Assembly (NCBI GenBank): GCA_963666305.1
Contig: OY762722.1
Span: 5,378,903 to 5,442,902, forward strand
DNA length: 64,000 nt
Direction of reading: 5' to 3'
From: Candidatus Poribacteria bacterium
GTDB taxonomy: Bacteria > Poribacteria > WGA-4E > WGA-3G
Shown here: positions 1 through 64,000 of the stretch, piece by piece
Numbering within the stretch: position 1 is the first letter of the stretch
Layout: every line of letters begins with the position of its first letter
Translations under genes and position numbers: made by a program
The notes under the pieces: generated by a model
Database searches by the model: none
What the model was told of the DNA's origin: nothing
Seen by the model: only the letters and a program-made list of their open reading frames with translations

Positions 1-600
1 GAACGTCATGAACTCGGTATCCTCGGCGGGAAGCAGGATCAATACGCCAGCGCAATCGGTGGAATTCATTTTATGGAGTTTCAGGGGGAAGAGGTGAAAA
101 CCTCACCACTGAAATTTCCACTACACATCCGTTGTGAACTTGAAAAGAACCTTGTCCTCTGTTATACCGGAAAGTCTCGCCTCTCTGGTAATATACATCA
201 AAATGTGACCGATGCTTATAAAAGCGGAGAACCGAGTGTTCGTGATGCCTTGGAAACCCTCAAAACCACCGCTGAGGCAACAAAAACAGCACTAATGCGC
301 GGTCACCTGACCGAATTCGGCGAACTTCTCACCCAAAATTGGCAGAATCAGAAAAGGTTACACCCCTCTGTCACAAATGAACAGATAGAATCCCTCTTTA
401 AAATTGCAATGACGCATGGCGCGATCGGTGGAAAAGCTTGTGGTGCCGGTGGTGGTGGATGTCTACTGTTTTACTGCGAACCTACACGTGAACATCGCGT
501 CCGTCAAAAACTTGAAGAAGCAGGCGCGCGGGTCATTGATGTGAACTTTGATTTTGACGGTCTCCAAATATGGAAGGCCTCAAGTGAAACAGCTACATAG
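1..600 (+). CDS. GHMP-family sugar kinase, C-terminal part (5' end outside window)
   Basis: Frame 1 is open from nt 1 (ERHELGILGGKQDQYASAIGG...) into listed ORF 73..600. The GGKQDQY and GAIGGKACGAGGGGCLLFY segments are GHMP-kinase-like. Confidence 0.7.
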   Translation, partial: ERHELGILGGKQDQYASAIGGIHFMEFQGEEVKTSPLKFPLHIRCELEKNLVLCYTGKSRLSGNIHQNVTDAYKSGEPSVRDALETLKTTAEATKTALMRGHLTEFGELLTQNWQNQKRLHPSVTNEQIESLFKIAMTHGAIGGKACGAGGGGCLLFYCEPTREHRVRQKLEEAGARVIDVNFDFDGLQIWKASSETAT

Positions 601-689
601 ACTCTTTATAACTGTTCATCTCTTCATTCTCCATTGAAATTAACCAAAAAATCATCGTGGAACGATGCCCATATTTAATAGTTTAAAAA

Positions 690-1709
690 ATGAAAAATGA
701 CATCTCAACGTCGCAGACCGGAACAGATATAGAAGCCGCCGAAGCCTTGAAAACGGCGAAGGAAAATATTTTAAACCAACTCAGAAAGCGAATCATTGGG
801 CAAGACGAAGTCATCGAGCAACTCCTTATCGCACTCTTTTCGCAGGGACACTGTTTGCTGGTAGGCGTGCCGGGATTAGCGAAAACACTGCTCATCAGCA
901 CCTTCGCGCGGATTCTGGAACTCCCTTTCAATCGAATCCAATTTACACCAGACCTGATGCCATCGGACATTATCGGCACCGATATTATTGAGGAAGGTGA
1001 GGCAGGGAAACGCGCTTTCCGCTTTATTAATGGACCGGTCTTTGCTAACATCGTCCTTGCTGATGAGATTAACCGAACACCCCCTAAAACGCAAGCCGCA
1101 CTCTTACAGGCAATGCAGGAGTACCAAGTCACCGCAGGCGGCAGAACTTATCCTTTGGAACGTCCGTTTTTTGTTTTAGCGACACAGAATCCGATCGAGC
1201 AGGAAGGCACCTATCCGCTACCCGAAGCGCAACTCGATCGATTCATGTTCCATATCACACTGGATTATCCCGATAAAACTGCCGAAAAAGAGATTGTGAT
1301 GACAACAACTGCGGCTTATGAACCTGAGATAGAACCTGTTATCACAGGAGAAGAAGTCTTGCGAATACAACAGGTCGTCCGAAAAGTGCCGATCGCCGAA
1401 GCAATTGTGGACTATGCAGTGGAATTGAACCGACAGACGCGACCTGCTTCAGATGCGCTCGATTTCATTCAGGATTGGGTGCAGTGGGGCGCAGGACCGC
1501 GGGCATCGCAATACCTCGTACTGGGAGCAAAGGCGCGTGCCATTCTTCAAGGACGCTATCATGTCAGTTATGAGGATATTAAGGCAGTCGCTGTACCTGT
1601 GCTACGCCACCGAATTTTGACGAATTTCAACGCCGAAGCTGATGGAATCACAAGCTTGGATATTATCAATAGACTGTTAGAAAATGTTCAGCCACCAGCA
1701 GTTCAATGA
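690..1709 (+). CDS. MoxR-like AAA+ ATPase
   Basis: 339 aa. Walker A GVPGLAKT, Walker B VLADEINR, and FFVLATQNPIEQEGTYPLPEAQLDRF and WGAGPRASQ blocks typical of MoxR/AAA_3. No DUF58/VWA partner gene follows. Confidence 0.9.
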   Translation: MKNDISTSQTGTDIEAAEALKTAKENILNQLRKRIIGQDEVIEQLLIALFSQGHCLLVGVPGLAKTLLISTFARILELPFNRIQFTPDLMPSDIIGTDIIEEGEAGKRAFRFINGPVFANIVLADEINRTPPKTQAALLQAMQEYQVTAGGRTYPLERPFFVLATQNPIEQEGTYPLPEAQLDRFMFHITLDYPDKTAEKEIVMTTTAAYEPEIEPVITGEEVLRIQQVVRKVPIAEAIVDYAVELNRQTRPASDALDFIQDWVQWGAGPRASQYLVLGAKARAILQGRYHVSYEDIKAVAVPVLRHRILTNFNAEADGITSLDIINRLLENVQPPAVQ

Positions 1710-1722
1710 ATGGAGGTTTCCT

Positions 1723-1882
1723 ATGCGTGCAATTGACGCTTTTAAAATGGATAAGGCAACGTTTTCTGTGCTATCCTCTTTTGAAGAAGCGGATGAAACT
1801 GATAAGGCATACTGGCACTCTAAGTCTTTCTTCGACCCGTTTGGAGGCACTCGAATTGATGCGGCAGATTAACTTTCAGTAA
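1723..1882 (+). pseudogene. small conserved hypothetical gene, apparently frameshifted and possibly 3'-truncated at the isrB locus
   Basis: RBS TGGAGG 1711-1716 and ATG 1723. The frame reads MRAIDAFKMDKATFSVLSSFEEADETDKAYWHSKS. The helix-like continuation STRLEALELMRQINFQ* lies in the +1 frame (stop 1880-1882), implying a 1-nt indel within TCTTTCTTC 1825-1833. This could be a sequencing error. Confidence 0.4.
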
Positions 1883-2083
1883 CTCCACACTAAAGCGTGG
1901 AGATTGTTAGAATATCGGTAGCCAGCCGGGACCCTAACAACGTGAGATACTGAATACAGTAATATATCGCGGACCTTGTGGTGGCACACAATAAGATGTT
2001 TCGGATGCTCCCCAAGTCTGATTCCTCTCTGGTGCCGTGATCTGGAAGGGGCAACATATAACCCGAAAGGGAGATTACAAACT
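1883..2083 (+). ncRNA. omegaRNA-like structured RNA candidate upstream of isrB (locus 1)
   Basis: Collinear conserved blocks shared with 40217-40414: TACAGTAATATATCG, TGTGGTGG, GGATnCTCCCC and GATCTGGAAGGGGCAA. Two stems carry compensatory changes: 1883-1902, and 1904-1910 paired with 1934-1940. Exact ends are unknown. Confidence 0.6.
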
Positions 2084-3130
2084 ATGTTTGTGCCTGTAAA
2101 GAGCAAAGACGATAAACACTTAATGCCAACAACACCTGTCCGAGCTGCCATGATGATCAAAAGTGGTGAAGCAACACCTTATTGGAATAACGGCATCTTC
2201 TGTATTAGACTTAACAGGGAACCGTCTGGACGCTACAAGCAAGAGATCGTTGTAGGCGTGGACCCCGGCAGTAAGAAAGAAGGTTTTACGGTTAAAAGTG
2301 CATCACATACTTACTTGAATGTGCAAGCGGATGCACACAATAATGTGGGCAAGAAGGTTGCGAAGCGTCGTGAACTTCGTAGAGTTAGAAGATCGCGTAA
2401 GTGTCCAAATAGAAAGAACCGCATGAATCGAATGGCTAACAAAGCACGCATACCCGCAGGCACACGCGCAAGGTGGGACTGGAAACTTCGTATCCTTGAT
2501 TGGTTGTCTAAGATGTATCCTATCACTCATATCTGTGTGGAGGACATTAAGGCGAGGACGATACAACGCGCACGGCGATGGAATCAGTCATTCAGTCCGC
2601 TTGAAGTCGGCAAAAACTGGTTCTATTCTGAAATAGAAAAGCGTTGGGTTCTTTTCAGGCTTTTGGGTCACAAGACGAAAAAGGCTCGCGACAGATTAGG
2701 TCTGAAGAAGTCGTCTAATAAGCTTGCTGAAACATTTGCTGCATATTGTGTAGATTCCTGGTGTTTAGCATATCACATAGTTGGTGGTGACCGCATAGTA
2801 GACAATACAGGTATTTTCTGTATATCGCCCATAACTATAGAACGGCGCAGTCTACACAGACAACTCCCACAGAAAGGGGGTAGGCGACCGCGGTATGGTG
2901 GCACAAGGTGTCTTGGCTTGGGTAAAGGCACGCTTGTAAAGCATATCAAGCATGGCTTGGCGGTGATATGTGGTAGAATGAACAAATACCTATGTTTACA
3001 ACCTGTAGAAGGTGGTAAACGCATCACCCGATCTGCGAAAGTGTCAGACTGCAAGATATTACGCGGACTTAACTTTAGATATAAACCTGTTGCTATACAT
3101 CAAAAACTACAAAAGGTATTGGTAACCTGA
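2084..3130 (+). CDS. isrB: IsrB-like RNA-guided nickase candidate (IscB homologue lacking HNH; RRXRR/PLMP-RuvC protein)
   Basis: 348 aa from ATG 2084 (MFVPV...). PLMP-type N-terminus (KHLMPTTPVRA), RuvC-I VGVDPGSKKEG, Arg-rich bridge helix KRRELRRVRRSRKCPNRKNR, RuvC-II ITHICVEDIKA, RuvC-III AAYCVDSWCLAYH. No HNH insert. The ORF-track extension to 1976 is non-coding leader. Confidence 0.75.
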   Translation: MFVPVKSKDDKHLMPTTPVRAAMMIKSGEATPYWNNGIFCIRLNREPSGRYKQEIVVGVDPGSKKEGFTVKSASHTYLNVQADAHNNVGKKVAKRRELRRVRRSRKCPNRKNRMNRMANKARIPAGTRARWDWKLRILDWLSKMYPITHICVEDIKARTIQRARRWNQSFSPLEVGKNWFYSEIEKRWVLFRLLGHKTKKARDRLGLKKSSNKLAETFAAYCVDSWCLAYHIVGGDRIVDNTGIFCISPITIERRSLHRQLPQKGGRRPRYGGTRCLGLGKGTLVKHIKHGLAVICGRMNKYLCLQPVEGGKRITRSAKVSDCKILRGLNFRYKPVAIHQKLQKVLVT

Positions 3131-3186
3131 ATGTGATACGAATTGTCCAAAACTTAGTATTTTTAATCTTCATACTGACTTTTTCA

Positions 3187-3215
3187 TTGACATTTCTTTT
3201 CAGAGATGTTATCAT
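3187..3215 (+). promoter_or_regulatory. sigma-70-type promoter for the AT-rich two-gene cassette
   Basis: TTGACA (3187-3192), 17-nt spacer, TATCAT (3210-3215), about 100 nt upstream of the 3319 start. Confidence 0.6.
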
Positions 3216-3318
3216 TATTATAACTGAATGTGATGCAGCGGGGTCCAGAGGAGGGTCTTGTTAACTTCACATCACTACTTAACCAACCAATACCCTCGTT
3301 TTTTAGAGGAAAGGAAAA

Positions 3319-3585
3319 ATGAAATTATGGCAAGATAAAGAAGTTGTGAACGCTCTGAGGCGTATTTTGGAAAGTTATAATTGCCTGGTGTATGATGAAG
3401 CAGGTTCACAACGGTTCGGGTGTCTATTAAGGGTTAGAGTCATCAAACCAAGTTCTGAAAACATCTCATCGATTATTGAAACGATTCGTCAAAAATTAAA
3501 GAAAGAAACCGGAAGGAGTTTTACCATGATAGGAGAAGCGAGTTCTACTTACAGCATAAGAGAGCATGTTTGTAGAAAGGAATGA
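3319..3585 (+). CDS. hypothetical protein (88 aa), first gene of AT-rich cassette
   Basis: GAGGAAAGGA RBS immediately upstream of the ATG; AT-rich; no family recognised. Confidence 0.55.
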   Translation: MKLWQDKEVVNALRRILESYNCLVYDEAGSQRFGCLLRVRVIKPSSENISSIIETIRQKLKKETGRSFTMIGEASSTYSIREHVCRKE

Positions 3586-3588
3586 ATT

Positions 3589-4194
3589 ATGATTGCTAAG
3601 GGATATAATCACCAAACTATACAACCATTACAACATCACAATACGATGTGGGACGACTTAATAGCACATTATGAACGCCAACCACCACAACCACCACAAC
3701 CGCTACAAAACATAAAGCCAACTCAACCGAAACAACAAGCCTCACCAGAAGATATAAAACGAAATCAATTTTGTGTTCAAGACTGCCAAAAGCAATACTC
3801 AAATAAAGAGATTCGGGTTCATTCTGTAGAAACTAATCGATTGATAATTCGAATCCAAGATAACACTAACATTTACAAGTCTATTATTTCGGTTTATTGC
3901 GCATCTTTATTTTTAAAACGTAAGAAACCTCACTACGAACCTCAATGGGTCTATGTAGATAAGGAAACATACGAGAAATATCATGCGGATATCTATCTTA
4001 GTTATGATCCATTTACATTTCAACCAGAGGGGTTTGCTATGCGAGGTCAATTATTCTTAACGGAACCGTTCGGTAGACCTGGTGTTTGGGTTTATGGAAT
4101 AATGCGTGCAGAACTTGACCGTAATATAGATCAATTATTTGATTTAAATTATTTATTGCAAAACTCACAACTTGAGTCAATTAGCTATGTTTGA
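3589..4194 (+). CDS. hypothetical protein (201 aa), second gene of AT-rich cassette
   Basis: ATG lies 3 nt after the upstream stop (coupled), with an AAAGGAA RBS. Q/P-rich N-terminal stretch (PPQPPQPLQ). A long ORF in stop-rich AT-rich DNA. No family recognised. Confidence 0.65.
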   Translation: MIAKGYNHQTIQPLQHHNTMWDDLIAHYERQPPQPPQPLQNIKPTQPKQQASPEDIKRNQFCVQDCQKQYSNKEIRVHSVETNRLIIRIQDNTNIYKSIISVYCASLFLKRKKPHYEPQWVYVDKETYEKYHADIYLSYDPFTFQPEGFAMRGQLFLTEPFGRPGVWVYGIMRAELDRNIDQLFDLNYLLQNSQLESISYV

Positions 4195-4203
4195 CTAACC
4201 GAT

Positions 4204-4241
4204 AAGGCGATGCACATTACCTATGCATCGCCTTGTTTTTT
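4204..4241 (+). terminator. rho-independent terminator after the cassette
   Basis: Stem AAGGCGATGCA / TGCATCGCCTT with a 9-nt loop, followed by GTTTTTT. Confidence 0.8.
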
Positions 4242-4426
4242 ATAAGAGAATGACAAAGACCTAATCCGACAGATTGTGCTACCAGCTGACTTCCATTGTG
4301 TAATTCTTATAAACTGAGACATTGATAACGACCATCGTAGTTGTGGTAATTTATGAACCACCCTCGATTAACCAAGAACTACCGTGAAACGTGGTGGAAC
4401 GATGGCCATATTTAATAATTTAAAAT

Positions 4427-5806
4427 ATGAAAATTGCAATTATAGGAACAGGATATGTTGGCTTGACCACGGCTGTGGTGCTGGCATATCTGAATCATGA
4501 TGTCGCTGCGGTGGACAAAGACGAGAGCAAACTAAACCTTTTGCACGAAGGAAAAAGTCCGATCCATGAACCCGGCATCCAAAATCTCCTTGAAGAGGTG
4601 CAACACACCATCCGTTTCACACCGAATGTCGCTGAAGTTGTACCGGAGGCAGAACTGATTCTGATTGCTGTGGGAACACCACCGAAGAAGAACGGTGAAG
4701 CGGATACGCAACATGTGGAACAAGCCACCAAAGAGGTTGCCCAAGTCTGTCTGCCTGATAGGCATTATACACTCGTTGTGAAATCGACAGTCCCGATAGG
4801 CACGAATCAGCGTGTCGCTGAAGTTGTGGAGGCGATATTTTCGGAACGTGGGCTTCGAGGGAACGTTTCCATCGCTTCAAATCCGGAATTTTTGCAAGAG
4901 GGGTTGGCGTTGCAAGGCGCGTTCTATCCGGATCGGATCGTCGTTGGTGCGAACAGCGATGAAGCGATTGATACCTTGCGTCGTCTCTATAAACCGATCC
5001 TCGAACAGACGTTTGATCCACCGAGCGAGTTTCCGCGTCCGTCTTCTTATCACCTACCACCAATGATGACAACGGATCCAAACAGTGCTGAGATGATTAA
5101 ATACGCCGCGAACACCTTCCTCGCGCTTAAAATTAGTTTTATCAATGAAATTGCGGGGCTCTGTGAGGAGGTTGAGGCAGACGTAACAGAAGTCGCCCGC
5201 GGTATCGGACTTGACGCACGTATTGGGAATCAATTTCTCCAAGCAGGTCTCGGATGGGGCGGCAGTTGTTATCCGAAAGATACCGCTGCTTTGTTAGGGG
5301 TTGCCGCGCAAACTGGATACGAAATGCCGATTACGGAAGCCGCGCGCACCGTCAACTTCCGCCAACGGGAGCGTGTCGTCGAAAAATTGCACAGCACATT
5401 AGGTACACTCAATGGCAAGACCATTGGTATCCTTGGGCTCGCCTTCAAACCAAACACCGATGACATTCGAGAAGCACCCGCACTTGACATTGTCCGTGAG
5501 CTGATTGCAGCGGGGGCAATCGTTCGGGCACACGATCCGATCGCTATTGTAAACGCACACCGCGCCTTAAGTGAGAACGGCGAAACTAACGATAACAAAG
5601 TGCTTTTCACGGAAGATGTATACGAACTCTCGGACGATGCCGACGCACTCGTGCTCGTTACCGAATGGGAACTCTATCACAAGCTTGAACTCCGTAGACT
5701 CGCCAAGCAGATGAAGACTCCGATCCTCATTGATGGACGCAACGTTTATTCTGCCGAAGAAGCGAGGGCTGCAGGTTTCCATTATATCGGAATCGGCAGA
5801 GCGTAA
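4427..5806 (+). CDS. ugd: UDP-glucose 6-dehydrogenase (nucleotide-sugar dehydrogenase family)
   Basis: 459 aa. Rossmann N-terminus MKIAIIGTGYVGL, catalytic-Cys block GWGGSCYPKD, C-terminal UDP-binding domain. Confidence 0.9.
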   Translation: MKIAIIGTGYVGLTTAVVLAYLNHDVAAVDKDESKLNLLHEGKSPIHEPGIQNLLEEVQHTIRFTPNVAEVVPEAELILIAVGTPPKKNGEADTQHVEQATKEVAQVCLPDRHYTLVVKSTVPIGTNQRVAEVVEAIFSERGLRGNVSIASNPEFLQEGLALQGAFYPDRIVVGANSDEAIDTLRRLYKPILEQTFDPPSEFPRPSSYHLPPMMTTDPNSAEMIKYAANTFLALKISFINEIAGLCEEVEADVTEVARGIGLDARIGNQFLQAGLGWGGSCYPKDTAALLGVAAQTGYEMPITEAARTVNFRQRERVVEKLHSTLGTLNGKTIGILGLAFKPNTDDIREAPALDIVRELIAAGAIVRAHDPIAIVNAHRALSENGETNDNKVLFTEDVYELSDDADALVLVTEWELYHKLELRRLAKQMKTPILIDGRNVYSAEEARAAGFHYIGIGRA

Positions 5807-5825
5807 ATCCTAAGTATCAAAAACG

Positions 5826-5914
5826 TTAGCCTGTAACGAAGTGGAGGGCGGGTTTAAGGAACGTACGTGATAACTCTGGCGCACGTTGTTTAACCGCAAG
5901 GTAAAATTAAAAAT
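5826..5914 (+). repeat. diverged copy (C) of the ~88-nt leader motif
   Basis: Shares the 5' block TAGCCTGyAAC...GGCGGGT and the 3' block AACCGCAAGGwAwAATTAAAAAT with 35681-35768 and 50659-50748, at similar length. Confidence 0.45.
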
Positions 5915-6034
5915 CCTGAACCTTTTGATGTCAATTGGCAGCGATATTGTCCGAAAAAGCCGTTTCCGCCGTATCGCCATATACCGGGTGTCACACCGCA
6001 TCCGATTCGCGATCCACTTGGGCACAGTTACGGA

Positions 6035-6466
6035 GTGGAAGAAGATCATGATGCTGAACCCTTGTCGCCAAAAATGTGGAGACAGAACGAAGATTACCTG
6101 TACGGTGTGGATCTCTACAATTTTGCCTACTGGTGGGAGGCACATGAAGCGTGGGAAGGGTTGTGGCACCGAGCGGAAGACACGTATCGCTTGTTCCTTC
6201 AAGGGTTAATTCAGGTGTCGGCAGCCTTCATCAAGTATCATACACGGATGCTGCGTCCGCTATGCACGCTTTCTACTGCGGGACGCGATAAATTGCGACA
6301 GGTTGTCGTTGAATGTGACGACGCATCGGGAAATTACATGGGACTCAACCTACCAGCGTTTTTGGACACTGCCGACGCGTTTTTCGATCCGTTCTTTGAC
6401 GACACCGTTACGGAAGCCACCTTTCGTAGAGACTCTGTTAAGCCACTCATACTGTTGATGGATTAG
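6035..6466 (+). CDS. DUF309-like protein (N-terminus probably extends upstream; see findings)
   Basis: YNFAYWWEAHEAWEGLW matches the DUF309 signature as I recall it. The family-like PFPPYRHIPGVTPHP segment lies in frame upstream of the GTG at 6035 with no canonical start. Confidence 0.6.
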   Translation: MEEDHDAEPLSPKMWRQNEDYLYGVDLYNFAYWWEAHEAWEGLWHRAEDTYRLFLQGLIQVSAAFIKYHTRMLRPLCTLSTAGRDKLRQVVVECDDASGNYMGLNLPAFLDTADAFFDPFFDDTVTEATFRRDSVKPLILLMD

Positions 6467-6659
6467 CGAGTTGTCTTGGTTATTTTCACACTTGGCGCGA
6501 ATTTAATCTCTGCAGAATGCAAGCAGTATTGCAACATGGGTCCCCACCCGCGTAAGGGCGAGGCTACATCGCTCCTACAGGAACAAGGGCAACGCGGCAC
6601 TGATACCAAGCCCGTTGTTAGATCGATAATGCTGTTTTACGCTTGGCGCGAGGTTAAAA

Positions 6660-6938
6660 ATGTCTTTTCTCTTTTTCAGCCTCTTCTGTGTCTTCATCGT
6701 CGTGTTGCTGGTTGTTCTCTTCAAGGTAGGTGCCTATTTTGGCAAAAGCGATGCCGATGAATTTCGTGCGGTTCGGTGTCCACAATGTCAAACCCGACGG
6801 AAACCCGAAAAGACTGGGACTGTCAGAAACCTTGTTGAACTTGAGATGCGCTGCCCGCGTTGCGGATATATCTCATGGGATGTTCCGCCGAAAACGAATC
6901 TTTCCACACGGCCCACGGATCGGGACAACTCACTATAA
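6660..6938 (+). CDS. small membrane-anchored zinc-ribbon protein, hypothetical
   Basis: 92 aa. Hydrophobic N-terminus FLFFSLFCVFIVVLLVVLF, then CPQC...CPRC. Confidence 0.45.
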   Translation: MSFLFFSLFCVFIVVLLVVLFKVGAYFGKSDADEFRAVRCPQCQTRRKPEKTGTVRNLVELEMRCPRCGYISWDVPPKTNLSTRPTDRDNSL

Positions 6939-6947
6939 GGACTGCAG

Positions 6948-8072
6948 CTAATAATCGGCGAAAGCCCCGTCGTCTGAGTGCCAAAACATTCCACGCAACC
7001 GAAACGTCTCATCTCGAACCGCTTCAATGGCGGCATCGTCCATATCCACACCGAGTCCGGGAGTTGTTGGGAGTTCAATGAACCCATCTTTGAACACCAA
7101 AGGTGTCGAAAATAGCCCTTCTCCGCGTCGGTGTCCACCCTCGCATATCAGCAAATTCGGCACAGTCGCCATTACATGTACCGATGCTGCGACACCGATG
7201 GGACCGGCGGCGTTGTGCGGCGCGACCGCCATATTGTGAATCTCTGCCATCGCTGAAATCTTTTTCAGTTCCAGTATCCCACCACAGTGCCGAATATCCG
7301 GTTGCAAAATCGCGCACATCTCGCGTTCAATTATCTCTCGGAAACCCCAGCGTGTCAAATGTCGTTCACCGGTCGCGATCGGCACCGTCGTTGACTGAGA
7401 CAGTGCCAGTAATGGTTCATTGTTTTCTGGATGACACGGTTCTTCAGCGAACAGCAATCGGAATGGTTCTAATTCTTTCACTACAATCATCGCCATCGTC
7501 GGGCTTAACCGACGATGCAAGTCAACAGCGATGTCCACCTCATCACCTACTGCTGTTCGTACTGCCGCTACCCGCGCCACCATCGTATCAATTGCCCTCG
7601 GTGTGTCCACGAACCGGACAGGTTGTGACGAAGCACCCATTTTCACAGCACGGAATCCGCCTGCAACTGCTTTTCTGGCACTCTCTGCACACGCCTCCGG
7701 TGTAGTGCCGCCGATACCCGTATAGACACGGATCCGCTTACGCACTGAACCTCCCAACAGTTTCCATACCGGCATCCCGACGACTTTACCGAATACATCC
7801 CACATCGCCATCTCAATACCGCTCAGCGCACCGACCAACACGGGCATACCCCGGCTATAACTTGACCGGTACATCGCCTGCCAATGGTCTTCAATCTGTA
7901 GCGGATCTTTGCCAACGAGGTATTCAGCCATGTCGTCCACGGCTTGAGCGACAACGCGCCAATGCTCGTAGTTCATGGGTTCACCGTAGCCGATGATCCC
8001 TGCATCGGTGAACATTTTCAGCACCATTGCGCGACCTTGAATCGGTATTGTTTCAAATCCAGTAATCTTCAT
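6948..8072 (-). CDS. enolase-superfamily dehydratase (D-galactonate dehydratase-like)
   Basis: MKITGFETIP...GIIGYGEP...GIEMAMWDVFGKVVGMPVWKLLGG is typical of the MR/MLE DgoD-like subgroup. Start chosen at the MKITGF Met (8072), which abuts the upstream gene end at 8083. Confidence 0.85.
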   Translation of the reverse strand: MKITGFETIPIQGRAMVLKMFTDAGIIGYGEPMNYEHWRVVAQAVDDMAEYLVGKDPLQIEDHWQAMYRSSYSRGMPVLVGALSGIEMAMWDVFGKVVGMPVWKLLGGSVRKRIRVYTGIGGTTPEACAESARKAVAGGFRAVKMGASSQPVRFVDTPRAIDTMVARVAAVRTAVGDEVDIAVDLHRRLSPTMAMIVVKELEPFRLLFAEEPCHPENNEPLLALSQSTTVPIATGERHLTRWGFREIIEREMCAILQPDIRHCGGILELKKISAMAEIHNMAVAPHNAAGPIGVAASVHVMATVPNLLICEGGHRRGEGLFSTPLVFKDGFIELPTTPGLGVDMDDAAIEAVRDETFRLRGMFWHSDDGAFADY

Positions 8073-8082
8073 AGTTATAGTC

Positions 8083-9147
8083 CTAAACCGGTCGCCACCG
8101 GATGACACAGAAGTGTGAGTTTCCCGTGGCGTTCTCCCATTTGCTAACATCACCGTAGCAAGAGCCGATGAAGGTTAGTATCTCTTCGCCGTCCAAGCTA
8201 ATGTGTCGTGGGAAACCAGCGACATGTCCGTGACAGAGATAATAGACCTCGTCGGACCAACTTTCACCGTTGTCGTCGCTTATCATTGCTCTGCCACTAC
8301 CGAGTTCGCGTGGATAACGGTGATCGTATGCTGCAACGGCGCGACCATTGGAAAGTCCGACCGCTGCCCCATGGCATTGTCCATGCACACTGGTCAGTTG
8401 ACGGAGGTTTGTCCATGTGGCACCGTTGTCCACCGAATCGGCGAGGAAAACGGTTTTGTTTGTGTGGGGTTGATCTGGCGGTCCCGGCTGATACCGAATG
8501 ACAGCGAGTAATCTTCCCGGAAAAAGTTCTGTAATGTTGACTTCGTTGCCGTAGTCCGACAAGAAAAAGCGGTTCGAGAAGGTGTGTCCGTCATCGTCGG
8601 AAACGAAAACATAAGTCGGATTCGTGCCTTCGTAAAACGGATCGTCCCGTCTTTTAATCGGTAGTAGGAGTGTCCCATCGCTAAGTCGAGTCAAGCTTGA
8701 ACCGGCGACGGTTTTCTGAAATGGCGCGACATCTATTTCGCTCGTCTGCTCCCACGTTTGACCTTCATCATCGGACAGCCAGACAGTGATTGCCGATTCT
8801 TCGCCCTGTTGACTCACGTTGATGAGTTGTCCGTGATTATTGGCTTGCAACAACCACCCGTTGAAACCGGAAGCAGACGGATCCGTGCTAAGATGTTCCC
8901 AACTCTTGCCGCCATCTGCAGACTTGGAGATGAGGGTCTGTTGTACTGCATAGATAGTGCTGTCCGGAGTCAGAACGAGATTCAACCCTTGGTAATGCGC
9001 ATGCGGGTCCAAGGGCATACGGATTTTCTCCACTGGAACTTTGTTCAGCACACTATCGCGAGCGTGTAGGATGTAGTCGTCCGCTTGCATCTCGCCTAAT
9101 TGACTTGGAGTGACGACAACGCCTCCTATGTTTTCGGTTGATAGCAT
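8083..9147 (-). CDS. BNR/Asp-box repeat protein (sialidase-like beta-propeller)
   Basis: Five Asp-box motifs: SADGGKSW, SDDEGQTW, SDDDGHTF, SVDNGATW, SDDNGESW. Confidence 0.8.
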   Translation of the reverse strand: MLSTENIGGVVVTPSQLGEMQADDYILHARDSVLNKVPVEKIRMPLDPHAHYQGLNLVLTPDSTIYAVQQTLISKSADGGKSWEHLSTDPSASGFNGWLLQANNHGQLINVSQQGEESAITVWLSDDEGQTWEQTSEIDVAPFQKTVAGSSLTRLSDGTLLLPIKRRDDPFYEGTNPTYVFVSDDDGHTFSNRFFLSDYGNEVNITELFPGRLLAVIRYQPGPPDQPHTNKTVFLADSVDNGATWTNLRQLTSVHGQCHGAAVGLSNGRAVAAYDHRYPRELGSGRAMISDDNGESWSDEVYYLCHGHVAGFPRHISLDGEEILTFIGSCYGDVSKWENATGNSHFCVIRWRPV

Positions 9148-9283
9148 TTGCGGGACTCCTTCTACGGTAAATTTACTCTTGTCTAACGTGGTGAATTATG
9201 TCAAAATGTTCGACACATCCTACTCTGCTAATTTACACTACAACACCGGACAATTCAAGCCATATTTGAAGGAAAGGATAGAT

Positions 9284-9964
9284 ATGAATATATTTGATGC
9301 GACTCGGAAACACTACAATGCAGCTGGTGTCCACCGGACGACTGACCCTGATAACCCAAGATCACAATTTGCCGTTGACAGATATGAAAATCATCTATCT
9401 AAACTGATAAACCCCGGCATGCGCGCCTTAGACTTGGGTTGCAATGCTGGACGATTTACCTTTGCTATGGAAGACATGGGAGCGATAGCAACAGGCATTG
9501 ATTTCGCAGAGATTCCACTCCTCCACGCTAAAAAGGTCGCCGAAAAAAGGAAGAGTCGATGCCAATTCAATATCGGGGATATGGCCTTTTTACCGTACAA
9601 AGAGAATTCTTTCGATCTTGCGTTGCTTCCTCAAAATAATGGTTATTTATCATATCAGACGCTGGAGAGCTTAACAGTTCAACTTAAAGGGATTCTATCG
9701 GAGAACGGTATCTTCGTTGTTATTATGCTTGATGAATTGGTTAAGAGAGCAGGCGAGGAAACCCTTCCAGAGCGATACGATGTCCAGACAGGGCTGATGG
9801 AAGGACATATCACTATTCCCGGCAAAGGAGTTTACGCCTCTCCATGGGTCTTTTGGACAGTTGCTTTTGCCAAGTACATTATTGAGAAGCACCTTGCTTT
9901 AGAAGGGGTAGAACAGATTGAAGAAAATAGATTTATGTTAGTGTTCCAGAATAAAAACGGATGA
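9284..9964 (+). CDS. class I SAM-dependent methyltransferase
   Basis: Motif I LDLGCNAGRF. Start chosen at ATG 9284 (RBS GAAGGAAAGG), which avoids overlap with the convergent upstream gene. Confidence 0.75.
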   Translation: MNIFDATRKHYNAAGVHRTTDPDNPRSQFAVDRYENHLSKLINPGMRALDLGCNAGRFTFAMEDMGAIATGIDFAEIPLLHAKKVAEKRKSRCQFNIGDMAFLPYKENSFDLALLPQNNGYLSYQTLESLTVQLKGILSENGIFVVIMLDELVKRAGEETLPERYDVQTGLMEGHITIPGKGVYASPWVFWTVAFAKYIIEKHLALEGVEQIEENRFMLVFQNKNG

Positions 9965-9979
9965 GGATTGAATAAAATT

Positions 9980-10786
9980 CTAGCCAACCTGACCGATGTA
10001 CAAGATGTGCGCAGCCATGTCCACGATAGCGGGTTCTGTTGCTGTTTCCAAGACTAATTCAATCCAACGTTCCCACTTTGCTGGGTCTTCTGCCACCGTG
10101 TTGGTAGCCTCGGCTAATCCCGTTGAAAGTCCCTCACATCCCACCATCTCCAGTGTGGTCAATCCGCAGGCTTCAGCAAGTTTCTGAAGTTCGGAAGCCC
10201 GAAAAAAATGCCATAGGTTGTCTTGAACGAGATTATTTCCTTTTCCTTCCGTTATTAGCTCCCAGTATTGGGGTATTATCAGTTCTTCACTCGCACGACT
10301 GAGAACCGTCCGCAGCATTGCGAGGTAACCCATAACGCTAATGCAGACGATCACCCCCAGTTTAGCAACCCGAACTAATTCAGAGGTTGCTTGGATTCGC
10401 TCGGTTTCATCACTGATATGTGTTAGCGGACCGCCGAGGCATAGCACAGCGTCAAAATCATTCGTATCAAAGCGTGAAAGGTCTCGGACATCTCCAACAA
10501 CCGATGCGACCAATCGACTCGAAACGGATTTTGGTTCTAACTTGATTTTTTCTTCAGCAAAAGCCGTGTACGTTGGATCAATATCCAAAAGTACGACATC
10601 GTAACCTGCTCGACAAAGTTCGAGGGTATAACGCCCCGGTCCGCCACCTGCATCTAAAATCTTACCCGTCTCAGGCAGGTGTTTCCGAAGGTAATGCATC
10701 GTGACCAAAAACTCCAGCGAGTTATAAGCATCCTTCGCAAGCCGATTCCATTCGCCAATTTCGACTTCATTTTTTTTATTCTTCAT
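9980..10786 (-). CDS. class I SAM-dependent methyltransferase
   Basis: 268 aa; ILDAGGGPGRYTLELCRAGYDVVLLDI motif I/II. Confidence 0.85.
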   Translation of the reverse strand: MKNKKNEVEIGEWNRLAKDAYNSLEFLVTMHYLRKHLPETGKILDAGGGPGRYTLELCRAGYDVVLLDIDPTYTAFAEEKIKLEPKSVSSRLVASVVGDVRDLSRFDTNDFDAVLCLGGPLTHISDETERIQATSELVRVAKLGVIVCISVMGYLAMLRTVLSRASEELIIPQYWELITEGKGNNLVQDNLWHFFRASELQKLAEACGLTTLEMVGCEGLSTGLAEATNTVAEDPAKWERWIELVLETATEPAIVDMAAHILYIGQVG

Positions 10787-11069
10787 TGATTCTATACCCT
10801 AATTAATTTATACTACATTTTGGACAATTCGTGTTGCGCTCAATCTGAGTTTTCAAAGGGCTGTGTATTTTTCTGTGAATTGTCTACATCAATGGCATTG
10901 AGAAAAAATACCATATCGTGATGTGTAAGTTGGGTTGACCTGCAATCCGAGAAACCTTTCTAATGCCTTGAAAAATATCGTCGGGTTTCATTTGCATTTA
11001 ACTCAATCTACTGAAAATTGTTCAAAACATAGTAATTTCAATTGCCTGAAAGGCGCAGGAGATCTGCAA

Positions 11070-11822
11070 ATGCCACAACAGGACGCAATAGCACATCTCG
11101 AAACATTCGGTTATTGTTTGATTGAAGATGCGATCCCTGCATCACAAGCCGATGCAATGGCGGAGAAATACTTCCAGCTTCACCGAAACCCTGCGAATCA
11201 CGCCGCCTTTCAGGATCCGGGTGCCGATCTGTATCAAACCCTTTTCGGGGTAGTCAACCTCGATGAGATGTGTTGGGAATGCATCGCACATCCACAGGTG
11301 CTACAGATTGTCCGCCATTTTCTCGGCGACGGTGCCCGACTGGGTGAGGCGTGTACAAAATGGGTCAAGCCGCGTGCACCACAAGGGGGTATCCATTCCG
11401 ATTCAACGCATGACCTACCAGCGCGTCTACCTGAAACGCCGTGGATGATTAATTCGATTTGGATGATAACGGATTTTACCGTTGAGAACGGTGCCACCCT
11501 TGTTGTGCCATTCAGCCACCGCGCACGGCGTAGACCTTCGGCATCCGATATTGCAGAGAGTCATCCAGTGCCTGTCTGCGGACGGCGCGGTTCCGTATTA
11601 CTATGGCACGGTGGTACATGGCACGGGCAGGGCGCGAACACAACCGACACCCAACATCGCATGGCGTTAAATATCGCCTACTACCCGCCTTGGTGGAATC
11701 TCATGCGTGAGGGTGGTCACCAACCCGTTTTCCCAGAAACGTTTGCACGTATGCCGGAGGACCTCCAAGCACTCGTCCGACATAAGGTGGCGAAACGGCG
11801 TGCGGACATCTATGAGGTCTAA
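11070..11822 (+). CDS. phytanoyl-CoA dioxygenase (PhyH) family Fe(II)/2OG oxygenase
   Basis: FGYCLIEDAI N-terminus, HSDS facial-triad region, WHGQGANTT C-terminal His. Start at ATG 11070 with an AGGAG RBS. Confidence 0.8.
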   Translation: MPQQDAIAHLETFGYCLIEDAIPASQADAMAEKYFQLHRNPANHAAFQDPGADLYQTLFGVVNLDEMCWECIAHPQVLQIVRHFLGDGARLGEACTKWVKPRAPQGGIHSDSTHDLPARLPETPWMINSIWMITDFTVENGATLVVPFSHRARRRPSASDIAESHPVPVCGRRGSVLLWHGGTWHGQGANTTDTQHRMALNIAYYPPWWNLMREGGHQPVFPETFARMPEDLQALVRHKVAKRRADIYEV

Positions 11823-11840
11823 GCTAACCAAACGCCCGCG

Positions 11841-12305
11841 TCATCGTTGCGATGCAGTCTTGAGAATCTCCTTGGTAGCGTCCGAGATATTAAGCGTTGT
11901 GAACGCCGCATCGGACAACGCAACCAAATAGTATGCTTGATGTTCGGTAGGATTAAGTTCGATCTCACCCTCCTCGACCTCAACAATAAAGTTGAAATGT
12001 CTCGTTTTTTTACCGGAACTGGATCTATAATCAAAGGATCCAAGATATTCAAGGACTGATATTACCACAAGCCCTGTCTCTTCCTGCACTTCCCGTGCAA
12101 GTGCGGTGAGTAGGTCCTCTCCGGTCTCCACAGTACCACTCGGAATTTCAACAAATCCGCCCATGAAGTCAGATAGTACTCGCTCCAAAAGCAGGAACTT
12201 GTTATTTTTCGAGATTACCGCACCCACAACCAATTTTTGCACGCCCTCTTTTTGAGAATCGGTGACCAACTGCTGAATGATAGTGGGGTCAATGTTTGAC
12301 TGCAT
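11841..12305 (-). CDS. NUDIX hydrolase
   Basis: Nudix box GGFVEIPSGTVETGEDLLTALAREVQEETGL. Confidence 0.9.
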   Translation of the reverse strand: MQSNIDPTIIQQLVTDSQKEGVQKLVVGAVISKNNKFLLLERVLSDFMGGFVEIPSGTVETGEDLLTALAREVQEETGLVVISVLEYLGSFDYRSSSGKKTRHFNFIVEVEEGEIELNPTEHQAYYLVALSDAAFTTLNISDATKEILKTASQR

Positions 12306-12313
12306 ATTGTGGT

Positions 12314-13567
12314 TTATTTCACCCGTTGTCCGGCTTGAAACACCGCTTTTACTCGGCTAAAGGCATCTACGTCATTTGTCGGATCCCCCTCAAAAGCAAC
12401 GAGATCAGCAATTTTCCCCACCTCGATCGTCCCAATCTCATCTGCCATTCCGATCGCCTCAGCGGAGATACGGGTCGCTGAGATGAGTGCCTCCGCAGGT
12501 GTAAATCCGACTTGAACGAGCAGTTGCAAATCATAATCGAGATGACCGAATGCAAGGTTGCCAACACCTGAATCGGTGCCCGGAACAATCCGATCGCGGA
12601 GTCCATAGTCAAGCATGCGTCGCATCACATCTAAACGGACTTCTGCCCGCGCCTCAAGTCGCTGTAATTCGGTTGCTTCGTCAGCAGAAATCGTATCGGT
12701 GTCACGTTTTCCACGGAGTTCAACGATGCGAGGATAACCCGTCCATGCTTGAAGGGTTGGACTGATCCAGATGCCGGATTCTGCCATCATTTCGGCAATT
12801 TTGGGGTCAAACCGGAGTTCACCGTCTGGGTCGAGAAATTCCGCATGTTCCATCAGATCTATGCCTGCTTCAACCGCTCGCACCATCGATTCTTTCGCCC
12901 GGCAATGTGCTACAGTGAGCCGATGGAAATGGTGCGCTTCATGGACAGCGGCGTGCAATTCGGCGACAGAGTAACTGGCGCGTCCCGGAATCGTTCCGGC
13001 AGTTCCTCCGCCAGATGCCATAATCTTGATGTAGTCTGCGCCTTCGTGAACCAAGCGGCGGACCGAACGTCTCATCTCAGCTTCGCCGTCTGCTGTCTCG
13101 TTACACATGTGGAAATGTCCGCCTGTGCAAGTGATTGGTCGTCCGCTCACTAAGGTGCGGGGACCCGGAATGTAACCGCGTTCAAGCCCTTCCTTGAGCG
13201 TGAATCCTACCATGTTTCTGGCACCGTGTTCACGAAGAGTCGTAATCCCAGCAGCGAGGTGGCGTTGCAGATTCATCGCACCGGTCAGCACCATCATCTC
13301 ATCGGTTTCCGAGAACATCTGTACATAGTTCCGTCCATCGCCTGCGAGGCTCAGATGTGTATGGCCATCGATGAGTCCCGGCGTGATGTACGCGTCTCCA
13401 AGATCAACAACTTCTGCATCGGATGGTGTCTGTTCTGTAATATCTTCCCGATGTCCAACAGCATCAATCCGACCGTCAGTTACAAGAATTGCCTGATCGG
13501 TTTTAGCGTATGTACTTATTCCATCGACGAGCCGACCGGCACGGATCTGGACAGTTTGATTTGGCAT
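12314..13567 (-). CDS. amidohydrolase-family metal-dependent hydrolase
   Basis: 417 aa; ITPGLIDGHTHLSL metal-binding HxH motif; amidohydrolase_1-like layout. Confidence 0.85.
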   Translation of the reverse strand: MPNQTVQIRAGRLVDGISTYAKTDQAILVTDGRIDAVGHREDITEQTPSDAEVVDLGDAYITPGLIDGHTHLSLAGDGRNYVQMFSETDEMMVLTGAMNLQRHLAAGITTLREHGARNMVGFTLKEGLERGYIPGPRTLVSGRPITCTGGHFHMCNETADGEAEMRRSVRRLVHEGADYIKIMASGGGTAGTIPGRASYSVAELHAAVHEAHHFHRLTVAHCRAKESMVRAVEAGIDLMEHAEFLDPDGELRFDPKIAEMMAESGIWISPTLQAWTGYPRIVELRGKRDTDTISADEATELQRLEARAEVRLDVMRRMLDYGLRDRIVPGTDSGVGNLAFGHLDYDLQLLVQVGFTPAEALISATRISAEAIGMADEIGTIEVGKIADLVAFEGDPTNDVDAFSRVKAVFQAGQRVK

Positions 13568-13598
13568 ATATCTAACTCCTTCAGATACTATACTGACT

Positions 13599-14441
13599 TC
13601 AGACTCTTATAACGAATTCGCACCCTTGTTGGAACCATTCCCGCAGGATAGTGTCTTCATTGCAGGTCCGCTTTGCCTGCGAACCTGTCGCCTGTGAGAG
13701 GTCTATCGTTGTCGAAACGATGTCATCTCCGAAAAATCCTGCCTCTTTGATGACATTACCATCTGGATGCACGATCTTCGAGTTGCCATGCGACGATCCG
13801 GGTGAGCGGATGTCATCAGGATTTGCGGGTGTATTCGCCATCAGGAGATAGATACCATTTTCTGTCGCCCGTGAGATCGGCATGGCGCGATAAGCGGAGA
13901 GTTTATATTCCGATAGTAATCCCGCTTCACATGAGCAGAAAATACAGAGTTGCGCACCCATCGCCGCGGGCAATTTGACTAACTCCGGATACCGGACATC
14001 GTGGCAGATGATGAAGCAGCACGCAACACCAGCGAGTTCCACAATCGGTAGCGGGCCACGATTGTTAGTGCACCACTTCTCCCCTGCGAGAAAGGTTTTG
14101 CCGTAACGGTATTTGAGGGTCCCTTGCTGATCAAAGATAGCGAGGTCGTTGTGCCAATTCTCCCCATCGTGATGTGCGGAGCCGACAATAACGGCGATTC
14201 CATGTTGACGTGCCGCTTCGGCAATTTTTGCCTCAGCCTCTTTAAAAACCTGTGGCGAGATGTGTTCCCAATAATCGGTTCGGCAGCAGTAACCGAACAG
14301 ACAGCCTTCCGGGAATGCCGCAATCTGAATCTCCATCTCTGCACACGTTTCGATCTGCTGGAGCACTTTTGCGGTATTGGCGGAAACGTCTTCGCTTGTG
14401 AGCAATTGGCATGCCGCGATCTCCATCTGATTATTAGCCAT
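13599..14441 (-). CDS. carbon-nitrogen hydrolase (nitrilase superfamily)
   Basis: 280 aa; AAFPEG (Glu), a catalytic-Lys region, and ICHDVRYPE (Cys) blocks. Confidence 0.85.
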   Translation of the reverse strand: MANNQMEIAACQLLTSEDVSANTAKVLQQIETCAEMEIQIAAFPEGCLFGYCCRTDYWEHISPQVFKEAEAKIAEAARQHGIAVIVGSAHHDGENWHNDLAIFDQQGTLKYRYGKTFLAGEKWCTNNRGPLPIVELAGVACCFIICHDVRYPELVKLPAAMGAQLCIFCSCEAGLLSEYKLSAYRAMPISRATENGIYLLMANTPANPDDIRSPGSSHGNSKIVHPDGNVIKEAGFFGDDIVSTTIDLSQATGSQAKRTCNEDTILREWFQQGCEFVIRV

Positions 14442-14688
14442 CTGAGTACCTCCCTTTTTATTTCTGCAATTGTAACATACCTATTCGTTTGGTTCAAGCA
14501 CTGCCAACATCTTCAAAACACGAAAACCAATTGACAGGTGCCGAGCAATTTGATATAAAGAAGCAGTCAGTCATCAGCGCTCAGAAGAATACCCATCAGC
14601 AATCAGCTAAAAGGCTTCTGTCAGCGGATCCGCCGACGGTTTCCGACGGCTGAGGGAAACTGATAGCCAATATTAGGAGAGAGACATC

Positions 14689-15849
14689 ATGAAAATCACT
14701 GATATTAAACCGTATCCTGTTTGGGTGGGACACAGAAATCAACATATTGTCAAAGTGGAGACCGACGAAGGTATTTATGGGTGGGGCGAATCTGGACTTT
14801 CGAGTCGAGAATTGGCTGTTGTGGGAGCGGTCAACCACTATCGCGAGTTCCTCATTGGGCGCGACCCGATGCGGATCGGTGGGTTGTGGCAGGAGATGTA
14901 CCGAAGCCAGTATTTCGAGGGCGGTCGGGCATTGACCGGCGCGATCTCGGCGATAGACATCGCACTTCACGATATTGTCGGGAAGGCGTTGAACGTACCG
15001 GTTTATCAATTGCTCGGTGGAAAACTACGCGATGCTGTGCCGTGCTTTGCAACGACGGGTGCGGCTACAGTTGAGGAATTGATTGCGAACGCGAATTTAT
15101 TGCTTGAAAACGGTTGGAACGTCATCCGAACAAATGTCCTACATCGTGCGAAGCCGGGTGAGGAGAACATCTTTGAGCCACGCGAATCCATCAGTCTCGC
15201 GGCAGAATGGTTGACGACACTTCGAGAAGCCATCGGGTCTGAACCTGTCCTCGGCATCGACTATCATCATCGGCTCAGCGTTGCGGAAGCGGCGTCTTTC
15301 TGCCAACGTATGCCCTCTGGCACGCTCGACTTTTTGGAGGAACCGATCCGAGATGAGACCCCTGAGGCGTATGAATCTCTGCGGACGATGGTCGATGTCC
15401 CATTCGCTATTGGCGAGGAATTTTCCAGTAAATGGCAGTTTCTCCCCTATCTGGAGCGCGGTATCACCAACTTCGCTCGACTCGATGTGTGCAACGTCGG
15501 TGGATTAACGGAATCGATGAAGGTCGCTGGTTTGGCTGAGGCGCACTATATCGACCTAATGCCGCACAACCCGTTAGGTCCCATTTGCACGGCTGCGACG
15601 GTTCATCTGGCGGCTGCTGTCACCAATTTTGCCTGGTTAGAAATTCGAGTCTCTCCAACAGAAAAATCTGGACATTACGATGATGATCTGTTTCCAGTAC
15701 AACACAAACTTGACGGCGCAGTTATACCAGTGCCAGACGGTCCCGGCTTAGGTGTTGAAGTTAACGAAGAACTCGTAACGGCACAAACCTTCAAATTCGC
15801 GGAACCGCCACACCTTCGTCGACGGGATGGGTCTCATACGAACTGGTAG
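14689..15849 (+). CDS. enolase-superfamily dehydratase (galactonate/mannonate dehydratase-like)
   Basis: MKITDIKPYPVW...GIYGWGES...AIDIALHDIVGKALNVPVYQLLGG. Confidence 0.85.
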   Translation: MKITDIKPYPVWVGHRNQHIVKVETDEGIYGWGESGLSSRELAVVGAVNHYREFLIGRDPMRIGGLWQEMYRSQYFEGGRALTGAISAIDIALHDIVGKALNVPVYQLLGGKLRDAVPCFATTGAATVEELIANANLLLENGWNVIRTNVLHRAKPGEENIFEPRESISLAAEWLTTLREAIGSEPVLGIDYHHRLSVAEAASFCQRMPSGTLDFLEEPIRDETPEAYESLRTMVDVPFAIGEEFSSKWQFLPYLERGITNFARLDVCNVGGLTESMKVAGLAEAHYIDLMPHNPLGPICTAATVHLAAAVTNFAWLEIRVSPTEKSGHYDDDLFPVQHKLDGAVIPVPDGPGLGVEVNEELVTAQTFKFAEPPHLRRRDGSHTNW

Positions 15850-15944
15850 TGTGCATCTGAGATTGAGGTGATAATTGTGTGTGTACTGTCCGCTATAATC
15901 TGGGGAACCTAATTGAACCAATCTATGAGGGAGCGTATCAATTG

Positions 15945-16874
15945 ATGAAAACGCAAACGGTCAAATATGGAGAAAAAGGTGGGGTCGAGATCATTGATAT
16001 TGATGTATCCGATCCACAGGCTGGTGAAGTGCAAGTTCAGCATGCCGCGTGTGGTGTCTGTGCATGGGACTTAGCGACCTTTCGGGACGGTGGTTACGCG
16101 CCCCCCGGTCATGAAGGCGTTGGTTATGTCACAAAAGTGGGGAGCGGTGTCCGGGATATTGAGGAAGGGATGCGCGTTGCGAGTGTAGAGTTGGGATTCG
16201 ATGGTATCAAGAACTGCCCAACCGAAGACATATATGTCCTTCCAGAATCGGATGTTGCGGATGAATATTGGCTTGTTGAGCCGGTTTCATGTGTTGTAAC
16301 AGGTCTTGACACTGCTCCATTGCGACCTGCTGACAACGTTGCAGTTATCGGTTGCGGTTTTATGGGGCTTATGTTCGTCCAAGCACTGAGTCGATTCTAC
16401 ACGTATGACCTTATCGCCATTGATCTCGTTGAGAAACGTCTGAAACTGGCAAAATCGCTCGGTGCGAAACACACATATAATCCCAAGGAAATTGATGCTT
16501 CCGAGTTGGTATCGGAGCTAAGAACACGTCAAATTGACGTGGTGTTCGACTGTTCTGGCAAAGGTGCGGGGTTAAATCTCGCCACTAAAATTGTTCGCAG
16601 AGGTGGACATATCAATCTTTTCGGTTGTATTCGAGAGCAAGTGACATTCAACGGTTCCGAGTGGCATGGCGGTGCGTTTAACTTGGTAAGTTCGTCGCCG
16701 GGAGCAAAGATTCGGGATACATTTCCACCAGCGATCCGGCTTCTTGAGCGTAGGCATATTGACTTAAAGCCGCTTGTAACGCACGTTGTCGCGCTTGAGG
16801 ATTATCCGGCACTTCTCAAGGAAGCAACGGGCGGAGAGGGTAGTTATATCAAAGGTGTCGTGAAAGCAATGTAA
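15945..16874 (+). CDS. zinc-type alcohol dehydrogenase / MDR-family oxidoreductase
   Basis: CGVCAWD, PGHEGVG and GCGFMGL Rossmann motif. Start at ATG 15945 with a GAGGGAG RBS. Confidence 0.8.
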   Translation: MKTQTVKYGEKGGVEIIDIDVSDPQAGEVQVQHAACGVCAWDLATFRDGGYAPPGHEGVGYVTKVGSGVRDIEEGMRVASVELGFDGIKNCPTEDIYVLPESDVADEYWLVEPVSCVVTGLDTAPLRPADNVAVIGCGFMGLMFVQALSRFYTYDLIAIDLVEKRLKLAKSLGAKHTYNPKEIDASELVSELRTRQIDVVFDCSGKGAGLNLATKIVRRGGHINLFGCIREQVTFNGSEWHGGAFNLVSSSPGAKIRDTFPPAIRLLERRHIDLKPLVTHVVALEDYPALLKEATGGEGSYIKGVVKAM

Positions 16875-16902
16875 TGGAGCCACATTTGGAAAGGAGAACC
16901 TA

Positions 16903-17376
16903 ATGCAGTTTAGATTACGTGAAAAGTTGAAATATATGTTTTTAGGTGGGTTGCTGACCCTTGCGGGTTTTATGTTTGGTAGCATGAGCAGTGAAACTAC
17001 AGCACAATTTGGATACGAAACGATTGATAAACTGACCGTCGGAGAGTTAATCGTGCGTAAGGATATAAGGGTAATGAGTGATGATATGGATCCCCGAGTC
17101 CATATCTCTTGGGACAGAAATGGTGGACGTGTGATCACTTATGGTCCAAAGGGGATGGGTGCCGCTTCTCTTTTGGTTGCCGAGGGTAACGGCGTTGTGA
17201 CAACTCAGGGATCAAAGGAGAAAACCGGTGCTTCTCTCATGGTTAATGAGGGCGGCGGAGTCCTATCACTTTTCGCGCCTGATGGAAAAGCCAGGATTGT
17301 CTTAGGTATATCTGAAGGTGACGGTGTTGCTTACTTAGTCAATAAATTTGATGAAGCGCGCGTATTGAAACCTTAG
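16903..17376 (+). CDS. hypothetical membrane-anchored/secreted protein
   Basis: 157 aa; N-terminal hydrophobic helix FLGGLLTLAGFMF; Gly-rich repeats (NGGRV, GNGVV, EGGGV, EGDGV). Confidence 0.5.
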   Translation: MQFRLREKLKYMFLGGLLTLAGFMFGSMSSETTAQFGYETIDKLTVGELIVRKDIRVMSDDMDPRVHISWDRNGGRVITYGPKGMGAASLLVAEGNGVVTTQGSKEKTGASLMVNEGGGVLSLFAPDGKARIVLGISEGDGVAYLVNKFDEARVLKP

Positions 17377-17463
17377 TTAGCACGTATAAACACTTTAATT
17401 TTCTACACAAATGCTGTCCATACGGGACTAAAGACGTTTTTTGGGTATACACGGTTTGCCTGT

Positions 17464-17496
17464 AAGGTAGGTGCGGTTAGAAACCGCACCTACCTT
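17464..17496. terminator. 15-bp perfect hairpin between convergent genes (REP-like; no U-tract)
   Basis: AAGGTAGGTGCGGTT-AGA-AACCGCACCTACCTT. A degenerate copy of the inner stem lies at 35202-35222. Confidence 0.5.
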
Positions 17497-17534
17497 ATTC
17501 AGACACCTATGAACCAGTATTTATGAGATAGGTT

Positions 17535-18662
17535 CTATCCAAACAGATATTTTTGCACCACATCTTCTCGCACCGTGACTCCCAGTCCGGGGACATCCCG
17601 GACAGCCACATAACCATCCTCTTGTACCCACGGATCACTGACCAATTCATGCTGCATCGGGGATTCATGGGGCTTAAAATCCGTACAATCGGCATGTGTC
17701 GAACTCGCGAGCATATGCAGACTCGCAGCGGTGTTTAAGGCACTACTCCATGAATGGGCACTAAACAGAAGGTTCTCTGCCTCAATCAGTTTGATGACAT
17801 GTCGGCTGCCGGTGAGTCCATGGCACCGCCCCGGATCAATTTGGACGATATCGACACCGCCGGACTGGATGAGCCGTTTGTAACTTTCGACATCCCACTC
17901 ATCTTCACCTGTGCCAATGGGTGTCATAACCGCTGACCGCAGTTGGGCGTATGCTTCAAAGTTTTGAGGTGGTAGGGGTTGCTCAATCCATTTGAGTCGA
18001 TAGGGCTCAAGATCTCGGAAACGTTGAATCGCTGTCGGGACATCCCAAATGCGACGGTGTCCAGGCGTATCAATGACAAACTCAAGCTCATCTCCAATCA
18101 CCTCACGCACACGACGAATCATCTCAATATCCCGCTGGCGGTCGAGACCGAATACCGCCTCTGGGCGCATTCCCCATCCGCCTTTGACGACGCGGTAGTT
18201 TTGCTCTCGCAACCACCGGAATTCGTTGAGCGTCCAGTCCAAGTCTTCCATATCGAAGATAAATGATGCCATTGCGACGATTTTGTCGTGTATTTGACCG
18301 CCAAGGAGTTGGCAGACAGGCAGACCGAGTGCCTGTCCCTTTAAGTCCCATAACGCCATATCCACAGCACTGACGGCGAATGCGGCGATGCCTTCGGGAC
18401 CATACCACCAGATGTGGTCGAGCATTTTATGCCAGTGTCGTTCCACATCCAAGGCATCTTCACCCGTAAGCATCGGCGCAAATCCTTGGTCAATAATTAT
18501 CTGTGTTGCGAGTGTCGCTTCTCGGAATTGTGAGATACACTCCCCCCAACCCACGAGACCGTCATCACTCTCCACACGGGCAAGCGTGATATAACGTTCA
18601 ATACCCTTGTAGTGTGGTTCTGGGTACGCAAGCGGAAACGCCTGAATCTTTTGAATTTTCAT
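17535..18662 (-). CDS. mandelate racemase/muconate lactonizing enzyme family protein
   Basis: 375 aa; GLVGWGEC...AVDMALWDLKGQALGLPVCQLLGG. Confidence 0.85.
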   Translation of the reverse strand: MKIQKIQAFPLAYPEPHYKGIERYITLARVESDDGLVGWGECISQFREATLATQIIIDQGFAPMLTGEDALDVERHWHKMLDHIWWYGPEGIAAFAVSAVDMALWDLKGQALGLPVCQLLGGQIHDKIVAMASFIFDMEDLDWTLNEFRWLREQNYRVVKGGWGMRPEAVFGLDRQRDIEMIRRVREVIGDELEFVIDTPGHRRIWDVPTAIQRFRDLEPYRLKWIEQPLPPQNFEAYAQLRSAVMTPIGTGEDEWDVESYKRLIQSGGVDIVQIDPGRCHGLTGSRHVIKLIEAENLLFSAHSWSSALNTAASLHMLASSTHADCTDFKPHESPMQHELVSDPWVQEDGYVAVRDVPGLGVTVREDVVQKYLFG

Positions 18663-18861
18663 ACCGTTTTTATCTCCGTTTAGATTGATTGATTTTACGA
18701 GGGAACAAAATACGACTACACTATACTAACGTGAGTTCGACATAAATGACTATAGACATGTTGCTCCTCTGGAGCAAAGACACGCGTTTTGGATGTGTTG
18801 GTCTGTCTTTCGTTCAATTGACCCTATGTGATGAACCAATTTCTTATATCAAACTCACTTA

Positions 18862-20784
18862 CTACGGCCAAATTCCATAAGTCGGTATATTAAACACCAT
18901 GCCCAATATTGTCCACAGACTCCCGATGGTAAATTGCCCCAGTATCAACCCCAAGAAAAATGGCATTGCCTTTCGATGGGCATTCCTTCCACCGTATTTT
19001 AGCAGAACCAATTTCAGCAACCACACCACCCCCAGACTAAACCAGATGTAATTGACTGCCCAACTCCCACACACCGTGGCATACGCTGCCGGGTGAAAAG
19101 GGAACCAGAAAAACTTCATCCGCATCAACATAAGGAAAAGCGCGAACAGTAAACCAATTCCGGTAAACCCTACTGCCCAATAGTCCGGGGCAAGCGGGTT
19201 TGTTAACCATTTTTGCAGTTGCGTCCACGGTTCAGATCCGTATATGACCGGGACGCGAGACATTTCATGTAAAGCACCGAGTCGATAGGGTATGGATATA
19301 AGTGCCCAAAATTGCGAAAGAATACCGACGAACAGAGCAATAAGGATCGCAAATAGCATAAAACGGCTCCGGATTCCTGCTGTTGAGGCAAGTTTGAATC
19401 CTTCAAGTTGGTGAGGCATTGGATGGGAATCGAAAGTGCGCGTAAAAAACCAGAAAAAAGAGAACATCGAAAGATTATTCGGTCCCAACCTACGGGTGCC
19501 TACAGCGGCAACCATAACCCGTTCGGGTCCTGTATAGTGCAAATCGTGCATTGGCGATCCGAGTTCGGCTCGCATTCGAGAAACCGCTGTCGAGAAGGCA
19601 AAATAGAGTCCAAAAAAGACAAAAATCGCCCAGACGGACATACCCGCTCTCAAACAGAAAAATGTCAGGAACGCACTGCCAGCGATAAGCGCGAGAACAA
19701 CCGACCAGTTCGACATCGGTTCATCCGGCGTAGACGTGGAACGGACTTTCGCACCGAATAAGTTCTGAAGGTGTTCCCGGCTCCTCCATAAGGCAATTAG
19801 AAAGATGCCCATATAGGCACCAAATCCCTGATAGTTGATGTAAGGATAACCCGTCCCTTCCAAGCCCGCAACGCTTCCGATGACCTGTTGCCCCTTCCAC
19901 ACCCAAAAGAAAAACCAACTCGAAAACAACAGATCCAACGGAATCAGAAACCCAATTCCTAAAACAAACGGATAAATCCCCAATCTCAGCCAACCCATTG
20001 CGGAAAAAGGTTTTTCTGTGAATCTGAAGCGGTATGCTTTCTCGTATACGGAGGGTATCGCAGGAAAGACGTGGTGGAGACCGTTAACGATGTCGAAAGC
20101 CGCTACAAGCCCGAAACCAATCCACATCAGCCGATTCGTGAAAAAGCCGTCGCTTGTCATTCGAGCCGGAAGTTGGATGATCGGATATGCCAGTTTCTCA
20201 TCTTCCGTCCACGGTTTCCGTACAATGACATTGATACAGAGCATAACAAAAAGCAGCGTGAAGAGAAAGGCAAACCAATTGATCACAGGGGTTAGCCAGC
20301 CCAACAGGTGCCGCGTTGTGTACAGCGTAGAATCTCCGTCGTAGTAGCCTGAAAGAACGCCTTTATCCGCTACAGCAAGCCATCCCGGAATATACCGCCA
20401 AAACAGGTCTTTCCAATCGTTCTCTGTCGTTGCGAACCAGAAGGCGTGCCCCAATGTGGAGACCAAAATCTCCATCATGCTGTGTCCCGCAGTGGCGGAT
20501 GCGACAGATAGCATGACATAAATGACCAGAAGTTCACCTTGGGATAGTGCTAACCGAGGCAGGAATCGCTTGAATATCCGGTTGAATCCTATCAACACAA
20601 GCACATTAAAAACAACCGTGAAAATAAGCGAGACGATCGTAGGCTGTGCGGAATATTGGACAAGTTCAATATAGGTAATCCAATAGCAATTGACAGGGAT
20701 AAGAACAAGTCCAATTGCTATAGACCGCCAGCCGACTGATGAGGACGGTTTTGATGAGGATAGGGTCGGTTTCGTGTGCGGCAT
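18862..20784 (-). CDS. 640-aa polytopic membrane protein of unknown function (paralogue of 35769-37691)
   Basis: Many hydrophobic segments. Shares FATTENDWKDLFWRYIPGW / FATPENEWRSLFFQHIPEW, WTEDEKLAYPIIQLP / WVEYEKCTFPLVQLP and the C-terminal KYGG...FLGLILG blocks with the paralogue. Confidence 0.75.
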   Translation of the reverse strand: MPHTKPTLSSSKPSSSVGWRSIAIGLVLIPVNCYWITYIELVQYSAQPTIVSLIFTVVFNVLVLIGFNRIFKRFLPRLALSQGELLVIYVMLSVASATAGHSMMEILVSTLGHAFWFATTENDWKDLFWRYIPGWLAVADKGVLSGYYDGDSTLYTTRHLLGWLTPVINWFAFLFTLLFVMLCINVIVRKPWTEDEKLAYPIIQLPARMTSDGFFTNRLMWIGFGLVAAFDIVNGLHHVFPAIPSVYEKAYRFRFTEKPFSAMGWLRLGIYPFVLGIGFLIPLDLLFSSWFFFWVWKGQQVIGSVAGLEGTGYPYINYQGFGAYMGIFLIALWRSREHLQNLFGAKVRSTSTPDEPMSNWSVVLALIAGSAFLTFFCLRAGMSVWAIFVFFGLYFAFSTAVSRMRAELGSPMHDLHYTGPERVMVAAVGTRRLGPNNLSMFSFFWFFTRTFDSHPMPHQLEGFKLASTAGIRSRFMLFAILIALFVGILSQFWALISIPYRLGALHEMSRVPVIYGSEPWTQLQKWLTNPLAPDYWAVGFTGIGLLFALFLMLMRMKFFWFPFHPAAYATVCGSWAVNYIWFSLGVVWLLKLVLLKYGGRNAHRKAMPFFLGLILGQFTIGSLWTILGMVFNIPTYGIWP

Positions 20785-20838
20785 TTCGGATCTGTTTCAA
20801 AAATCCTGATCCATACATAGGACTTCACAGTTTCCGTA

Positions 20839-20863
20839 GGTGTTTTTGCTTGGGTGTTTCCCC
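20839..20863 (-). repeat. GAAACACCCAAGCAAAA motif copy 1
   Basis: Minus-strand sequence GGGGAAACACCCAAGCAAAAACACC, about 60 nt upstream of the 20784 start, in sense orientation. Confidence 0.6.
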
Positions 20864-21009
20864 TTAGGTAGAGCGGTGAGTGCCCAAGAATCCTTCAGTT
20901 TACCAAGAAAAACCTGCTTTGCAATGACACGTTCATGAAAATAGACATAGCGAAACCCAACAATCCAACACCGCTCGTGTGAGAATGTGTCAGATTTCCA
21001 ATTATATGC

Positions 21010-21834
21010 TTAGGTCAAATTCACGTTACTACCCTCTTGATACGAGAAAACCAATGGCAGGTGTTCATCATCCGCCAGCACATCGCCGACCTCTAACTTC
21101 GCAAATACTTCATCGGGCAACGCGCTTTTTTTCCCATTGAATGTGGCATCTTCCGGCATAAAGAGCATAGCAAACGCACGGCGGGGATGCGTCGTCATAT
21201 TGGGTCCCGCCGCATGCGCGGTCATCCCGCTGATGAATACACCGGCTCCCGCTTTCATCTCAGCCGCGTAAGGTTCAATCTCCGCCCATTCTGGATATTC
21301 GCGAAACAACTCGCCGATGCCAACCTGTCCGAGACTCCCACCAACCTCAAAACCGCTCGTCTTATGTGTACCGGGCAGAAAATACAAACAGCCGTTTTGA
21401 AGCGTTGCATCATCAAGAGCTATCCAGAACATGATTGCCTGATGTGAATAGAACGGGTCATACGGATTATCGACATGGAAGTTCGTCGGATTTGCCCACG
21501 GTTGCTTAACCATAGCGTGGTCGTGATACAATCGCACACCTGAAGTACCGGCGAGGTCTGCCGCCAGTCTACCCAACTCAGGGTTGAGAATCAACTGTTT
21601 AATCTTCTCGCTCGTCTTCCACAAATTGACGCATTGAACGAAGACATTCTTGTAGTAGCTGTCTTCTCCGCTTTGGTTGTGATAGGCATCAGAACGGCTC
21701 ACATGCTGCGCGACAGCCTCATCAACGGTATCCTGCCATAATGACAACTCGGAACCTTTTAGGAAATCATCAATAATCAGAAATCCATTTTCACGATAAA
21801 AATCAATCTGATCGCTCGTAACTTGTGTATTCAT
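21010..21834 (-). CDS. PhyH-family dioxygenase
   Basis: 274 aa; IDFYRENGFLIIDDFL N-terminus; HVDNP and TAHAAGPN His motifs. Confidence 0.85.
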   Translation of the reverse strand: MNTQVTSDQIDFYRENGFLIIDDFLKGSELSLWQDTVDEAVAQHVSRSDAYHNQSGEDSYYKNVFVQCVNLWKTSEKIKQLILNPELGRLAADLAGTSGVRLYHDHAMVKQPWANPTNFHVDNPYDPFYSHQAIMFWIALDDATLQNGCLYFLPGTHKTSGFEVGGSLGQVGIGELFREYPEWAEIEPYAAEMKAGAGVFISGMTAHAAGPNMTTHPRRAFAMLFMPEDATFNGKKSALPDEVFAKLEVGDVLADDEHLPLVFSYQEGSNVNLT

Positions 21835-21864
21835 AGTATCTTAAGTGGATCGGAATACGTGCCT

Positions 21865-22668
21865 TCAATCATAGTTACTGGGTCGATGATCGCCCATGAG
21901 TCGTTTCTGTTGAGGGTTCGCCTGAGCAAGAATCAATTCATCAAACTGAAATTTATTTAGATAGGGCGGGTATTTCTGTGTAATCATCCGCTGCGCATAG
22001 TGCACCTGCAAAAGGTAACGGGTTTCGTCACTCGTATTGGCAGAACCACGATGCCAGACTTCACTGCGGAAAAGCACCACGTCCCCTGCATTGCACAAGA
22101 TACTCTCTTCACCCCGATTATTCCATTCTGTTGCTCCGTTTGGAGAACACCCGGAGAAATGGCTCCCCGGAACGAACTTTGTCGGTCCCAATTCCTCATA
22201 CATATCGTTGAGATAGTAATGCGCAGTCGTGATGAAGATTGGAACTTTGACGCGCGGATCCGAACGAACGTCTGCCGGTAGAGAGATCGGCAGCCAATCG
22301 GTATGTAACCCCTGATCCGGACGTCCCGATCCCGTTACCCACGATTGCATGCCGATGCAATGACAATCCTCGCCGTGCGTCGCCTCGGCAACTTCAATAA
22401 TGGGGGATTTGTCAAGGAATTGGAGATACAACGGGTCTCGATTAAACGAGTTATTGATGATTTTGTTGAGGAATTTGCCACCATTTTGAGGTGTTTGGTG
22501 CCGATCCAAACACTCTGGGATCGTCTCTAATCGATCCATCATAGCTCGCAATTTGGCGACTTCCTCAGTATTAAGCACGCTCGGGAAATAGACATAACCA
22601 TCTCTTTCCAATGCTTCCACTTGGCTTTCTAAATCGTTGTGTGCCACGAGTGAGAGGGCTTTTGCCAT
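21865..22668 (-). CDS. PhyH-family dioxygenase (paralogue of 23937-24740)
   Basis: 267 aa; GLHTDW and VWHRGSANTS motifs; high (roughly 85-90% by eye) aa identity to 23937-24740. Confidence 0.85.
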   Translation of the reverse strand: MAKALSLVAHNDLESQVEALERDGYVYFPSVLNTEEVAKLRAMMDRLETIPECLDRHQTPQNGGKFLNKIINNSFNRDPLYLQFLDKSPIIEVAEATHGEDCHCIGMQSWVTGSGRPDQGLHTDWLPISLPADVRSDPRVKVPIFITTAHYYLNDMYEELGPTKFVPGSHFSGCSPNGATEWNNRGEESILCNAGDVVLFRSEVWHRGSANTSDETRYLLQVHYAQRMITQKYPPYLNKFQFDELILAQANPQQKRLMGDHRPSNYD

Positions 22669-22781
22669 TGTCAGTACTCCTTGAGGATTTTAAAATTGTC
22701 CAAAGTCTGATAATTTAAAGTGCGCACTGCTGGGCTATCCAATCCCCTGAAGCCAGCAAACGTACCTTAAAAGGCAAGGTT

Positions 22782-22811
22782 AAAAAAAAGGCGAGGTTTG
22801 AAAACCTCGCC
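22782..22811 (-). terminator. rho-independent terminator of sodC (minus strand)
   Basis: On the minus strand, GGCGAGGTT-TTCA-AACCTCGCC followed by T8. Confidence 0.8.
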
Positions 22812-22833
22812 AGTAAAAGTAGAATGGCTACAG

Positions 22834-23409
22834 TTACTCTGCTAACACAATGACACCGCACCCGATACGCGCGCCTGCCGCACCCGAAGGTTGCGAGGTG
22901 AAATCGTCCGCGCCAGCATGCACAATGATGCCTTTGCCGACAACATCTATGTCGGAACCTGTGCCGATTTCCCAGAGATCTGTCGTCAATGTAATACTGC
23001 CTGTTCCATCTCCTCCGACGGTGCTATTGCCGATGTCCCCGAGATGAAACTCACCTACGCCCCATTTTCCGTGCGCAACATCCGTGGGATTCCAGTGACC
23101 GCCAGCGGATGTACCGTCGGGCGCACTGCAATCCCCGTTTGCGTGGATATGAACGGCGTGAAGACCAGGGGTTGCGTCCTGAATCTCAACTGTGAGCGTG
23201 ATGTAGTCGCCGTTTTGTGTGAAGACTGCCATTCCAGTTACGCCACTGTCGTTCGATGAGTTAATTATGGCGTGTGCTTGTTTCGCGGGTGCGGTTGTAA
23301 GAACGTCTACCTGTTGACGCGCTCTCTCACAACCCATCAATATGATAGAAATACCAATCAATAGGAAGGATGCGGACTTTACACTGATGGAAAATAAACG
23401 CGTTTTCAT
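22834..23409 (-). CDS. sodC: Cu/Zn superoxide dismutase, lipoprotein-type signal
   Basis: HAVHIHANGDCS, GGHWNP, GDIGN, IVHAGADD and GARIGCGVI motifs; lipobox ILMGC. Confidence 0.9.
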   Translation of the reverse strand: MKTRLFSISVKSASFLLIGISIILMGCERARQQVDVLTTAPAKQAHAIINSSNDSGVTGMAVFTQNGDYITLTVEIQDATPGLHAVHIHANGDCSAPDGTSAGGHWNPTDVAHGKWGVGEFHLGDIGNSTVGGDGTGSITLTTDLWEIGTGSDIDVVGKGIIVHAGADDFTSQPSGAAGARIGCGVIVLAE

Positions 23410-23936
23410 GGATAACTCCTCTGCTAAAGCTTGTTAATCTAACGTGAGTTAGATGCGGATGGTTCGTAAATCCTATGTATTGAAAAATAGTTTTGATGTG
23501 AGTAAGGCAGTTGCCACCGAACATGCCTTAACACTAAGCGTTGTAAAAGTGGTACACCAAGTCCGAAAACAGTTGCCACCGACTTTCTTTATTCGTGCTT
23601 CAAGGTGCCTGGATGGCAGGCAATTGATCGTGAGGCGGTTGGCACACCATATAGTTATAATAGGTTAATTTAAAAAAATATACACGTTAAAAATAATAGA
23701 GTCTATATCTAACTATAGATTATACGAAATTTCCAAGGAAAACAAACTATTTCCATAAAATCAGGGGTTGGATATACATGTAGGTTTGTTAGAAACGTGG
23801 TCTGTGTTTCTCAAAAGGGTACCCCTTTCCAGGAACCGGTGGAGACTCCGACTCGTAGTCGTGCAATTCATTGGGCATAGGGTTATGGAATTACCGAAAT
23901 ATTTTATTAATTTTCATTTAAATCGTTAAAAAAACC

Positions 23937-24740
23937 TCAATCATAGTTACTCGGTCGATGGTCGCCCATGAGCCGTTTCTGTCGAAGGCTCGCTTGAGCA
24001 AGAATCGATGCATCAAACTGAAACTTATTCAGATAAGGTGGGTATTTCTGTGTGATCATCCGCTGGGCATAGTGCACCTGCATGAGGTAACGGGTTTCGT
24101 CACTCGTATTGGCTGAGCCACGATGCCAGACTTCACTACGGAAAAGCACCACGTCCCCCGCATTACATAAGATACTCTCTTCACCCCGGTTATTCCACTC
24201 GGTTGCCCCGTTTGGAGAGCACCCAGAAAAATGACTGCCCGGGACAAACTTCGTCGGTCCCAATTCCTCATACATATCGTTGAGGTAGTAATGGGCGGTA
24301 GTGATGAAGATTGGGATTTTGACGCGGGGATCCGAACGAACGTCTGCAGGTAGACTGATTGGCAGCCAATCCGAATGTAATCCCTGATCCGGGCGTCCCG
24401 GACCTGTCAGCCACGAATGCATACCGATGCAATGAAAATCCTCACCGTGAGCCGCCTCGGCAACTTCAAAAACGGGCGATCTGTCAAGGAATTGGAGATA
24501 CAGCGGGTCTCGATTAAACGAGTTGCTGATGAGTTTATGGAGGAATGCGTCGCCATTTTGAGGTGTTTCGTCCCGATCGTGAGACGCTGGAATCGCCTCT
24601 AATCGATCCATGGTTGCGCGCAATTCAGCGATTTCATCGGTCCCAAGCACGCTGGGGAAATAGACATAACCATCTCTTTCCAATGCTTCAACTTGGCTTT
24701 CTAAATCGTTATGTGCCACAAGGGAGAGGACTTTCGCCAT
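23937..24740 (-). CDS. PhyH-family dioxygenase (paralogue of 21865-22668)
   Basis: Start taken at MAKVLSLVAHNDL (24740) by alignment with the paralogue. The motifs are the same. Confidence 0.85.
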   Translation of the reverse strand: MAKVLSLVAHNDLESQVEALERDGYVYFPSVLGTDEIAELRATMDRLEAIPASHDRDETPQNGDAFLHKLISNSFNRDPLYLQFLDRSPVFEVAEAAHGEDFHCIGMHSWLTGPGRPDQGLHSDWLPISLPADVRSDPRVKIPIFITTAHYYLNDMYEELGPTKFVPGSHFSGCSPNGATEWNNRGEESILCNAGDVVLFRSEVWHRGSANTSDETRYLMQVHYAQRMITQKYPPYLNKFQFDASILAQASLRQKRLMGDHRPSNYD

Positions 24741-24896
24741 TTTCGGTACTCCTTTCGGACGACAGCAACGGGTCAATACTTATCGGATATGATAAGTTAA
24801 CTCTGGCGCAGTTGTCAATAAAAAAATGTGCCGGAACTGGATTTCAAACACCCAGGTTTCTTCTAAGGTCCACTACAAAGCGATTGTCCCGATACC

Positions 24897-27056
24897 TCAC
24901 GCCTTGAGTTTTCGCCATAGGGTTGTCCGACTGATCCCCAAACGTTGTGCAGCGAGTTGCGGCTTTCCATCAGACTCCTCCAAAACCCGTTGAACGAGTT
25001 CACGTTCCAATGCAGCAAGTGGATTGCTTTCCCTGAGTGCCTGCGTAACAATATCGTCTCTCGAGGAAATAAGGTCGGGCGGTAGATGTTGCTTTTCGAT
25101 GCTGCCACCCTGACATTTAACGAACGCATGCTCTATAATGTTCTCCAACTCTCGCACATTGCCGGGGTAAGTATAATCCACTAAGATTTCAAGGGTATCG
25201 GGTGAGGCGCGATGAATAGATTTTTGGGTCTGTTGATTGAATTTTTCGATAAAGTGTTCAATGAGGCGTGGAATGTCATCTCGTCTTTCACGGAGTGGCG
25301 GCGGCGTAATCGGGACGACATTGAGCCTGTAGTATAAATCCTCGCGAAAACGTCCAGCATCAATTTCTGTTTTCAGGATTCGATTTGTTGCTGCAATGAC
25401 GCGAACATCCACTTTCTGTGTCTCGGTTGAACCGACCATTTCATATTCGCCCTCTTGCAAAACCCGGAGCAGCTTTGCTTGTGTTCCGAGACTTAACTCA
25501 CCGATTTCATCAAGAAAAAGGGTACCGCCGTCCGCGGCTGCGAACCGTCCTTCGCGCGTTGCGAAGGCATCGGTAAACGCACCTTTGACATGTCCAAAGA
25601 GTTCACTCTCCAACAAATTATCGACCAAGCCAGCGCAATTGACGCGGATAAAAGGTTTTTTCGCCCTCTCGCTATTGTCGTGGATTGCGTGGGCAATCGG
25701 TTCTTTGCCGGTCCCGCTTTCACCTTGAATCAGGACGGTCGTTTTCATGGGCGCGACGAGCCGAATTAACTTGAAAATCTCCTGCATTTTCCGATTTTTT
25801 CCGATGAGATTCCCAAACGAATGGTGCTCCTTCAGTTGGGCACTGAGTGCCTTTACCTCCGAGAGATCGCGCGCAAACCCCTGGATGAATGCTCGCTCGT
25901 CATGCGCAATTCGGATCGCGCGAATTTCCAATGGTAAACGATTTTTGTTTTTACGGGACAGTTCCGTTTGAAACGTAATGGGATTTTGTTGGTCGAGTCC
26001 TTTGAGCGTTTCTCGGGTGTTTTGAAACTCATCGGAAGGCATTAGGTCACACAGTGATAGATTGACGAGTTCCTGGTGTGTGTAACCAAGCCATATACAG
26101 AAATTCTCGTTTACAGTAACAAACGCTTCTGTTAGTGATGGACAAATGAAGATTGCGTCGTTAGACATCTCAAAAAGGGTGCGGTAGCGTCTGTTGTTTT
26201 CGGCGAGTTTGTCTGTCCAATCCCCTTTTTCTATAAGAATCGAGAGTTGTCCGGCAATCGGTTTCAGTCGTCCAATATGCGCCTCGGAGAATGCTTGGGG
26301 TTTTTCACTGGTGAAAAAGACGACCCCAATGGGTTTGCCCTGCACTTTAAGTGGAAGTGTCAGATTTGAGCGCATCCCTTCTTGGACCATCAGTCTTGTC
26401 CAGTTTGTCGGTCTTCTTGCGAGAATTTCCTTAAAATCGTCAATAATTCGTGCTTCACCTGAATTGAGGATAGGCTCAAGGCTTGACCCTTTGATTTTTG
26501 CTGAAAACCCGTTGTCCAGCAAGATTTCTCTGTTGGATTTCGTTTTGCACTGCACTAAATTACCGGAGGACTCGTCAATGAGTGCGATGCCTAATCGGTT
26601 ATGTGGCACTATGTTCTGAAGTCCCGCGTGGATATTCTCAAATACTTCATCGAGGGTCTTTCCAAGCTGAATCTGTTCAAGAATTTCATAGACCTGATCG
26701 GTCTCAATGGTTTGGTTAACAACAGTCCCTTCAAGCCTGTTGTTTGCTGATACTTCAGGGGAGATTGCGATCTGAAGTGTATCTCCATGAACCCGGAGCG
26801 GATAGGTTCGGAGGTTCTGCGTGGTAATTGGACATCCACTTTTCAGATTGTATTGCCAACCGTGCCACGGGCAGGTAACGACTTCACCCGCCAGTGTTCC
26901 CTCATTGAGCGGTCCCCCCTGATGCGGACAGGTATTATTGATCGCATAAAATTCTGTGCCTGTATTGAAGATTGCGATGTTTTCACTGTCAAATTTGACA
27001 ATAATATTCTGTCCTGGTTCAATTTCAGATGTTTTGGCAATATTAATCCACTTCAC
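24897..27056 (-). CDS. sigma-54-dependent transcriptional activator with N-terminal Rieske [2Fe-2S] domain, GAF and PAS sensors
   Basis: GTG start with a GGAGGG RBS. Rieske CPHQGG...CPWHGW. AAA+ domain with GESGTGKE, ELFGHVKGAFTDA, GTLFLDEIGE and RVIAATN. C-terminal Fis-type HTH LGISRTTLWRKLK. Confidence 0.9.
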   Translation of the reverse strand: MKWINIAKTSEIEPGQNIIVKFDSENIAIFNTGTEFYAINNTCPHQGGPLNEGTLAGEVVTCPWHGWQYNLKSGCPITTQNLRTYPLRVHGDTLQIAISPEVSANNRLEGTVVNQTIETDQVYEILEQIQLGKTLDEVFENIHAGLQNIVPHNRLGIALIDESSGNLVQCKTKSNREILLDNGFSAKIKGSSLEPILNSGEARIIDDFKEILARRPTNWTRLMVQEGMRSNLTLPLKVQGKPIGVVFFTSEKPQAFSEAHIGRLKPIAGQLSILIEKGDWTDKLAENNRRYRTLFEMSNDAIFICPSLTEAFVTVNENFCIWLGYTHQELVNLSLCDLMPSDEFQNTRETLKGLDQQNPITFQTELSRKNKNRLPLEIRAIRIAHDERAFIQGFARDLSEVKALSAQLKEHHSFGNLIGKNRKMQEIFKLIRLVAPMKTTVLIQGESGTGKEPIAHAIHDNSERAKKPFIRVNCAGLVDNLLESELFGHVKGAFTDAFATREGRFAAADGGTLFLDEIGELSLGTQAKLLRVLQEGEYEMVGSTETQKVDVRVIAATNRILKTEIDAGRFREDLYYRLNVVPITPPPLRERRDDIPRLIEHFIEKFNQQTQKSIHRASPDTLEILVDYTYPGNVRELENIIEHAFVKCQGGSIEKQHLPPDLISSRDDIVTQALRESNPLAALERELVQRVLEESDGKPQLAAQRLGISRTTLWRKLKA

Positions 27057-27137
27057 TACTTCCCTCCACGCGTGAACAGGGTTTGTTACCTATAGGTTAC
27101 AGATTATCACACGGTGAATCGGATGTCAAGAATTTTG

Positions 27138-27227
27138 TTTCATAAATGAAAAACGTTTCATTTGTGCAATAACCTTTATTTCTAAGACCCCTAAGCAATT
27201 TGTTCAGGTTTTGTTTCAGATTTGAAA
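27138..27227. promoter_or_regulatory. two TTTCA-N4-TGAAA palindromes (candidate enhancer/UAS sites)
   Basis: TTTCATAAATGAAA at 27138-27151 and TTTCAGATTTGAAA at 27214-27227, about 80-170 nt upstream of the -24/-12 promoter. Confidence 0.45.
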
Positions 27228-27303
27228 TATATCGGTAAGATCTAAAATTTCATTTTAACCCGTAAAACGTTGATATACCTCAATTGTATGGGCTTTGAAC
27301 ACT

Positions 27304-27318
27304 TGGCACGAAACTTGC
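27304..27318 (+). promoter_or_regulatory. sigma-54 (-24/-12) promoter
   Basis: TGGCAC-GAAAC-TTGC matches the TGGCAC-N5-TTGC consensus exactly, about 85 nt upstream of ATG 27403. Confidence 0.8.
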
Positions 27319-27402
27319 GATCCTATTGCAAAGACAAAAAAGAGTTAACCCGATTTGGGTTAGACGATAAGGTTTAGTTCTGAATTTCAGGAGGATTTAA
27401 AA

Positions 27403-27813
27403 ATGAGCCGTTATCTTGAACATGCCAACATGAGCGTGAATGACCTTGAAAAAGCAATCGATTTCCTAACAACCGCCTTCCCAGATTTTCGAGTCAGAGG
27501 CGGTGGCGATAATGCGAACGGGACGAAATGGTGTCATCTTGGGACTGACGATTTCTACATTGCCTTGTCAGACCGCACGCATCCTTTCACAGGAGACCGT
27601 GAAGGGACCTATGTGAACCACCTCGGTTTTGCTGTTAATGACGCTGAAGGTATCCGGGAACGTCTGCTGGCTGCCGGATATAAAGAAGGTTACAAAGTCG
27701 AACCGCATCCCCATCGAAAGCGAATCTATTTCATTGATGCGGATGGTTTTGAATGGGAGTTCGTCGAATACTTCACGGATGAGCCAGCGAAACGGAACGA
27801 CTATTCACAGTGA
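27403..27813 (+). CDS. VOC-family (glyoxalase/bleomycin-resistance/dioxygenase fold) protein
   Basis: 136 aa; LEHANMSVNDLEKAIDFL and HLGFAVND beta-alpha-beta-beta-beta module pattern; AGGAGG RBS. Confidence 0.75.
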   Translation: MSRYLEHANMSVNDLEKAIDFLTTAFPDFRVRGGGDNANGTKWCHLGTDDFYIALSDRTHPFTGDREGTYVNHLGFAVNDAEGIRERLLAAGYKEGYKVEPHPHRKRIYFIDADGFEWEFVEYFTDEPAKRNDYSQ

Positions 27814-27845
27814 AAATAAATCTCGTTCGGGACGCAAGGCTTATT

Positions 27846-27889
27846 AAAACTTGTAGGGTTAAGGCAGGACGCTTGCCCTACAAGTTTTT
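27846..27889. terminator. bidirectional hairpin terminator between convergent genes
   Basis: AAAACTTGTAGGG ... CCCTACAAGTTTT, flanked by an A-run and a T-run. Confidence 0.7.
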
Positions 27890-27930
27890 AGTGCCTTGCT
27901 GGATGTTCCCAACGAATTGTTTGCAATCAC

Positions 27931-30786
27931 CTACTTCAAGATTAACATCTTGCGCGTTGCGGTGAAGTCTCCTGCGGTAAGTGTATAGAAATACACACCA
28001 CTTGCCACAGACTCACCGATAGCGTTTTTGCCATCCCAATACGCAGCCCCGGAACGACTCTGATACATACCCGCGGGTTGATATCCAAGCGTCAAGGTCC
28101 GCACCAATGTGCCGTTCACAGCATAGATATGCAGTGTAACATCCGCATCCTTTGATAAGTGATAGGGTATCCACGTCTCTGGGTTGAAAGGATTCGGATA
28201 GTTTGGCAAGAGTGCCATCTCTTTCGGGGTCAACGCTGTGAGGAGTTGTTGTAAGAACAGAATACCGCGCTGTGACGTTGCATCCGTGAGTCCTAATTGC
28301 TGTGCTTGGGAGAGCCACTGGCGTATATCTGCCGAGGTAAGCATTTCTAAGGAGTCGAGATGCAATAGAGACGGTGCGGCGGCACTATTGCCTAACGCAC
28401 CAGCAACGAGGACAAGGTCCTGAATATTGACCTGTCCATCGCCGTTGACATCCGCACCGTTTGTGCCTGTTTGTCCCAGTTTCCGGGCAACTAACACCAA
28501 ATCCTGAATGTTTACAATGCCATCACCGTTAACATCGCCTTTGAGGTGAGGGGCTTCAGTTACCTCTGCATTTTCAACCGTTGGCACAAAAGCCTCACCA
28601 TCACTATTCGTTAGCAGCACATCCGTTAACATCAAAGTGGATGCCTTCTCTGTGACGACCTCAAAGGTGAGCGTAGCGAGGGTGCCGTTCCCTTTACTTT
28701 CTCCAGCAAGGGACGCAGCGTTGAGTTGGACGAGATTGCCCTCTAATTTTGGTTCCACAAAGAACGCACCAGCAGGCAGATAATCACCATTCGCACCTGA
28801 GACATAACGAAGAGCAGTATCATCAAACTGCAGGGTTGCCTGATAGCCTGCGACTGCTTCACCACCTGTGATGTTAAGGCTAAGTTCTAACTGGTCCCCG
28901 ACAGCAGGAGATGCTACTGAGGCAGGTAAGATATTGACTACGGCATCGGTGGTTGCTGTTGTCGGTGTTACCGGTTCTGCGCCTGGAACCAATACGAAGT
29001 CTCCTGGGGCGGTTATGCCTAAGACTACATTTTCAACTTCACCATCGTTGAGATCCGTTCGCTGGATGCCGCCAAGTGAGTTTGCCCAATACACCTTACC
29101 TGCTGTAGTGTCAACAGAAATGCCGGTAGGCAGACCTTGTACCGTGGCGAGTGTTTCAAGGTTTGTGCCGTTAAGATTCGCGCGTTGGATCTTACCGGAA
29201 TACTCATCTATTTCCTCTGCCCAATAAACCTTTTCATCCGCCACGACGATACCGTATGGACTTCCTATATCGGATATAAGTGTATCGAGACCGGTGCTGT
29301 CAAGGTTTACACGACGGATGCGCCCAGAAAATTCCGTCCAGTACAACCTGCCATCCACTGGATTCAAGGCGATGTCTGTTGGAGAAGTTAGATTGGTGCG
29401 GACTATTTCCGTGCTACATCCTCCCCCCGTTTGAGCAATAGGAATAAAGAACAAAAAGTAAGTGTTTCTCGAACTACAACTTTCTTTTGTTTCTTCAAGT
29501 ATTTCTTCCTCAAGTTGGATGACGGTGCTAATACCTTCACCCTTGAGGTCCGCGGTCTGGATTTGCAAGTCGGAGTTCGTCCAATACATCTTGTTTCTCA
29601 CAGAATCAACAACTATACCGCGAGGAACGCTTGATAGTGTAACGAGTACCTCAACGTTTGTCCCACCAAAGTTTGCACATTTGATGACACCACCACTCTT
29701 ACTACGTTCACCCCAATAGAGCTTGCCTCCTGCTCTATCCACAGTGAGAACCGTCACCTCTTGCGTAACAGCATCAAAATGTCCAGAAGACTCAATTTTG
29801 CCGGCATCAGTGTTTACCCAAAACATCGGTTGCTGCTGTAATTCTGGAATTAACACTCGTAACTCCGCGCCTCCGTTCACCGCTGCTGTCATAGGAAATG
29901 GCACTGCATCCGTTACTTCAACATCTAAACGCAGACCTGGATTCGCATCCAGAAGCGCGTTAAGTGGGTACGTAGACCAAATTGGATTGTCCTTAAGCCA
30001 TAAATCCTGAAAATTTATCAAACTTGTAAGCGGCGTGACATCCGTGATTTGATTCTTACCAAGGTTTAACGATGTCAACTGTGTAAGTTGTGCAAGTGGG
30101 GCTATGTCCCTGATTTGGTTCCCACTGAGGTTTAACGATGTTAGCTGTATAAGTTGTGCCAGAGGTGTAACATCCTTGATTTGGTTGTTCCTAAGGTTTA
30201 ACGATGTCAGCTGTGTAAGTTGTGCAAGTGGGGCTATGTCCCTGATTTGGTTCCCACTGAGGCTTAACGATGTTAGCTGTATAAGTTGTGCCAGAGGTGT
30301 AACATCCTTGATTTGGTTGCTCCAAAGGTCTAACTTCCTCAGTTGTGTAAGTTGTGCAAGTGGGGCTATGTCCCTGATTCGGTTTTCACTGAGGTTTAAC
30401 GACGTTAGTTGTGTAAGTTGTGCAAGGGGCGTGATATCAAGGGGCACGGCATCTCTGATTGCAATTGCAGTCAAACTAATGTCTAACACCCTCAGTTGTG
30501 TCGCATGTTCTAAGCCAGTGAGATCCGTTATATCCCGTGCGAAACTATTGTTTAACGTTGTTAATTTTTCCAATTCCGCTTTTGGAATTTTAAGGAGATC
30601 AACGCCATCTCCAGTAGGAAGACCCAATTCAGCGCGTACTTGTTTTGCTAAAGTAATGTCTTTAAATTCCACAATGGTGTCAGGTGCTTCCTGAGCATAG
30701 CTAATGCCTTGGACGCTGTATGTCAGCATCAATACTGCCAAAATTGATACAATTAGATTTCGATTCATAACTTGCGTTTTCATCAT
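27931..30786 (-). CDS. secreted multidomain protein: LRR + YWTD beta-propeller + cohesin-like + dockerin repeats + T9SS/FlgD-type C-terminal domain
   Basis: Signal peptide. About eight 22-aa LRRs (LTSLNLSGNQIRDIAPLAQLTQ). YWTD-type motifs KLYWGE, KMYWTN, RLYWTE, KVYWAE and KVYWAN. Two DVNGDG.VNIQDLVLVA dockerin repeats. C-terminal NPFNPET...GVYFYTL...KMLILK. Confidence 0.85.
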   Translation of the reverse strand: MMKTQVMNRNLIVSILAVLMLTYSVQGISYAQEAPDTIVEFKDITLAKQVRAELGLPTGDGVDLLKIPKAELEKLTTLNNSFARDITDLTGLEHATQLRVLDISLTAIAIRDAVPLDITPLAQLTQLTSLNLSENRIRDIAPLAQLTQLRKLDLWSNQIKDVTPLAQLIQLTSLSLSGNQIRDIAPLAQLTQLTSLNLRNNQIKDVTPLAQLIQLTSLNLSGNQIRDIAPLAQLTQLTSLNLGKNQITDVTPLTSLINFQDLWLKDNPIWSTYPLNALLDANPGLRLDVEVTDAVPFPMTAAVNGGAELRVLIPELQQQPMFWVNTDAGKIESSGHFDAVTQEVTVLTVDRAGGKLYWGERSKSGGVIKCANFGGTNVEVLVTLSSVPRGIVVDSVRNKMYWTNSDLQIQTADLKGEGISTVIQLEEEILEETKESCSSRNTYFLFFIPIAQTGGGCSTEIVRTNLTSPTDIALNPVDGRLYWTEFSGRIRRVNLDSTGLDTLISDIGSPYGIVVADEKVYWAEEIDEYSGKIQRANLNGTNLETLATVQGLPTGISVDTTAGKVYWANSLGGIQRTDLNDGEVENVVLGITAPGDFVLVPGAEPVTPTTATTDAVVNILPASVASPAVGDQLELSLNITGGEAVAGYQATLQFDDTALRYVSGANGDYLPAGAFFVEPKLEGNLVQLNAASLAGESKGNGTLATLTFEVVTEKASTLMLTDVLLTNSDGEAFVPTVENAEVTEAPHLKGDVNGDGIVNIQDLVLVARKLGQTGTNGADVNGDGQVNIQDLVLVAGALGNSAAAPSLLHLDSLEMLTSADIRQWLSQAQQLGLTDATSQRGILFLQQLLTALTPKEMALLPNYPNPFNPETWIPYHLSKDADVTLHIYAVNGTLVRTLTLGYQPAGMYQSRSGAAYWDGKNAIGESVASGVYFYTLTAGDFTATRKMLILK
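29990..30560 (-). repeat. tandem ~66-bp coding repeats (LRR units)
   Basis: Visible near-identical 66-nt periodicity (for example GTGTAAGTTGTGCAAGTGGGGCTATGTCCCTGATTTGGTT recurring). The repeats are in frame with the LRR protein. Confidence 0.85.
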
Positions 30787-30805
30787 AAACTCCTTTTGAT
30801 TGTTT

Positions 30806-30867
30806 TTAGATTACAATCTCTGATAGACTCACGTAAAGGTTCTCTTTCAAAGACATTGTGTATCTCG
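30806..30867 (+). repeat. 62-bp direct repeat, copy 1 (5'-UTR side of the LRR gene)
   Basis: TTAGATTACAATCTCTGATAGACTCACGTAAAGGTTCTCTTTCAAAGACATTGTGTATCTCG, versus copy 2 at 31640-31702. Confidence 0.8.
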
Positions 30868-31111
30868 GATAATAATTATAATCCAAGTTGCTACTAACGG
30901 ATTTTGCACATTTCAGAAAGGTTTTTCAATCCTTTTCCACACCCAAATGAGGTTTAACAAATAAATTGGGTAATTGTGGCTATGCGACGTGCGATGAATG
31001 CACGTCGCATGAATCAACGGTATGACGGTTCTCCGTGCGGCATTCCCTGGGTCGAGTACGCCGCAAATCGCACGACTACGAACCGATCTGCTTGTTATCA
31101 CACGTCTTAGC

Positions 31112-31499
31112 ATTACCCGATTAAATTCTTAATCTGGAGTGCAAGAGGAGACCATACTGTTTTCGATAGATATAGCACTCCGCTGGAGTGCGGTATTTTT
31201 CTCAGAGTTGTGTGAGCATCTGAAACTTATGGAAAATATGCAATCCCTTGAAACCTCAACTGGCACGCAGCAGGAATTGTCCAAACTTTGGAATAGTTAT
31301 AATTAGCCAATTATAACTATAATTTAATAAAAAAATAATAAGCCTATATCTAACTATAAATGATATGGGATTTTCAGGGAAAAGGCAAGTTCTTTTGACA
31401 AAAATTGTTAACTTTGCTTGAAAGGTGCGTAACACTTAGAGGTGGGTAATATTTTGTCGGCAGAATCTAAATGAAGATTAAGAATTTAATCAGGTAATT
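31112..31499. repeat. MITE-like 388-bp element bounded by 24-bp inverted repeats
   Basis: ATTACCCGATTAAATTCTTAATCT (31112-31135) versus AGATTAAGAATTTAATCAGGTAAT (31476-31499); 23 of 24 nt are complementary. No ORF inside. Confidence 0.55.
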
Positions 31500-31639
31500 T
31501 CTCAACGTGCGATAAATCGCACGACTACGAGCGGAACCCTTTGTAGTAGGGAAACCATTCAGTGTCTCCCGTCAATTACCGAACTTATTTTTTTACTTCA
31601 TACAGAATTCTTATACAAGAAAGGCAACTTAGGTTAGTT

Positions 31640-31702
31640 TTAGATTACTATCTGGGACAGACGAACGTAAAGGATTGTCTTTCAAAGACGTTGTGTATCT
31701 CG
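31640..31702 (+). repeat. 62-bp direct repeat, copy 2
   Basis: TTAGATTACTATCTGGGACAGACGAACGTAAAGGATTGTCTTTCAAAGACGTTGTGTATCTCG. Confidence 0.8.
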
Positions 31703-31845
31703 AACTTACAAGAACCACCTCGCATTATGAGAAAATGGTGTCACAGATGCTGCAATACCGCAAAAATAGACTGCGTCCGTCCTATTTTATACGGATCCCA
31801 TCTCAATAATGAACCCGACACCGCTGTGCCAACAACCTGTTCGGC

Positions 31846-33663
31846 TCAGTCTTCATCAATGGACCAAGTGCAGTTGATATTACTGTCCGTGTAAAATTGC
31901 TTGAGTGCTGGCTTATCAAACCACAACTGAATTTCTTTGCCCACAATATGACCGACACTGCTCACCTTGAGGTAAAGACCACCCGCTGTCCATCCGGGTA
32001 TGATGTCGTAACGTCCGGTTTGCGCGGCGTAGATGCTGAGCAGTGCCAGAGGCTCCATCGCATCGAGATTCGCGGTTTTATGCGTGTCCTGCAGAAGTTC
32101 CGCCACGCTTTTCCCCTCATGTCCCTCCTGTAACTCCGGCTTATCCATAACCTTGCTGTGGAGTATAAAGTCATCCTCAAGCGTGAAAAGACCGCTATCG
32201 CTGTGTTGTCTACCTTGTAGCAGGTTGTCTCCTATCCGCTCCGCCATCGCCAGAAATTCTGCCTTCGGTTCTACCCGGTACAGATCAACCAGCGCAAAGA
32301 TATAAGCGGGTTCCAGAGCAGTTGTATCAAAATTCAACGACGGTGGAGAGTTTTTATCAGCACCGATGTCCCCAATCTCGAAGGCTCTAAGCATAGTTCG
32401 TAAGTGATCCCTGAACTCGCTTCTGCCGCCGGAAACCCGATAGCCACGGGCACACACGGAGGTAAAGAGTGGTGTAATGTTTTGCGGCAGAAATGCGCCG
32501 CCTTCTTTCGCGCCAAAGTAAAGTTTCTCTACCCTGAAAGGTCCCTTTATCCGAAAATCTGTGAGGTCTGTCCCGTCAATAATGATGCTCTTCAGCGTAT
32601 TGCTTTCTTGATCGTAGGAGGTGTCTAAGAAACCGATGATGTGTTGCTCCACGGCTTCTTTGATGTGCGCCATTTCGCCGATGCGTCCGTACTTTTGGGA
32701 ATTCTCTACGATTGTCAGCATACCCATCATCTGGGTAATGGTGTGGTTCAACTGATTGCCGACATAGACTCTCGGTTCAGTCGCCTGCGGATATTGCCTA
32801 CCGAATACGTTAAGCCCGCGCTTGCCACTTTGCGGATGAACCAGATTCGGCCAGATGCCGGTCTCGGGATCCCGCTGCTTTATAATCAGATTTAAGAGAC
32901 GTTCCCCCCAAATCCGTGGTGCTTCCTCCTGCTTTTGATAGCCCAAACTGTAAGCGGCATAAGCCAGATCCAATGCCACACTGATAAACGAGAGATCTGC
33001 ACTAATTTCGGGGGCTTTGTATCCATCCCACGGTCTGTCCCAAGTATTGGCATGATCGACCTGCTTTTTGAAATCGCCGTGTCGGTTGTAGTGTAGTGCG
33101 TCCCAATCCTTGATATTTGCTTCCCAAATACTTTTCATCAGCATCTCGCCCCGGTCTACATCTACGGCTCTCAACAGTTCCCAATAGGGGTATACGTCCT
33201 CTATTTCGTGGACAACCCCCTTCATACCATATCTATTCCCGGTTACCAAGTCCACATAGCCGTGTCCTCCCCAATGCAGAACGCCACTCTCTGGATACCA
33301 ATAGTTGTTGAACATGTATTCGGCGGCTTCTCCCGCGGCATGAACATATTTACCATCCCCAGTGAACTGGCTTAAAGAAGATAGTAACCGCATCAGGTTC
33401 TGCTGATTTTGAAAGAAACTCCAGACTGCAGGTTTCGGCTCGGTACCTGTGCGGTGCGAGGTCATAGATCTGGGTGCCCTCAAATGGTCGATATGGAGGC
33501 AGTCGGCAAAGAGCGGCATATCTTTGCCACTGTATCTATCTCTCCCATAGTGGACAGCTGTATCTGCGAAGAGACTCGCCGCTTTAAAAAAACGATTACC
33601 ATTTATTTCGTTGGGGCTCAATCGGTCTCTGCCAATCCAGCGATCCAATTGATTAACGCTCAT
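31846..33663 (-). CDS. hypothetical protein (605 aa), operonic with the upstream membrane protein
   Basis: Long ORF with no signal peptide. Its ATG overlaps the upstream stop (ATGA, 33660-33663). I do not recognise the family with confidence. Confidence 0.6.
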   Translation of the reverse strand: MSVNQLDRWIGRDRLSPNEINGNRFFKAASLFADTAVHYGRDRYSGKDMPLFADCLHIDHLRAPRSMTSHRTGTEPKPAVWSFFQNQQNLMRLLSSLSQFTGDGKYVHAAGEAAEYMFNNYWYPESGVLHWGGHGYVDLVTGNRYGMKGVVHEIEDVYPYWELLRAVDVDRGEMLMKSIWEANIKDWDALHYNRHGDFKKQVDHANTWDRPWDGYKAPEISADLSFISVALDLAYAAYSLGYQKQEEAPRIWGERLLNLIIKQRDPETGIWPNLVHPQSGKRGLNVFGRQYPQATEPRVYVGNQLNHTITQMMGMLTIVENSQKYGRIGEMAHIKEAVEQHIIGFLDTSYDQESNTLKSIIIDGTDLTDFRIKGPFRVEKLYFGAKEGGAFLPQNITPLFTSVCARGYRVSGGRSEFRDHLRTMLRAFEIGDIGADKNSPPSLNFDTTALEPAYIFALVDLYRVEPKAEFLAMAERIGDNLLQGRQHSDSGLFTLEDDFILHSKVMDKPELQEGHEGKSVAELLQDTHKTANLDAMEPLALLSIYAAQTGRYDIIPGWTAGGLYLKVSSVGHIVGKEIQLWFDKPALKQFYTDSNINCTWSIDED

Positions 33664-41478: not shown

Positions 41479-42945
41479 ATGGAGTCGTATCAAGTCAGAG
41501 AAAAAATGGTTGCCGATAAATTGCGACCGAAATACCACTTTTTACCGCCATACGGTCGTTGGAATGACATCAATGGTGCAATCTTCTTCAACCGTAGATA
41601 CCACCTCGGCTACCTACAAAAAATCAGAAATGGTCCCGATGAGAGAGACTTTTCGAGTTGGCAACACATTTCGAGTCGGGATCTGTTGCATTGGACGTAT
41701 CATACTGCGTACCTTGACGAACCACTCGAAGGGAAGAAAGGCGATTATTTCAATAGCGGTGACATCATGGATGGGATGGAAATTCCGACGATTATCACCA
41801 ACATGCCCAGAAGAGGAATCTGTATTTATCAATGCCACGATGCCGATCTCTCACACTGGACACCATTGGCAGAAAATCCAGTGATTCCAATCGATACGGA
41901 CAAATTCCCTGAATGCGTGATCTTCGATCCAAGTGGCTGGAAAGAGGGTGACACCTATTACGCCCTAATCGGCAATAAAAACCATCGTCTCGGCTACGAA
42001 GGCGATTCGACAAGCCTGTTTAAGTCGAAAGACCTCAAGCAGTGGAGTTACATCGGTCCCTTCTATAAATCCTCGCGCAGATGGACAGCAGAGGTTGAAG
42101 ATTGCGCCTGTTCTGACTTCTTCCGCTTTGGGGAGAAATGGATGCTGCTGATGCACACTCATCATCCCTTTAACAAGTGCCAGTATTACATTGGACACTA
42201 TGAAAATGAGACCTTCTATCCCGAAATTAACGGACAACTTAGCCATCGCGGCAGTATACTCTCCGGTCCCGAAACCCTCATTGATGATAAGGGCAGACGC
42301 CTTTTTTGGGGATGGATCGGCGATGCCCGCGACGCAGACCCATATGGCTGGCAGAGCATTATGACGCTGCCGTGGCACATGAAACCAACATCGGATAACC
42401 ATCTGAATATCGAACCGGCTTCAGAATTACAATCCTTGAGATACAATCCATTTCAAGTCGGAGATCTGTTTTTAGAAGCGGGGCAAGAGATCACTGTTGA
42501 CGGGCTTGCTTCGGATTGTATGGAATTGAAACTGACGATAGAACCACATTCCGCGGAGCGATTTGGGTTAAAACTGTTCTGTTCGCCAGATCTTGGGGAA
42601 GAGACGGTGATTCGTTACGATGCGAAACAGCAAGCTTTTGTTGTCGATTTTGAAAATGCGAGTACCGACAAAACGCTTTCATACCGGTGTGGACGTGAGG
42701 TGCTGGAATCTGGACGGTTCAAGCAAACCGTGCCCTTCGCACTCGGAAACGACCAAGCACTTGAACTTGATATTTTCGTTGACAGATCGGTAATTGAAAT
42801 TTTTGTCAACGCTGAGGTGTGCATTGTCCAGCGGGTCTATCCGATGCGTCCCGACAGCAGAGAGGTGCGACTTTTTTGCGAAGATGGGCGGATTGCAGTT
42901 AGAAATATCATCAAATGGGAGATGGACGCAACCAATCCTTGGTAA
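41479..42945 (+). CDS. glycoside hydrolase family 32 (beta-fructofuranosidase/levanase-like)
   Basis: RPKYHFLPPYGRWNDINGAIFFNRRYHLGYLQ corresponds to the GH32 WMNDPNG block, followed by beta-propeller and C-terminal beta-sandwich layout. The start is uncertain (41431, 41479 or 41506). Confidence 0.75.
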   Translation: MESYQVREKMVADKLRPKYHFLPPYGRWNDINGAIFFNRRYHLGYLQKIRNGPDERDFSSWQHISSRDLLHWTYHTAYLDEPLEGKKGDYFNSGDIMDGMEIPTIITNMPRRGICIYQCHDADLSHWTPLAENPVIPIDTDKFPECVIFDPSGWKEGDTYYALIGNKNHRLGYEGDSTSLFKSKDLKQWSYIGPFYKSSRRWTAEVEDCACSDFFRFGEKWMLLMHTHHPFNKCQYYIGHYENETFYPEINGQLSHRGSILSGPETLIDDKGRRLFWGWIGDARDADPYGWQSIMTLPWHMKPTSDNHLNIEPASELQSLRYNPFQVGDLFLEAGQEITVDGLASDCMELKLTIEPHSAERFGLKLFCSPDLGEETVIRYDAKQQAFVVDFENASTDKTLSYRCGREVLESGRFKQTVPFALGNDQALELDIFVDRSVIEIFVNAEVCIVQRVYPMRPDSREVRLFCEDGRIAVRNIIKWEMDATNPW

Positions 42946-42971
42946 ATTTGTGGCTACAACGCCCTATCGTC

Positions 42972-43733
42972 TCATGCGGATTTAACTGCTGCCACTTTAA
43001 CGCTCGCCACCTCCACCGGACCCATTTTCGCATAGGCTGACTTACTGAGAACCCGAATGTCTTCAAATCCAGCTTGGCGAATCGAACCTAAATACTGGTC
43101 CTCAGGCAACGCACCTGAAATACAACTTACCCATGTGCTTACCGCAGTCCTCACCCACCCGGGCATATTGTTAGTGACCATATCGGATACCACCAATTTA
43201 CCGCCCGGTTTGAGGACTCGGAACGCTTCTTCAAAAACCTTATTCTTATCCGGCGACAAACAGATCACGCAATTGGAAATGATCCAATCCACACTTCCAT
43301 CTCCAACCGGCATGGATTCGATCTCACCCAAACGGAAATCGACATTTTTCGCACCTGCCTCCTCGGCATTCTGTCGCGCTTTCTCGATCATCTCAGAGGT
43401 CATGTCAATACCGATCGCGCTGCCGCTTTCACCGACAAGCTGCGATGCGAGTAACACATCAATCCCGGCACCAGATCCGAGATCGACCACAACGTCACCC
43501 TCTTGAACGTCTGTATATTCCAGCGGATTCCCGCACCCAAAGGAGTGTTCAGCGGCATCGGTGGGGATACTGGAAATCTGTGCTTCGGTATAGCCATTCT
43601 TTTCCGCGGAACTATTCGTATCGGTGTCCGGACAGCAAGTGACTGATGAGCAGCAGGATTCATCGATTTTTACCAAATCGGCATAGTGCTGGCGAACGGA
43701 TTCCTTAATCTGTTTTACATCCTGAGACTTCAT
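42972..43733 (-). CDS. arsM: arsenite S-adenosylmethyltransferase-like methyltransferase
   Basis: VVDLGSGAGIDV motif I. Cys-rich N-terminus CCSSVTCC, CGNPL and SNCVICLSPDK resemble ArsM. ATG 43733 with a GGGGGA RBS. Confidence 0.7.
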   Translation of the reverse strand: MKSQDVKQIKESVRQHYADLVKIDESCCSSVTCCPDTDTNSSAEKNGYTEAQISSIPTDAAEHSFGCGNPLEYTDVQEGDVVVDLGSGAGIDVLLASQLVGESGSAIGIDMTSEMIEKARQNAEEAGAKNVDFRLGEIESMPVGDGSVDWIISNCVICLSPDKNKVFEEAFRVLKPGGKLVVSDMVTNNMPGWVRTAVSTWVSCISGALPEDQYLGSIRQAGFEDIRVLSKSAYAKMGPVEVASVKVAAVKSA

Positions 43734-43891
43734 AATTTCCCCCAAGGTGAGGTGTTGTTCTTTTTCTTCGATGCGACCAACGCATGGTATTCGCAGAATT
43801 TACCGCAGGAATAGGTAAATCATAACTGGTAACCTACAGACCCAGCGGGCCGATATGTGTGTAGAAGGTCTGTGCCACTTGCCCCAATGTG

Positions 43892-44782
43892 CTATAGTAT
43901 CCGCCCTTTGGGTATCTGCGAGTTCGGATACCATCGAGAATCGGAAGACGGTGCGGGTTCGGGAGGCTGCAGGGAAGCAAACGCAGTCAACTTCGGTCGG
44001 ATCTCGTCTTCCCAAATCCCTTCGACATCATCAAACGTCAGTGGCGTGTGATTCGAGACTTCCGCTTTATATGCCGATAGCAACTCCCGCGTCTTTTCAC
44101 CAAAATGTGCCGCGATATCCGTCACCATCTGTTCCCCAACTTGACGACTGGAGGACTCGTTGAAATCCCCCATTGCGAAATCAGGTGCGCGTGTGTCATC
44201 CGTCGGCATCCGCGACATATCCACGCAATCCGGTGCCACCGCCCAGAGCACTGATGTTTCACCACGTCCAGCGTGTCCACCCAGTCCTTTGCCATCCTCG
44301 AAACGCTCGATATCCGCCCCGATACTCATCGTCGAATACATCCGAACGCCAACGTGTGCCTGCATAATCTCAATCACTACTGGCACGTCCAACCGATGGG
44401 GACCGGAATGCCCCGAAAACAGAATCGCACCGTGAAAACCCAACGCATCCACCGCTCGAATGTGATAGCAGATATTCTTCAAAAACATCCAAGGCGGTAT
44501 TGCTGTCAGCCACGGTCGCTCTTGGTCGACTTGCTTGTGTCCCCATGCGCCGTAACCACCAATCTCATGGCAGTGCCAGTAAAACGGCGGTGCGACAATC
44601 CCGCCGTGTGTTTGTGCCGCCTGGCACGAGCATTCATGTGCCCGAATAGCGTCCATTCCCACTGCGTTATGCCAACCGTGCGGTTCGCACAACCCATAAG
44701 GTAGATATACCATTGGACACGCCTCGAGTGCCACCTCTAACTCATCTGGAAACATCCGTTCCCACCGCACTTCATGTCTCAT
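43892..44782 (-). CDS. creatininase-family amidohydrolase
   Basis: VYLPYGLCEPHGWHNAVGMD and FSGHSGPH metal-binding blocks. Start at MRHEVRW (44782). Confidence 0.65.
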   Translation of the reverse strand: MRHEVRWERMFPDELEVALEACPMVYLPYGLCEPHGWHNAVGMDAIRAHECSCQAAQTHGGIVAPPFYWHCHEIGGYGAWGHKQVDQERPWLTAIPPWMFLKNICYHIRAVDALGFHGAILFSGHSGPHRLDVPVVIEIMQAHVGVRMYSTMSIGADIERFEDGKGLGGHAGRGETSVLWAVAPDCVDMSRMPTDDTRAPDFAMGDFNESSSRQVGEQMVTDIAAHFGEKTRELLSAYKAEVSNHTPLTFDDVEGIWEDEIRPKLTAFASLQPPEPAPSSDSRWYPNSQIPKGRIL

Positions 44783-44959
44783 ACAATATCCCTTTCCTTC
44801 ATTTGTGAAACTCTCTTCAATCAAACCTAAAATGCCTTTGCACAAATCTTTTGAATATGTGATAATGTCAAGAGTTTAACAGATTTTTAGACTTGATGTC
44901 CACTCATTTTTATTGCGATCAGTAGTTTTCCGAACCGATAGATTCTGGAGGGAATCCCG

Positions 44960-45769
44960 ATGATGCGTTTAACATTCATCGCGTTCAGTATCCTGTGCTG
45001 CCTTGCCATGCTTGTGAAACACAGCACTGCTGAAATCGACCCAACAACCGCCGTTGGCGTGTGGCTCTTTAATGAGACAGATGGTGACACGGCATCCGAC
45101 TCCTCTGAAAACGGCAACGATGGCGCACTGGTGGGTGACCCGAGCTGGGTCCCCGATGGCAAATTTGGCAATGCCCTGGAATTGGATGGTGCTGGTGATT
45201 ATGTCAGCGTCCCGGACCATGAAACTTTAGATACCGAAATCAGTGAGACATTCTCAATCGTCATCTGGGTTACAGGCACCTACAGACCCAACGATTGGCA
45301 CGGGTTAGTGACAAAAGCACAGGGATGGCGAGTCGATATGTGTTACCTGTTGCAACGGGCTGCTAATGGCAAATTCGAGTTTGCTCTTTTTGGAGAAGGA
45401 GGTAACGACAGCTGGACAGCATCCAACATCCTTCCAGAAGATGACACATGGTATCATGTGGGTGCTGTCTATACCGGTGAAGAGGCACAGGTTTACGTTG
45501 ACGGCGTGCTTTCTGCCACGCGTGTCTTTTCTGCGGAGATTGCCGACACAAATGCTCCCGTGGTTATTGGAACCAATTACCCAGGCGGCATTCAGCCAGT
45601 AGATGGTCTTATCGATGAGGCTGCGATTTTTAGCGTTGCTCTGGAAGAAGAAGATATCAACGCCATCATGAACGACGGCTTGGAAGAGACACTCGGTATA
45701 CTGGCTGTCGAACCTTCAGACAAATTGGCTTTGACTTGGGGTGACTTAAAAGTCGGTAACGATAAATAG
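44960..45769 (+). CDS. secreted LamG/concanavalin-A-like lectin-domain protein
   Basis: Signal peptide MMRLTFIAFSILCCLAMLV. NALELDGAGDYVSVP and WYHVGAVYTGEEAQVYVDGV are typical of Laminin_G_3. Confidence 0.8.
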   Translation: MMRLTFIAFSILCCLAMLVKHSTAEIDPTTAVGVWLFNETDGDTASDSSENGNDGALVGDPSWVPDGKFGNALELDGAGDYVSVPDHETLDTEISETFSIVIWVTGTYRPNDWHGLVTKAQGWRVDMCYLLQRAANGKFEFALFGEGGNDSWTASNILPEDDTWYHVGAVYTGEEAQVYVDGVLSATRVFSAEIADTNAPVVIGTNYPGGIQPVDGLIDEAAIFSVALEEEDINAIMNDGLEETLGILAVEPSDKLALTWGDLKVGNDK

Positions 45770-45779
45770 TGCTCCAGCT

Positions 45780-45960
45780 GAGTTAATGACGGATCCGTCG
45801 ATATACTCTGGTGCGACCTAAAGATGTCTATGCTATCACCGATTATTCGTAGATTTCGCGCTGGAACGGTCAGTCAATGTACCCAAGCTTAAAGACTTGG
45901 GCTTGTTAAAAAACAAGCCTATCGGTCTACCGATAAGTTTCTCGTTTCACAGAGGTTGGC
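45780..45960 (-). ncRNA. TnpB-associated omega/reRNA candidate (3' end of tnpB and downstream)
   Basis: Three consecutive hairpins on the minus strand: TATCGG/CCGATA (45920-45935, spanning the stop codon), GGCTTGTT/AACAAGCC (45900-45919) and CCCAAG/CTTGGG (45882-45901). The extent is inferred from known TnpB biology. Confidence 0.45.
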
Positions 45961-47118
45961 AACCCAACGCTCTCCACGATGGGCGCAAGCCGCCCTGAGA
46001 AGTATGTTTATCGCAGCATTGTGGTCTCGGTCTAACGAAGTGCCACAAGACTGACAATCAAAGGTTCGTATCGCAAGAGAGAGTTTCCTTTGCGATTTCT
46101 CACCACAAGCCGAGCACGTTTGCGAGGTATTCTTAGGATCAACTTGGTGGAAGTGCAAGCCGTCTCTTTCGGCTATGCTCGCACACCACTCAAAGAATGT
46201 CCCCCAAGACGCATCGGCAATGCTTTTGCTGAGGAGTTTGTTCTTTACCATGTTAGATACGCGTAAGTCCTCTGCCACTAAGACATTGTTTTCCTGATGG
46301 TGGTAGAGTTTATAGACGAGTTTGCCGATAAAGTCTTTGCGTTTGTTAGTAGTGCGTTCATGGTGTAAGGCGGTTGCATGCACGGCTTCCCGCCAGCGAT
46401 TGCTCCCTTTTTTCCGGCGCGCCAGGGTCTGATTGTGTTTATGGAGCAAGCCTTCTGCTTTGCGATACCAGCGCGGGTTGTCCTCTGTTTCACCTTCAGA
46501 GGTGGTGAGATAGTGGGTCGTGCCAACGTCAACTGCAACAGCGGCAGTCGGTTCAACTTTCGGCGTATCGGGTATCTCACAGGAGATATGGGCATACCAA
46601 CCTGAGGCTTTCTTGACGATCGTGACTTCTTTCGGGTCACCTTGTAAGGGGCGGTGCATGCGTATCTTGACTTCGCCTAACTTTGGCACTTTTAAGCGGT
46701 TGTGCCTAAAATCGGTGGCTATGATCGGATTTTGGCGGACACGTTGACCTGTTTTGAGGGTGTGCTTTCGCAAGCACCACGTCAGAGAACGGACACGCAT
46801 TTTGAAGCGAGGATACCCTTTTTTTTCAGCACCCTCCTCACAACGTCTACGGAACGCATCAAAGGCTTTGTCAACACGTTTGAGGATAGAAACTTGAAAG
46901 TCTTGAGGCACTTCACGGAAATCGTCATATTTCTCACGAGCAACTTTCAAAAGCTGTTCTTGGTCATATCGCGAAACAAAACGTCCTTCTGCTTCGTGCG
47001 CAAACTTGCGATTGTTACGCGCAGAATTCTGGAGTTCACACAAGTGGGCAAACCACTCTAAGAGTGTTCTTTCTTCTTCCGGCGTTGGATAAATAGGATA
47101 TTTAAATGTTATTCTCAT
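45919..47118 (-). CDS. tnpB: TnpB (IS605 OrfB-family RNA-guided endonuclease)
   Basis: 399 aa. N-terminal MRITFKYPIYPTPEEERTL, RuvC D (VAVDVGTTHY), E (LVAEDLRVSNM), zinc finger CSACG...CQSCG and DRDHNAAINI. Confidence 0.9.
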   Translation of the reverse strand: MRITFKYPIYPTPEEERTLLEWFAHLCELQNSARNNRKFAHEAEGRFVSRYDQEQLLKVAREKYDDFREVPQDFQVSILKRVDKAFDAFRRRCEEGAEKKGYPRFKMRVRSLTWCLRKHTLKTGQRVRQNPIIATDFRHNRLKVPKLGEVKIRMHRPLQGDPKEVTIVKKASGWYAHISCEIPDTPKVEPTAAVAVDVGTTHYLTTSEGETEDNPRWYRKAEGLLHKHNQTLARRKKGSNRWREAVHATALHHERTTNKRKDFIGKLVYKLYHHQENNVLVAEDLRVSNMVKNKLLSKSIADASWGTFFEWCASIAERDGLHFHQVDPKNTSQTCSACGEKSQRKLSLAIRTFDCQSCGTSLDRDHNAAINILLRAACAHRGERWVANLCETRNLSVDR

Positions 47119-47218
47119 GGTATATCAAGTATCAAGCATTTATCCCCTAACGAGTGGGAGGCAAGCACGTCACCCAAGCGGTGACGCTCGTTATGCTGGT
47201 TTCCAACTTGATACTCTA

Positions 47219-47247
47219 ACTATACTACAATTCGGACCGAATGTCAA
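47219..47247 (-). promoter_or_regulatory. sigma-70-type promoter of tnpB
   Basis: Minus strand reads TTGACA (47247-47242), 17-nt spacer, TATAGT (47224-47219). The ~90-nt leader contains the nested hairpin AACGAG..GTCACC-CAAGC-GGTGAC..CTCGTT (47150-47193). Confidence 0.65.
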
Positions 47248-47326
47248 ATATATTTTCGCGCTCTGGTCCTTTCCAATCCGTGACATCAGGTGATAGCATA
47301 TAATCCAAGATTCAGTCAAAAGACTT

Positions 47327-49069
47327 TTACGCTCGTTTTTCACCGGGTTTTCGTCGATGCTTTGATGCATAACTATCCCCTTCTGGATCGTAGGAAACGG
47401 ACACCTGCCCATCTTCCACAACCAGTCTCGGTACAGTTCGGTGGCGACCATCGCGTTCAGGTCCCCGCATTACGGCGAATTGTTCCTCGGTCATATCTTC
47501 AACCATATTGCCCCACCGTTCTTGCGGATCAATCACACCGCCGCCCCAATTGACATTTTTTGACTGGTACTTAATCAGGACCCCGCGTCTGGGGACAGAA
47601 TTCTTCCACGCTAAAGCCCCGTGTGTGCAACCACCGTCCATAAAGAACAGCACATCGCCAGCCTTCATAGTGGGTTGTACCACTAAACCCATGGTATCAT
47701 CACACGTCCGAATGCCGGAAGGCATGGAGTACTGGGTCTTGTGAGAGCCCGGCACACACGCAAAACCACCGAGTCCCGGCTCGACATCACGCAATTGCCA
47801 TGTAATCGTGACGGTCTCCGCATAACTCCGCCCGTTCTTAAAATAATAACCGCGTGATGGGGTCATCGGTGCGTTGCCATCATGGAGCGAGTGCCCCGAT
47901 GTTCCTTTAACCGCGCAGAATACGGTCGCGCCACCCGTGCGATAGCCGCTACCGCCCATCCAATTCAGTCGCTGCACCACGGTAGGGTGCGTAATCATGC
48001 GCCGAAATGGGGCGTTATAGGGTGCTGGAAGGTCTAACAAGCCCGGCAGGAGCGGTCGTCCTGTGCCAGCCTGACTTATCGACCCGCGAGCGAGTTCCTC
48101 ACCTACGACGATACGATCTTGGAATTTATCCACCGCTTCATTTGCCTCTGCCAACCACTGCTCATCCATCACGCCGCGCACCACCAGATATCCGTTCAGA
48201 TCCCAAAAGTAAAATTCTTTCTCATCAATGCCTGAGTTCGGGTCGCGAGTATAAATTGATGGGTGAATGACGGATGGGTCTTCTTCCACCCATGTATCTT
48301 CGCCATCTGTATTGATCACCGGTGGTGGACTTGAACCCTTATACCCGGGGACGTACAAGACCGCCTTTTGCGCAGGTGTTGCTTCGTCCGCCCATCCGGG
48401 TAAAGATTCGGTCTCTGAGTAAGGTCCATGTGGATTGGACTGCACTGCTGCACGCGCCGCATACCAATAGGACAACAACCTTTTCGGATCGCTTTTCCAC
48501 GGTCGAACCCCTTGGAGCGTAGGTACCGCGACCAAGAATAGATCGCCTGCCTTGAGTTCCGGTTGTACCACTATCCCCATATCATCAGTGCCGGTCGCCA
48601 ATTCGTGAGGCGTTTCGACATTGCTCTTGTGGCTTGCTTGGACAACAACCAGTCCACCATCCCCTTCTTCAACATCGTCCAACACCCAGATCGCTCTCAC
48701 GCCCTGACAACTCCGTCGACCGTTTTGTTGGCGATATGCCAAGGACGGGTTTCTCGGTTCGTCGCCGCCGCCGAGTGTTGAACCGACTTCACCCTCTCGA
48801 TTTCCTAACAATTGAGGTGCCTGATCAAGTCGGAAACCGTGTCCAATGATCTGATTCAAATACCACACCAATTTCGGATGTATCAGTAGGTCCCGGAACA
48901 ATTCGCGGTGAGAACTCTCTCCGCCTAACAGTGCCTCACTCTCTCCAACGACATCTAATGCCGCGTTGAGTACTGCTATCTCTTCTTGATTGAGGACACC
49001 CGGAACGTGTAGGTAGCCTGCTACATCGAAAGCATAATTCTCTTCGTTACTCATGACTTCGTTGTCCAT
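47327..49069 (-). CDS. tandem double PhyH-domain dioxygenase-like protein
   Basis: 580 aa. Two PhyH-type N-terminal signatures, NYAFDVAGYLHVPGVLNQEEI and EFYFWDLNGYLVVRGVMDEQW, each followed by a jelly-roll region. Confidence 0.75.
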   Translation of the reverse strand: MDNEVMSNEENYAFDVAGYLHVPGVLNQEEIAVLNAALDVVGESEALLGGESSHRELFRDLLIHPKLVWYLNQIIGHGFRLDQAPQLLGNREGEVGSTLGGGDEPRNPSLAYRQQNGRRSCQGVRAIWVLDDVEEGDGGLVVVQASHKSNVETPHELATGTDDMGIVVQPELKAGDLFLVAVPTLQGVRPWKSDPKRLLSYWYAARAAVQSNPHGPYSETESLPGWADEATPAQKAVLYVPGYKGSSPPPVINTDGEDTWVEEDPSVIHPSIYTRDPNSGIDEKEFYFWDLNGYLVVRGVMDEQWLAEANEAVDKFQDRIVVGEELARGSISQAGTGRPLLPGLLDLPAPYNAPFRRMITHPTVVQRLNWMGGSGYRTGGATVFCAVKGTSGHSLHDGNAPMTPSRGYYFKNGRSYAETVTITWQLRDVEPGLGGFACVPGSHKTQYSMPSGIRTCDDTMGLVVQPTMKAGDVLFFMDGGCTHGALAWKNSVPRRGVLIKYQSKNVNWGGGVIDPQERWGNMVEDMTEEQFAVMRGPERDGRHRTVPRLVVEDGQVSVSYDPEGDSYASKHRRKPGEKRA

Positions 49070-49121
49070 TTATTCCTCCTGTTATCGGTGATAGACGCAA
49101 CTAATTTGTGTGAGCGTGTCG

Positions 49122-50546
49122 CTACAAGCACCACGCATACGGACCGGGACCTGTTCGGCAAACCATCTCGGCGATCTGCTGGCGCATCTGTGTGATGCGG
49201 TTCTGGTGTTCAGGGCGGTTGGCAACGTTTCGCATTTCGCCCGGGTCGGTTTTTAGGTCATACAGTTCATCAATATCGAAGCGGTTCCGAACATATTTCC
49301 AGTGATCGTCAATAATCATTACATGCGCTGCCAGTTCGTCTGGATTGTTGGCGTTGTGATAGATTGCATCGAGGCTGGCGATTTCAGCGAAGATCGGTTG
49401 ACGTTCCGGTTCTTGCCCGTTCAAAATCGCCTCTGCGACGGACCGTCCATCGATCGGCATCTCCGGAGCTTGATCCGCGAAACTCAGCAAAGTCGGCATC
49501 AGATCCACGCCCGCCAGAGGGGTCGTGACTCGAAAGCCAGACGGCAAATGGTCGGTCCATGAGAGCAGACACGGCACCCGAACCGAAGCCTCATACATCA
49601 AACACTTCTCGGTGTAACCGTGGTCGCCGAGCAACTCACCGTGGTCACTCATAAAGGCGACAACCGTATTTGTCCCTTCAAGCGCAGTCAGCAGGCGTCC
49701 GACTTGGGTGTCGATGTGCGTGATGAGGGCATAGTAGTAAGTCATCATTCGGCGGAATTCATCGTCAGTCACGGTTGAAGGGATGCGAAATTTTCCTCGC
49801 TCCTGAAATTCGGGTTTCCCATCAAGCGGGTCACGCAGCGAGGAGGGTAATGGCATATCTTCTTCACGATAACGTCCCGGTAGGTCCGGCGGCACCAAGA
49901 CAAGAGGGTGTGGATCTTTGATACTCGCAAATAGGAAGAAGGGATCATCACCTTGTTGCTGAACAAATTCGAGAGAACGGTCGATTGTCCAAGTTGTGCG
50001 TTGTTGTCGAGGATCTGTGATCGTGCCGAATGCCAAAATATTTCCGTACTGCGTCATCCCCGGTGCCCCTGAGCGATAGAGGTTTTCAACGCCTTCCGTA
50101 TGAAAATAATCAAAGAGCGGGTCTGGATAGTCCCCGAGATAACGGTAGGTACACCAGAAATCAGAAAATCCGTGTTGTGGGCGATGGTCATCCCCCAAAT
50201 GCCACGGTCCGACGATACCACACCGATAGCCAGCACGTTTGAGCATATCCCCAATAGTGATGCGATCGTGAGGCAGGAAACCACCGAACTCGCCCATTCT
50301 TTTGGGTCCATAATTCCGCAGCTGTGAATGGGCATGCGGATAGAGTCCAGTCAACCAACTTGCGCGGGCAGGTGAGCAAACCGGCGATGCACAATAAGCG
50401 TTTTCAAAGCAGACGCCGCTTGCCGCCAACCGATCCAGATGAGGCGTTTGAACGATCGAACTACCAGCAAACCCGGCAGCGTCCCACCGCATCTGATCAC
50501 ACATAATGAGTACGATATTCGGTCGAGAGGTCATTGTGCTACCCAT
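49122..50546 (-). CDS. sulfatase (formylglycine-dependent, type I), no signal peptide
   Basis: PNIVLIMCDQMR and the CSPARASWLTGLYPH (C-x-P-x-R) signature. Confidence 0.9.
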   Translation of the reverse strand: MGSTMTSRPNIVLIMCDQMRWDAAGFAGSSIVQTPHLDRLAASGVCFENAYCASPVCSPARASWLTGLYPHAHSQLRNYGPKRMGEFGGFLPHDRITIGDMLKRAGYRCGIVGPWHLGDDHRPQHGFSDFWCTYRYLGDYPDPLFDYFHTEGVENLYRSGAPGMTQYGNILAFGTITDPRQQRTTWTIDRSLEFVQQQGDDPFFLFASIKDPHPLVLVPPDLPGRYREEDMPLPSSLRDPLDGKPEFQERGKFRIPSTVTDDEFRRMMTYYYALITHIDTQVGRLLTALEGTNTVVAFMSDHGELLGDHGYTEKCLMYEASVRVPCLLSWTDHLPSGFRVTTPLAGVDLMPTLLSFADQAPEMPIDGRSVAEAILNGQEPERQPIFAEIASLDAIYHNANNPDELAAHVMIIDDHWKYVRNRFDIDELYDLKTDPGEMRNVANRPEHQNRITQMRQQIAEMVCRTGPGPYAWCL

Positions 50547-50658
50547 ATTTTAATGTTCCCTTGCGGAGTGATGAACGGCGTTTGAACAGTTGCGTGCGTT
50601 CCCTCTATCCGCCCTCCACTCCGTTACGGGCTTACGGTTACGAAAGTTATTTAGGACG

Positions 50659-50748
50659 GCAGCTTGCAACAACGGCGCAAGCGGATATACGGAGAGACAC
50701 TTCATTTATCAAACTGAACTAACCGAACCGCAAGGAAAAATTAAAATA
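50659..50748 (+). repeat. ~88-nt leader motif, copy B (not followed by a plus-strand ORF)
   Basis: Hairpin GCTTGC(50662-50667)/GCAAGC(50677-50682) is compensatory relative to copy A. Ends in CCGCAAGGAAAAATTAAAATAT. Confidence 0.65.
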
Positions 50749-51132
50749 TTACGGTGCGAAACTCGATCGTAGTTTGATACCCCAGCGTCCCAATTCGTAG
50801 GTTAAGACATAGAGCGATTCGTAGGAGGCAATGACCGTGCCATCGGCGCGATAGCGTGTGAATTGTGTGTCAACATGGACCTTGGATTCTGAGGAATGGA
50901 CAATATTCCGTCTGTCCCAACCGCTATGGTGCCAGCCGCGTGCGGTCAGATTTTTTCTGATTCTCTCCACATCCTGCTCACCCGGTTTGTTGAGGATTCG
51001 CATGTTGCCAGAAGCGAGACGGTAGTGCGGAAAGTGAAACGTTTTCTCCCATGCAACTATATCGAGACGATTAAATGCATCCATCCACGTGTCAAGAACT
51101 TCTATGATTTCGGCTTCAATTGTTTCCTTCAT
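50749..51132 (-). CDS. NTF2/SnoaL-like fold protein
   Basis: 127 aa; N-terminal EIIEVLDTWMDAFNRLD pattern typical of SnoaL/DUF4440-like proteins. Confidence 0.55.
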   Translation of the reverse strand: MKETIEAEIIEVLDTWMDAFNRLDIVAWEKTFHFPHYRLASGNMRILNKPGEQDVERIRKNLTARGWHHSGWDRRNIVHSSESKVHVDTQFTRYRADGTVIASYESLYVLTYELGRWGIKLRSSFAP

Positions 51133-51346
51133 CGCTGACCCCTCAAATAGATATTGCTATTGGATACACTTTATTAGGACAGAGATGTCCTTCCTAATGC
51201 CCGCTATTCTATCACACATCTCCTATGCACGCAAGCGGACAATTCTTGACGAAAGTTAAGGTTGTTAAGCTTTTCGCTATCCGTTGTAAAAGGAGTGAAG
51301 ATTAGCAGTCGAGATTCAGGGATATCTCCTACGGACGGCGATTAAT

Positions 51347-52489
51347 TCATCGTTGACTCTCTTTGGCTGCGCGTTCAAAGGTGTAGAATAGATCTTGAGT
51401 ATCCTGACGTAATATGGTTGGGTTCACAGTAAGCATGATGCGTCCGACGTGATCGCTATCTGGTGGGGATACAGATACTGAATGCACCTCAAGCGTCTTA
51501 ACGAAACGCGTACTATCAACATCCGATTCTAACTTCAATGGAAATATATTAGAACCGTGCTCAAAAGGTTCAACAGTGATGCTCTTCAGCGCGTTGATTT
51601 TATCAAAAAGTGCTCCTGCTTGTGTCATAGCGCGATTGAAACGCTCTTCAAACCCATCTATGCCCTGAAGTGCCAACGCCGCTGCAAAGTTTACTGATGC
51701 CAATCCGCCCCCAAACATACGACGGTCATGATATAACCCGTCCGTGAACTCAACTGTGCCTGCCAATATTGCCCCGAACGGTGCTCCAAAATACTTATAT
51801 AACGACACATACACCGTATCAAACAACTCTGCATAATCAGCGGGCGAAATGCCGGTCGCGCCTGACATCATGTAGAGCCGTGCACCATCAAGATGACTCC
51901 CAATCTGTTTCTCTCGGCAGTAGTCCGTTACCGCCTTCATTTCATCAAACGGCACAATTTTGCCCGATTGGCGGCGCACAGGGCTTTCGACCATTACTGC
52001 CCCAACCGGATTGATGACTCTTCCGCCCTCTGCCTGCTCTACTGCAGCTTTCAATGTTTCAAGCGTAAAATAGGGACGTTCCTTTGCCAAGGGTATGAGA
52101 TTTATGTTACTCAGCCGCGTTACACAATCGCCACTGTCATTGTAGAGATGACTTTGCTCCTGGACTATCGCACGCGGTTTGATGCCGCAGAGTCTCCGGA
52201 TGGCAAGATGATTGGCGAGTGTACCCGTCGGCATAAAGACCGCCGCCTCCTTACCCAACATTTCAGCGCATTTTTTCTCAAGCTGCTCGACAGTGCCACC
52301 GAGGGAATAGGCATCCTCTTTCAGCGTAAATTTTTGGTCGAACTCAGCAAGTCGCTGTAGCATCATTGATGGTGTTTTCGGCTCTCCATCCCCTCGAAAG
52401 ATAACGGTGTGGCTCGGAGAAGCATCACGGATAGGCATCGTATCTGATCCGAGCAATTGGGTAACATGGCGGTTCGTTGTTTCCATCAA
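51347..52489 (-). CDS. PLP-dependent threonine-aldolase/beta-eliminating-lyase-family enzyme
   Basis: DAYSLGGTVEQLEKKCAEMLGKEAAVFMPTGTLANHLAIR and the SLYKYFG (Lys) region. Confidence 0.7.
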   Translation of the reverse strand: MMETTNRHVTQLLGSDTMPIRDASPSHTVIFRGDGEPKTPSMMLQRLAEFDQKFTLKEDAYSLGGTVEQLEKKCAEMLGKEAAVFMPTGTLANHLAIRRLCGIKPRAIVQEQSHLYNDSGDCVTRLSNINLIPLAKERPYFTLETLKAAVEQAEGGRVINPVGAVMVESPVRRQSGKIVPFDEMKAVTDYCREKQIGSHLDGARLYMMSGATGISPADYAELFDTVYVSLYKYFGAPFGAILAGTVEFTDGLYHDRRMFGGGLASVNFAAALALQGIDGFEERFNRAMTQAGALFDKINALKSITVEPFEHGSNIFPLKLESDVDSTRFVKTLEVHSVSVSPPDSDHVGRIMLTVNPTILRQDTQDLFYTFERAAKESQR

Positions 52490-52650
52490 AGCTGACCTCC
52501 TTCGTGTAGATGCTGTTCTCTATGTCGAACTTACATTAAAGGGCAAAAAGTTGTCGCCTTCTTTGTCGGAATCGGATATACTATCATAAGATACTATTGG
52601 AGAATTGTCCATTGTGAAGTTTTGTAGCGAAGAGAGAATTGTAGGGACTC

Positions 52651-54048
52651 ATGAACATCGTTTTTCTATTTTCAGATGAACACGCGGGAGCTGTGATGGG
52701 GAATAGCGGGCATCCGGTTGTCCGAACCCCCCACCTTGATCGTCTCGCCGAACAGAGTTACACCTTCGATAACGCTTATTGCAATTATCCGATCTGTACG
52801 CCTTCACGCTTATCAATGCTCACAGGTCGTTATCCGCATCAGATTGGCGCGTGGGATTTGGGCGTAATTGCAGATCGACAATACAAAACATGGGGGGATT
52901 ACTTGACGGAGGCAGGTTATGAGACTGTTCTGTGCGGACGGACGCATTTCAACGGAACCGATCGGTTGCTCGGTTTCTCCCATCGCTTGCTGGATGATTT
53001 GCCTCGATGGTGTAGCAGAAATGGAAGACCTCCACGACGCACGCCAGACGCACGTCGAGGTTCCAACTCACACGTCGCCGAATGCGGACCCGGAGACCAC
53101 GAACACACGAGGTATGACAGAAACGTCACGGACTTGGCAGTGGATTTTCTTCACGAAAAAGCCACGTCCCCGGACGACAAACCGTTTCTACTCTATTGTG
53201 GCTTCATGCATCCACACTTTCCACTGATCGCACCCTCCGAATTCTTCTCACAGTATGACCCAGACACACTCGAATTACCTGCAACATGGAACGAACCGCT
53301 TGAATCTCAACATCCTATAATCCAATATCATCGTTGGGCGTGGCGGAACGACATTCCTCCACCTGAAGCCGTTGTCCGTTGTGCGTTAGCCTGCTATTAC
53401 GCCCTTGTTTCGTCTCTCGATGCGCAAGTTGGAAGGATACTACAAGCGATTGATACGTCGCCGTTACGCGAAAATACGCTCGTCATCTATACCAGTGATC
53501 ACGGCGAGATGGCAGGACACCACGGTATATGGCAGAAGCAATGTTTCTACGAACCAGCGGTAAAAGTGCCGTTGATGCTGCGTCTACCTTCCGGCGCAAC
53601 CCGTCGAGTGGCAGAAAACGTCTCTTTAGTGGATGTTTTGCCGACTTTGTTGGAAGTGGCTGGTTTGGAAAGACCGTCTGACTTACCAGGCGATAGTTTG
53701 CTACGGATAGCGCGACACCAAGAGAGCGAGACGACAGCAGAGGCACGCCATCACGATGACCGTCATCGCGTGTCCCCCGAGCGTGCTGTCTTTTCGGAAT
53801 ACCATCACATGGGTATGCTTAACGCAGGTTTTATGCTCAAACGTGGGGATTACAAATTGTGTCATTACGTCGGAAGCGAACCACAATTATTCAATGTGGA
53901 CATTGATCCGTTGGAAAACAATGACTTGGCATTGAAGCCTGAATATGCAGCGAAACGCAGTGAAATGGAAACTGCCTTGCGTACGGTTGTCAATCCAGAG
54001 CAGGAAGATGCCCGGGCAAAAAAGAATCAGCGGGCGCGTAGAGTGTAA
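52651..54048 (+). CDS. sulfatase (formylglycine-dependent, type I), no signal peptide
   Basis: MNIVFLFSDEH, CTPSRLSMLTGRYPH signature, YTSDHGEM. Confidence 0.9.
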   Translation: MNIVFLFSDEHAGAVMGNSGHPVVRTPHLDRLAEQSYTFDNAYCNYPICTPSRLSMLTGRYPHQIGAWDLGVIADRQYKTWGDYLTEAGYETVLCGRTHFNGTDRLLGFSHRLLDDLPRWCSRNGRPPRRTPDARRGSNSHVAECGPGDHEHTRYDRNVTDLAVDFLHEKATSPDDKPFLLYCGFMHPHFPLIAPSEFFSQYDPDTLELPATWNEPLESQHPIIQYHRWAWRNDIPPPEAVVRCALACYYALVSSLDAQVGRILQAIDTSPLRENTLVIYTSDHGEMAGHHGIWQKQCFYEPAVKVPLMLRLPSGATRRVAENVSLVDVLPTLLEVAGLERPSDLPGDSLLRIARHQESETTAEARHHDDRHRVSPERAVFSEYHHMGMLNAGFMLKRGDYKLCHYVGSEPQLFNVDIDPLENNDLALKPEYAAKRSEMETALRTVVNPEQEDARAKKNQRARRV

Positions 54049-54053
54049 GTGTG

Positions 54054-55115
54054 TTAAACTTCGCCATCCCAATAACTCAGGCTCGGATCTTTACGGTAGA
54101 TTTTCCCAACAACATAGGGGAGTACCTTGTTAGAATCCGGGTATTCACTCACGTCGTGCGGTATGGTTGTACCGAGAATGAATAACGTGACCGGAGCATC
54201 GCTGCTATTTACGAACTTATGTGCCCCAATTGTACCCGGCGGAAACGCAAGGAAATCGCCTGCATTTACTTCTACATCGCCTCGAGGGGTTTTGAGCGTA
54301 CAGGCACCTTCCATGACATAGCACATCTCCTCTCCAAAATTGTGAAAATGCATCGGGAAACTCATCTTCCCTGGTTGGAGCCGAATCACGCGATACCCTA
54401 AATTTTTGCCGCCGATGAGCGGATCAATGTCTTTGTCCTCAAAGTCATAAGGATGTGGGGCATTTTTATGTTGCCACGCGATTTCATCAACATGAATGCG
54501 ATTGATGTAGATGTCGCGCCGCGCTTGCAGGCAATCAATGAGGTATTGGCGTGCATCTTTAAAAATAGAATGACCGTCACCGACGAGGATTGCATTGAAT
54601 CGAAGTGCCAAGACCTTACGCAATTCGAGTGCCGCTTTCGGTGGATCGCTCAGTTTGCTATCGGCGAGCAGTGTCAGCGCGCCCATAGGTTCACCTACCA
54701 CGAGATCCCCGAACAAGACGGCTTGTTTCTCTGGGAAATAGAGCGCGATTTCGCCAGGACTTTTACCGTGACTAAGATGAATGGCGTGTAAACCGGGAAC
54801 AATCGCCTCGCCGTCCTGAACCGTTCGAGTCGGTGCGATGTTCAGCGCGTCTGCATCGGCTTCATGCACAATCACGTCGGCACCTGTCCATTTCTGAAAG
54901 ACAGCGACTTCGCGTTCATGATCGGCATTGGTCAGAACAATAGACTTTGCACCGCCGAGTGCTGTCAGATGTTCTCGGTCATCGTCAGACATTGCGACCG
55001 GATCTATCAGAATATTTCCATCAGGACGCACCCACAAATGTCCATTAAAATCTATCTGTCGGTCCTGACTAAAGACCCCCCAACTGTATATATCTTCAAA
55101 AATCAAGCGTTTCAT
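54054..55115 (-). CDS. fusion of MBL-like fold domain (degenerate metal motif) and C-terminal cupin
   Basis: N-terminal VLTNADHEREV sits where HxHxDH would be. The C-terminal cupin motifs are PMHFHNFGEEMCYVMEG and GDFLAFPPGTIGAHKFVN. Confidence 0.55.
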   Translation of the reverse strand: MKRLIFEDIYSWGVFSQDRQIDFNGHLWVRPDGNILIDPVAMSDDDREHLTALGGAKSIVLTNADHEREVAVFQKWTGADVIVHEADADALNIAPTRTVQDGEAIVPGLHAIHLSHGKSPGEIALYFPEKQAVLFGDLVVGEPMGALTLLADSKLSDPPKAALELRKVLALRFNAILVGDGHSIFKDARQYLIDCLQARRDIYINRIHVDEIAWQHKNAPHPYDFEDKDIDPLIGGKNLGYRVIRLQPGKMSFPMHFHNFGEEMCYVMEGACTLKTPRGDVEVNAGDFLAFPPGTIGAHKFVNSSDAPVTLFILGTTIPHDVSEYPDSNKVLPYVVGKIYRKDPSLSYWDGEV

Positions 55116-55139
55116 TGTTGATCCCCCTTATGCGAGTCG

Positions 55140-55682
55140 TTATGGGATGGCTTCAGCTTTCTCCTTTGAGACGAATCCGTAGACTTCAATTTCGTGTACG
55201 AAGGCTCTACCCAACGCTATCTGCGGTACGATTGCACCACGCCTTGGATCGTACCGACTGGCTTTCTTCTCATCATCGGTGGTGGCACTAATGTAAATAC
55301 GGATTGCTTCTGTCACGACACCGCTGAAGCGTGCTTTAATGACAGGACTTTGGTTGTTCTGAACCTGCAGCATTGCCGCCCAACGTCCTTCGCCTTCTAA
55401 CTTCTGATATATCATGGCGTTTATAATATTGGTGCCGCGAATAGTGATTCGGTGAATGGCTTTTCGAGTCGGAAAATTTAGATGAATCCACCGTCCATCG
55501 GCGTATCCCCTTGTCTCCACATCCCCATCTATCATTTCCGATGAAGTGCAGGTGACCCCTTCCGTGACAGCGTAGTTGTAAAGTTCCTGCGGTTCGATCA
55601 GCATCTGCAGTGCTCTGGATTGGCATCCTGAAAAGAGTGTTACAGCACAGAATACCATGAAAATAGAAAGGCAAGGTTTCAT
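55140..55682 (-). CDS. lipoprotein with discoidin (F5/8 type C)-like domain
   Basis: Lipobox LFSGC. MIDGDVETRGYADGRWIHLNFPTRKAIHRITIRG resembles the galactose-binding-domain-like fold. Confidence 0.55.
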   Translation of the reverse strand: MKPCLSIFMVFCAVTLFSGCQSRALQMLIEPQELYNYAVTEGVTCTSSEMIDGDVETRGYADGRWIHLNFPTRKAIHRITIRGTNIINAMIYQKLEGEGRWAAMLQVQNNQSPVIKARFSGVVTEAIRIYISATTDDEKKASRYDPRRGAIVPQIALGRAFVHEIEVYGFVSKEKAEAIP

Positions 55683-55878
55683 CTTTTCCTCCTGTGCGTT
55701 GTTCCATTTTTCGGGATATTATACCGCGTTTCCACTTTTCTTTAAAGTGGAATTTTACGAAAAGTCTTGTCTTAAAATCGAAACCAAGATATAATCGAAA
55801 ACGATTTTTTAAATTTGTTTACGATGGTGTCGGTTTCCCGCCGCACCAACCAAAAAGGACATCACACAGGAGAAAATT

Positions 55879-56916
55879 ATGTACAAAAGCGCGATTTTGG
55901 GATGTCGGGGACGTGCACGTGGGCACGCTCGCGCCTATGAACACGTCAAGGGTGGTAAACTTGCCGCTATCTGCGACATGCAAGAAGATTTGCTCAACGA
56001 TTTCGGCGATGAATTCGGCGTTGATGCTCGTTATACCGATCTCGATGAGATGCTTTCAAAGGAGAAACCGGATCTCCTGCACATTGTTACCGCGCCCGTG
56101 CTGCGTGGCAGTAATAAACGCATCCGCTACCCGCTGATGAACCAAGCCTCTGAACACGGTGTGCCTGCAGCGATCATTGAAAAGCCGATTGCTGTGGAGA
56201 GCGAAGACTGGCGGCAGATTTCCGAACTTGCCCAACGCACCAAAACGAAGTTCGTTGTCAACACCCAACTCAATTTCCATCCCCAGAATCTTACTCTCAA
56301 GCGTGATGTCGCAGAAGGCAAAATCGGTGCGATTAAGTTTATTGAGGCGAGTGCGCGCAACCCACCCGTCGACCAAGCTCCGCACGTCCTACAACTCGTG
56401 TCGTCCTATATCGATAACTCGCGTCCGGTGAAGGTGCAAGGACAAATTTCCGGTGCCGAACAACTCGATTCTGCACAACCCTCGCCTGCTAACGCCACAG
56501 CACTCGTGACCTATGCAAACGGCGTACAAGTCTCCGTCGCATTTGGACCAGAGATGGCACCACGTGTACTGCCCGATACAGGAAATAATCGGCATAAGCG
56601 CGTCTGCGTTTTTGGTGAAAAAGGGTTTGTCCACTGGCGGTTTGAGAGTTGGGAGCGAAATCTACCCGGAAGCGGATATGAAGGCGGCGATCTGAACTAC
56701 GGGGCACAGGATGTCATCGCCCAAGGTGGACTCACAGACGCAGTGTTCAAGTGGCTTGACGATGAAAGCAAAGAGCATCCGACCCACTTGAAGCAATCGC
56801 TTGCTGAATTCAATCTGTTGTTGGGAATTTACTATAGCGGTTTGACGAACACCGTCGTTGAATTGCCATTTGATCCGCCTGATGGTATGATTGACATGTT
56901 CCGCGAACGTCTTTGA
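55879..56916 (+). CDS. Gfo/Idh/MocA-family oxidoreductase
   Basis: MYKSAILGCRGRARGHA Rossmann N-terminus, EKPI motif (IIEKPIAVE), C-terminal alpha/beta domain. Confidence 0.8.
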   Translation: MYKSAILGCRGRARGHARAYEHVKGGKLAAICDMQEDLLNDFGDEFGVDARYTDLDEMLSKEKPDLLHIVTAPVLRGSNKRIRYPLMNQASEHGVPAAIIEKPIAVESEDWRQISELAQRTKTKFVVNTQLNFHPQNLTLKRDVAEGKIGAIKFIEASARNPPVDQAPHVLQLVSSYIDNSRPVKVQGQISGAEQLDSAQPSPANATALVTYANGVQVSVAFGPEMAPRVLPDTGNNRHKRVCVFGEKGFVHWRFESWERNLPGSGYEGGDLNYGAQDVIAQGGLTDAVFKWLDDESKEHPTHLKQSLAEFNLLLGIYYSGLTNTVVELPFDPPDGMIDMFRERL

Positions 56917-56930
56917 TAAGGAACACCCCC

Positions 56931-58082
56931 GTGAACAACATCATCTACATGGACAACCACGCCACAACGCCAATTGCCCCGGAGGTTTTAGAGGCGATGC
57001 TGCCTTACCTCACGACGAACTTCGGCAACGCTTCCAGCACCCATCCGTTCGGTGTTACGGCGATGGACGCTGTGGACAAGGCGCGTCAGCAAGTCGCTGA
57101 ACTAATCGGTTGCTCAGAAGAGGAGATTATCTTTACCAGCGGTGCGACCGAATCGGACAATCTCGCTGTTAGGGGGATCGCTTACGCCTGCAGAGAGCAG
57201 GGGAACCACATTATCACAAGCACCGCGGAGCATCACGCAATCCTCGATACATGCCACGCTTTGGCGACAGAGGGATTTGAAACCACGTACCTTCCAGTAG
57301 ACAAATATGGGAGGGTGAGTCCTGACGATGTGGAAGCCGCGATTACGCCGAGAACTATCCTAATGAGTTTCATGTATGCGAACAACGAGGTAGGCACGAT
57401 CAATCCAATTGCTGATATTGCCGCTGTCGCCGCCAAACACGGTGTCCCCTTCCATTCGGATGCGGTGCAAGGCATCGGACAGTTGCCATCGGATATGGAG
57501 AGGCTCGGTGTCGATCTTGCATCCCTAACGGCACACAAGATTTACGGACCGAAGGGGATCGGAGCACTTTACATTCGTCGAAACAGTTCTCGACCGCATT
57601 CGCTTTTCCACGGTGGTGGACAGGAAGATGGGATTCGACCCGGCACTTTAAACGTCGCGGGTATTGTCGGCTTAGGAGCGGCGTGCGCGCTTGCTAAAAA
57701 CTACATGGACACGGGAAAAAGTTGCGTGGCGACCTTGCGGGACTCGCTCCACCAGAAGTTAAACGCGCGTTTGGAGGATATTCATCTCAATGGACACCCT
57801 GAACAGCGGCTACCGGGCAATCTGAATCTCTGTTTCGCAGGTGTGCAGAGCCATGCCTTACTGATGGGACTTAAGAGCGTTGCGGTTTCCACCGGGTCGG
57901 CGTGTGATTCTGAATCGGTGAAGGCATCACACGTCTTGGTTGCGATGGGGGTTCCGAATGAACTGGCGTTGACTACCGTCCGTTTCGGTTTGGGACGCTA
58001 TAACACAGCGGAAGAGATTGACGTTGTCGCCGATGAGGTCGTAAAGGTTGTTAACCGGTTACGTATCTTAGCACCGGAATAG
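56931..58082 (+). CDS. cysteine desulfurase (NifS/IscS-type, aminotransferase class V)
   Basis: IYMDNHATTP, SGATESDN, SLTAHKIYGPKG (PLP Lys), GSACDS (active-site Cys). GTG 56931 with an AAGGA RBS is preferred over TTG 56913. Confidence 0.85.
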   Translation: MNNIIYMDNHATTPIAPEVLEAMLPYLTTNFGNASSTHPFGVTAMDAVDKARQQVAELIGCSEEEIIFTSGATESDNLAVRGIAYACREQGNHIITSTAEHHAILDTCHALATEGFETTYLPVDKYGRVSPDDVEAAITPRTILMSFMYANNEVGTINPIADIAAVAAKHGVPFHSDAVQGIGQLPSDMERLGVDLASLTAHKIYGPKGIGALYIRRNSSRPHSLFHGGGQEDGIRPGTLNVAGIVGLGAACALAKNYMDTGKSCVATLRDSLHQKLNARLEDIHLNGHPEQRLPGNLNLCFAGVQSHALLMGLKSVAVSTGSACDSESVKASHVLVAMGVPNELALTTVRFGLGRYNTAEEIDVVADEVVKVVNRLRILAPE

Positions 58083-58144
58083 CACAGACACGCCATTCCT
58101 TCAATAGGAACTATTTCCCAGTTGCGACTCTCTCACTTTTCGCC

Positions 58145-58171
58145 GGCGAGGTTAAGAACCTCGCCTTTTTT
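58145..58171 (+). terminator. rho-independent terminator
   Basis: GGCGAGGTT-AAG-AACCTCGCC followed by T6. Same stem as at 22790-22811 and 63938-63959. Confidence 0.8.
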
Positions 58172-58187
58172 CATGTTTGCAGAACGG

Positions 58188-58216
58188 TTGCAATTTCCCT
58201 GATAATATGCTATACT
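58188..58216 (+). promoter_or_regulatory. sigma-70-type promoter
   Basis: TTGCAA (58188-58193), 17-nt spacer, TATACT (58211-58216), about 50 nt upstream of ATG 58265. Confidence 0.6.
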
Positions 58217-58264
58217 CTAAATTTTTCAACCCTATCCTAAGCACACATGGTATAGGAGGCTTGT

Positions 58265-58870
58265 ATGTCATCTGTTGCAGCCCAAACCTACTTAACCCCT
58301 GAGGAATACATCACTACCGAACGGAAGGCGACACTCAAAAGCGAATACTTGAGTGGTGAGATAGTTGCGATGTCAGGGGCAAGTAACGCGCATAACCTTA
58401 TCACAATGAATACGGCAAATGGACTTTATAATCAATTAGCGGAACAAGGATGCAGAGTTTACGCCAGTGACATGCGCGTCGGAATTAGCGAAGGTGTCTC
58501 CTATTTCTATCCAGATGTCGCAGTCGTCTGTGATGCCCCCCGTTTTGAGGATGATGCTTTCGATACACTCATCAATCCGCAGGTTATTATTGAAGTGCTT
58601 TTTGCTTCAACAGCAGGCTATGATCGAGGTGAGAAATTCATACGCTACCGGCAATTAGAATCACTCCAAGAATACATCCTTATTGCACAGGATCAAGTTC
58701 ATGTCGAACACTATTTCCGTCAGGGTAAACAATGGATACTCAGCGAATTTAGCGCGCTTGAAAATGTGTTGCCACTCGTTTCCATTGGGGCAGAGCTCTC
58801 CTTACGTCAGATTTACAGGTTCGTTGAACTTGAAACCGATGTCGCTGTTCAAACCACTCGTAGCGTCTAA
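58265..58870 (+). CDS. Uma2-family (DUF820) putative endonuclease
   Basis: TPEEYITTERKATLKSEYLSGEIVAMSGAS, YFYPDVAVVCD and IIEVLFAST match the PD-(D/E)xK-like Uma2 pattern. Confidence 0.75.
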   Translation: MSSVAAQTYLTPEEYITTERKATLKSEYLSGEIVAMSGASNAHNLITMNTANGLYNQLAEQGCRVYASDMRVGISEGVSYFYPDVAVVCDAPRFEDDAFDTLINPQVIIEVLFASTAGYDRGEKFIRYRQLESLQEYILIAQDQVHVEHYFRQGKQWILSEFSALENVLPLVSIGAELSLRQIYRFVELETDVAVQTTRSV

Positions 58871-58887
58871 AAGAGGAATACCGTCTC

Positions 58888-60939
58888 ATGCTGACCGTTG
58901 AACAACTCATTGCTTGCAGATTGGACAAAGCAGAAGCAGCAGAAATCACAGAAACCGTCAATCGGATATTGGAGACGCAATGTCCGACTGCCTGTTGGCA
59001 CGAAATTTCACGCTACATTCTCACGCCACACCACCCTTACGCACTCCACCAACTGCTTTATGAGACGGTCTATGCCGACTTTGATCGCGCAACCTATGGA
59101 CCGCCGCCTGCTTGGTTTCCTACCGACGAAGACATCACCGAAGCAAATATCACCCGTCTAATGATGGAATTGAATATCAAAACCTATCCTGAGTTTCACG
59201 CGTGGTCGGTTTCTAATCGCGATATGTTCTGGCAAATGATGATTGGGGCATTGGACATTAAGACGATATCCACGAACGCCGAGCCACAACAAAACGCAAC
59301 AAGCATCGCAACAAATCTACGTGAACTCAACATCGTCGAGAGCTGCTTCAACGCGCCTCCGGATGCCGTCGCTATTGTTACGCAACGCGAAAACGATGGA
59401 AATCTGGTAATGCTTACCTATCGCGAGTTGGAATCCCTCACGAATCGCGTCGCGAACGGAGTTGTCGAAATCGGCATGATGCCAGGCGACGCGGTAGCAG
59501 TTGACATGCCGATGAACGCTGAATCTGTCGCTATCTATCTGGGGATCGTCAAAGCGGGCTGTGTTGTCATTGGTATAGCCGATAGTTTTGCACCGGACGA
59601 GATCGCCACCCGGCTCCGCATCGGTAATGCAAAAGCGATCTTCACACAAGACTATATCAACAGAGCAGGTAAACGCCTCCCGCTGTATGAGAAAGTGATC
59701 GCCGCAAATGGACCAAAAGCGATTATTTTCTCATGTGAGGGCGGTGACGGAGTCGCACGGATCCAACGCGAAGGCGATATGACATGGAGCGATTTTCTGA
59801 GTGACACGGAAACCTTTACCGCTGTTCCCTGCCACCCTGACGCACATACCAATATCCTCTTCTCCTCCGGGACTACTGGCGAACCGAAGGCGATTCCATG
59901 GACGCACACCACACCGATCAAATGTGCTGCGGATGCCTATCTACACCACGACATTCACGCCAACGATGTGTTGGCATGGCACACAAACCTCGGTTGGATG
60001 ATGGGACCGTGGCTCATCTACGCCAGCCTTATCAACAAAGCCACTATCGCTCTATATGATGGCGGGTCTCCGACGAGTCGTGACTTCGGAGTTTTTGTGC
60101 AGAACGCGAAAGTCAGCATGCTCGGTGTCGTGCCGACCCTCGTTCGCGCGTGGAAAAATACCGGATGTATGCACGGGCTGGACTGGTGCGCGATCCGAGC
60201 CTTCAGTTCAACAGGTGAATGCTCTAATCCAGAGGAAATGCTTCACCTCATGTCCTTGGCGGGTTATAAACCGGTGATAGAGTATTGCGGTGGCACAGAG
60301 ATCGGAGGAGGGTATGTCACCGGCACGCGGGTTCAACCTGCTGCACCTTCGACCTTCACAACGCCAGCACTCGGTTTGGATTTCCTGCTTTATGATGATC
60401 ATGGAAACCCCTCTGACAACGGCGAAGTTTTCATCGTCCCACCCTCCCTTGGTCTCTCCACAAGCCTACTTAACGCCGACCATAATGCAGTGTACTTTGC
60501 GGGAACACCGAGTCGCAATCTGCGCCGCCACGGCGACGCGATTGAAAGATTAGGCAGCAAATTTGAAGACGATCCTTGGCTTACGGGGATGAAATATCGG
60601 GTTCACGGACGCATCGACGATACGATGAACTTAAGCGGTATCAAGGTGAGTTCCGCTGCGATTGAAGAGGTCCTTAACGTCGTTGATCGGGTTCAGGAGA
60701 CAGCCGCGGTTGCTGTTTCACCAGAAGACGGCGGTCCGAGCCAACTGGTCATCTATACTGTGCTGGTAGCATCGGAATCCGTGCTAACAAAACAGGAGAT
60801 TCGTGATGCGTTGCAAGTCGAACTCTCCCAACATCTCAACCCGTTGTTCAGAATCCACGATGTTGTCATCGTGGATGCATTGCCACGAACCGCTTCTAAT
60901 AAGGTGATGCGCCGCCTTTTGCGCGACCCATCGGAGTGA
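58888..60939 (+). CDS. AMP-dependent synthetase/ligase (acetyl/acyl-CoA synthetase-like)
   Basis: 683 aa; AMP-binding motif ILFSSGTTGEPKAIPWTH; ACS-type N-terminal domain; C-terminal PRTASNKVMRR. Confidence 0.85.
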   Translation: MLTVEQLIACRLDKAEAAEITETVNRILETQCPTACWHEISRYILTPHHPYALHQLLYETVYADFDRATYGPPPAWFPTDEDITEANITRLMMELNIKTYPEFHAWSVSNRDMFWQMMIGALDIKTISTNAEPQQNATSIATNLRELNIVESCFNAPPDAVAIVTQRENDGNLVMLTYRELESLTNRVANGVVEIGMMPGDAVAVDMPMNAESVAIYLGIVKAGCVVIGIADSFAPDEIATRLRIGNAKAIFTQDYINRAGKRLPLYEKVIAANGPKAIIFSCEGGDGVARIQREGDMTWSDFLSDTETFTAVPCHPDAHTNILFSSGTTGEPKAIPWTHTTPIKCAADAYLHHDIHANDVLAWHTNLGWMMGPWLIYASLINKATIALYDGGSPTSRDFGVFVQNAKVSMLGVVPTLVRAWKNTGCMHGLDWCAIRAFSSTGECSNPEEMLHLMSLAGYKPVIEYCGGTEIGGGYVTGTRVQPAAPSTFTTPALGLDFLLYDDHGNPSDNGEVFIVPPSLGLSTSLLNADHNAVYFAGTPSRNLRRHGDAIERLGSKFEDDPWLTGMKYRVHGRIDDTMNLSGIKVSSAAIEEVLNVVDRVQETAAVAVSPEDGGPSQLVIYTVLVASESVLTKQEIRDALQVELSQHLNPLFRIHDVVIVDALPRTASNKVMRRLLRDPSE

Positions 60940-61063
60940 AAAGTTGAGTTTCACGTCCATTCGGCTTCAACCCACGATCGCATCCTAAATCTTCTCGGAC
61001 TTGACAATTTTTCAATAGCGTGCTACTATTTTGAAAATTCACACCAACAAATGGAGTCACGTC

Positions 61064-62281
61064 ATGCAAGAGAAACAGTTCAAAGTTAGAGCGGCACATT
61101 GCGATTATCGCGCAACGGAGGAGGAGATTTATCAAACACTCCGCCGTATCACTGATCCGCTCACCGAGGCATGGAAACCGATTGAGACCGCTAAGAAGGT
61201 GGTCATGAAGCTCAATATGATGAAACCCGCTGAGCGTATTATCTACTTTGAGGGGCGTCGCCGAGAATTGGTAGACGATGCGGTTTGTCGTGCCGTGTTG
61301 CGGTTAATCAAGGAACACACCACTGCGCAGTTGGTCGCGACTGATACGAACCCGTATACCCACGGGCATCGGATGCCTCCCGGTTTCAACTACGAACATC
61401 ACCTGAAAGAATTCGACGTGCAGTTCGTCGATTCCAATCTGCCTCCGTTCAAGGTTTATGATGTCCCTGGCGGTGGTTCAATGTTCGATCGCTATACACT
61501 GAGTGCCTGTTTTGACGATGCGGATGCAGTCGTCTCTGTAGCGAAAATGAAGAATCACGCCTTCATGGGCATCACCTTGTGCACCAAAAACCTGTTCGGG
61601 TTGCCGCCGATGCTTCTCCCAGAAGGCAGGACACGCAGTTATTACCATCATCTCATCCGACTCTCCTATGTGCTCCCGGATCTGGCACTCATTACGAAAC
61701 CGTGCCTCAATATCATTGATGCGTTGACGGGACAGTGGGGACGCGAATGGGGCGGTGTCGGCAGAATTTGTAACGCACTCATCGCGGGGGATCATCCGAT
61801 CTCCACTGATACCGTTGGTATGCACCTGATGGGACACGACCCGCAGTCCGATTGGCCCACACCTCCGTTCAAACGGGATCGCAACCACATCCTCATCGCG
61901 GCGCAGCGCGGATACGGCACCGTCAACTTGGATGAGATCGATTGGGAGAGCGAAGTCAAGGCACCGTTGGCGGAATTCGATTCTGTCGAAACGGATACGA
62001 CAGAGACGGTCGCTAACTGGCGGCGTACGACGTGTGAACAAGGACTGGTTTACCTCGAAAACCAGAAGGCACTCATTGATCGGTATCGCAACGACTTCAT
62101 TTACATGCAAGGTGGCGAAGTCGTTTGGAGCGGACCGGATCCATCAAATCTCGGCAGCCGCCGACAGTTGAGTGGTGATAAGAAGGATAGCGCGCTTTGG
62201 CTCAAACTTGTCGATGCTGAAGAACATGAAGGCGAACGTTTCGATGTCTATGAAGAGTGTCTAAAACCCTTTGCGGCGTAA
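61064..62281 (+). CDS. DUF362-like protein
   Basis: VVSVAKMKNHAFMGITLCTKNLFG resembles the DUF362 core as I recall it. ATG 61064 with a GGAG RBS. Confidence 0.5.
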   Translation: MQEKQFKVRAAHCDYRATEEEIYQTLRRITDPLTEAWKPIETAKKVVMKLNMMKPAERIIYFEGRRRELVDDAVCRAVLRLIKEHTTAQLVATDTNPYTHGHRMPPGFNYEHHLKEFDVQFVDSNLPPFKVYDVPGGGSMFDRYTLSACFDDADAVVSVAKMKNHAFMGITLCTKNLFGLPPMLLPEGRTRSYYHHLIRLSYVLPDLALITKPCLNIIDALTGQWGREWGGVGRICNALIAGDHPISTDTVGMHLMGHDPQSDWPTPPFKRDRNHILIAAQRGYGTVNLDEIDWESEVKAPLAEFDSVETDTTETVANWRRTTCEQGLVYLENQKALIDRYRNDFIYMQGGEVVWSGPDPSNLGSRRQLSGDKKDSALWLKLVDAEEHEGERFDVYEECLKPFAA

Positions 62282-62318
62282 ATCCGGTTTCCCTATATCC
62301 GGTAGATGCGGTTTCCTG

Positions 62319-62342
62319 GAAGAAACACCCAAGCAAAACACC
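62319..62342 (+). repeat. GAAACACCCAAGCAAAA motif copy 4
   Basis: GAAGAAACACCCAAGCAAAACACC, about 80 nt upstream of ATG 62421. Confidence 0.6.
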
Positions 62343-62420
62343 GCACCGGTACTTGTTAGAAAATTATTGGATTAATTTTCTAACCTTCATTCAACCTCGC
62401 CTATTGAAGGAGAAATCAAA

Positions 62421-63173
62421 ATGGGTATCACCGACGCGGAAAAGAAACAGTTGGATGAACAGGGATGCATCGTCATTCCTGATGTGCTTTCCGACGAGGA
62501 AATTAAGGTCTACAGAACCGATATACTCAGATTGGCAGAGGAAGAGAAGCAGAACGGATTGGCGCGTCAACACACCGACGGGCATGGTCAGCATGTCCGT
62601 TGGTTGGTGAACAAGGGTGAGATGTACGAGCAGTTGGTCGCCCGTCCGAAGGTGATGCCCTACTTTGAACATCTGCTCGGTCCCGATTACACGCTCAGCA
62701 CGCTCACTTCCAACATCATTGATCCGGACGCGCCGGATGGTGGCTACCATGTCGATAGCGTGCTTGGATCGATGCCGGAGCCGCTGCCGAGTTTTCCACT
62801 GGTTGCCAATAGTCTCTGGTTGCTCGACGATTTCACACCGGAGAACGGAGGCACACGTCATGTGCCGGGTATCCATCTTCAGCGAATTAAGCCGCCTCCC
62901 GGTACGACTCACCATCCCGATGAGGTTCGGCTCTCCGCACCGAAAGGTTCCGTATTTCTCTTTAACGGTGCGATCTGGCATTCCGCGGGTGCTAACAGAA
63001 CTGATCAGCAACGAATCGCGTTAATCTGTTTCTGTTGTCGTTCCTTCGTCAAGCCGATGTTCGACTTCGTGCATCACCTCAAGCCGGAGGTCATCGAACG
63101 CGCCACCCCGACCATGCGCCGCATCTACGGCTTCGATTCCCAACCCCAACCTCCAGATCAGCCTACGCGATAA
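62421..63173 (+). CDS. PhyH-family dioxygenase
   Basis: 250 aa; LDEQGCIVIPDVL N-terminus; GGYHVDS and IWHSAGANRT motifs. Confidence 0.85.
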   Translation: MGITDAEKKQLDEQGCIVIPDVLSDEEIKVYRTDILRLAEEEKQNGLARQHTDGHGQHVRWLVNKGEMYEQLVARPKVMPYFEHLLGPDYTLSTLTSNIIDPDAPDGGYHVDSVLGSMPEPLPSFPLVANSLWLLDDFTPENGGTRHVPGIHLQRIKPPPGTTHHPDEVRLSAPKGSVFLFNGAIWHSAGANRTDQQRIALICFCCRSFVKPMFDFVHHLKPEVIERATPTMRRIYGFDSQPQPPDQPTR

Positions 63174-63428
63174 TCGCATTTCATGATACCATATTCTCTT
63201 TGCTGACGGAGGCTTTGGAAGAAACCATACGCAGTTTTCCCTGACTTCACTAACAAAACTGTAACGTTAATCGGAGCCTTCACGTTAAAATTTAATGCGT
63301 AAGCCTTATCCTCTGTTTTTGTATGATTAGTATAATTGGCGTGGGAAAAAATTCCTTTAATAGAAACTCGTTATTCGGGAACCGAGGAACCCCTTTCCGG
63401 AAAGGAAAACAGGAGGAGATTCCGTATT

Positions 63429-63857
63429 ATGACTATGGTAACCGTTCATTGGCAAAGATGTATCAAAAACTCTCTCTGGTGTCAATTCAATGAAAAACTA
63501 TTGAACGATGGCCGCCTTGAGGCACGTCTTGGCGACTATAGTGTCGGTATCAACGGGATCTATATCATCTGGACGGGAATTGACAACAATCGCACGGTAC
63601 TTAAAGTCGGAAGCGGAATTATTAAAGATAAATTAGCAGCGGATCTCAAAGACCCTGAAATTCAGGCTCATAAACCTACACGATTGTATGTTACGTGGGC
63701 ATCTACCTTATCTGTAATTGGAGCAGAAGAGATACAAAAAGGCATAGAGAAGTTTCTTGGAGTCGTCTTTAAGCCGAAATTGAAGGAAAATCTATCTGAT
63801 GTTGACCTTGTAATAGTCAATCTGCCTCGGTGGAATAAGGCAGTGCCGCCACTCTGA
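63429..63857 (+). CDS. hypothetical protein (142 aa)
   Basis: AGGAGG RBS and ATG 63429; TATAAT at 63331-63336 upstream. GIYIIW...LKVGSG faintly resembles a GIY-YIG N-terminus but is not convincing. Confidence 0.5.
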   Translation: MTMVTVHWQRCIKNSLWCQFNEKLLNDGRLEARLGDYSVGINGIYIIWTGIDNNRTVLKVGSGIIKDKLAADLKDPEIQAHKPTRLYVTWASTLSVIGAEEIQKGIEKFLGVVFKPKLKENLSDVDLVIVNLPRWNKAVPPL

Positions 63858-63937
63858 GAAGCGAAAATAAAAATAGATACCGTGTCACTTTGCGAATATC
63901 AGCAACGTGAAATCCAACCTCAATATAAGAACTTGCT

Positions 63938-63959
63938 GGCGAGGTTTCCTAACCTCGCC
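63938..63959. repeat. REP-like hairpin GGCGAGGTT-TCCT-AACCTCGCC (no U-tract)
   Basis: Third copy of the same 9-bp stem seen in the terminators at 22790-22811 and 58145-58165. Confidence 0.6.
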
Positions 63960-64000
63960 TAATCCCAAAATCGGTAGGTGTCCTTTCCCAACAGCGATCA

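Follow-up and report, generated by a model that had tools for sequence, protein, structure and literature searches.

We found that both isrB genes in a 64-kb stretch of Candidatus Poribacteria DNA (the whole stretch analysed, hereafter the window) are preceded, on the same strand, by a region that is very probably the gene for an IsrB omegaRNA. This identification rests on homology and structure: each region starts at a transposon end, its helices and pseudoknots covary, and its architecture matches the published one, all of which bears out the reading of the two regions as omegaRNA scaffolds in a first-pass annotation of this DNA. Present-day activity, above all that of copy A, is a prediction.

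Two IsrB proteins without an HNH domain

The predicted products of the two ORFs are IsrB proteins that share 68% identity. RRXRR (PF14239) was the only Pfam domain of either product, and the Pfam scan found no HNH domain in either protein (348 aa for copy A and 340 aa for copy B). The nearest solved relative was DtIsrB from Desulfovirgula thermocuniculi (8DMB; E 3.9e-37, residues 3-280), after which the next-best solved structures were two IscB proteins. Homologues amounted to 3848 proteins at E<=1e-10, and those with names were from Candidatus Poribacteria. The best 80 loci in GTDB representative genomes all came from Poribacteria, often with many copies per genome, and the element has multiplied there to at least 7 or 8 copies per genome.

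Two observations concern individual loci. In four loci of one genome (L070, L073, L075 and L077 of OZ243938.1), ATC stands in place of the ATG start, at about position 2501, and upstream of it the reading frame has no stop for over 200 nt. A distant isrB locus on a JGI contig (L106, 153-4185 of Ga0209777_10002360) has a tmRNA gene and six tRNA genes around it.

The conserved region begins at a transposon end

The regions upstream of the two copies align collinearly, and every block and stem listed in the first-pass annotation is present in both: TACAGTAATATATCG (1955-1969 and 40288-40302), TGTGGTGG (1977-1984 and 40310-40317), GGATnCTCCCC (2003-2013 and 40334-40344), GATCTGGAAGGGGCAA (2039-2054 and 40371-40386), a first hairpin (1883-1902 and 40217-40237), which is SL1, and a second stem (1904-1910 with 1934-1940, and 40238-40243 with 40269-40274), which is part of SL2. 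What that list overlooked was S1, S3/S4, SL4, SL5, two pseudoknots and two 3' hairpins (Table 1).

We combined 70 homologous upstream regions into a profile, which matched the window at 1875-2104 (nhmmer E 1e-54) and 40209-40435 (8e-58), and covariance-model scores were 204.5 bits for copy A and 215.4 bits for copy B. Neither nhmmer nor an unfiltered run of the covariance model detected a standalone omegaRNA in the window, the sole extra being a partial match, the end hairpin beside tnpB. Exact copies of the 16-mer GATCTGGAAGGGGCAA occur in the window only at 2039 and 40371. Up to 3 mismatches gave 4 window matches, against 0.53 expected; one of these, at 19888 on the minus strand, was considered as a third copy and rejected as a chance match inside a 640-aa membrane-protein ORF.

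The 5' edge of the conserved region is sharp. For seven copies in the Poribacteria chromosome CAXXLX010000001.1, near-identity sets in ~209 nt 5' of the ATG, and the DNA upstream of that point is completely unrelated. In all 78 distinct upstream regions that we aligned, similarity was lost at one common column, which corresponds to positions 1875 and 40209 of the window. A shared start next to unrelated upstream DNA indicates that the conserved region is bounded by the end of a mobile element. By this alignment with relatives, which placed the boundary of both window copies, the predicted scaffold begins exactly at the first base of S1, an end of a non-autonomous IS200/IS605-type element. In TnpA terms, the end that bounds the RNA is the transposon right end (Meers et al. 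preprint). According to the same preprint, tnpA adjoins about 1.5% of iscB genes, and IscB elements tend to be co-oriented with the upstream gene. The upstream neighbour of copy A is a co-oriented MoxR ATPase gene and that of copy B is a divergent gene.

These boundaries revise the first-pass annotation at both ends of the RNA. Because the scaffold starts at S1 rather than at the first hairpin, 8 nt earlier than had been assumed, the guide-equivalent segments shift from 1860-1882 and 40195-40216 to about 1855-1874 and 40189-40208. At the 3' end, 2083 had been taken as the last position, but the RNA goes on beyond it: after SL7, which carries the Shine-Dalgarno sequence, comes a final hairpin over the start codon that extends to 2092 in copy A and 40422 in copy B. 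The predicted scaffold spans as corrected are 1875-2092 and 40209-40422, an RNA of about 205 nt, or 218 nt (copy A) and 214 nt (copy B) counting the last hairpin. For both copies, transcription, RNA ends and guide length are inferred from sequence. Neither guide-equivalent had a further match in the 64-kb window (copy A with up to 3 mismatches), and promoter-like and terminator sites upstream of both copies were no commoner than in shuffled sequence.

Table 1. Predicted features of the two isrB loci in the window
Feature	Position	Strand	Details
Copy A guide-equivalent flank	1855-1874	+	ATTGATGCGGCAGATTAACT; 20 nt outside the element end; predicted from the scaffold start and the 20-nt DtIsrB guide
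Copy A guide adaptor	1875-1954	+	S1, TTCAGTA 1875-1881 paired with TACTGAA 1948-1954; SL1 1883-1902; SL2 1903-1941; covariation in helices 1-4
Copy A SL2, apical helix	1914-1930	+	loop GCCA 1921-1924; covariation
Copy A core	1957-2051	+	S2, CAG 1957-1959 with CTG 2042-2044; S3/S4 1966-1976 with 2030-2041
Copy A SL4	1978-1989	+	loop UGGC 1982-1985 pairs with 1921-1924
Copy A SL5	1998-2024	+	loop CCCC 2010-2013 pairs with GGGG 2048-2051
Copy A 3' hairpins	2062-2092	+	SL7, CCC-GAAA-GGG 2062-2071, over Shine-Dalgarno GGGAG 2069-2073; start-codon hairpin 2076-2092
isrB copy A	2084-3130	+	348 aa; ATG 2084-2086; RuvC-III reads AAYCVDS
Copy B guide-equivalent flank	40189-40208	+	GCAAGCCATGCGTACGTATG; predicted as for copy A
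Copy B guide adaptor	40209-40287	+	S1, GTCAAT 40209-40214 paired with ATTGAC 40282-40287; SL1 40217-40237; SL2 40238-40274
Copy B SL2, apical helix	40247-40263	+	loop 40254-40258; covariation
Copy B core	40290-40383	+	S2 40290-40292 with 40374-40376; S3/S4 40299-40310 with 40362-40373; SL4 about 40311-40322
Copy B SL5	40329-40355	+	loop CCCCU 40341-40345 pairs with AGGGG 40379-40383
Copy B 3' hairpins	40393-40422	+	SL7, CTCC-ATA-GGAG 40393-40403; Shine-Dalgarno GGAG 40400-40403; start-codon hairpin 40408-40422
isrB copy B	40415-41437	+	340 aa; ATG 40415-40417; RuvC motifs GVDPG, CVEDI and DAHCVDS intact
Copy B far end	41427-41471	+	hairpin CCCCATGC-TAAA-GCAAAGCGG 41427-41447, two of the pairs seen in the family are broken; terminal block CCGAAGAATTTGATGA 41456-41471

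Covariation supports eight helices and two pseudoknots

We aligned 70 Poribacteria scaffolds with MAFFT, using no structural information (alignment A3). RNAalifold run on the MAFFT alignment returned only a partial fold of 28 pairs, so the full structure was written by hand, with this partial result, the alignment of copy B to Rfam HEARO and inspection as the starting points, and was tested by pair counts. It consists of an outer S1 around SL1 and SL2, the latter with an apical helix, and then of S2 (CAG/CUG) around a 12-pair S3/S4 with SL4 and SL5, and covariation supported eight nested helices and the two pseudoknots. Across 58 pairs in 9 helices of A3, 89.5% of cells were paired, compared with 31-41% in controls in which the pairing partners were slid by 1-3 columns; pairing percentages are inflated somewhat, both here, where the structure was partly derived from the same sequences, and in a further alignment, A4, which was fitted to the model. 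Changes on both sides occurred in 38 of the 58 pairs. Compensatory cells numbered 419 versus 39-121 in the slid controls, and the covariation score was 0.325 versus at most 0.078 in controls, with none of 500 shuffles reaching the observed values. Single-sequence folding was modestly better than that of shuffles (z -1.9 and -2.1) and, at such values, is uninformative on its own.

Both pseudoknots covary. The first joins the SL2 loop (G/A)CCA to the SL4 loop UGG(C/U), with GC in 39 sequences and AU in 19. The second, between the SL5 loop CUCCCC(A/U) and (A/U)GGGG just after S2, was 97.7% paired, and one of its pairs switches between AU (46 sequences) and UA (17); copy A has an A-A mismatch at the fifth pair of this pseudoknot (2014/2047). 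G-U pairs are frequent, as at columns 141-151 (UG in 69 of 69 sequences) and 102-175 (GU in 46), and since these would be C-A on the opposite strand, the fold belongs to the isrB strand.

Covariation extends to the 3' hairpins. SL7 takes the forms CCC-GNRA-GGG, CUCC-AUA-GGAG, CUC-GAAA-GAG and CUC-UUCG-GAG, each of which overlaps GGAG or GAGG. In the last hairpin, ACAAAC pairs with the codons GUUUGU, with the AUG at the loop, and the subfamily whose proteins start with M-N-F-V has UACGA/UCGUA instead. At the other end of the RNA, 34 of 69 Poribacteria scaffolds have GTTTTC rather than GTTGAC as the 3' strand of S1, giving two mismatches (A3 columns 2-3 with 85-86; for example L006, L008 and L010); these lie beside the element end and may reflect a constraint from TnpA cleavage rather than from the RNA.

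Three loci depart from the common layout. An internal deletion in L026 (about 2440-2500) joins SL1 directly to isrB codon 2, and an insertion of ~40 nt in L035 and L046 (about 2440-2490) forms an extended stem in the SL7 loop.

As an independent set we took 76 metagenome loci that a search with the copy A protein had returned and that had no part in model building; their proteins share 48-78% identity with copy A. R1, the covariance model derived from A3, had a match immediately 5' of isrB, and on its strand, at 66 of these 76 loci. Compensatory changes occurred in 50 of 53 pairs, and the pseudoknots, which lie outside model R1, paired in 79% and 94% of cells and showed more covariation; as this alignment was fitted to the model, its percentages lean towards the model, and the pseudoknot columns were unfitted. 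Covariation, which the first-pass annotation had named as a check on its stems, is present in both the 70 Poribacteria copies and these independent loci.

The same data bear on another explanation raised by that annotation, in which the conservation is due to an N-terminal coding extension of the IsrB ORFs, beginning at TTG 1976 and GTG 40241. An in-frame open stretch does precede the ATG in both window copies (138 and 198 nt), but two of the three conserved blocks inside these stretches are read in different frames between the copies, so that TGTGGTGG would encode WW in one and CGG in the other, and GATCTGGAAGGGGCAA DLEGA and SGRGN. Among homologues, 51 of 79 loci have a stop in the isrB frame no more than 120 nt from the ATG, all three frames are stopped in 73 of 79 scaffolds, and every protein starts with MFVP or MLVP, with a Shine-Dalgarno sequence before it. 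Sequence changes upstream of the ATG are compensatory in RNA helices, not synonymous. With stops, frame differences and compensatory changes all speaking against it, we regard a coding extension as refuted for the family.

The far transposon end and a neighbouring tnpB element

In the family, the far end of the element, 3' of isrB, consists of a CCCC-n-TAAA-n-GGGG hairpin within a longer covarying stem, then CCGAAGA and, a few bases further, (A/G)TGA, mostly as TTGATGA. Copies in the same genome diverge beyond this (A/G)TGA tail, and similar CCCC-n-TAAA-n-GGGG hairpins occur at both ends. In copy B, the terminal block CCGAAGAATTTGATGA has as its TGA-containing tail TTGATGA at 41465-41471, which is likely the TAM. 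The excised site, read on the isrB strand, would be the guide-flank followed by the tail, which would place a TGA-containing TAM 3' of the target, compatible with the published NTG and NTGA TAMs of IsrB.

We found no recognisable far-end hairpin after the copy A stop codon. Simple loss of the end was considered as an explanation for the odd C terminus of copy A and rejected: in its subfamily (L082 and L086) the end hairpin sits 40-90 nt past the stop, and in copy A it is missing. An 11-nt direct repeat, CTGAATGTGAT (3127-3137 and 3224-3234), flanks 86 AT-rich bases after isrB copy A, its first unit overlapping the stop codon. Related elements have a terminal block, C(C/T)GAAGA..TTGAT, that the repeat loosely resembles, and no end hairpin is nearby. 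Downstream of copy B, the listed start of a GH32 glycoside hydrolase ORF (41431) falls inside the end hairpin of the element. The in-frame ATG at 41479, just outside the element, is the more likely start; alternatively, the copy B insertion may have added 16 codons to the ORF.

The window also contains a tnpB gene (45919-47118, minus strand, within 45873-47215) with Pfam OrfB_IS605 and a Cas12f1-like TNB domain. Its 3' flank (45873-45940, plus strand) reads GTCAAT-G-TACCCAAGCTTAAAGACTTGGG-CTTGTT..AACAAG, the end stem and hairpin with which the IsrB scaffold starts, and its far end, TTTCCAACTTGATAC at about 47200, resembles the IsrB far end. The IsrB and tnpB elements thus seem to share ends and, presumably, also a TnpA. 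Common ends of the two element types have reportedly been found in Geobacillus.

Comparison with known guide RNAs

The IsrB omegaRNA has been described as a 20-nt guide and a scaffold made of S1-S4, SL1-SL8 and two pseudoknots (Hirano et al. 2022, PMC9581776). In that description, S1, SL1 and SL2 form the guide adaptor, which at the DNA level matters for IS200/IS605 transposition; the Shine-Dalgarno sequence lies within SL7; NTG, NTGA or TTGA serve as TAMs; and the group A topology has one pseudoknot joining SL2 to SL4 and another joining SL5 to the linker that runs from S2 to SL7 (PMC9581776). The predicted topology of the Poribacteria RNA is that of published group A, with the S1/SL1/SL2 adaptor, the SL2-SL4 and SL5-linker pseudoknots and SL7. 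Like the group A omegaRNAs of CsIsrB, K2IsrB and BbIsrB (PMC9581776), it lies 5' of isrB and has the adaptor, an S2 nexus, S3/S4 with SL4 and SL5, both pseudoknots and an SL7 that bears the Shine-Dalgarno sequence, a likeness judged on architecture and not at the level of sequence. It differs in size (about 205 nt, compared with 262 nt for the DtIsrB scaffold) and in that SL3 and SL6 of the published IsrB omegaRNA are missing from the Poribacteria family. The start-codon hairpin covaries here, whereas the published scheme places SL8 in group B and gives 'no motif' in group A.

This correspondence bears on whether the regions act in cis alone, as transposon-end DNA that forms hairpins for TnpA and as a structured 5' UTR for isrB translation, with no guide RNA acting in trans. 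SL1 resembles the hairpins at the other end of the element and beside tnpB, deletion of SL1 left nicking by DtIsrB unimpaired (PMC9581776), and the Shine-Dalgarno sequence and AUG are covered by SL7 and the last hairpin, as such a role would have it. However, neither TnpA recognition nor a simple translational hairpin needs ~150 nt of helices and two covarying pseudoknots past SL1, and these elements match, one for one, the scaffold in contact with IsrB and the heteroduplex in the solved structure. Roles in cis are also compatible with a guide role and more likely additional to it than an alternative, so that a role in cis only appears very unlikely to us.

HEARO (RF02033), the omegaRNA of IscB, has nearly the same consensus in its 5' domain as the Poribacteria RNA, GUCAAC..CCCC...CUAAAG...GGGGCUUG with a closing GUUGAC, and both have a GGAUGC...AGUC hairpin. 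At gathering thresholds, Rfam gave no match in the whole window, and HEARO (gathering score 83 bits) gave none in 20 loci. Below threshold, HEARO aligned over its full length, starting exactly at the first base of the scaffold, with 34.8 bits for copy B and 33-38 bits for 4 of 11 relatives; for copy A, permissive thresholds yielded noise only. The HEARO-associated ORF has an HNH domain, unlike the IsrB proteins studied here. By these scores, the predicted Poribacteria RNA is a distant relative of HEARO and not a member by the Rfam criterion.

Two other guide RNAs are less similar. The TnpB omegaRNA (reRNA) of IS200/IS605 elements is also encoded by the transposon, overlaps the same end and takes its guide from the flank, and the tnpB element of the window has an end hairpin like that of the IsrB elements; but the TnpB omegaRNA lies at the 3' end of its gene and has a 3' guide, its scaffold is unrelated, and its protein is Cas12-like and of a different family. 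The crRNA:tracrRNA of Cas9 is alike in its 5' guide, nexus-like stem and 3' hairpins and serves a homologous protein (RuvC and bridge helix), but it comes in two parts and derives from a CRISPR array. A large pseudoknotted core is missing, since in Cas9 this part is played by the REC lobe.

State of the two copies and a proposed mechanism

Both window copies look old, judging by their ends and by the copy A protein. Among 202 homologues with a recognisable RuvC-III motif (H-C-V-D-S), 201 have the His, which we take to be the counterpart of the catalytic His in the H-x-x-D motif of Cas9 RuvC; copy A alone has Tyr, and its AAYCVDS codons are at 2741-2761. Copy A is also without a far-end hairpin, the end hairpin of copy B is weakened by its two broken pairs, neither exact protein has a record elsewhere, and the closest relatives of the copy A protein are at most 78% identical to it. 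The window copies could on these grounds be relics, homologous to omegaRNAs but belonging to immobile elements whose system is now inactive. Against this, both ORFs are full length and keep the remaining catalytic motifs, and both RNAs retain all helices. The copy A RNA groups with those of L082, L085 and L086, and its divergent SL1, SL2 and S1 are fully compensated, which indicates that selection has acted on this RNA in the copy A lineage. Loss of mobility alone would not inactivate a nuclease-RNA pair. We therefore consider it rather unlikely that both copies are inactive relics, and we outline below how an IsrB-omegaRNA pair of this kind could act.

Transcription would enter from the flank, possibly in copy A as read-through from the co-oriented MoxR gene, whereas copy B would need a promoter in the 385-nt spacer. 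With transcription entering there, ~20 nt of host DNA beside the element end would become the 5' guide. IsrB would bind the scaffold, pair the guide with DNA lying just before an NTG(A)-type TAM, and nick the non-target strand. As the guide would equal the flank, the natural target would be the empty site left by TnpA excision, and nicking that site could favour re-copying of the element. SL1 and the matching far-end hairpin probably also serve as DNA hairpins for TnpA, and SL7 together with the AUG hairpin probably lets bound IsrB damp its own translation. Given the Tyr and the missing end in copy A, and the broken hairpin pairs in copy B, the window copies themselves may no longer act in this way.

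Exapted repressors derived from TnpB have been described. A comparable fate for copy A, in which an immobilised IsrB with Tyr in place of the RuvC-III His, a fully compensated omegaRNA and a fixed guide (1855-1874) would make up an RNA-guided DNA binder or regulator rather than a nickase, is conceivable and in our estimate quite improbable.

The understanding of OMEGA systems is unchanged by these regions, as the RNA is of an already known class. They add a compact (~205-nt scaffold), well-supported IsrB omegaRNA family from the sponge-symbiont Candidatus Poribacteria, for which we have defined the exact element boundary, along with both pseudoknots and a secondary structure backed by covariation. 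This definition is useful for annotation because the only related model in Rfam misses the family at its gathering score, and the family offers a candidate small nickase-RNA pair.

Follow-up and report, generated by a model that had tools for sequence, protein, structure and literature searches.

The 64,000-nt stretch of Candidatus Poribacteria DNA analyzed here (the window) carries near its beginning an open reading frame (locus 1) that had been read, from the letters alone, as an IsrB, that is, an HNH-less IscB acting as an RNA-guided nickase, and as probably active. Two questions follow: does locus 1 encode a genuine IsrB together with its guide RNA, and could this copy still nick DNA within an element that moves?

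The 348-aa ORF and every motif quoted from it were recovered, namely MFVPV (residues 1–5), HLMP (12–15), GVDPGSKKEG (58–67, with D60), RRELRRVRRSRK (95–106), CVEDIKA (151–157, with E153) and YCVDSWCLA (221–229, with D224). The Pfam RRXRR profile matched residues 3–157 (E = 3.6e-29), and a search of PDB sequences returned the IsrB of Desulfovirgula thermocuniculi (DtIsrB, 8DMB) over the full length at 30% identity (E = 4.9e-36, and 1.9e-87 with a family profile). An AF2 model built on a diverse alignment (pLDDT 90.6) had 8DMB as its top Foldseek match (TM 0.79/0.83), followed by IscBs; an earlier run on a shallow alignment of relatives with at least 67% identity (pLDDT 58.6) was discarded. The RuvC acidic triad D60, E153 and D224, which had been described as intact, was invariant in 122/122 close relatives. 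The reported absence of an HNH insert was also confirmed, as the 67 residues from E153 to position 221 contained no Cys and one His, with no Pfam HNH match. Matches of this strength are not expected by chance. Homologues numbered 2606 at E ≤ 1e-5, and their labels were, as anticipated, only “RRXRR domain-containing” or “hypothetical”. Domain limits (Table 1) are approximate, being drawn from AF2 secondary structure and the DtIsrB domain map (PMC9581776).

Neighboring families fitted less well. The NCBIfam guided_IscB model scored 80.5 bits against a cutoff of 175 and covered residues 5–156 only; IscB profiles covered only the N-terminal half of the protein, whereas the match to the HNH-less 8DMB was full-length. 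Membership in Cas9 or type II CRISPR systems failed as well: the protein has 348 aa and no REC lobe, its Cas9d match (E = 0.015) lay far below the cutoff, and no CRISPR repeat array was found in positions 1–9000 of the window. With the omegaRNA and the transposon-end anatomy described below, sequence and predicted fold thus bear out the IsrB assignment. The gene and its guide RNA are a genuine IsrB, a known kind of element, in the genome of a sponge-symbiont member of the Poribacteria.

Table 1. Coordinates of the features of locus 1 (window positions, or residues of the IsrB protein where so stated).
Feature	Position	Strand	Basis
5' remnant of conserved 72-aa Poribacteria gene, insertion target of the element	1723..1874	+	Intact 70-72-aa homologues, e.g. 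P0121-P0137
Predicted 20-nt guide ATTGATGCGGCAGATTAACT, flanking DNA just outside left transposon end	1855..1874	+	Unoccupied alleles, conservation boundary
omegaRNA scaffold (left end of element), 208 nt	1875..2083	+	Covariation, covariance model
omegaRNA S1	1875-1881 with 1948-1954	+	
omegaRNA SL1 (left-end hairpin)	1883-1902	+	
omegaRNA SL2, loop GCCA 1921-1924	1904-1940	+	
omegaRNA S2	1957-1959 with 2042-2044	+	
omegaRNA S3	1966-1973 with 2034-2041	+	
omegaRNA SL4, loop UGGC 1982-1985	1977-1990	+	
omegaRNA SL5, loop CCCCA 2010-2014	2001-2021	+	
omegaRNA PK2 partner	2047-2051	+	
omegaRNA SL7, bears Shine-Dalgarno GGGAG	2062-2073	+	
isrB ORF, 348 aa	2084..3130	+	ATG at 2084, stop ends 3130
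PLMP domain	residues ~1-54		RRXRR match; alignment to Dt PLMP; AF2 four strands plus helix, pLDDT >= 95
Split RuvC	residues D60, E153, Y221, D224		Alignment with relatives and DtIsrB
Bridge helix, Arg-rich, RRELRRVRRSRK at 95-106	residues ~88-106		AF2 helix 88-106; aligns to Dt bridge helix
Short linker replacing HNH	residues ~158-176		AF2 secondary structure and DtIsrB domain map
TAM-interacting (TI) domain	residues ~281-334		Beta-rich 283-334 in AF2, pLDDT about 96
Codon 221, TAT (Tyr), catalytic RuvC-III His position of H-x-x-D	2744..2746	+	Alignments of relatives and orthologues
Right-end remnant, terminal ...CCTGAATGTG only	3117..3136	+	Comparison with L081 and subgroup loci
Degraded 3' end of 72-aa gene, original TAM-bearing flank	3137..3176	+	Alignment to IsrB-less L104, L082

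Related elements were collected from species-representative genomes, where the family comprised 279 loci; among the best 80, all of them from Poribacteria, conservation at the left end started only at 1875. No Rfam family matched the RNA at gathering or relaxed thresholds, HEARO included, so the omegaRNA was modeled de novo. The resulting covariance model matched locus 1 with 207.7 bits, and RNAalifold found compensatory changes at 24/32 pairs. Across 87 distinct sequences, pairing was seen in 97% of cells, a level reached by 0/500 shuffles. An extended model including S1, SL2 and two pseudoknots comprised 57 pairs, of which 38 covaried (92.9% paired); the locus-1 copy has a single A.A mismatch in PK2, at the terminal pair. 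The predicted RNA combines a guide outside the element, two pseudoknots and a Shine-Dalgarno sequence in the last hairpin, the features by which an IsrB omegaRNA would be recognized.

The guide itself was delimited by comparison with unoccupied alleles. Synteny with one such allele (L082) extends to window position 1874, and in the related genome the insertion point lies in the 3' part of the 72-aa gene, at ...AACT/ATGG (slashes mark element boundaries). Unoccupied alleles read ...AACT/ATGG or ...AACT/ATGA, and position 1874/1875 shows no duplicated sequence. This fixes the insertion point and therefore marks 1855–1874 as the guide and ATGG as the TAM, with the guide length assumed by analogy with DtIsrB and the RNA 5' end placed at the conservation boundary. 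The guide had no second match within the 64-kb window. Elsewhere it was matched 20/20 and followed by ATGG in L105 and L106, and with one mismatch in L082 (ATGG) and L091 (ATGA), so that ATTGATGCGGCAGATTAACT followed by ATGG or ATGA is the predicted nicking target.

The surroundings were as originally described, with a broken small gene upstream (1723–1874), which carries an additional frameshift near 1828 in the source genome, an AT-rich stretch downstream (GC 32–40%, two ORFs), and no transposase within 3 kb. Nor was a Y1 transposase found within 3 kb at any of the 80 related loci. The two ORFs of the downstream cassette had no significant match in PADLOC, PHROGs or Pfam. At its left end the element retains a hairpin (1875–1902; TTCAGTAAC plus CTCCACAC-TAAAG-CGTGGAG) common to the 80 loci and a TnpB element, and, as in ISC1 and IS200/IS605 elements, its 4-nt target shows no target-site duplication. 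Family ends read 5'-GTCA... or TTCAG... on the left and ...GAAGA(N2-5)G/ATGA on the right in 53 loci, in agreement with the N/ATGA targets of ISC1 (PMC4810608), and the family flanks agree with the NTGA/NTG TAMs of IsrB (PMC9581776).

The right end is different. Approximately 70 nt, including the CTAAAG-loop hairpin, have been deleted at locus 1 compared with the closest intact relative; L081, at 85% aa identity, has an intact hairpin and the terminus ...GAATTTG/ATGA. The flank that once bore the TAM (3137–3176) has decayed from ATGGCTACGA to AT-ACGA, has internal deletions, and extends as far as the region of the former stop codon (...ACTGA). The hairpin and ...G/ATGA terminus lacking at locus 1 were present in a second IsrB copy of the window and in at least 53 related loci. 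The hairpin was missing from all occupied alleles of the same site, one of which (L098) has a different, larger right-end deletion. Because the hairpin needed by a Y1 transposase is gone and the TAM flank has decayed, the element is probably fixed in place, with mobile behavior of the IS200/IS605 type no longer possible.

Other boundaries were considered and rejected. A second CTGAATGTGATG (3225–3236) could have been the true 3' end, or the 2.5-kb block a composite transposon with cargo, but L104 and L105, two alleles without IsrB, have the cassette, leader and motif 3' of an intact small gene. No CTAAAG hairpin was found at the far edge of the island (∼4409), where a canonical right end might have lain. 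Identity increases sharply at 25 nt before the left end, and a conversion tract was likewise rejected as the cause, as all alleles, unoccupied ones included, have conserved coding sequence in this stretch. A TnpA-TnpB element near the same site in L102 and L103 lacks the end hairpin of IsrB, and we make no claim that it mobilizes IsrB in trans.

The original prediction of a probably active protein was not upheld. The RuvC site of IscB and Cas9 is a D/E/H/D tetrad (D61/E193/H340/D343 in OgeuIscB; PMC9640706), and at locus 1 the His of this tetrad is replaced by Tyr. His occupied position 221 in 121/122 close relatives, Tyr being confined to the locus-1 copy, and in 103/117 diverse representatives. 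It was kept in DtIsrB, in the second window copy and in the same-site orthologues L086 and L092–L101, and the profile alignment reads “tHanD” for DtIsrB and “tHmnD” for TbaIscB at the RuvC-III motif. With L098 as outgroup the CAT to TAT change was polarized to the window's branch, the Tyr codon being known from a single assembly. Five of the 117 diverse relatives have Gln at this position with the remaining site intact, so that the site may not strictly depend on His. Nevertheless, Tyr at the catalytic position probably leaves the copy unable to nick DNA, and we regard it as most likely nicking-deficient. With intact omegaRNA helices and an otherwise intact protein, it may nevertheless retain binding to RNA and to target DNA. 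The loss of the right-end hairpin and the TAM-bearing flank further weakens the claim of an active, mobile element. Loss of His from the tetrad bears on activity and leaves descent from IsrB untouched. The reading we consider probable is that locus 1 comprises IsrB and its omegaRNA in a non-autonomous ISC1-type OMEGA element (IS200/IS605 superfamily), immobilized by loss of its right end and now encoding a copy that likely cannot nick.

The course of events would then have been insertion at ...AACT/ATGG, loss of the ∼70 nt of the right end with decay of the TAM flank, fixation, and lastly, in the source genome only, the change of His221 to Tyr. Before that last step the element would have worked by steps established for the family and extended here to locus 1. 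The omegaRNA would be transcribed from upstream, probably by read-through of the MoxR/small-gene operon, with its 5' 20 nt supplied by the flanking gene, and the 208-nt scaffold would adopt a compact two-pseudoknot fold that binds IsrB. The complex would recognize its own insertion site where this is still unoccupied, by guide match and then by the TAM ATGG or ATGA, and the RuvC site would nick the non-target strand, a double-strand cut not being expected without HNH. Such a nick would favor re-copying of the element via homologous recombination.

The hairpin-less insertion recurs at the same site in other Poribacteria populations, where IsrB keeps its His. Across the occupied lineages, dS was 0.045–0.18 for IsrB versus 0.34–1.17 for the flanking MoxR and UDPGDH genes (Fisher p 1e-14 to 1e-29). 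Since IsrB is far less diverged than the flanking host genes, we infer that recombination carried the occupied allele from lineage to lineage. The genome nearest to the window in its host genes (L082; UDPGDH 97.1% nt identity) lacks the insertion, yet remoter genomes are occupied, and one of the perfect targets (L106) came from the same metagenome as an occupied allele (L086). Between deep lineages the dN/dS of IsrB was 0.13–0.14, over 33–37 synonymous differences, and the His221 orthologues appear to evolve under purifying selection. All of these observations could be explained by a transposase-independent, RNA-guided homing allele that, in the manner of a homing endonuclease gene, converts nicked unoccupied alleles encountered when related cells exchange DNA, with the H221Y copy a recent dead end; for TnpB and IscB, experiments have demonstrated donor-joint cleavage and homing-like retention (Meers et al., bioRxiv 10.1101/2023.03.14.532601). 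However, ordinary homologous recombination of an accessory allele gives the same dS discordance with no need for IsrB activity, a nick triggers recombination less than a double-strand break does, and the comparison covers only three independent occupied lineages. The right-end loss may be ancestral to all occupied alleles or repeated (the deletion in L098 differs), so that the signal of purifying selection could partly predate immobilization. We therefore take homing seriously as an explanation, while considering it unlikely.

It is also doubtful, to a slightly greater degree, that the insertion is a neutral relic, functionless in every lineage, whose intact ORFs reflect recent origin only. 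The lost right end, the degraded TAM flank and H221Y at locus 1 would suit a decaying fossil, as would the most recent divergence: nonsynonymous to synonymous changes were 5:6 and 7:2 on the two terminal branches, and dN/dS was 0.40 between the window copy and L086, so constraint on IsrB may have relaxed lately. However, isrB has no stop or frameshift in any occupied allele, all omegaRNA helices are retained (5 differences in 208 nt between the window copy and L086), and a fossil would not be expected to show the low dN/dS of the deep lineages.

The original view of an intact, active nickase, if combined with a still-mobile transposon, can appeal to the unbroken ORF with its three acidic residues, to the intact omegaRNA and to the few natural relatives that tolerate Gln at position 221, but the private Tyr, the deleted hairpin with its degraded flank, and the lack of a nearby Y1 transposase here and at the 80 related loci make it very unlikely. 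A domesticated, nuclease-dead DNA binder regulating a host gene, like the TnpB-derived TldR repressors, is highly improbable. In its favor, the element is immobilized and its IsrB has Tyr for the catalytic His, with the parts that bind RNA and read the TAM apparently undamaged. Against it, Tyr221 is private to one genome with His in all orthologues, the guide finds no match in the window other than its own flank, where no TAM follows at the occupied site, and nothing suggests that the guide has been retargeted.

Locus 1 resembles several known systems. DtIsrB (Hirano et al. 2022, PMC9581776) has the same PLMP, split RuvC, bridge helix and TI domains, short linkers where REC and HNH would otherwise lie, a size of ∼350 aa, a Shine-Dalgarno sequence within the last omegaRNA hairpin and an NTGA/NTG-type TAM. 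It differs in its longer scaffold (262 nt versus ∼208 nt); the locus-1 RNA has no SL3, SL6 or SL8, and its pseudoknots (SL2-SL4, and SL5 with the pre-SL7 strand) are those of group A, whereas DtIsrB belongs to group B1. Group A omegaRNAs (CsIsrB, K2IsrB, BbIsrB; Hirano et al. 2022) share the SL2-SL4 and SL5-nexus strand pseudoknots, BbIsrB also lacks SL3, and the group A TAM allows G at position 4 (cf. the ATGG of the unoccupied site), the placement of the locus-1 RNA in this group resting on topology. Among the TAM-reading residues R313 aligns with Dt R323 (Arg conserved) and R316 with Dt Q326, so that locus 1 differs from DtIsrB by Arg for Gln here and by Tyr for the catalytic His. As a separate, suggestive observation, Gln at the Q326 position accompanied an ATGA flank in 16/16 loci, and Phe mostly ATAA or ATAG.

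ISC1 elements (HNH-less IscB1, e.g. ISC1-1_MA; Kapitonov et al. 2016, PMC4810608) are likewise non-autonomous, with subterminal hairpins, N/ATGA-type targets without target duplication, and termini shared with antisense-TnpB IS605B elements; their terminus is 5'-GTCA..., and the locus-1 subgroup starts with TTCAG. Unlike them, the locus-1 copy is without a 3' hairpin and cannot be a Y1 transposase substrate. IscB (OgeuIscB, 7XHT/7UTN) and Cas9 share the PLMP/RuvC/bridge-helix/TI scaffold (Foldseek E about 1e-17 to 1e-18) and, like the IsrB family, the RuvC tetrad; without HNH, REC lobe or CRISPR array, an IsrB such as that of locus 1 would nick rather than cut both strands. In the donor-joint homing of TnpB and IscB (Meers et al.), too, the guide is identical to the flank, the nuclease has the unoccupied allele as its natural target, and insertion site and nuclease share the TAM. 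There, however, the nuclease protects a transposon still excised by TnpA, whereas excision is impossible at locus 1, which could therefore benefit only by converting unoccupied alleles in other genomes.

Locus 1 does not stand alone. The 64-kb window holds two IsrB copies and one TnpB: the second copy (40209–41467) is an intact element that keeps the His and the right-end hairpin, and an antisense-TnpB IS605B element lies at about 45873–47118. At least 6 of the 80 kept loci sit on one chromosome, and the IsrB family is, by these genome comparisons, greatly expanded in Candidatus Poribacteria; no earlier description of this expansion was found in the full-text literature searched. For annotation, the appropriate gene name is IsrB (OMEGA RNA-guided nickase family), given together with the upstream omegaRNA and with the caveat that Tyr stands at the catalytic His and the right end is missing. 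For tool discovery, the family offers a compact scaffold of ∼208 nt whose topology is backed by covariation and whose TAM is backed by genomic flanks, and here the second copy and the His221 orthologues are to be preferred to the locus-1 ORF. The MoxR-UDPGDH site, represented in public metagenomes by occupied, unoccupied and cassette-only alleles, is a tractable natural case in which to ask whether allele conversion in wild populations is driven by OMEGA nucleases; were homing to prove true, the site would show at the level of natural populations that OMEGA systems can home without transposing.

The 348-aa ORF at locus 1 carries every motif on which the original prediction of an IsrB-type nickase was based: MFVPV (residues 1-5), HLMP (12-15), GVDPGSKKEG (58-67), RRELRRVRRSRK (95-106), CVEDIKA (151-157) and YCVDSWCLA (221-229). 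From E153 to position 221 there are 67 residues with zero Cys and therefore no HNH-like insert, as had been proposed. RRXRR (PF14239) covered residues 3-157 in Pfam (E = 3.6e-29), and NCBIfam guided_IscB matched the N-terminal half only, below its cutoff (80.5 bits; cutoff 175), as expected for a protein with no HNH. The top match among PDB sequences was the IsrB of Desulfovirgula thermocuniculi (DtIsrB; 8DMB_P, residues 3-341, E = 4.9e-36), rising to E = 1.9e-87 when the family profile was used. An initial AlphaFold model from a shallow alignment was poor (pLDDT 58.6); a diverse alignment drawn from a representative search of 1.84 billion proteins (1131 clusters at E <= 0.001) gave a pLDDT of 90.6 and a pTM of 0.87. 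Foldseek comparison of the locus-1 model with the PDB ranked 8DMB first (E = 6.5e-28, TM 0.79/0.83, rmsd 3.3 Å), followed by IscB structures (about 1e-17 to 1e-18) and then by RuvC resolvases and Cas12f. Profile and structure searches agree on an IsrB-type identity, and locus 1 is an IsrB/ISC1 element, an already-known kind. Database homologues had no label, or were labeled 'hypothetical' or 'RRXRR domain-containing', the poor annotation that had been anticipated.

Species-representative genomes yielded 279 related loci, and the best 80 of these were all from Poribacteria, often several per chromosome. The host of locus 1, Candidatus Poribacteria, is a sponge symbiont. Poribacteria and IsrB were not mentioned together in the full-text literature library searched, and this large expansion is apparently undescribed. 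In most loci a nested hairpin with a CTAAAG loop, identical to the loop of the left-end hairpin SL1, lies directly 3' of the ORF; GAAGA(N2-5)G comes next, then ATGA, beyond which conservation is lost. The right-flank 4-mer was ATGA at 53 loci, ATAA at 8 and ATAG at 5. These ends and the ATGA flank agree with those of ISC1 elements, whose 5' terminus is GTCA and whose N|ATGA targets are not duplicated (PMC4810608); the flanks also agree with measured IsrB TAMs from the literature (NTGA/TTGA/NTG/NTGG). A second element in the window, copy 2, fits the family ends in full, and its protein is 68% identical (aa) to that of locus 1. In the adjoining GH32 gene, the longest ORF begins at 41431, within the copy-2 right end, so that its true start is probably a later Met near 41482 (MESYQ...).

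Features of the two IsrB elements, the cassette and the TnpB element (window positions)
Feature	Position	Strand	Details
isrB ORF, locus 1	2084-3130	+	ATG start, 348 aa
Cassette	3171-4409	+	AT-rich, GC 32-40%
Promoter-like sequence in the cassette leader	3187-3215	+	strong promoter-like TTGACA-17-TATCAT
ORFa	3319-3585	+	88 aa
ORFb	3589-4194	+	201 aa; CAACCACCA repeat 3679-3701 encodes PPQ repeats
Terminator-like hairpin, then T-run	around 4205-4240		in cassette
Copy 2 guide	40189-40208	+	
Copy 2 element	40209-41467	+	
Copy 2 omegaRNA/left end	40209-40414	+	188.7 bits (covariance model)
Copy 2 ORF	40415-41437	+	D/E/H/D intact; Gln at the position of DtIsrB Q326
Copy 2 right-end hairpin	41411-41467	+	
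Copy 2 TAM ATGA	41468-41471	+	
TnpB ORF	45919-47118	-	399 aa; stretch 45869-47118, one element end located (45873)

The absence of a transposase near locus 1, already remarked from the sequence, extends to the family: at none of the 80 loci was a Y1 transposase, or any other recurrent gene, present within 3 kb. The window also holds an antisense TnpB (OrfB_IS605 + Cas12f1-like TNB); the end of its element at 45873 (GTCAATGTACCCAAGCTTAAAGACTTGGGCTTG) bears the IsrB left-end hairpin (omegaRNA model, 22.5 bits), the same pattern as the ISC/IS605B terminus sharing of Kapitonov et al. 2016. Poribacteria do encode Y1 transposases, since an autonomous-looking IS605 unit, Y1_Tnp (137 aa) then TnpB, lies directly 3' of DUF309 in a Poribacteria genome (loci L102, 7352-8273, and L103, 7299-8248). 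The end hairpin of this unit is unlike the IsrB type, and it gave no omegaRNA-model match. In the window, the intergenic sequence 3' of the DUF309 gene contains a 23-nt direct repeat (TTTCACACTTGGCGCGAATTTAA; 6484-6506 and 6635-6657, 151 nt apart, second copy 83% identical).

Upstream conservation across the 80 loci begins sharply at 1875, 208 nt before the ATG, and sequences 5' of this point are unrelated. An RNAalifold structure from 47 non-redundant upstream regions showed compensatory changes at 24 of 32 pairs, and the covariance model derived from it scored 207.7 bits at locus 1. With 87 distinct sequences aligned to the model, 97.0% of cells were paired (reached by 0 of 500 shuffles) and the covariation score was 0.535, compared with at most 0.069 in slid controls. 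An extra search for covarying columns added the SL2 region and the terminal stem S1 (GTCAAT/GTTGAC; TTCAGTA/TACTGAA at locus 1). Covariation also gave two pseudoknots, one joining the SL2 loop GCCA to the SL4 loop UGGC and the other the SL5 loop CCCCA to UGGGG immediately 5' of the last hairpin. The complete structure has 57 pairs (92.9% paired, 38 covarying). Its wiring is of the group A type described for some IsrB omegaRNAs (PMC9581776), and the peripheral SL3, SL6 and SL8 are missing; as in DtIsrB, the Shine-Dalgarno GGGAG (2069-2073) lies inside the last hairpin. No Rfam family matched. What the Poribacteria family contributes is a group A omegaRNA of compact size that covariation defines. 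A longer insert (~23 nt) occurs mid-scaffold in L081, and a ~45-nt insert 5' of the Shine-Dalgarno in three other loci (L025, L069, L054); these hairpin-like additions to the 3' portion of the omegaRNA may correspond to SL8, an optional hairpin seen in DtIsrB. Locus 1 retains every helix, the sole flaw being an A.A where the second pseudoknot has its terminal pair, and we infer that this omegaRNA is expressed through read-through of the same-strand upstream operon.

The RuvC site of OgeuIscB is D61/E193/H340/D343, a Cas9-like arrangement (PMC9640706). When locus 1, copy 2 and DtIsrB were aligned with 119 close homologues (n = 122), D60, E153 and D224 were invariant, in keeping with the three intact acidic residues noted earlier. 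The claim that the protein is probably active was not borne out: the His of the H-x-x-D motif, at position 221, is conserved in 121 of 122 sequences and is replaced by Tyr at locus 1 only. Profile alignments match this position to 'tHanD' in DtIsrB and 'tHmnD' in TbaIscB; across 117 diverse representatives spanning the site it was His in 103 and Gln in 5, the rest being mostly fragments, and His occurs in every orthologue of the same insertion from other metagenomes (L086, L092-L101). With L098 as outgroup, H221Y falls on the window's own branch as one C to T change at position 2744 of the assembly sequence. IsrB nicking is reported to be guide-directed and TAM-dependent, 8-11 nt upstream of the TAM. 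Judged from sequence, nicking by locus 1 would be lost or much reduced, and the copy is probably nicking-deficient; among the copies, its ORF is the poorest candidate for an active enzyme, and the His221 orthologues are presumably functional.

The surroundings were as originally described, with a broken small gene, a member of a conserved 70-72-aa Poribacteria family, upstream and an AT-rich cassette downstream. Gene order in L082, the contig most closely related to the window, is GHMP kinase, MoxR, small gene and UDP-glucose dehydrogenase (UDPGDH), the last two 11 nt apart; synteny with the window (~95.6% identical) stops at 1874 and restarts at 4410. The unoccupied site in L082 reads ...GCAGATTAACT|ATGGCTAC..., and the locus-1 element was therefore inserted at N|ATGG. 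The predicted guide is the 20 nt at 1855-1874, for which the unoccupied allele would be the natural target. Further unoccupied alleles have ATGA (L091) or a 20/20 guide match with ATGG (L105/L106). The right end was aligned with that of L081, the closest intact relative (85% aa identity), joined to the flank of L104. L081 has the hairpin and ...GAATTTG|ATGA; by comparison ~70 nt, hairpin included, are gone from locus 1, whose right end is reduced to the terminal CCTGAATGTG, up to 3136. Positions 3137-3176 are a degraded remnant of the small gene, and the TAM ATGG is now AT-AC. Lacking the hairpin, locus 1 has no right-end substrate for a Y1 transposase, and the copy would be immobile. Other occupied alleles of the site also lack the hairpin, and the right-end loss may be older than all of them.

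The possibility that the two-ORF cassette is cargo of the element was rejected, since L104, L102/L103 and L105/L106 have cassette and leader without IsrB, immediately 3' of an intact small gene; the cassette thus occurs both with and without IsrB. Its ORFs (dN/dS 0.4-0.66) matched nothing in Pfam, PADLOC or PHROG. ORFa had 13 clusters among 5.8 billion proteins, and the matches with context examined (P0395, P0397 and P0401; P0402 indirectly) were all at the same Poribacteria site. The interval from the 72-aa gene to UDPGDH is a structural-variation hotspot (window 1723-1874, loci L082-L106). Besides the 11 nt of L082, it can contain 390 nt of unrelated filler together with a truncated small gene (L088-L090), the cassette alone (L104), the cassette with an additional 105-aa ORF (L102/L103), or a 1.5-kb insertion in the small-gene region with a left-end-like hairpin (L105; 1714-1767, 23.2 bits).

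Between the window and L086, dS was 0.045 for IsrB, 0.34 for UDPGDH, and 0.23 and 0.40 for the cassette ORFs. Corresponding values were 0.18, 1.09, and 0.19 and 0.31 (MoxR, 0.98) between the window and L097/L098, and 0.16, 1.17, and 0.15 and 0.15 between L086 and L098 (Fisher p for the contrasts, 1e-11 to 1e-29). Judged by host genes, the relative nearest to the window (UDPGDH 97.1% identical) is unoccupied and more distant genomes are occupied, while a single metagenome, ERZ25067264, yields both the occupied L086 and the perfectly targetable unoccupied L106. The dS contrasts and scattered occupancy therefore indicate that the element-bearing allele moved between lineages by recombination. Values of dN/dS for IsrB (0.13-0.14 in deep comparisons, 0.40 in the shallow one) indicate that IsrB was constrained through much of this history. 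Ordinary recombination may be enough to account for it; homing without a transposase, with IsrB nicking promoting spread of the allele, is a possibility, and OMEGA nucleases cut vacant donor sites (bioRxiv 10.1101/2023.03.14.532601). The locus-1 site adds a naturally polymorphic insertion site to the known IsrB/ISC1 kind.
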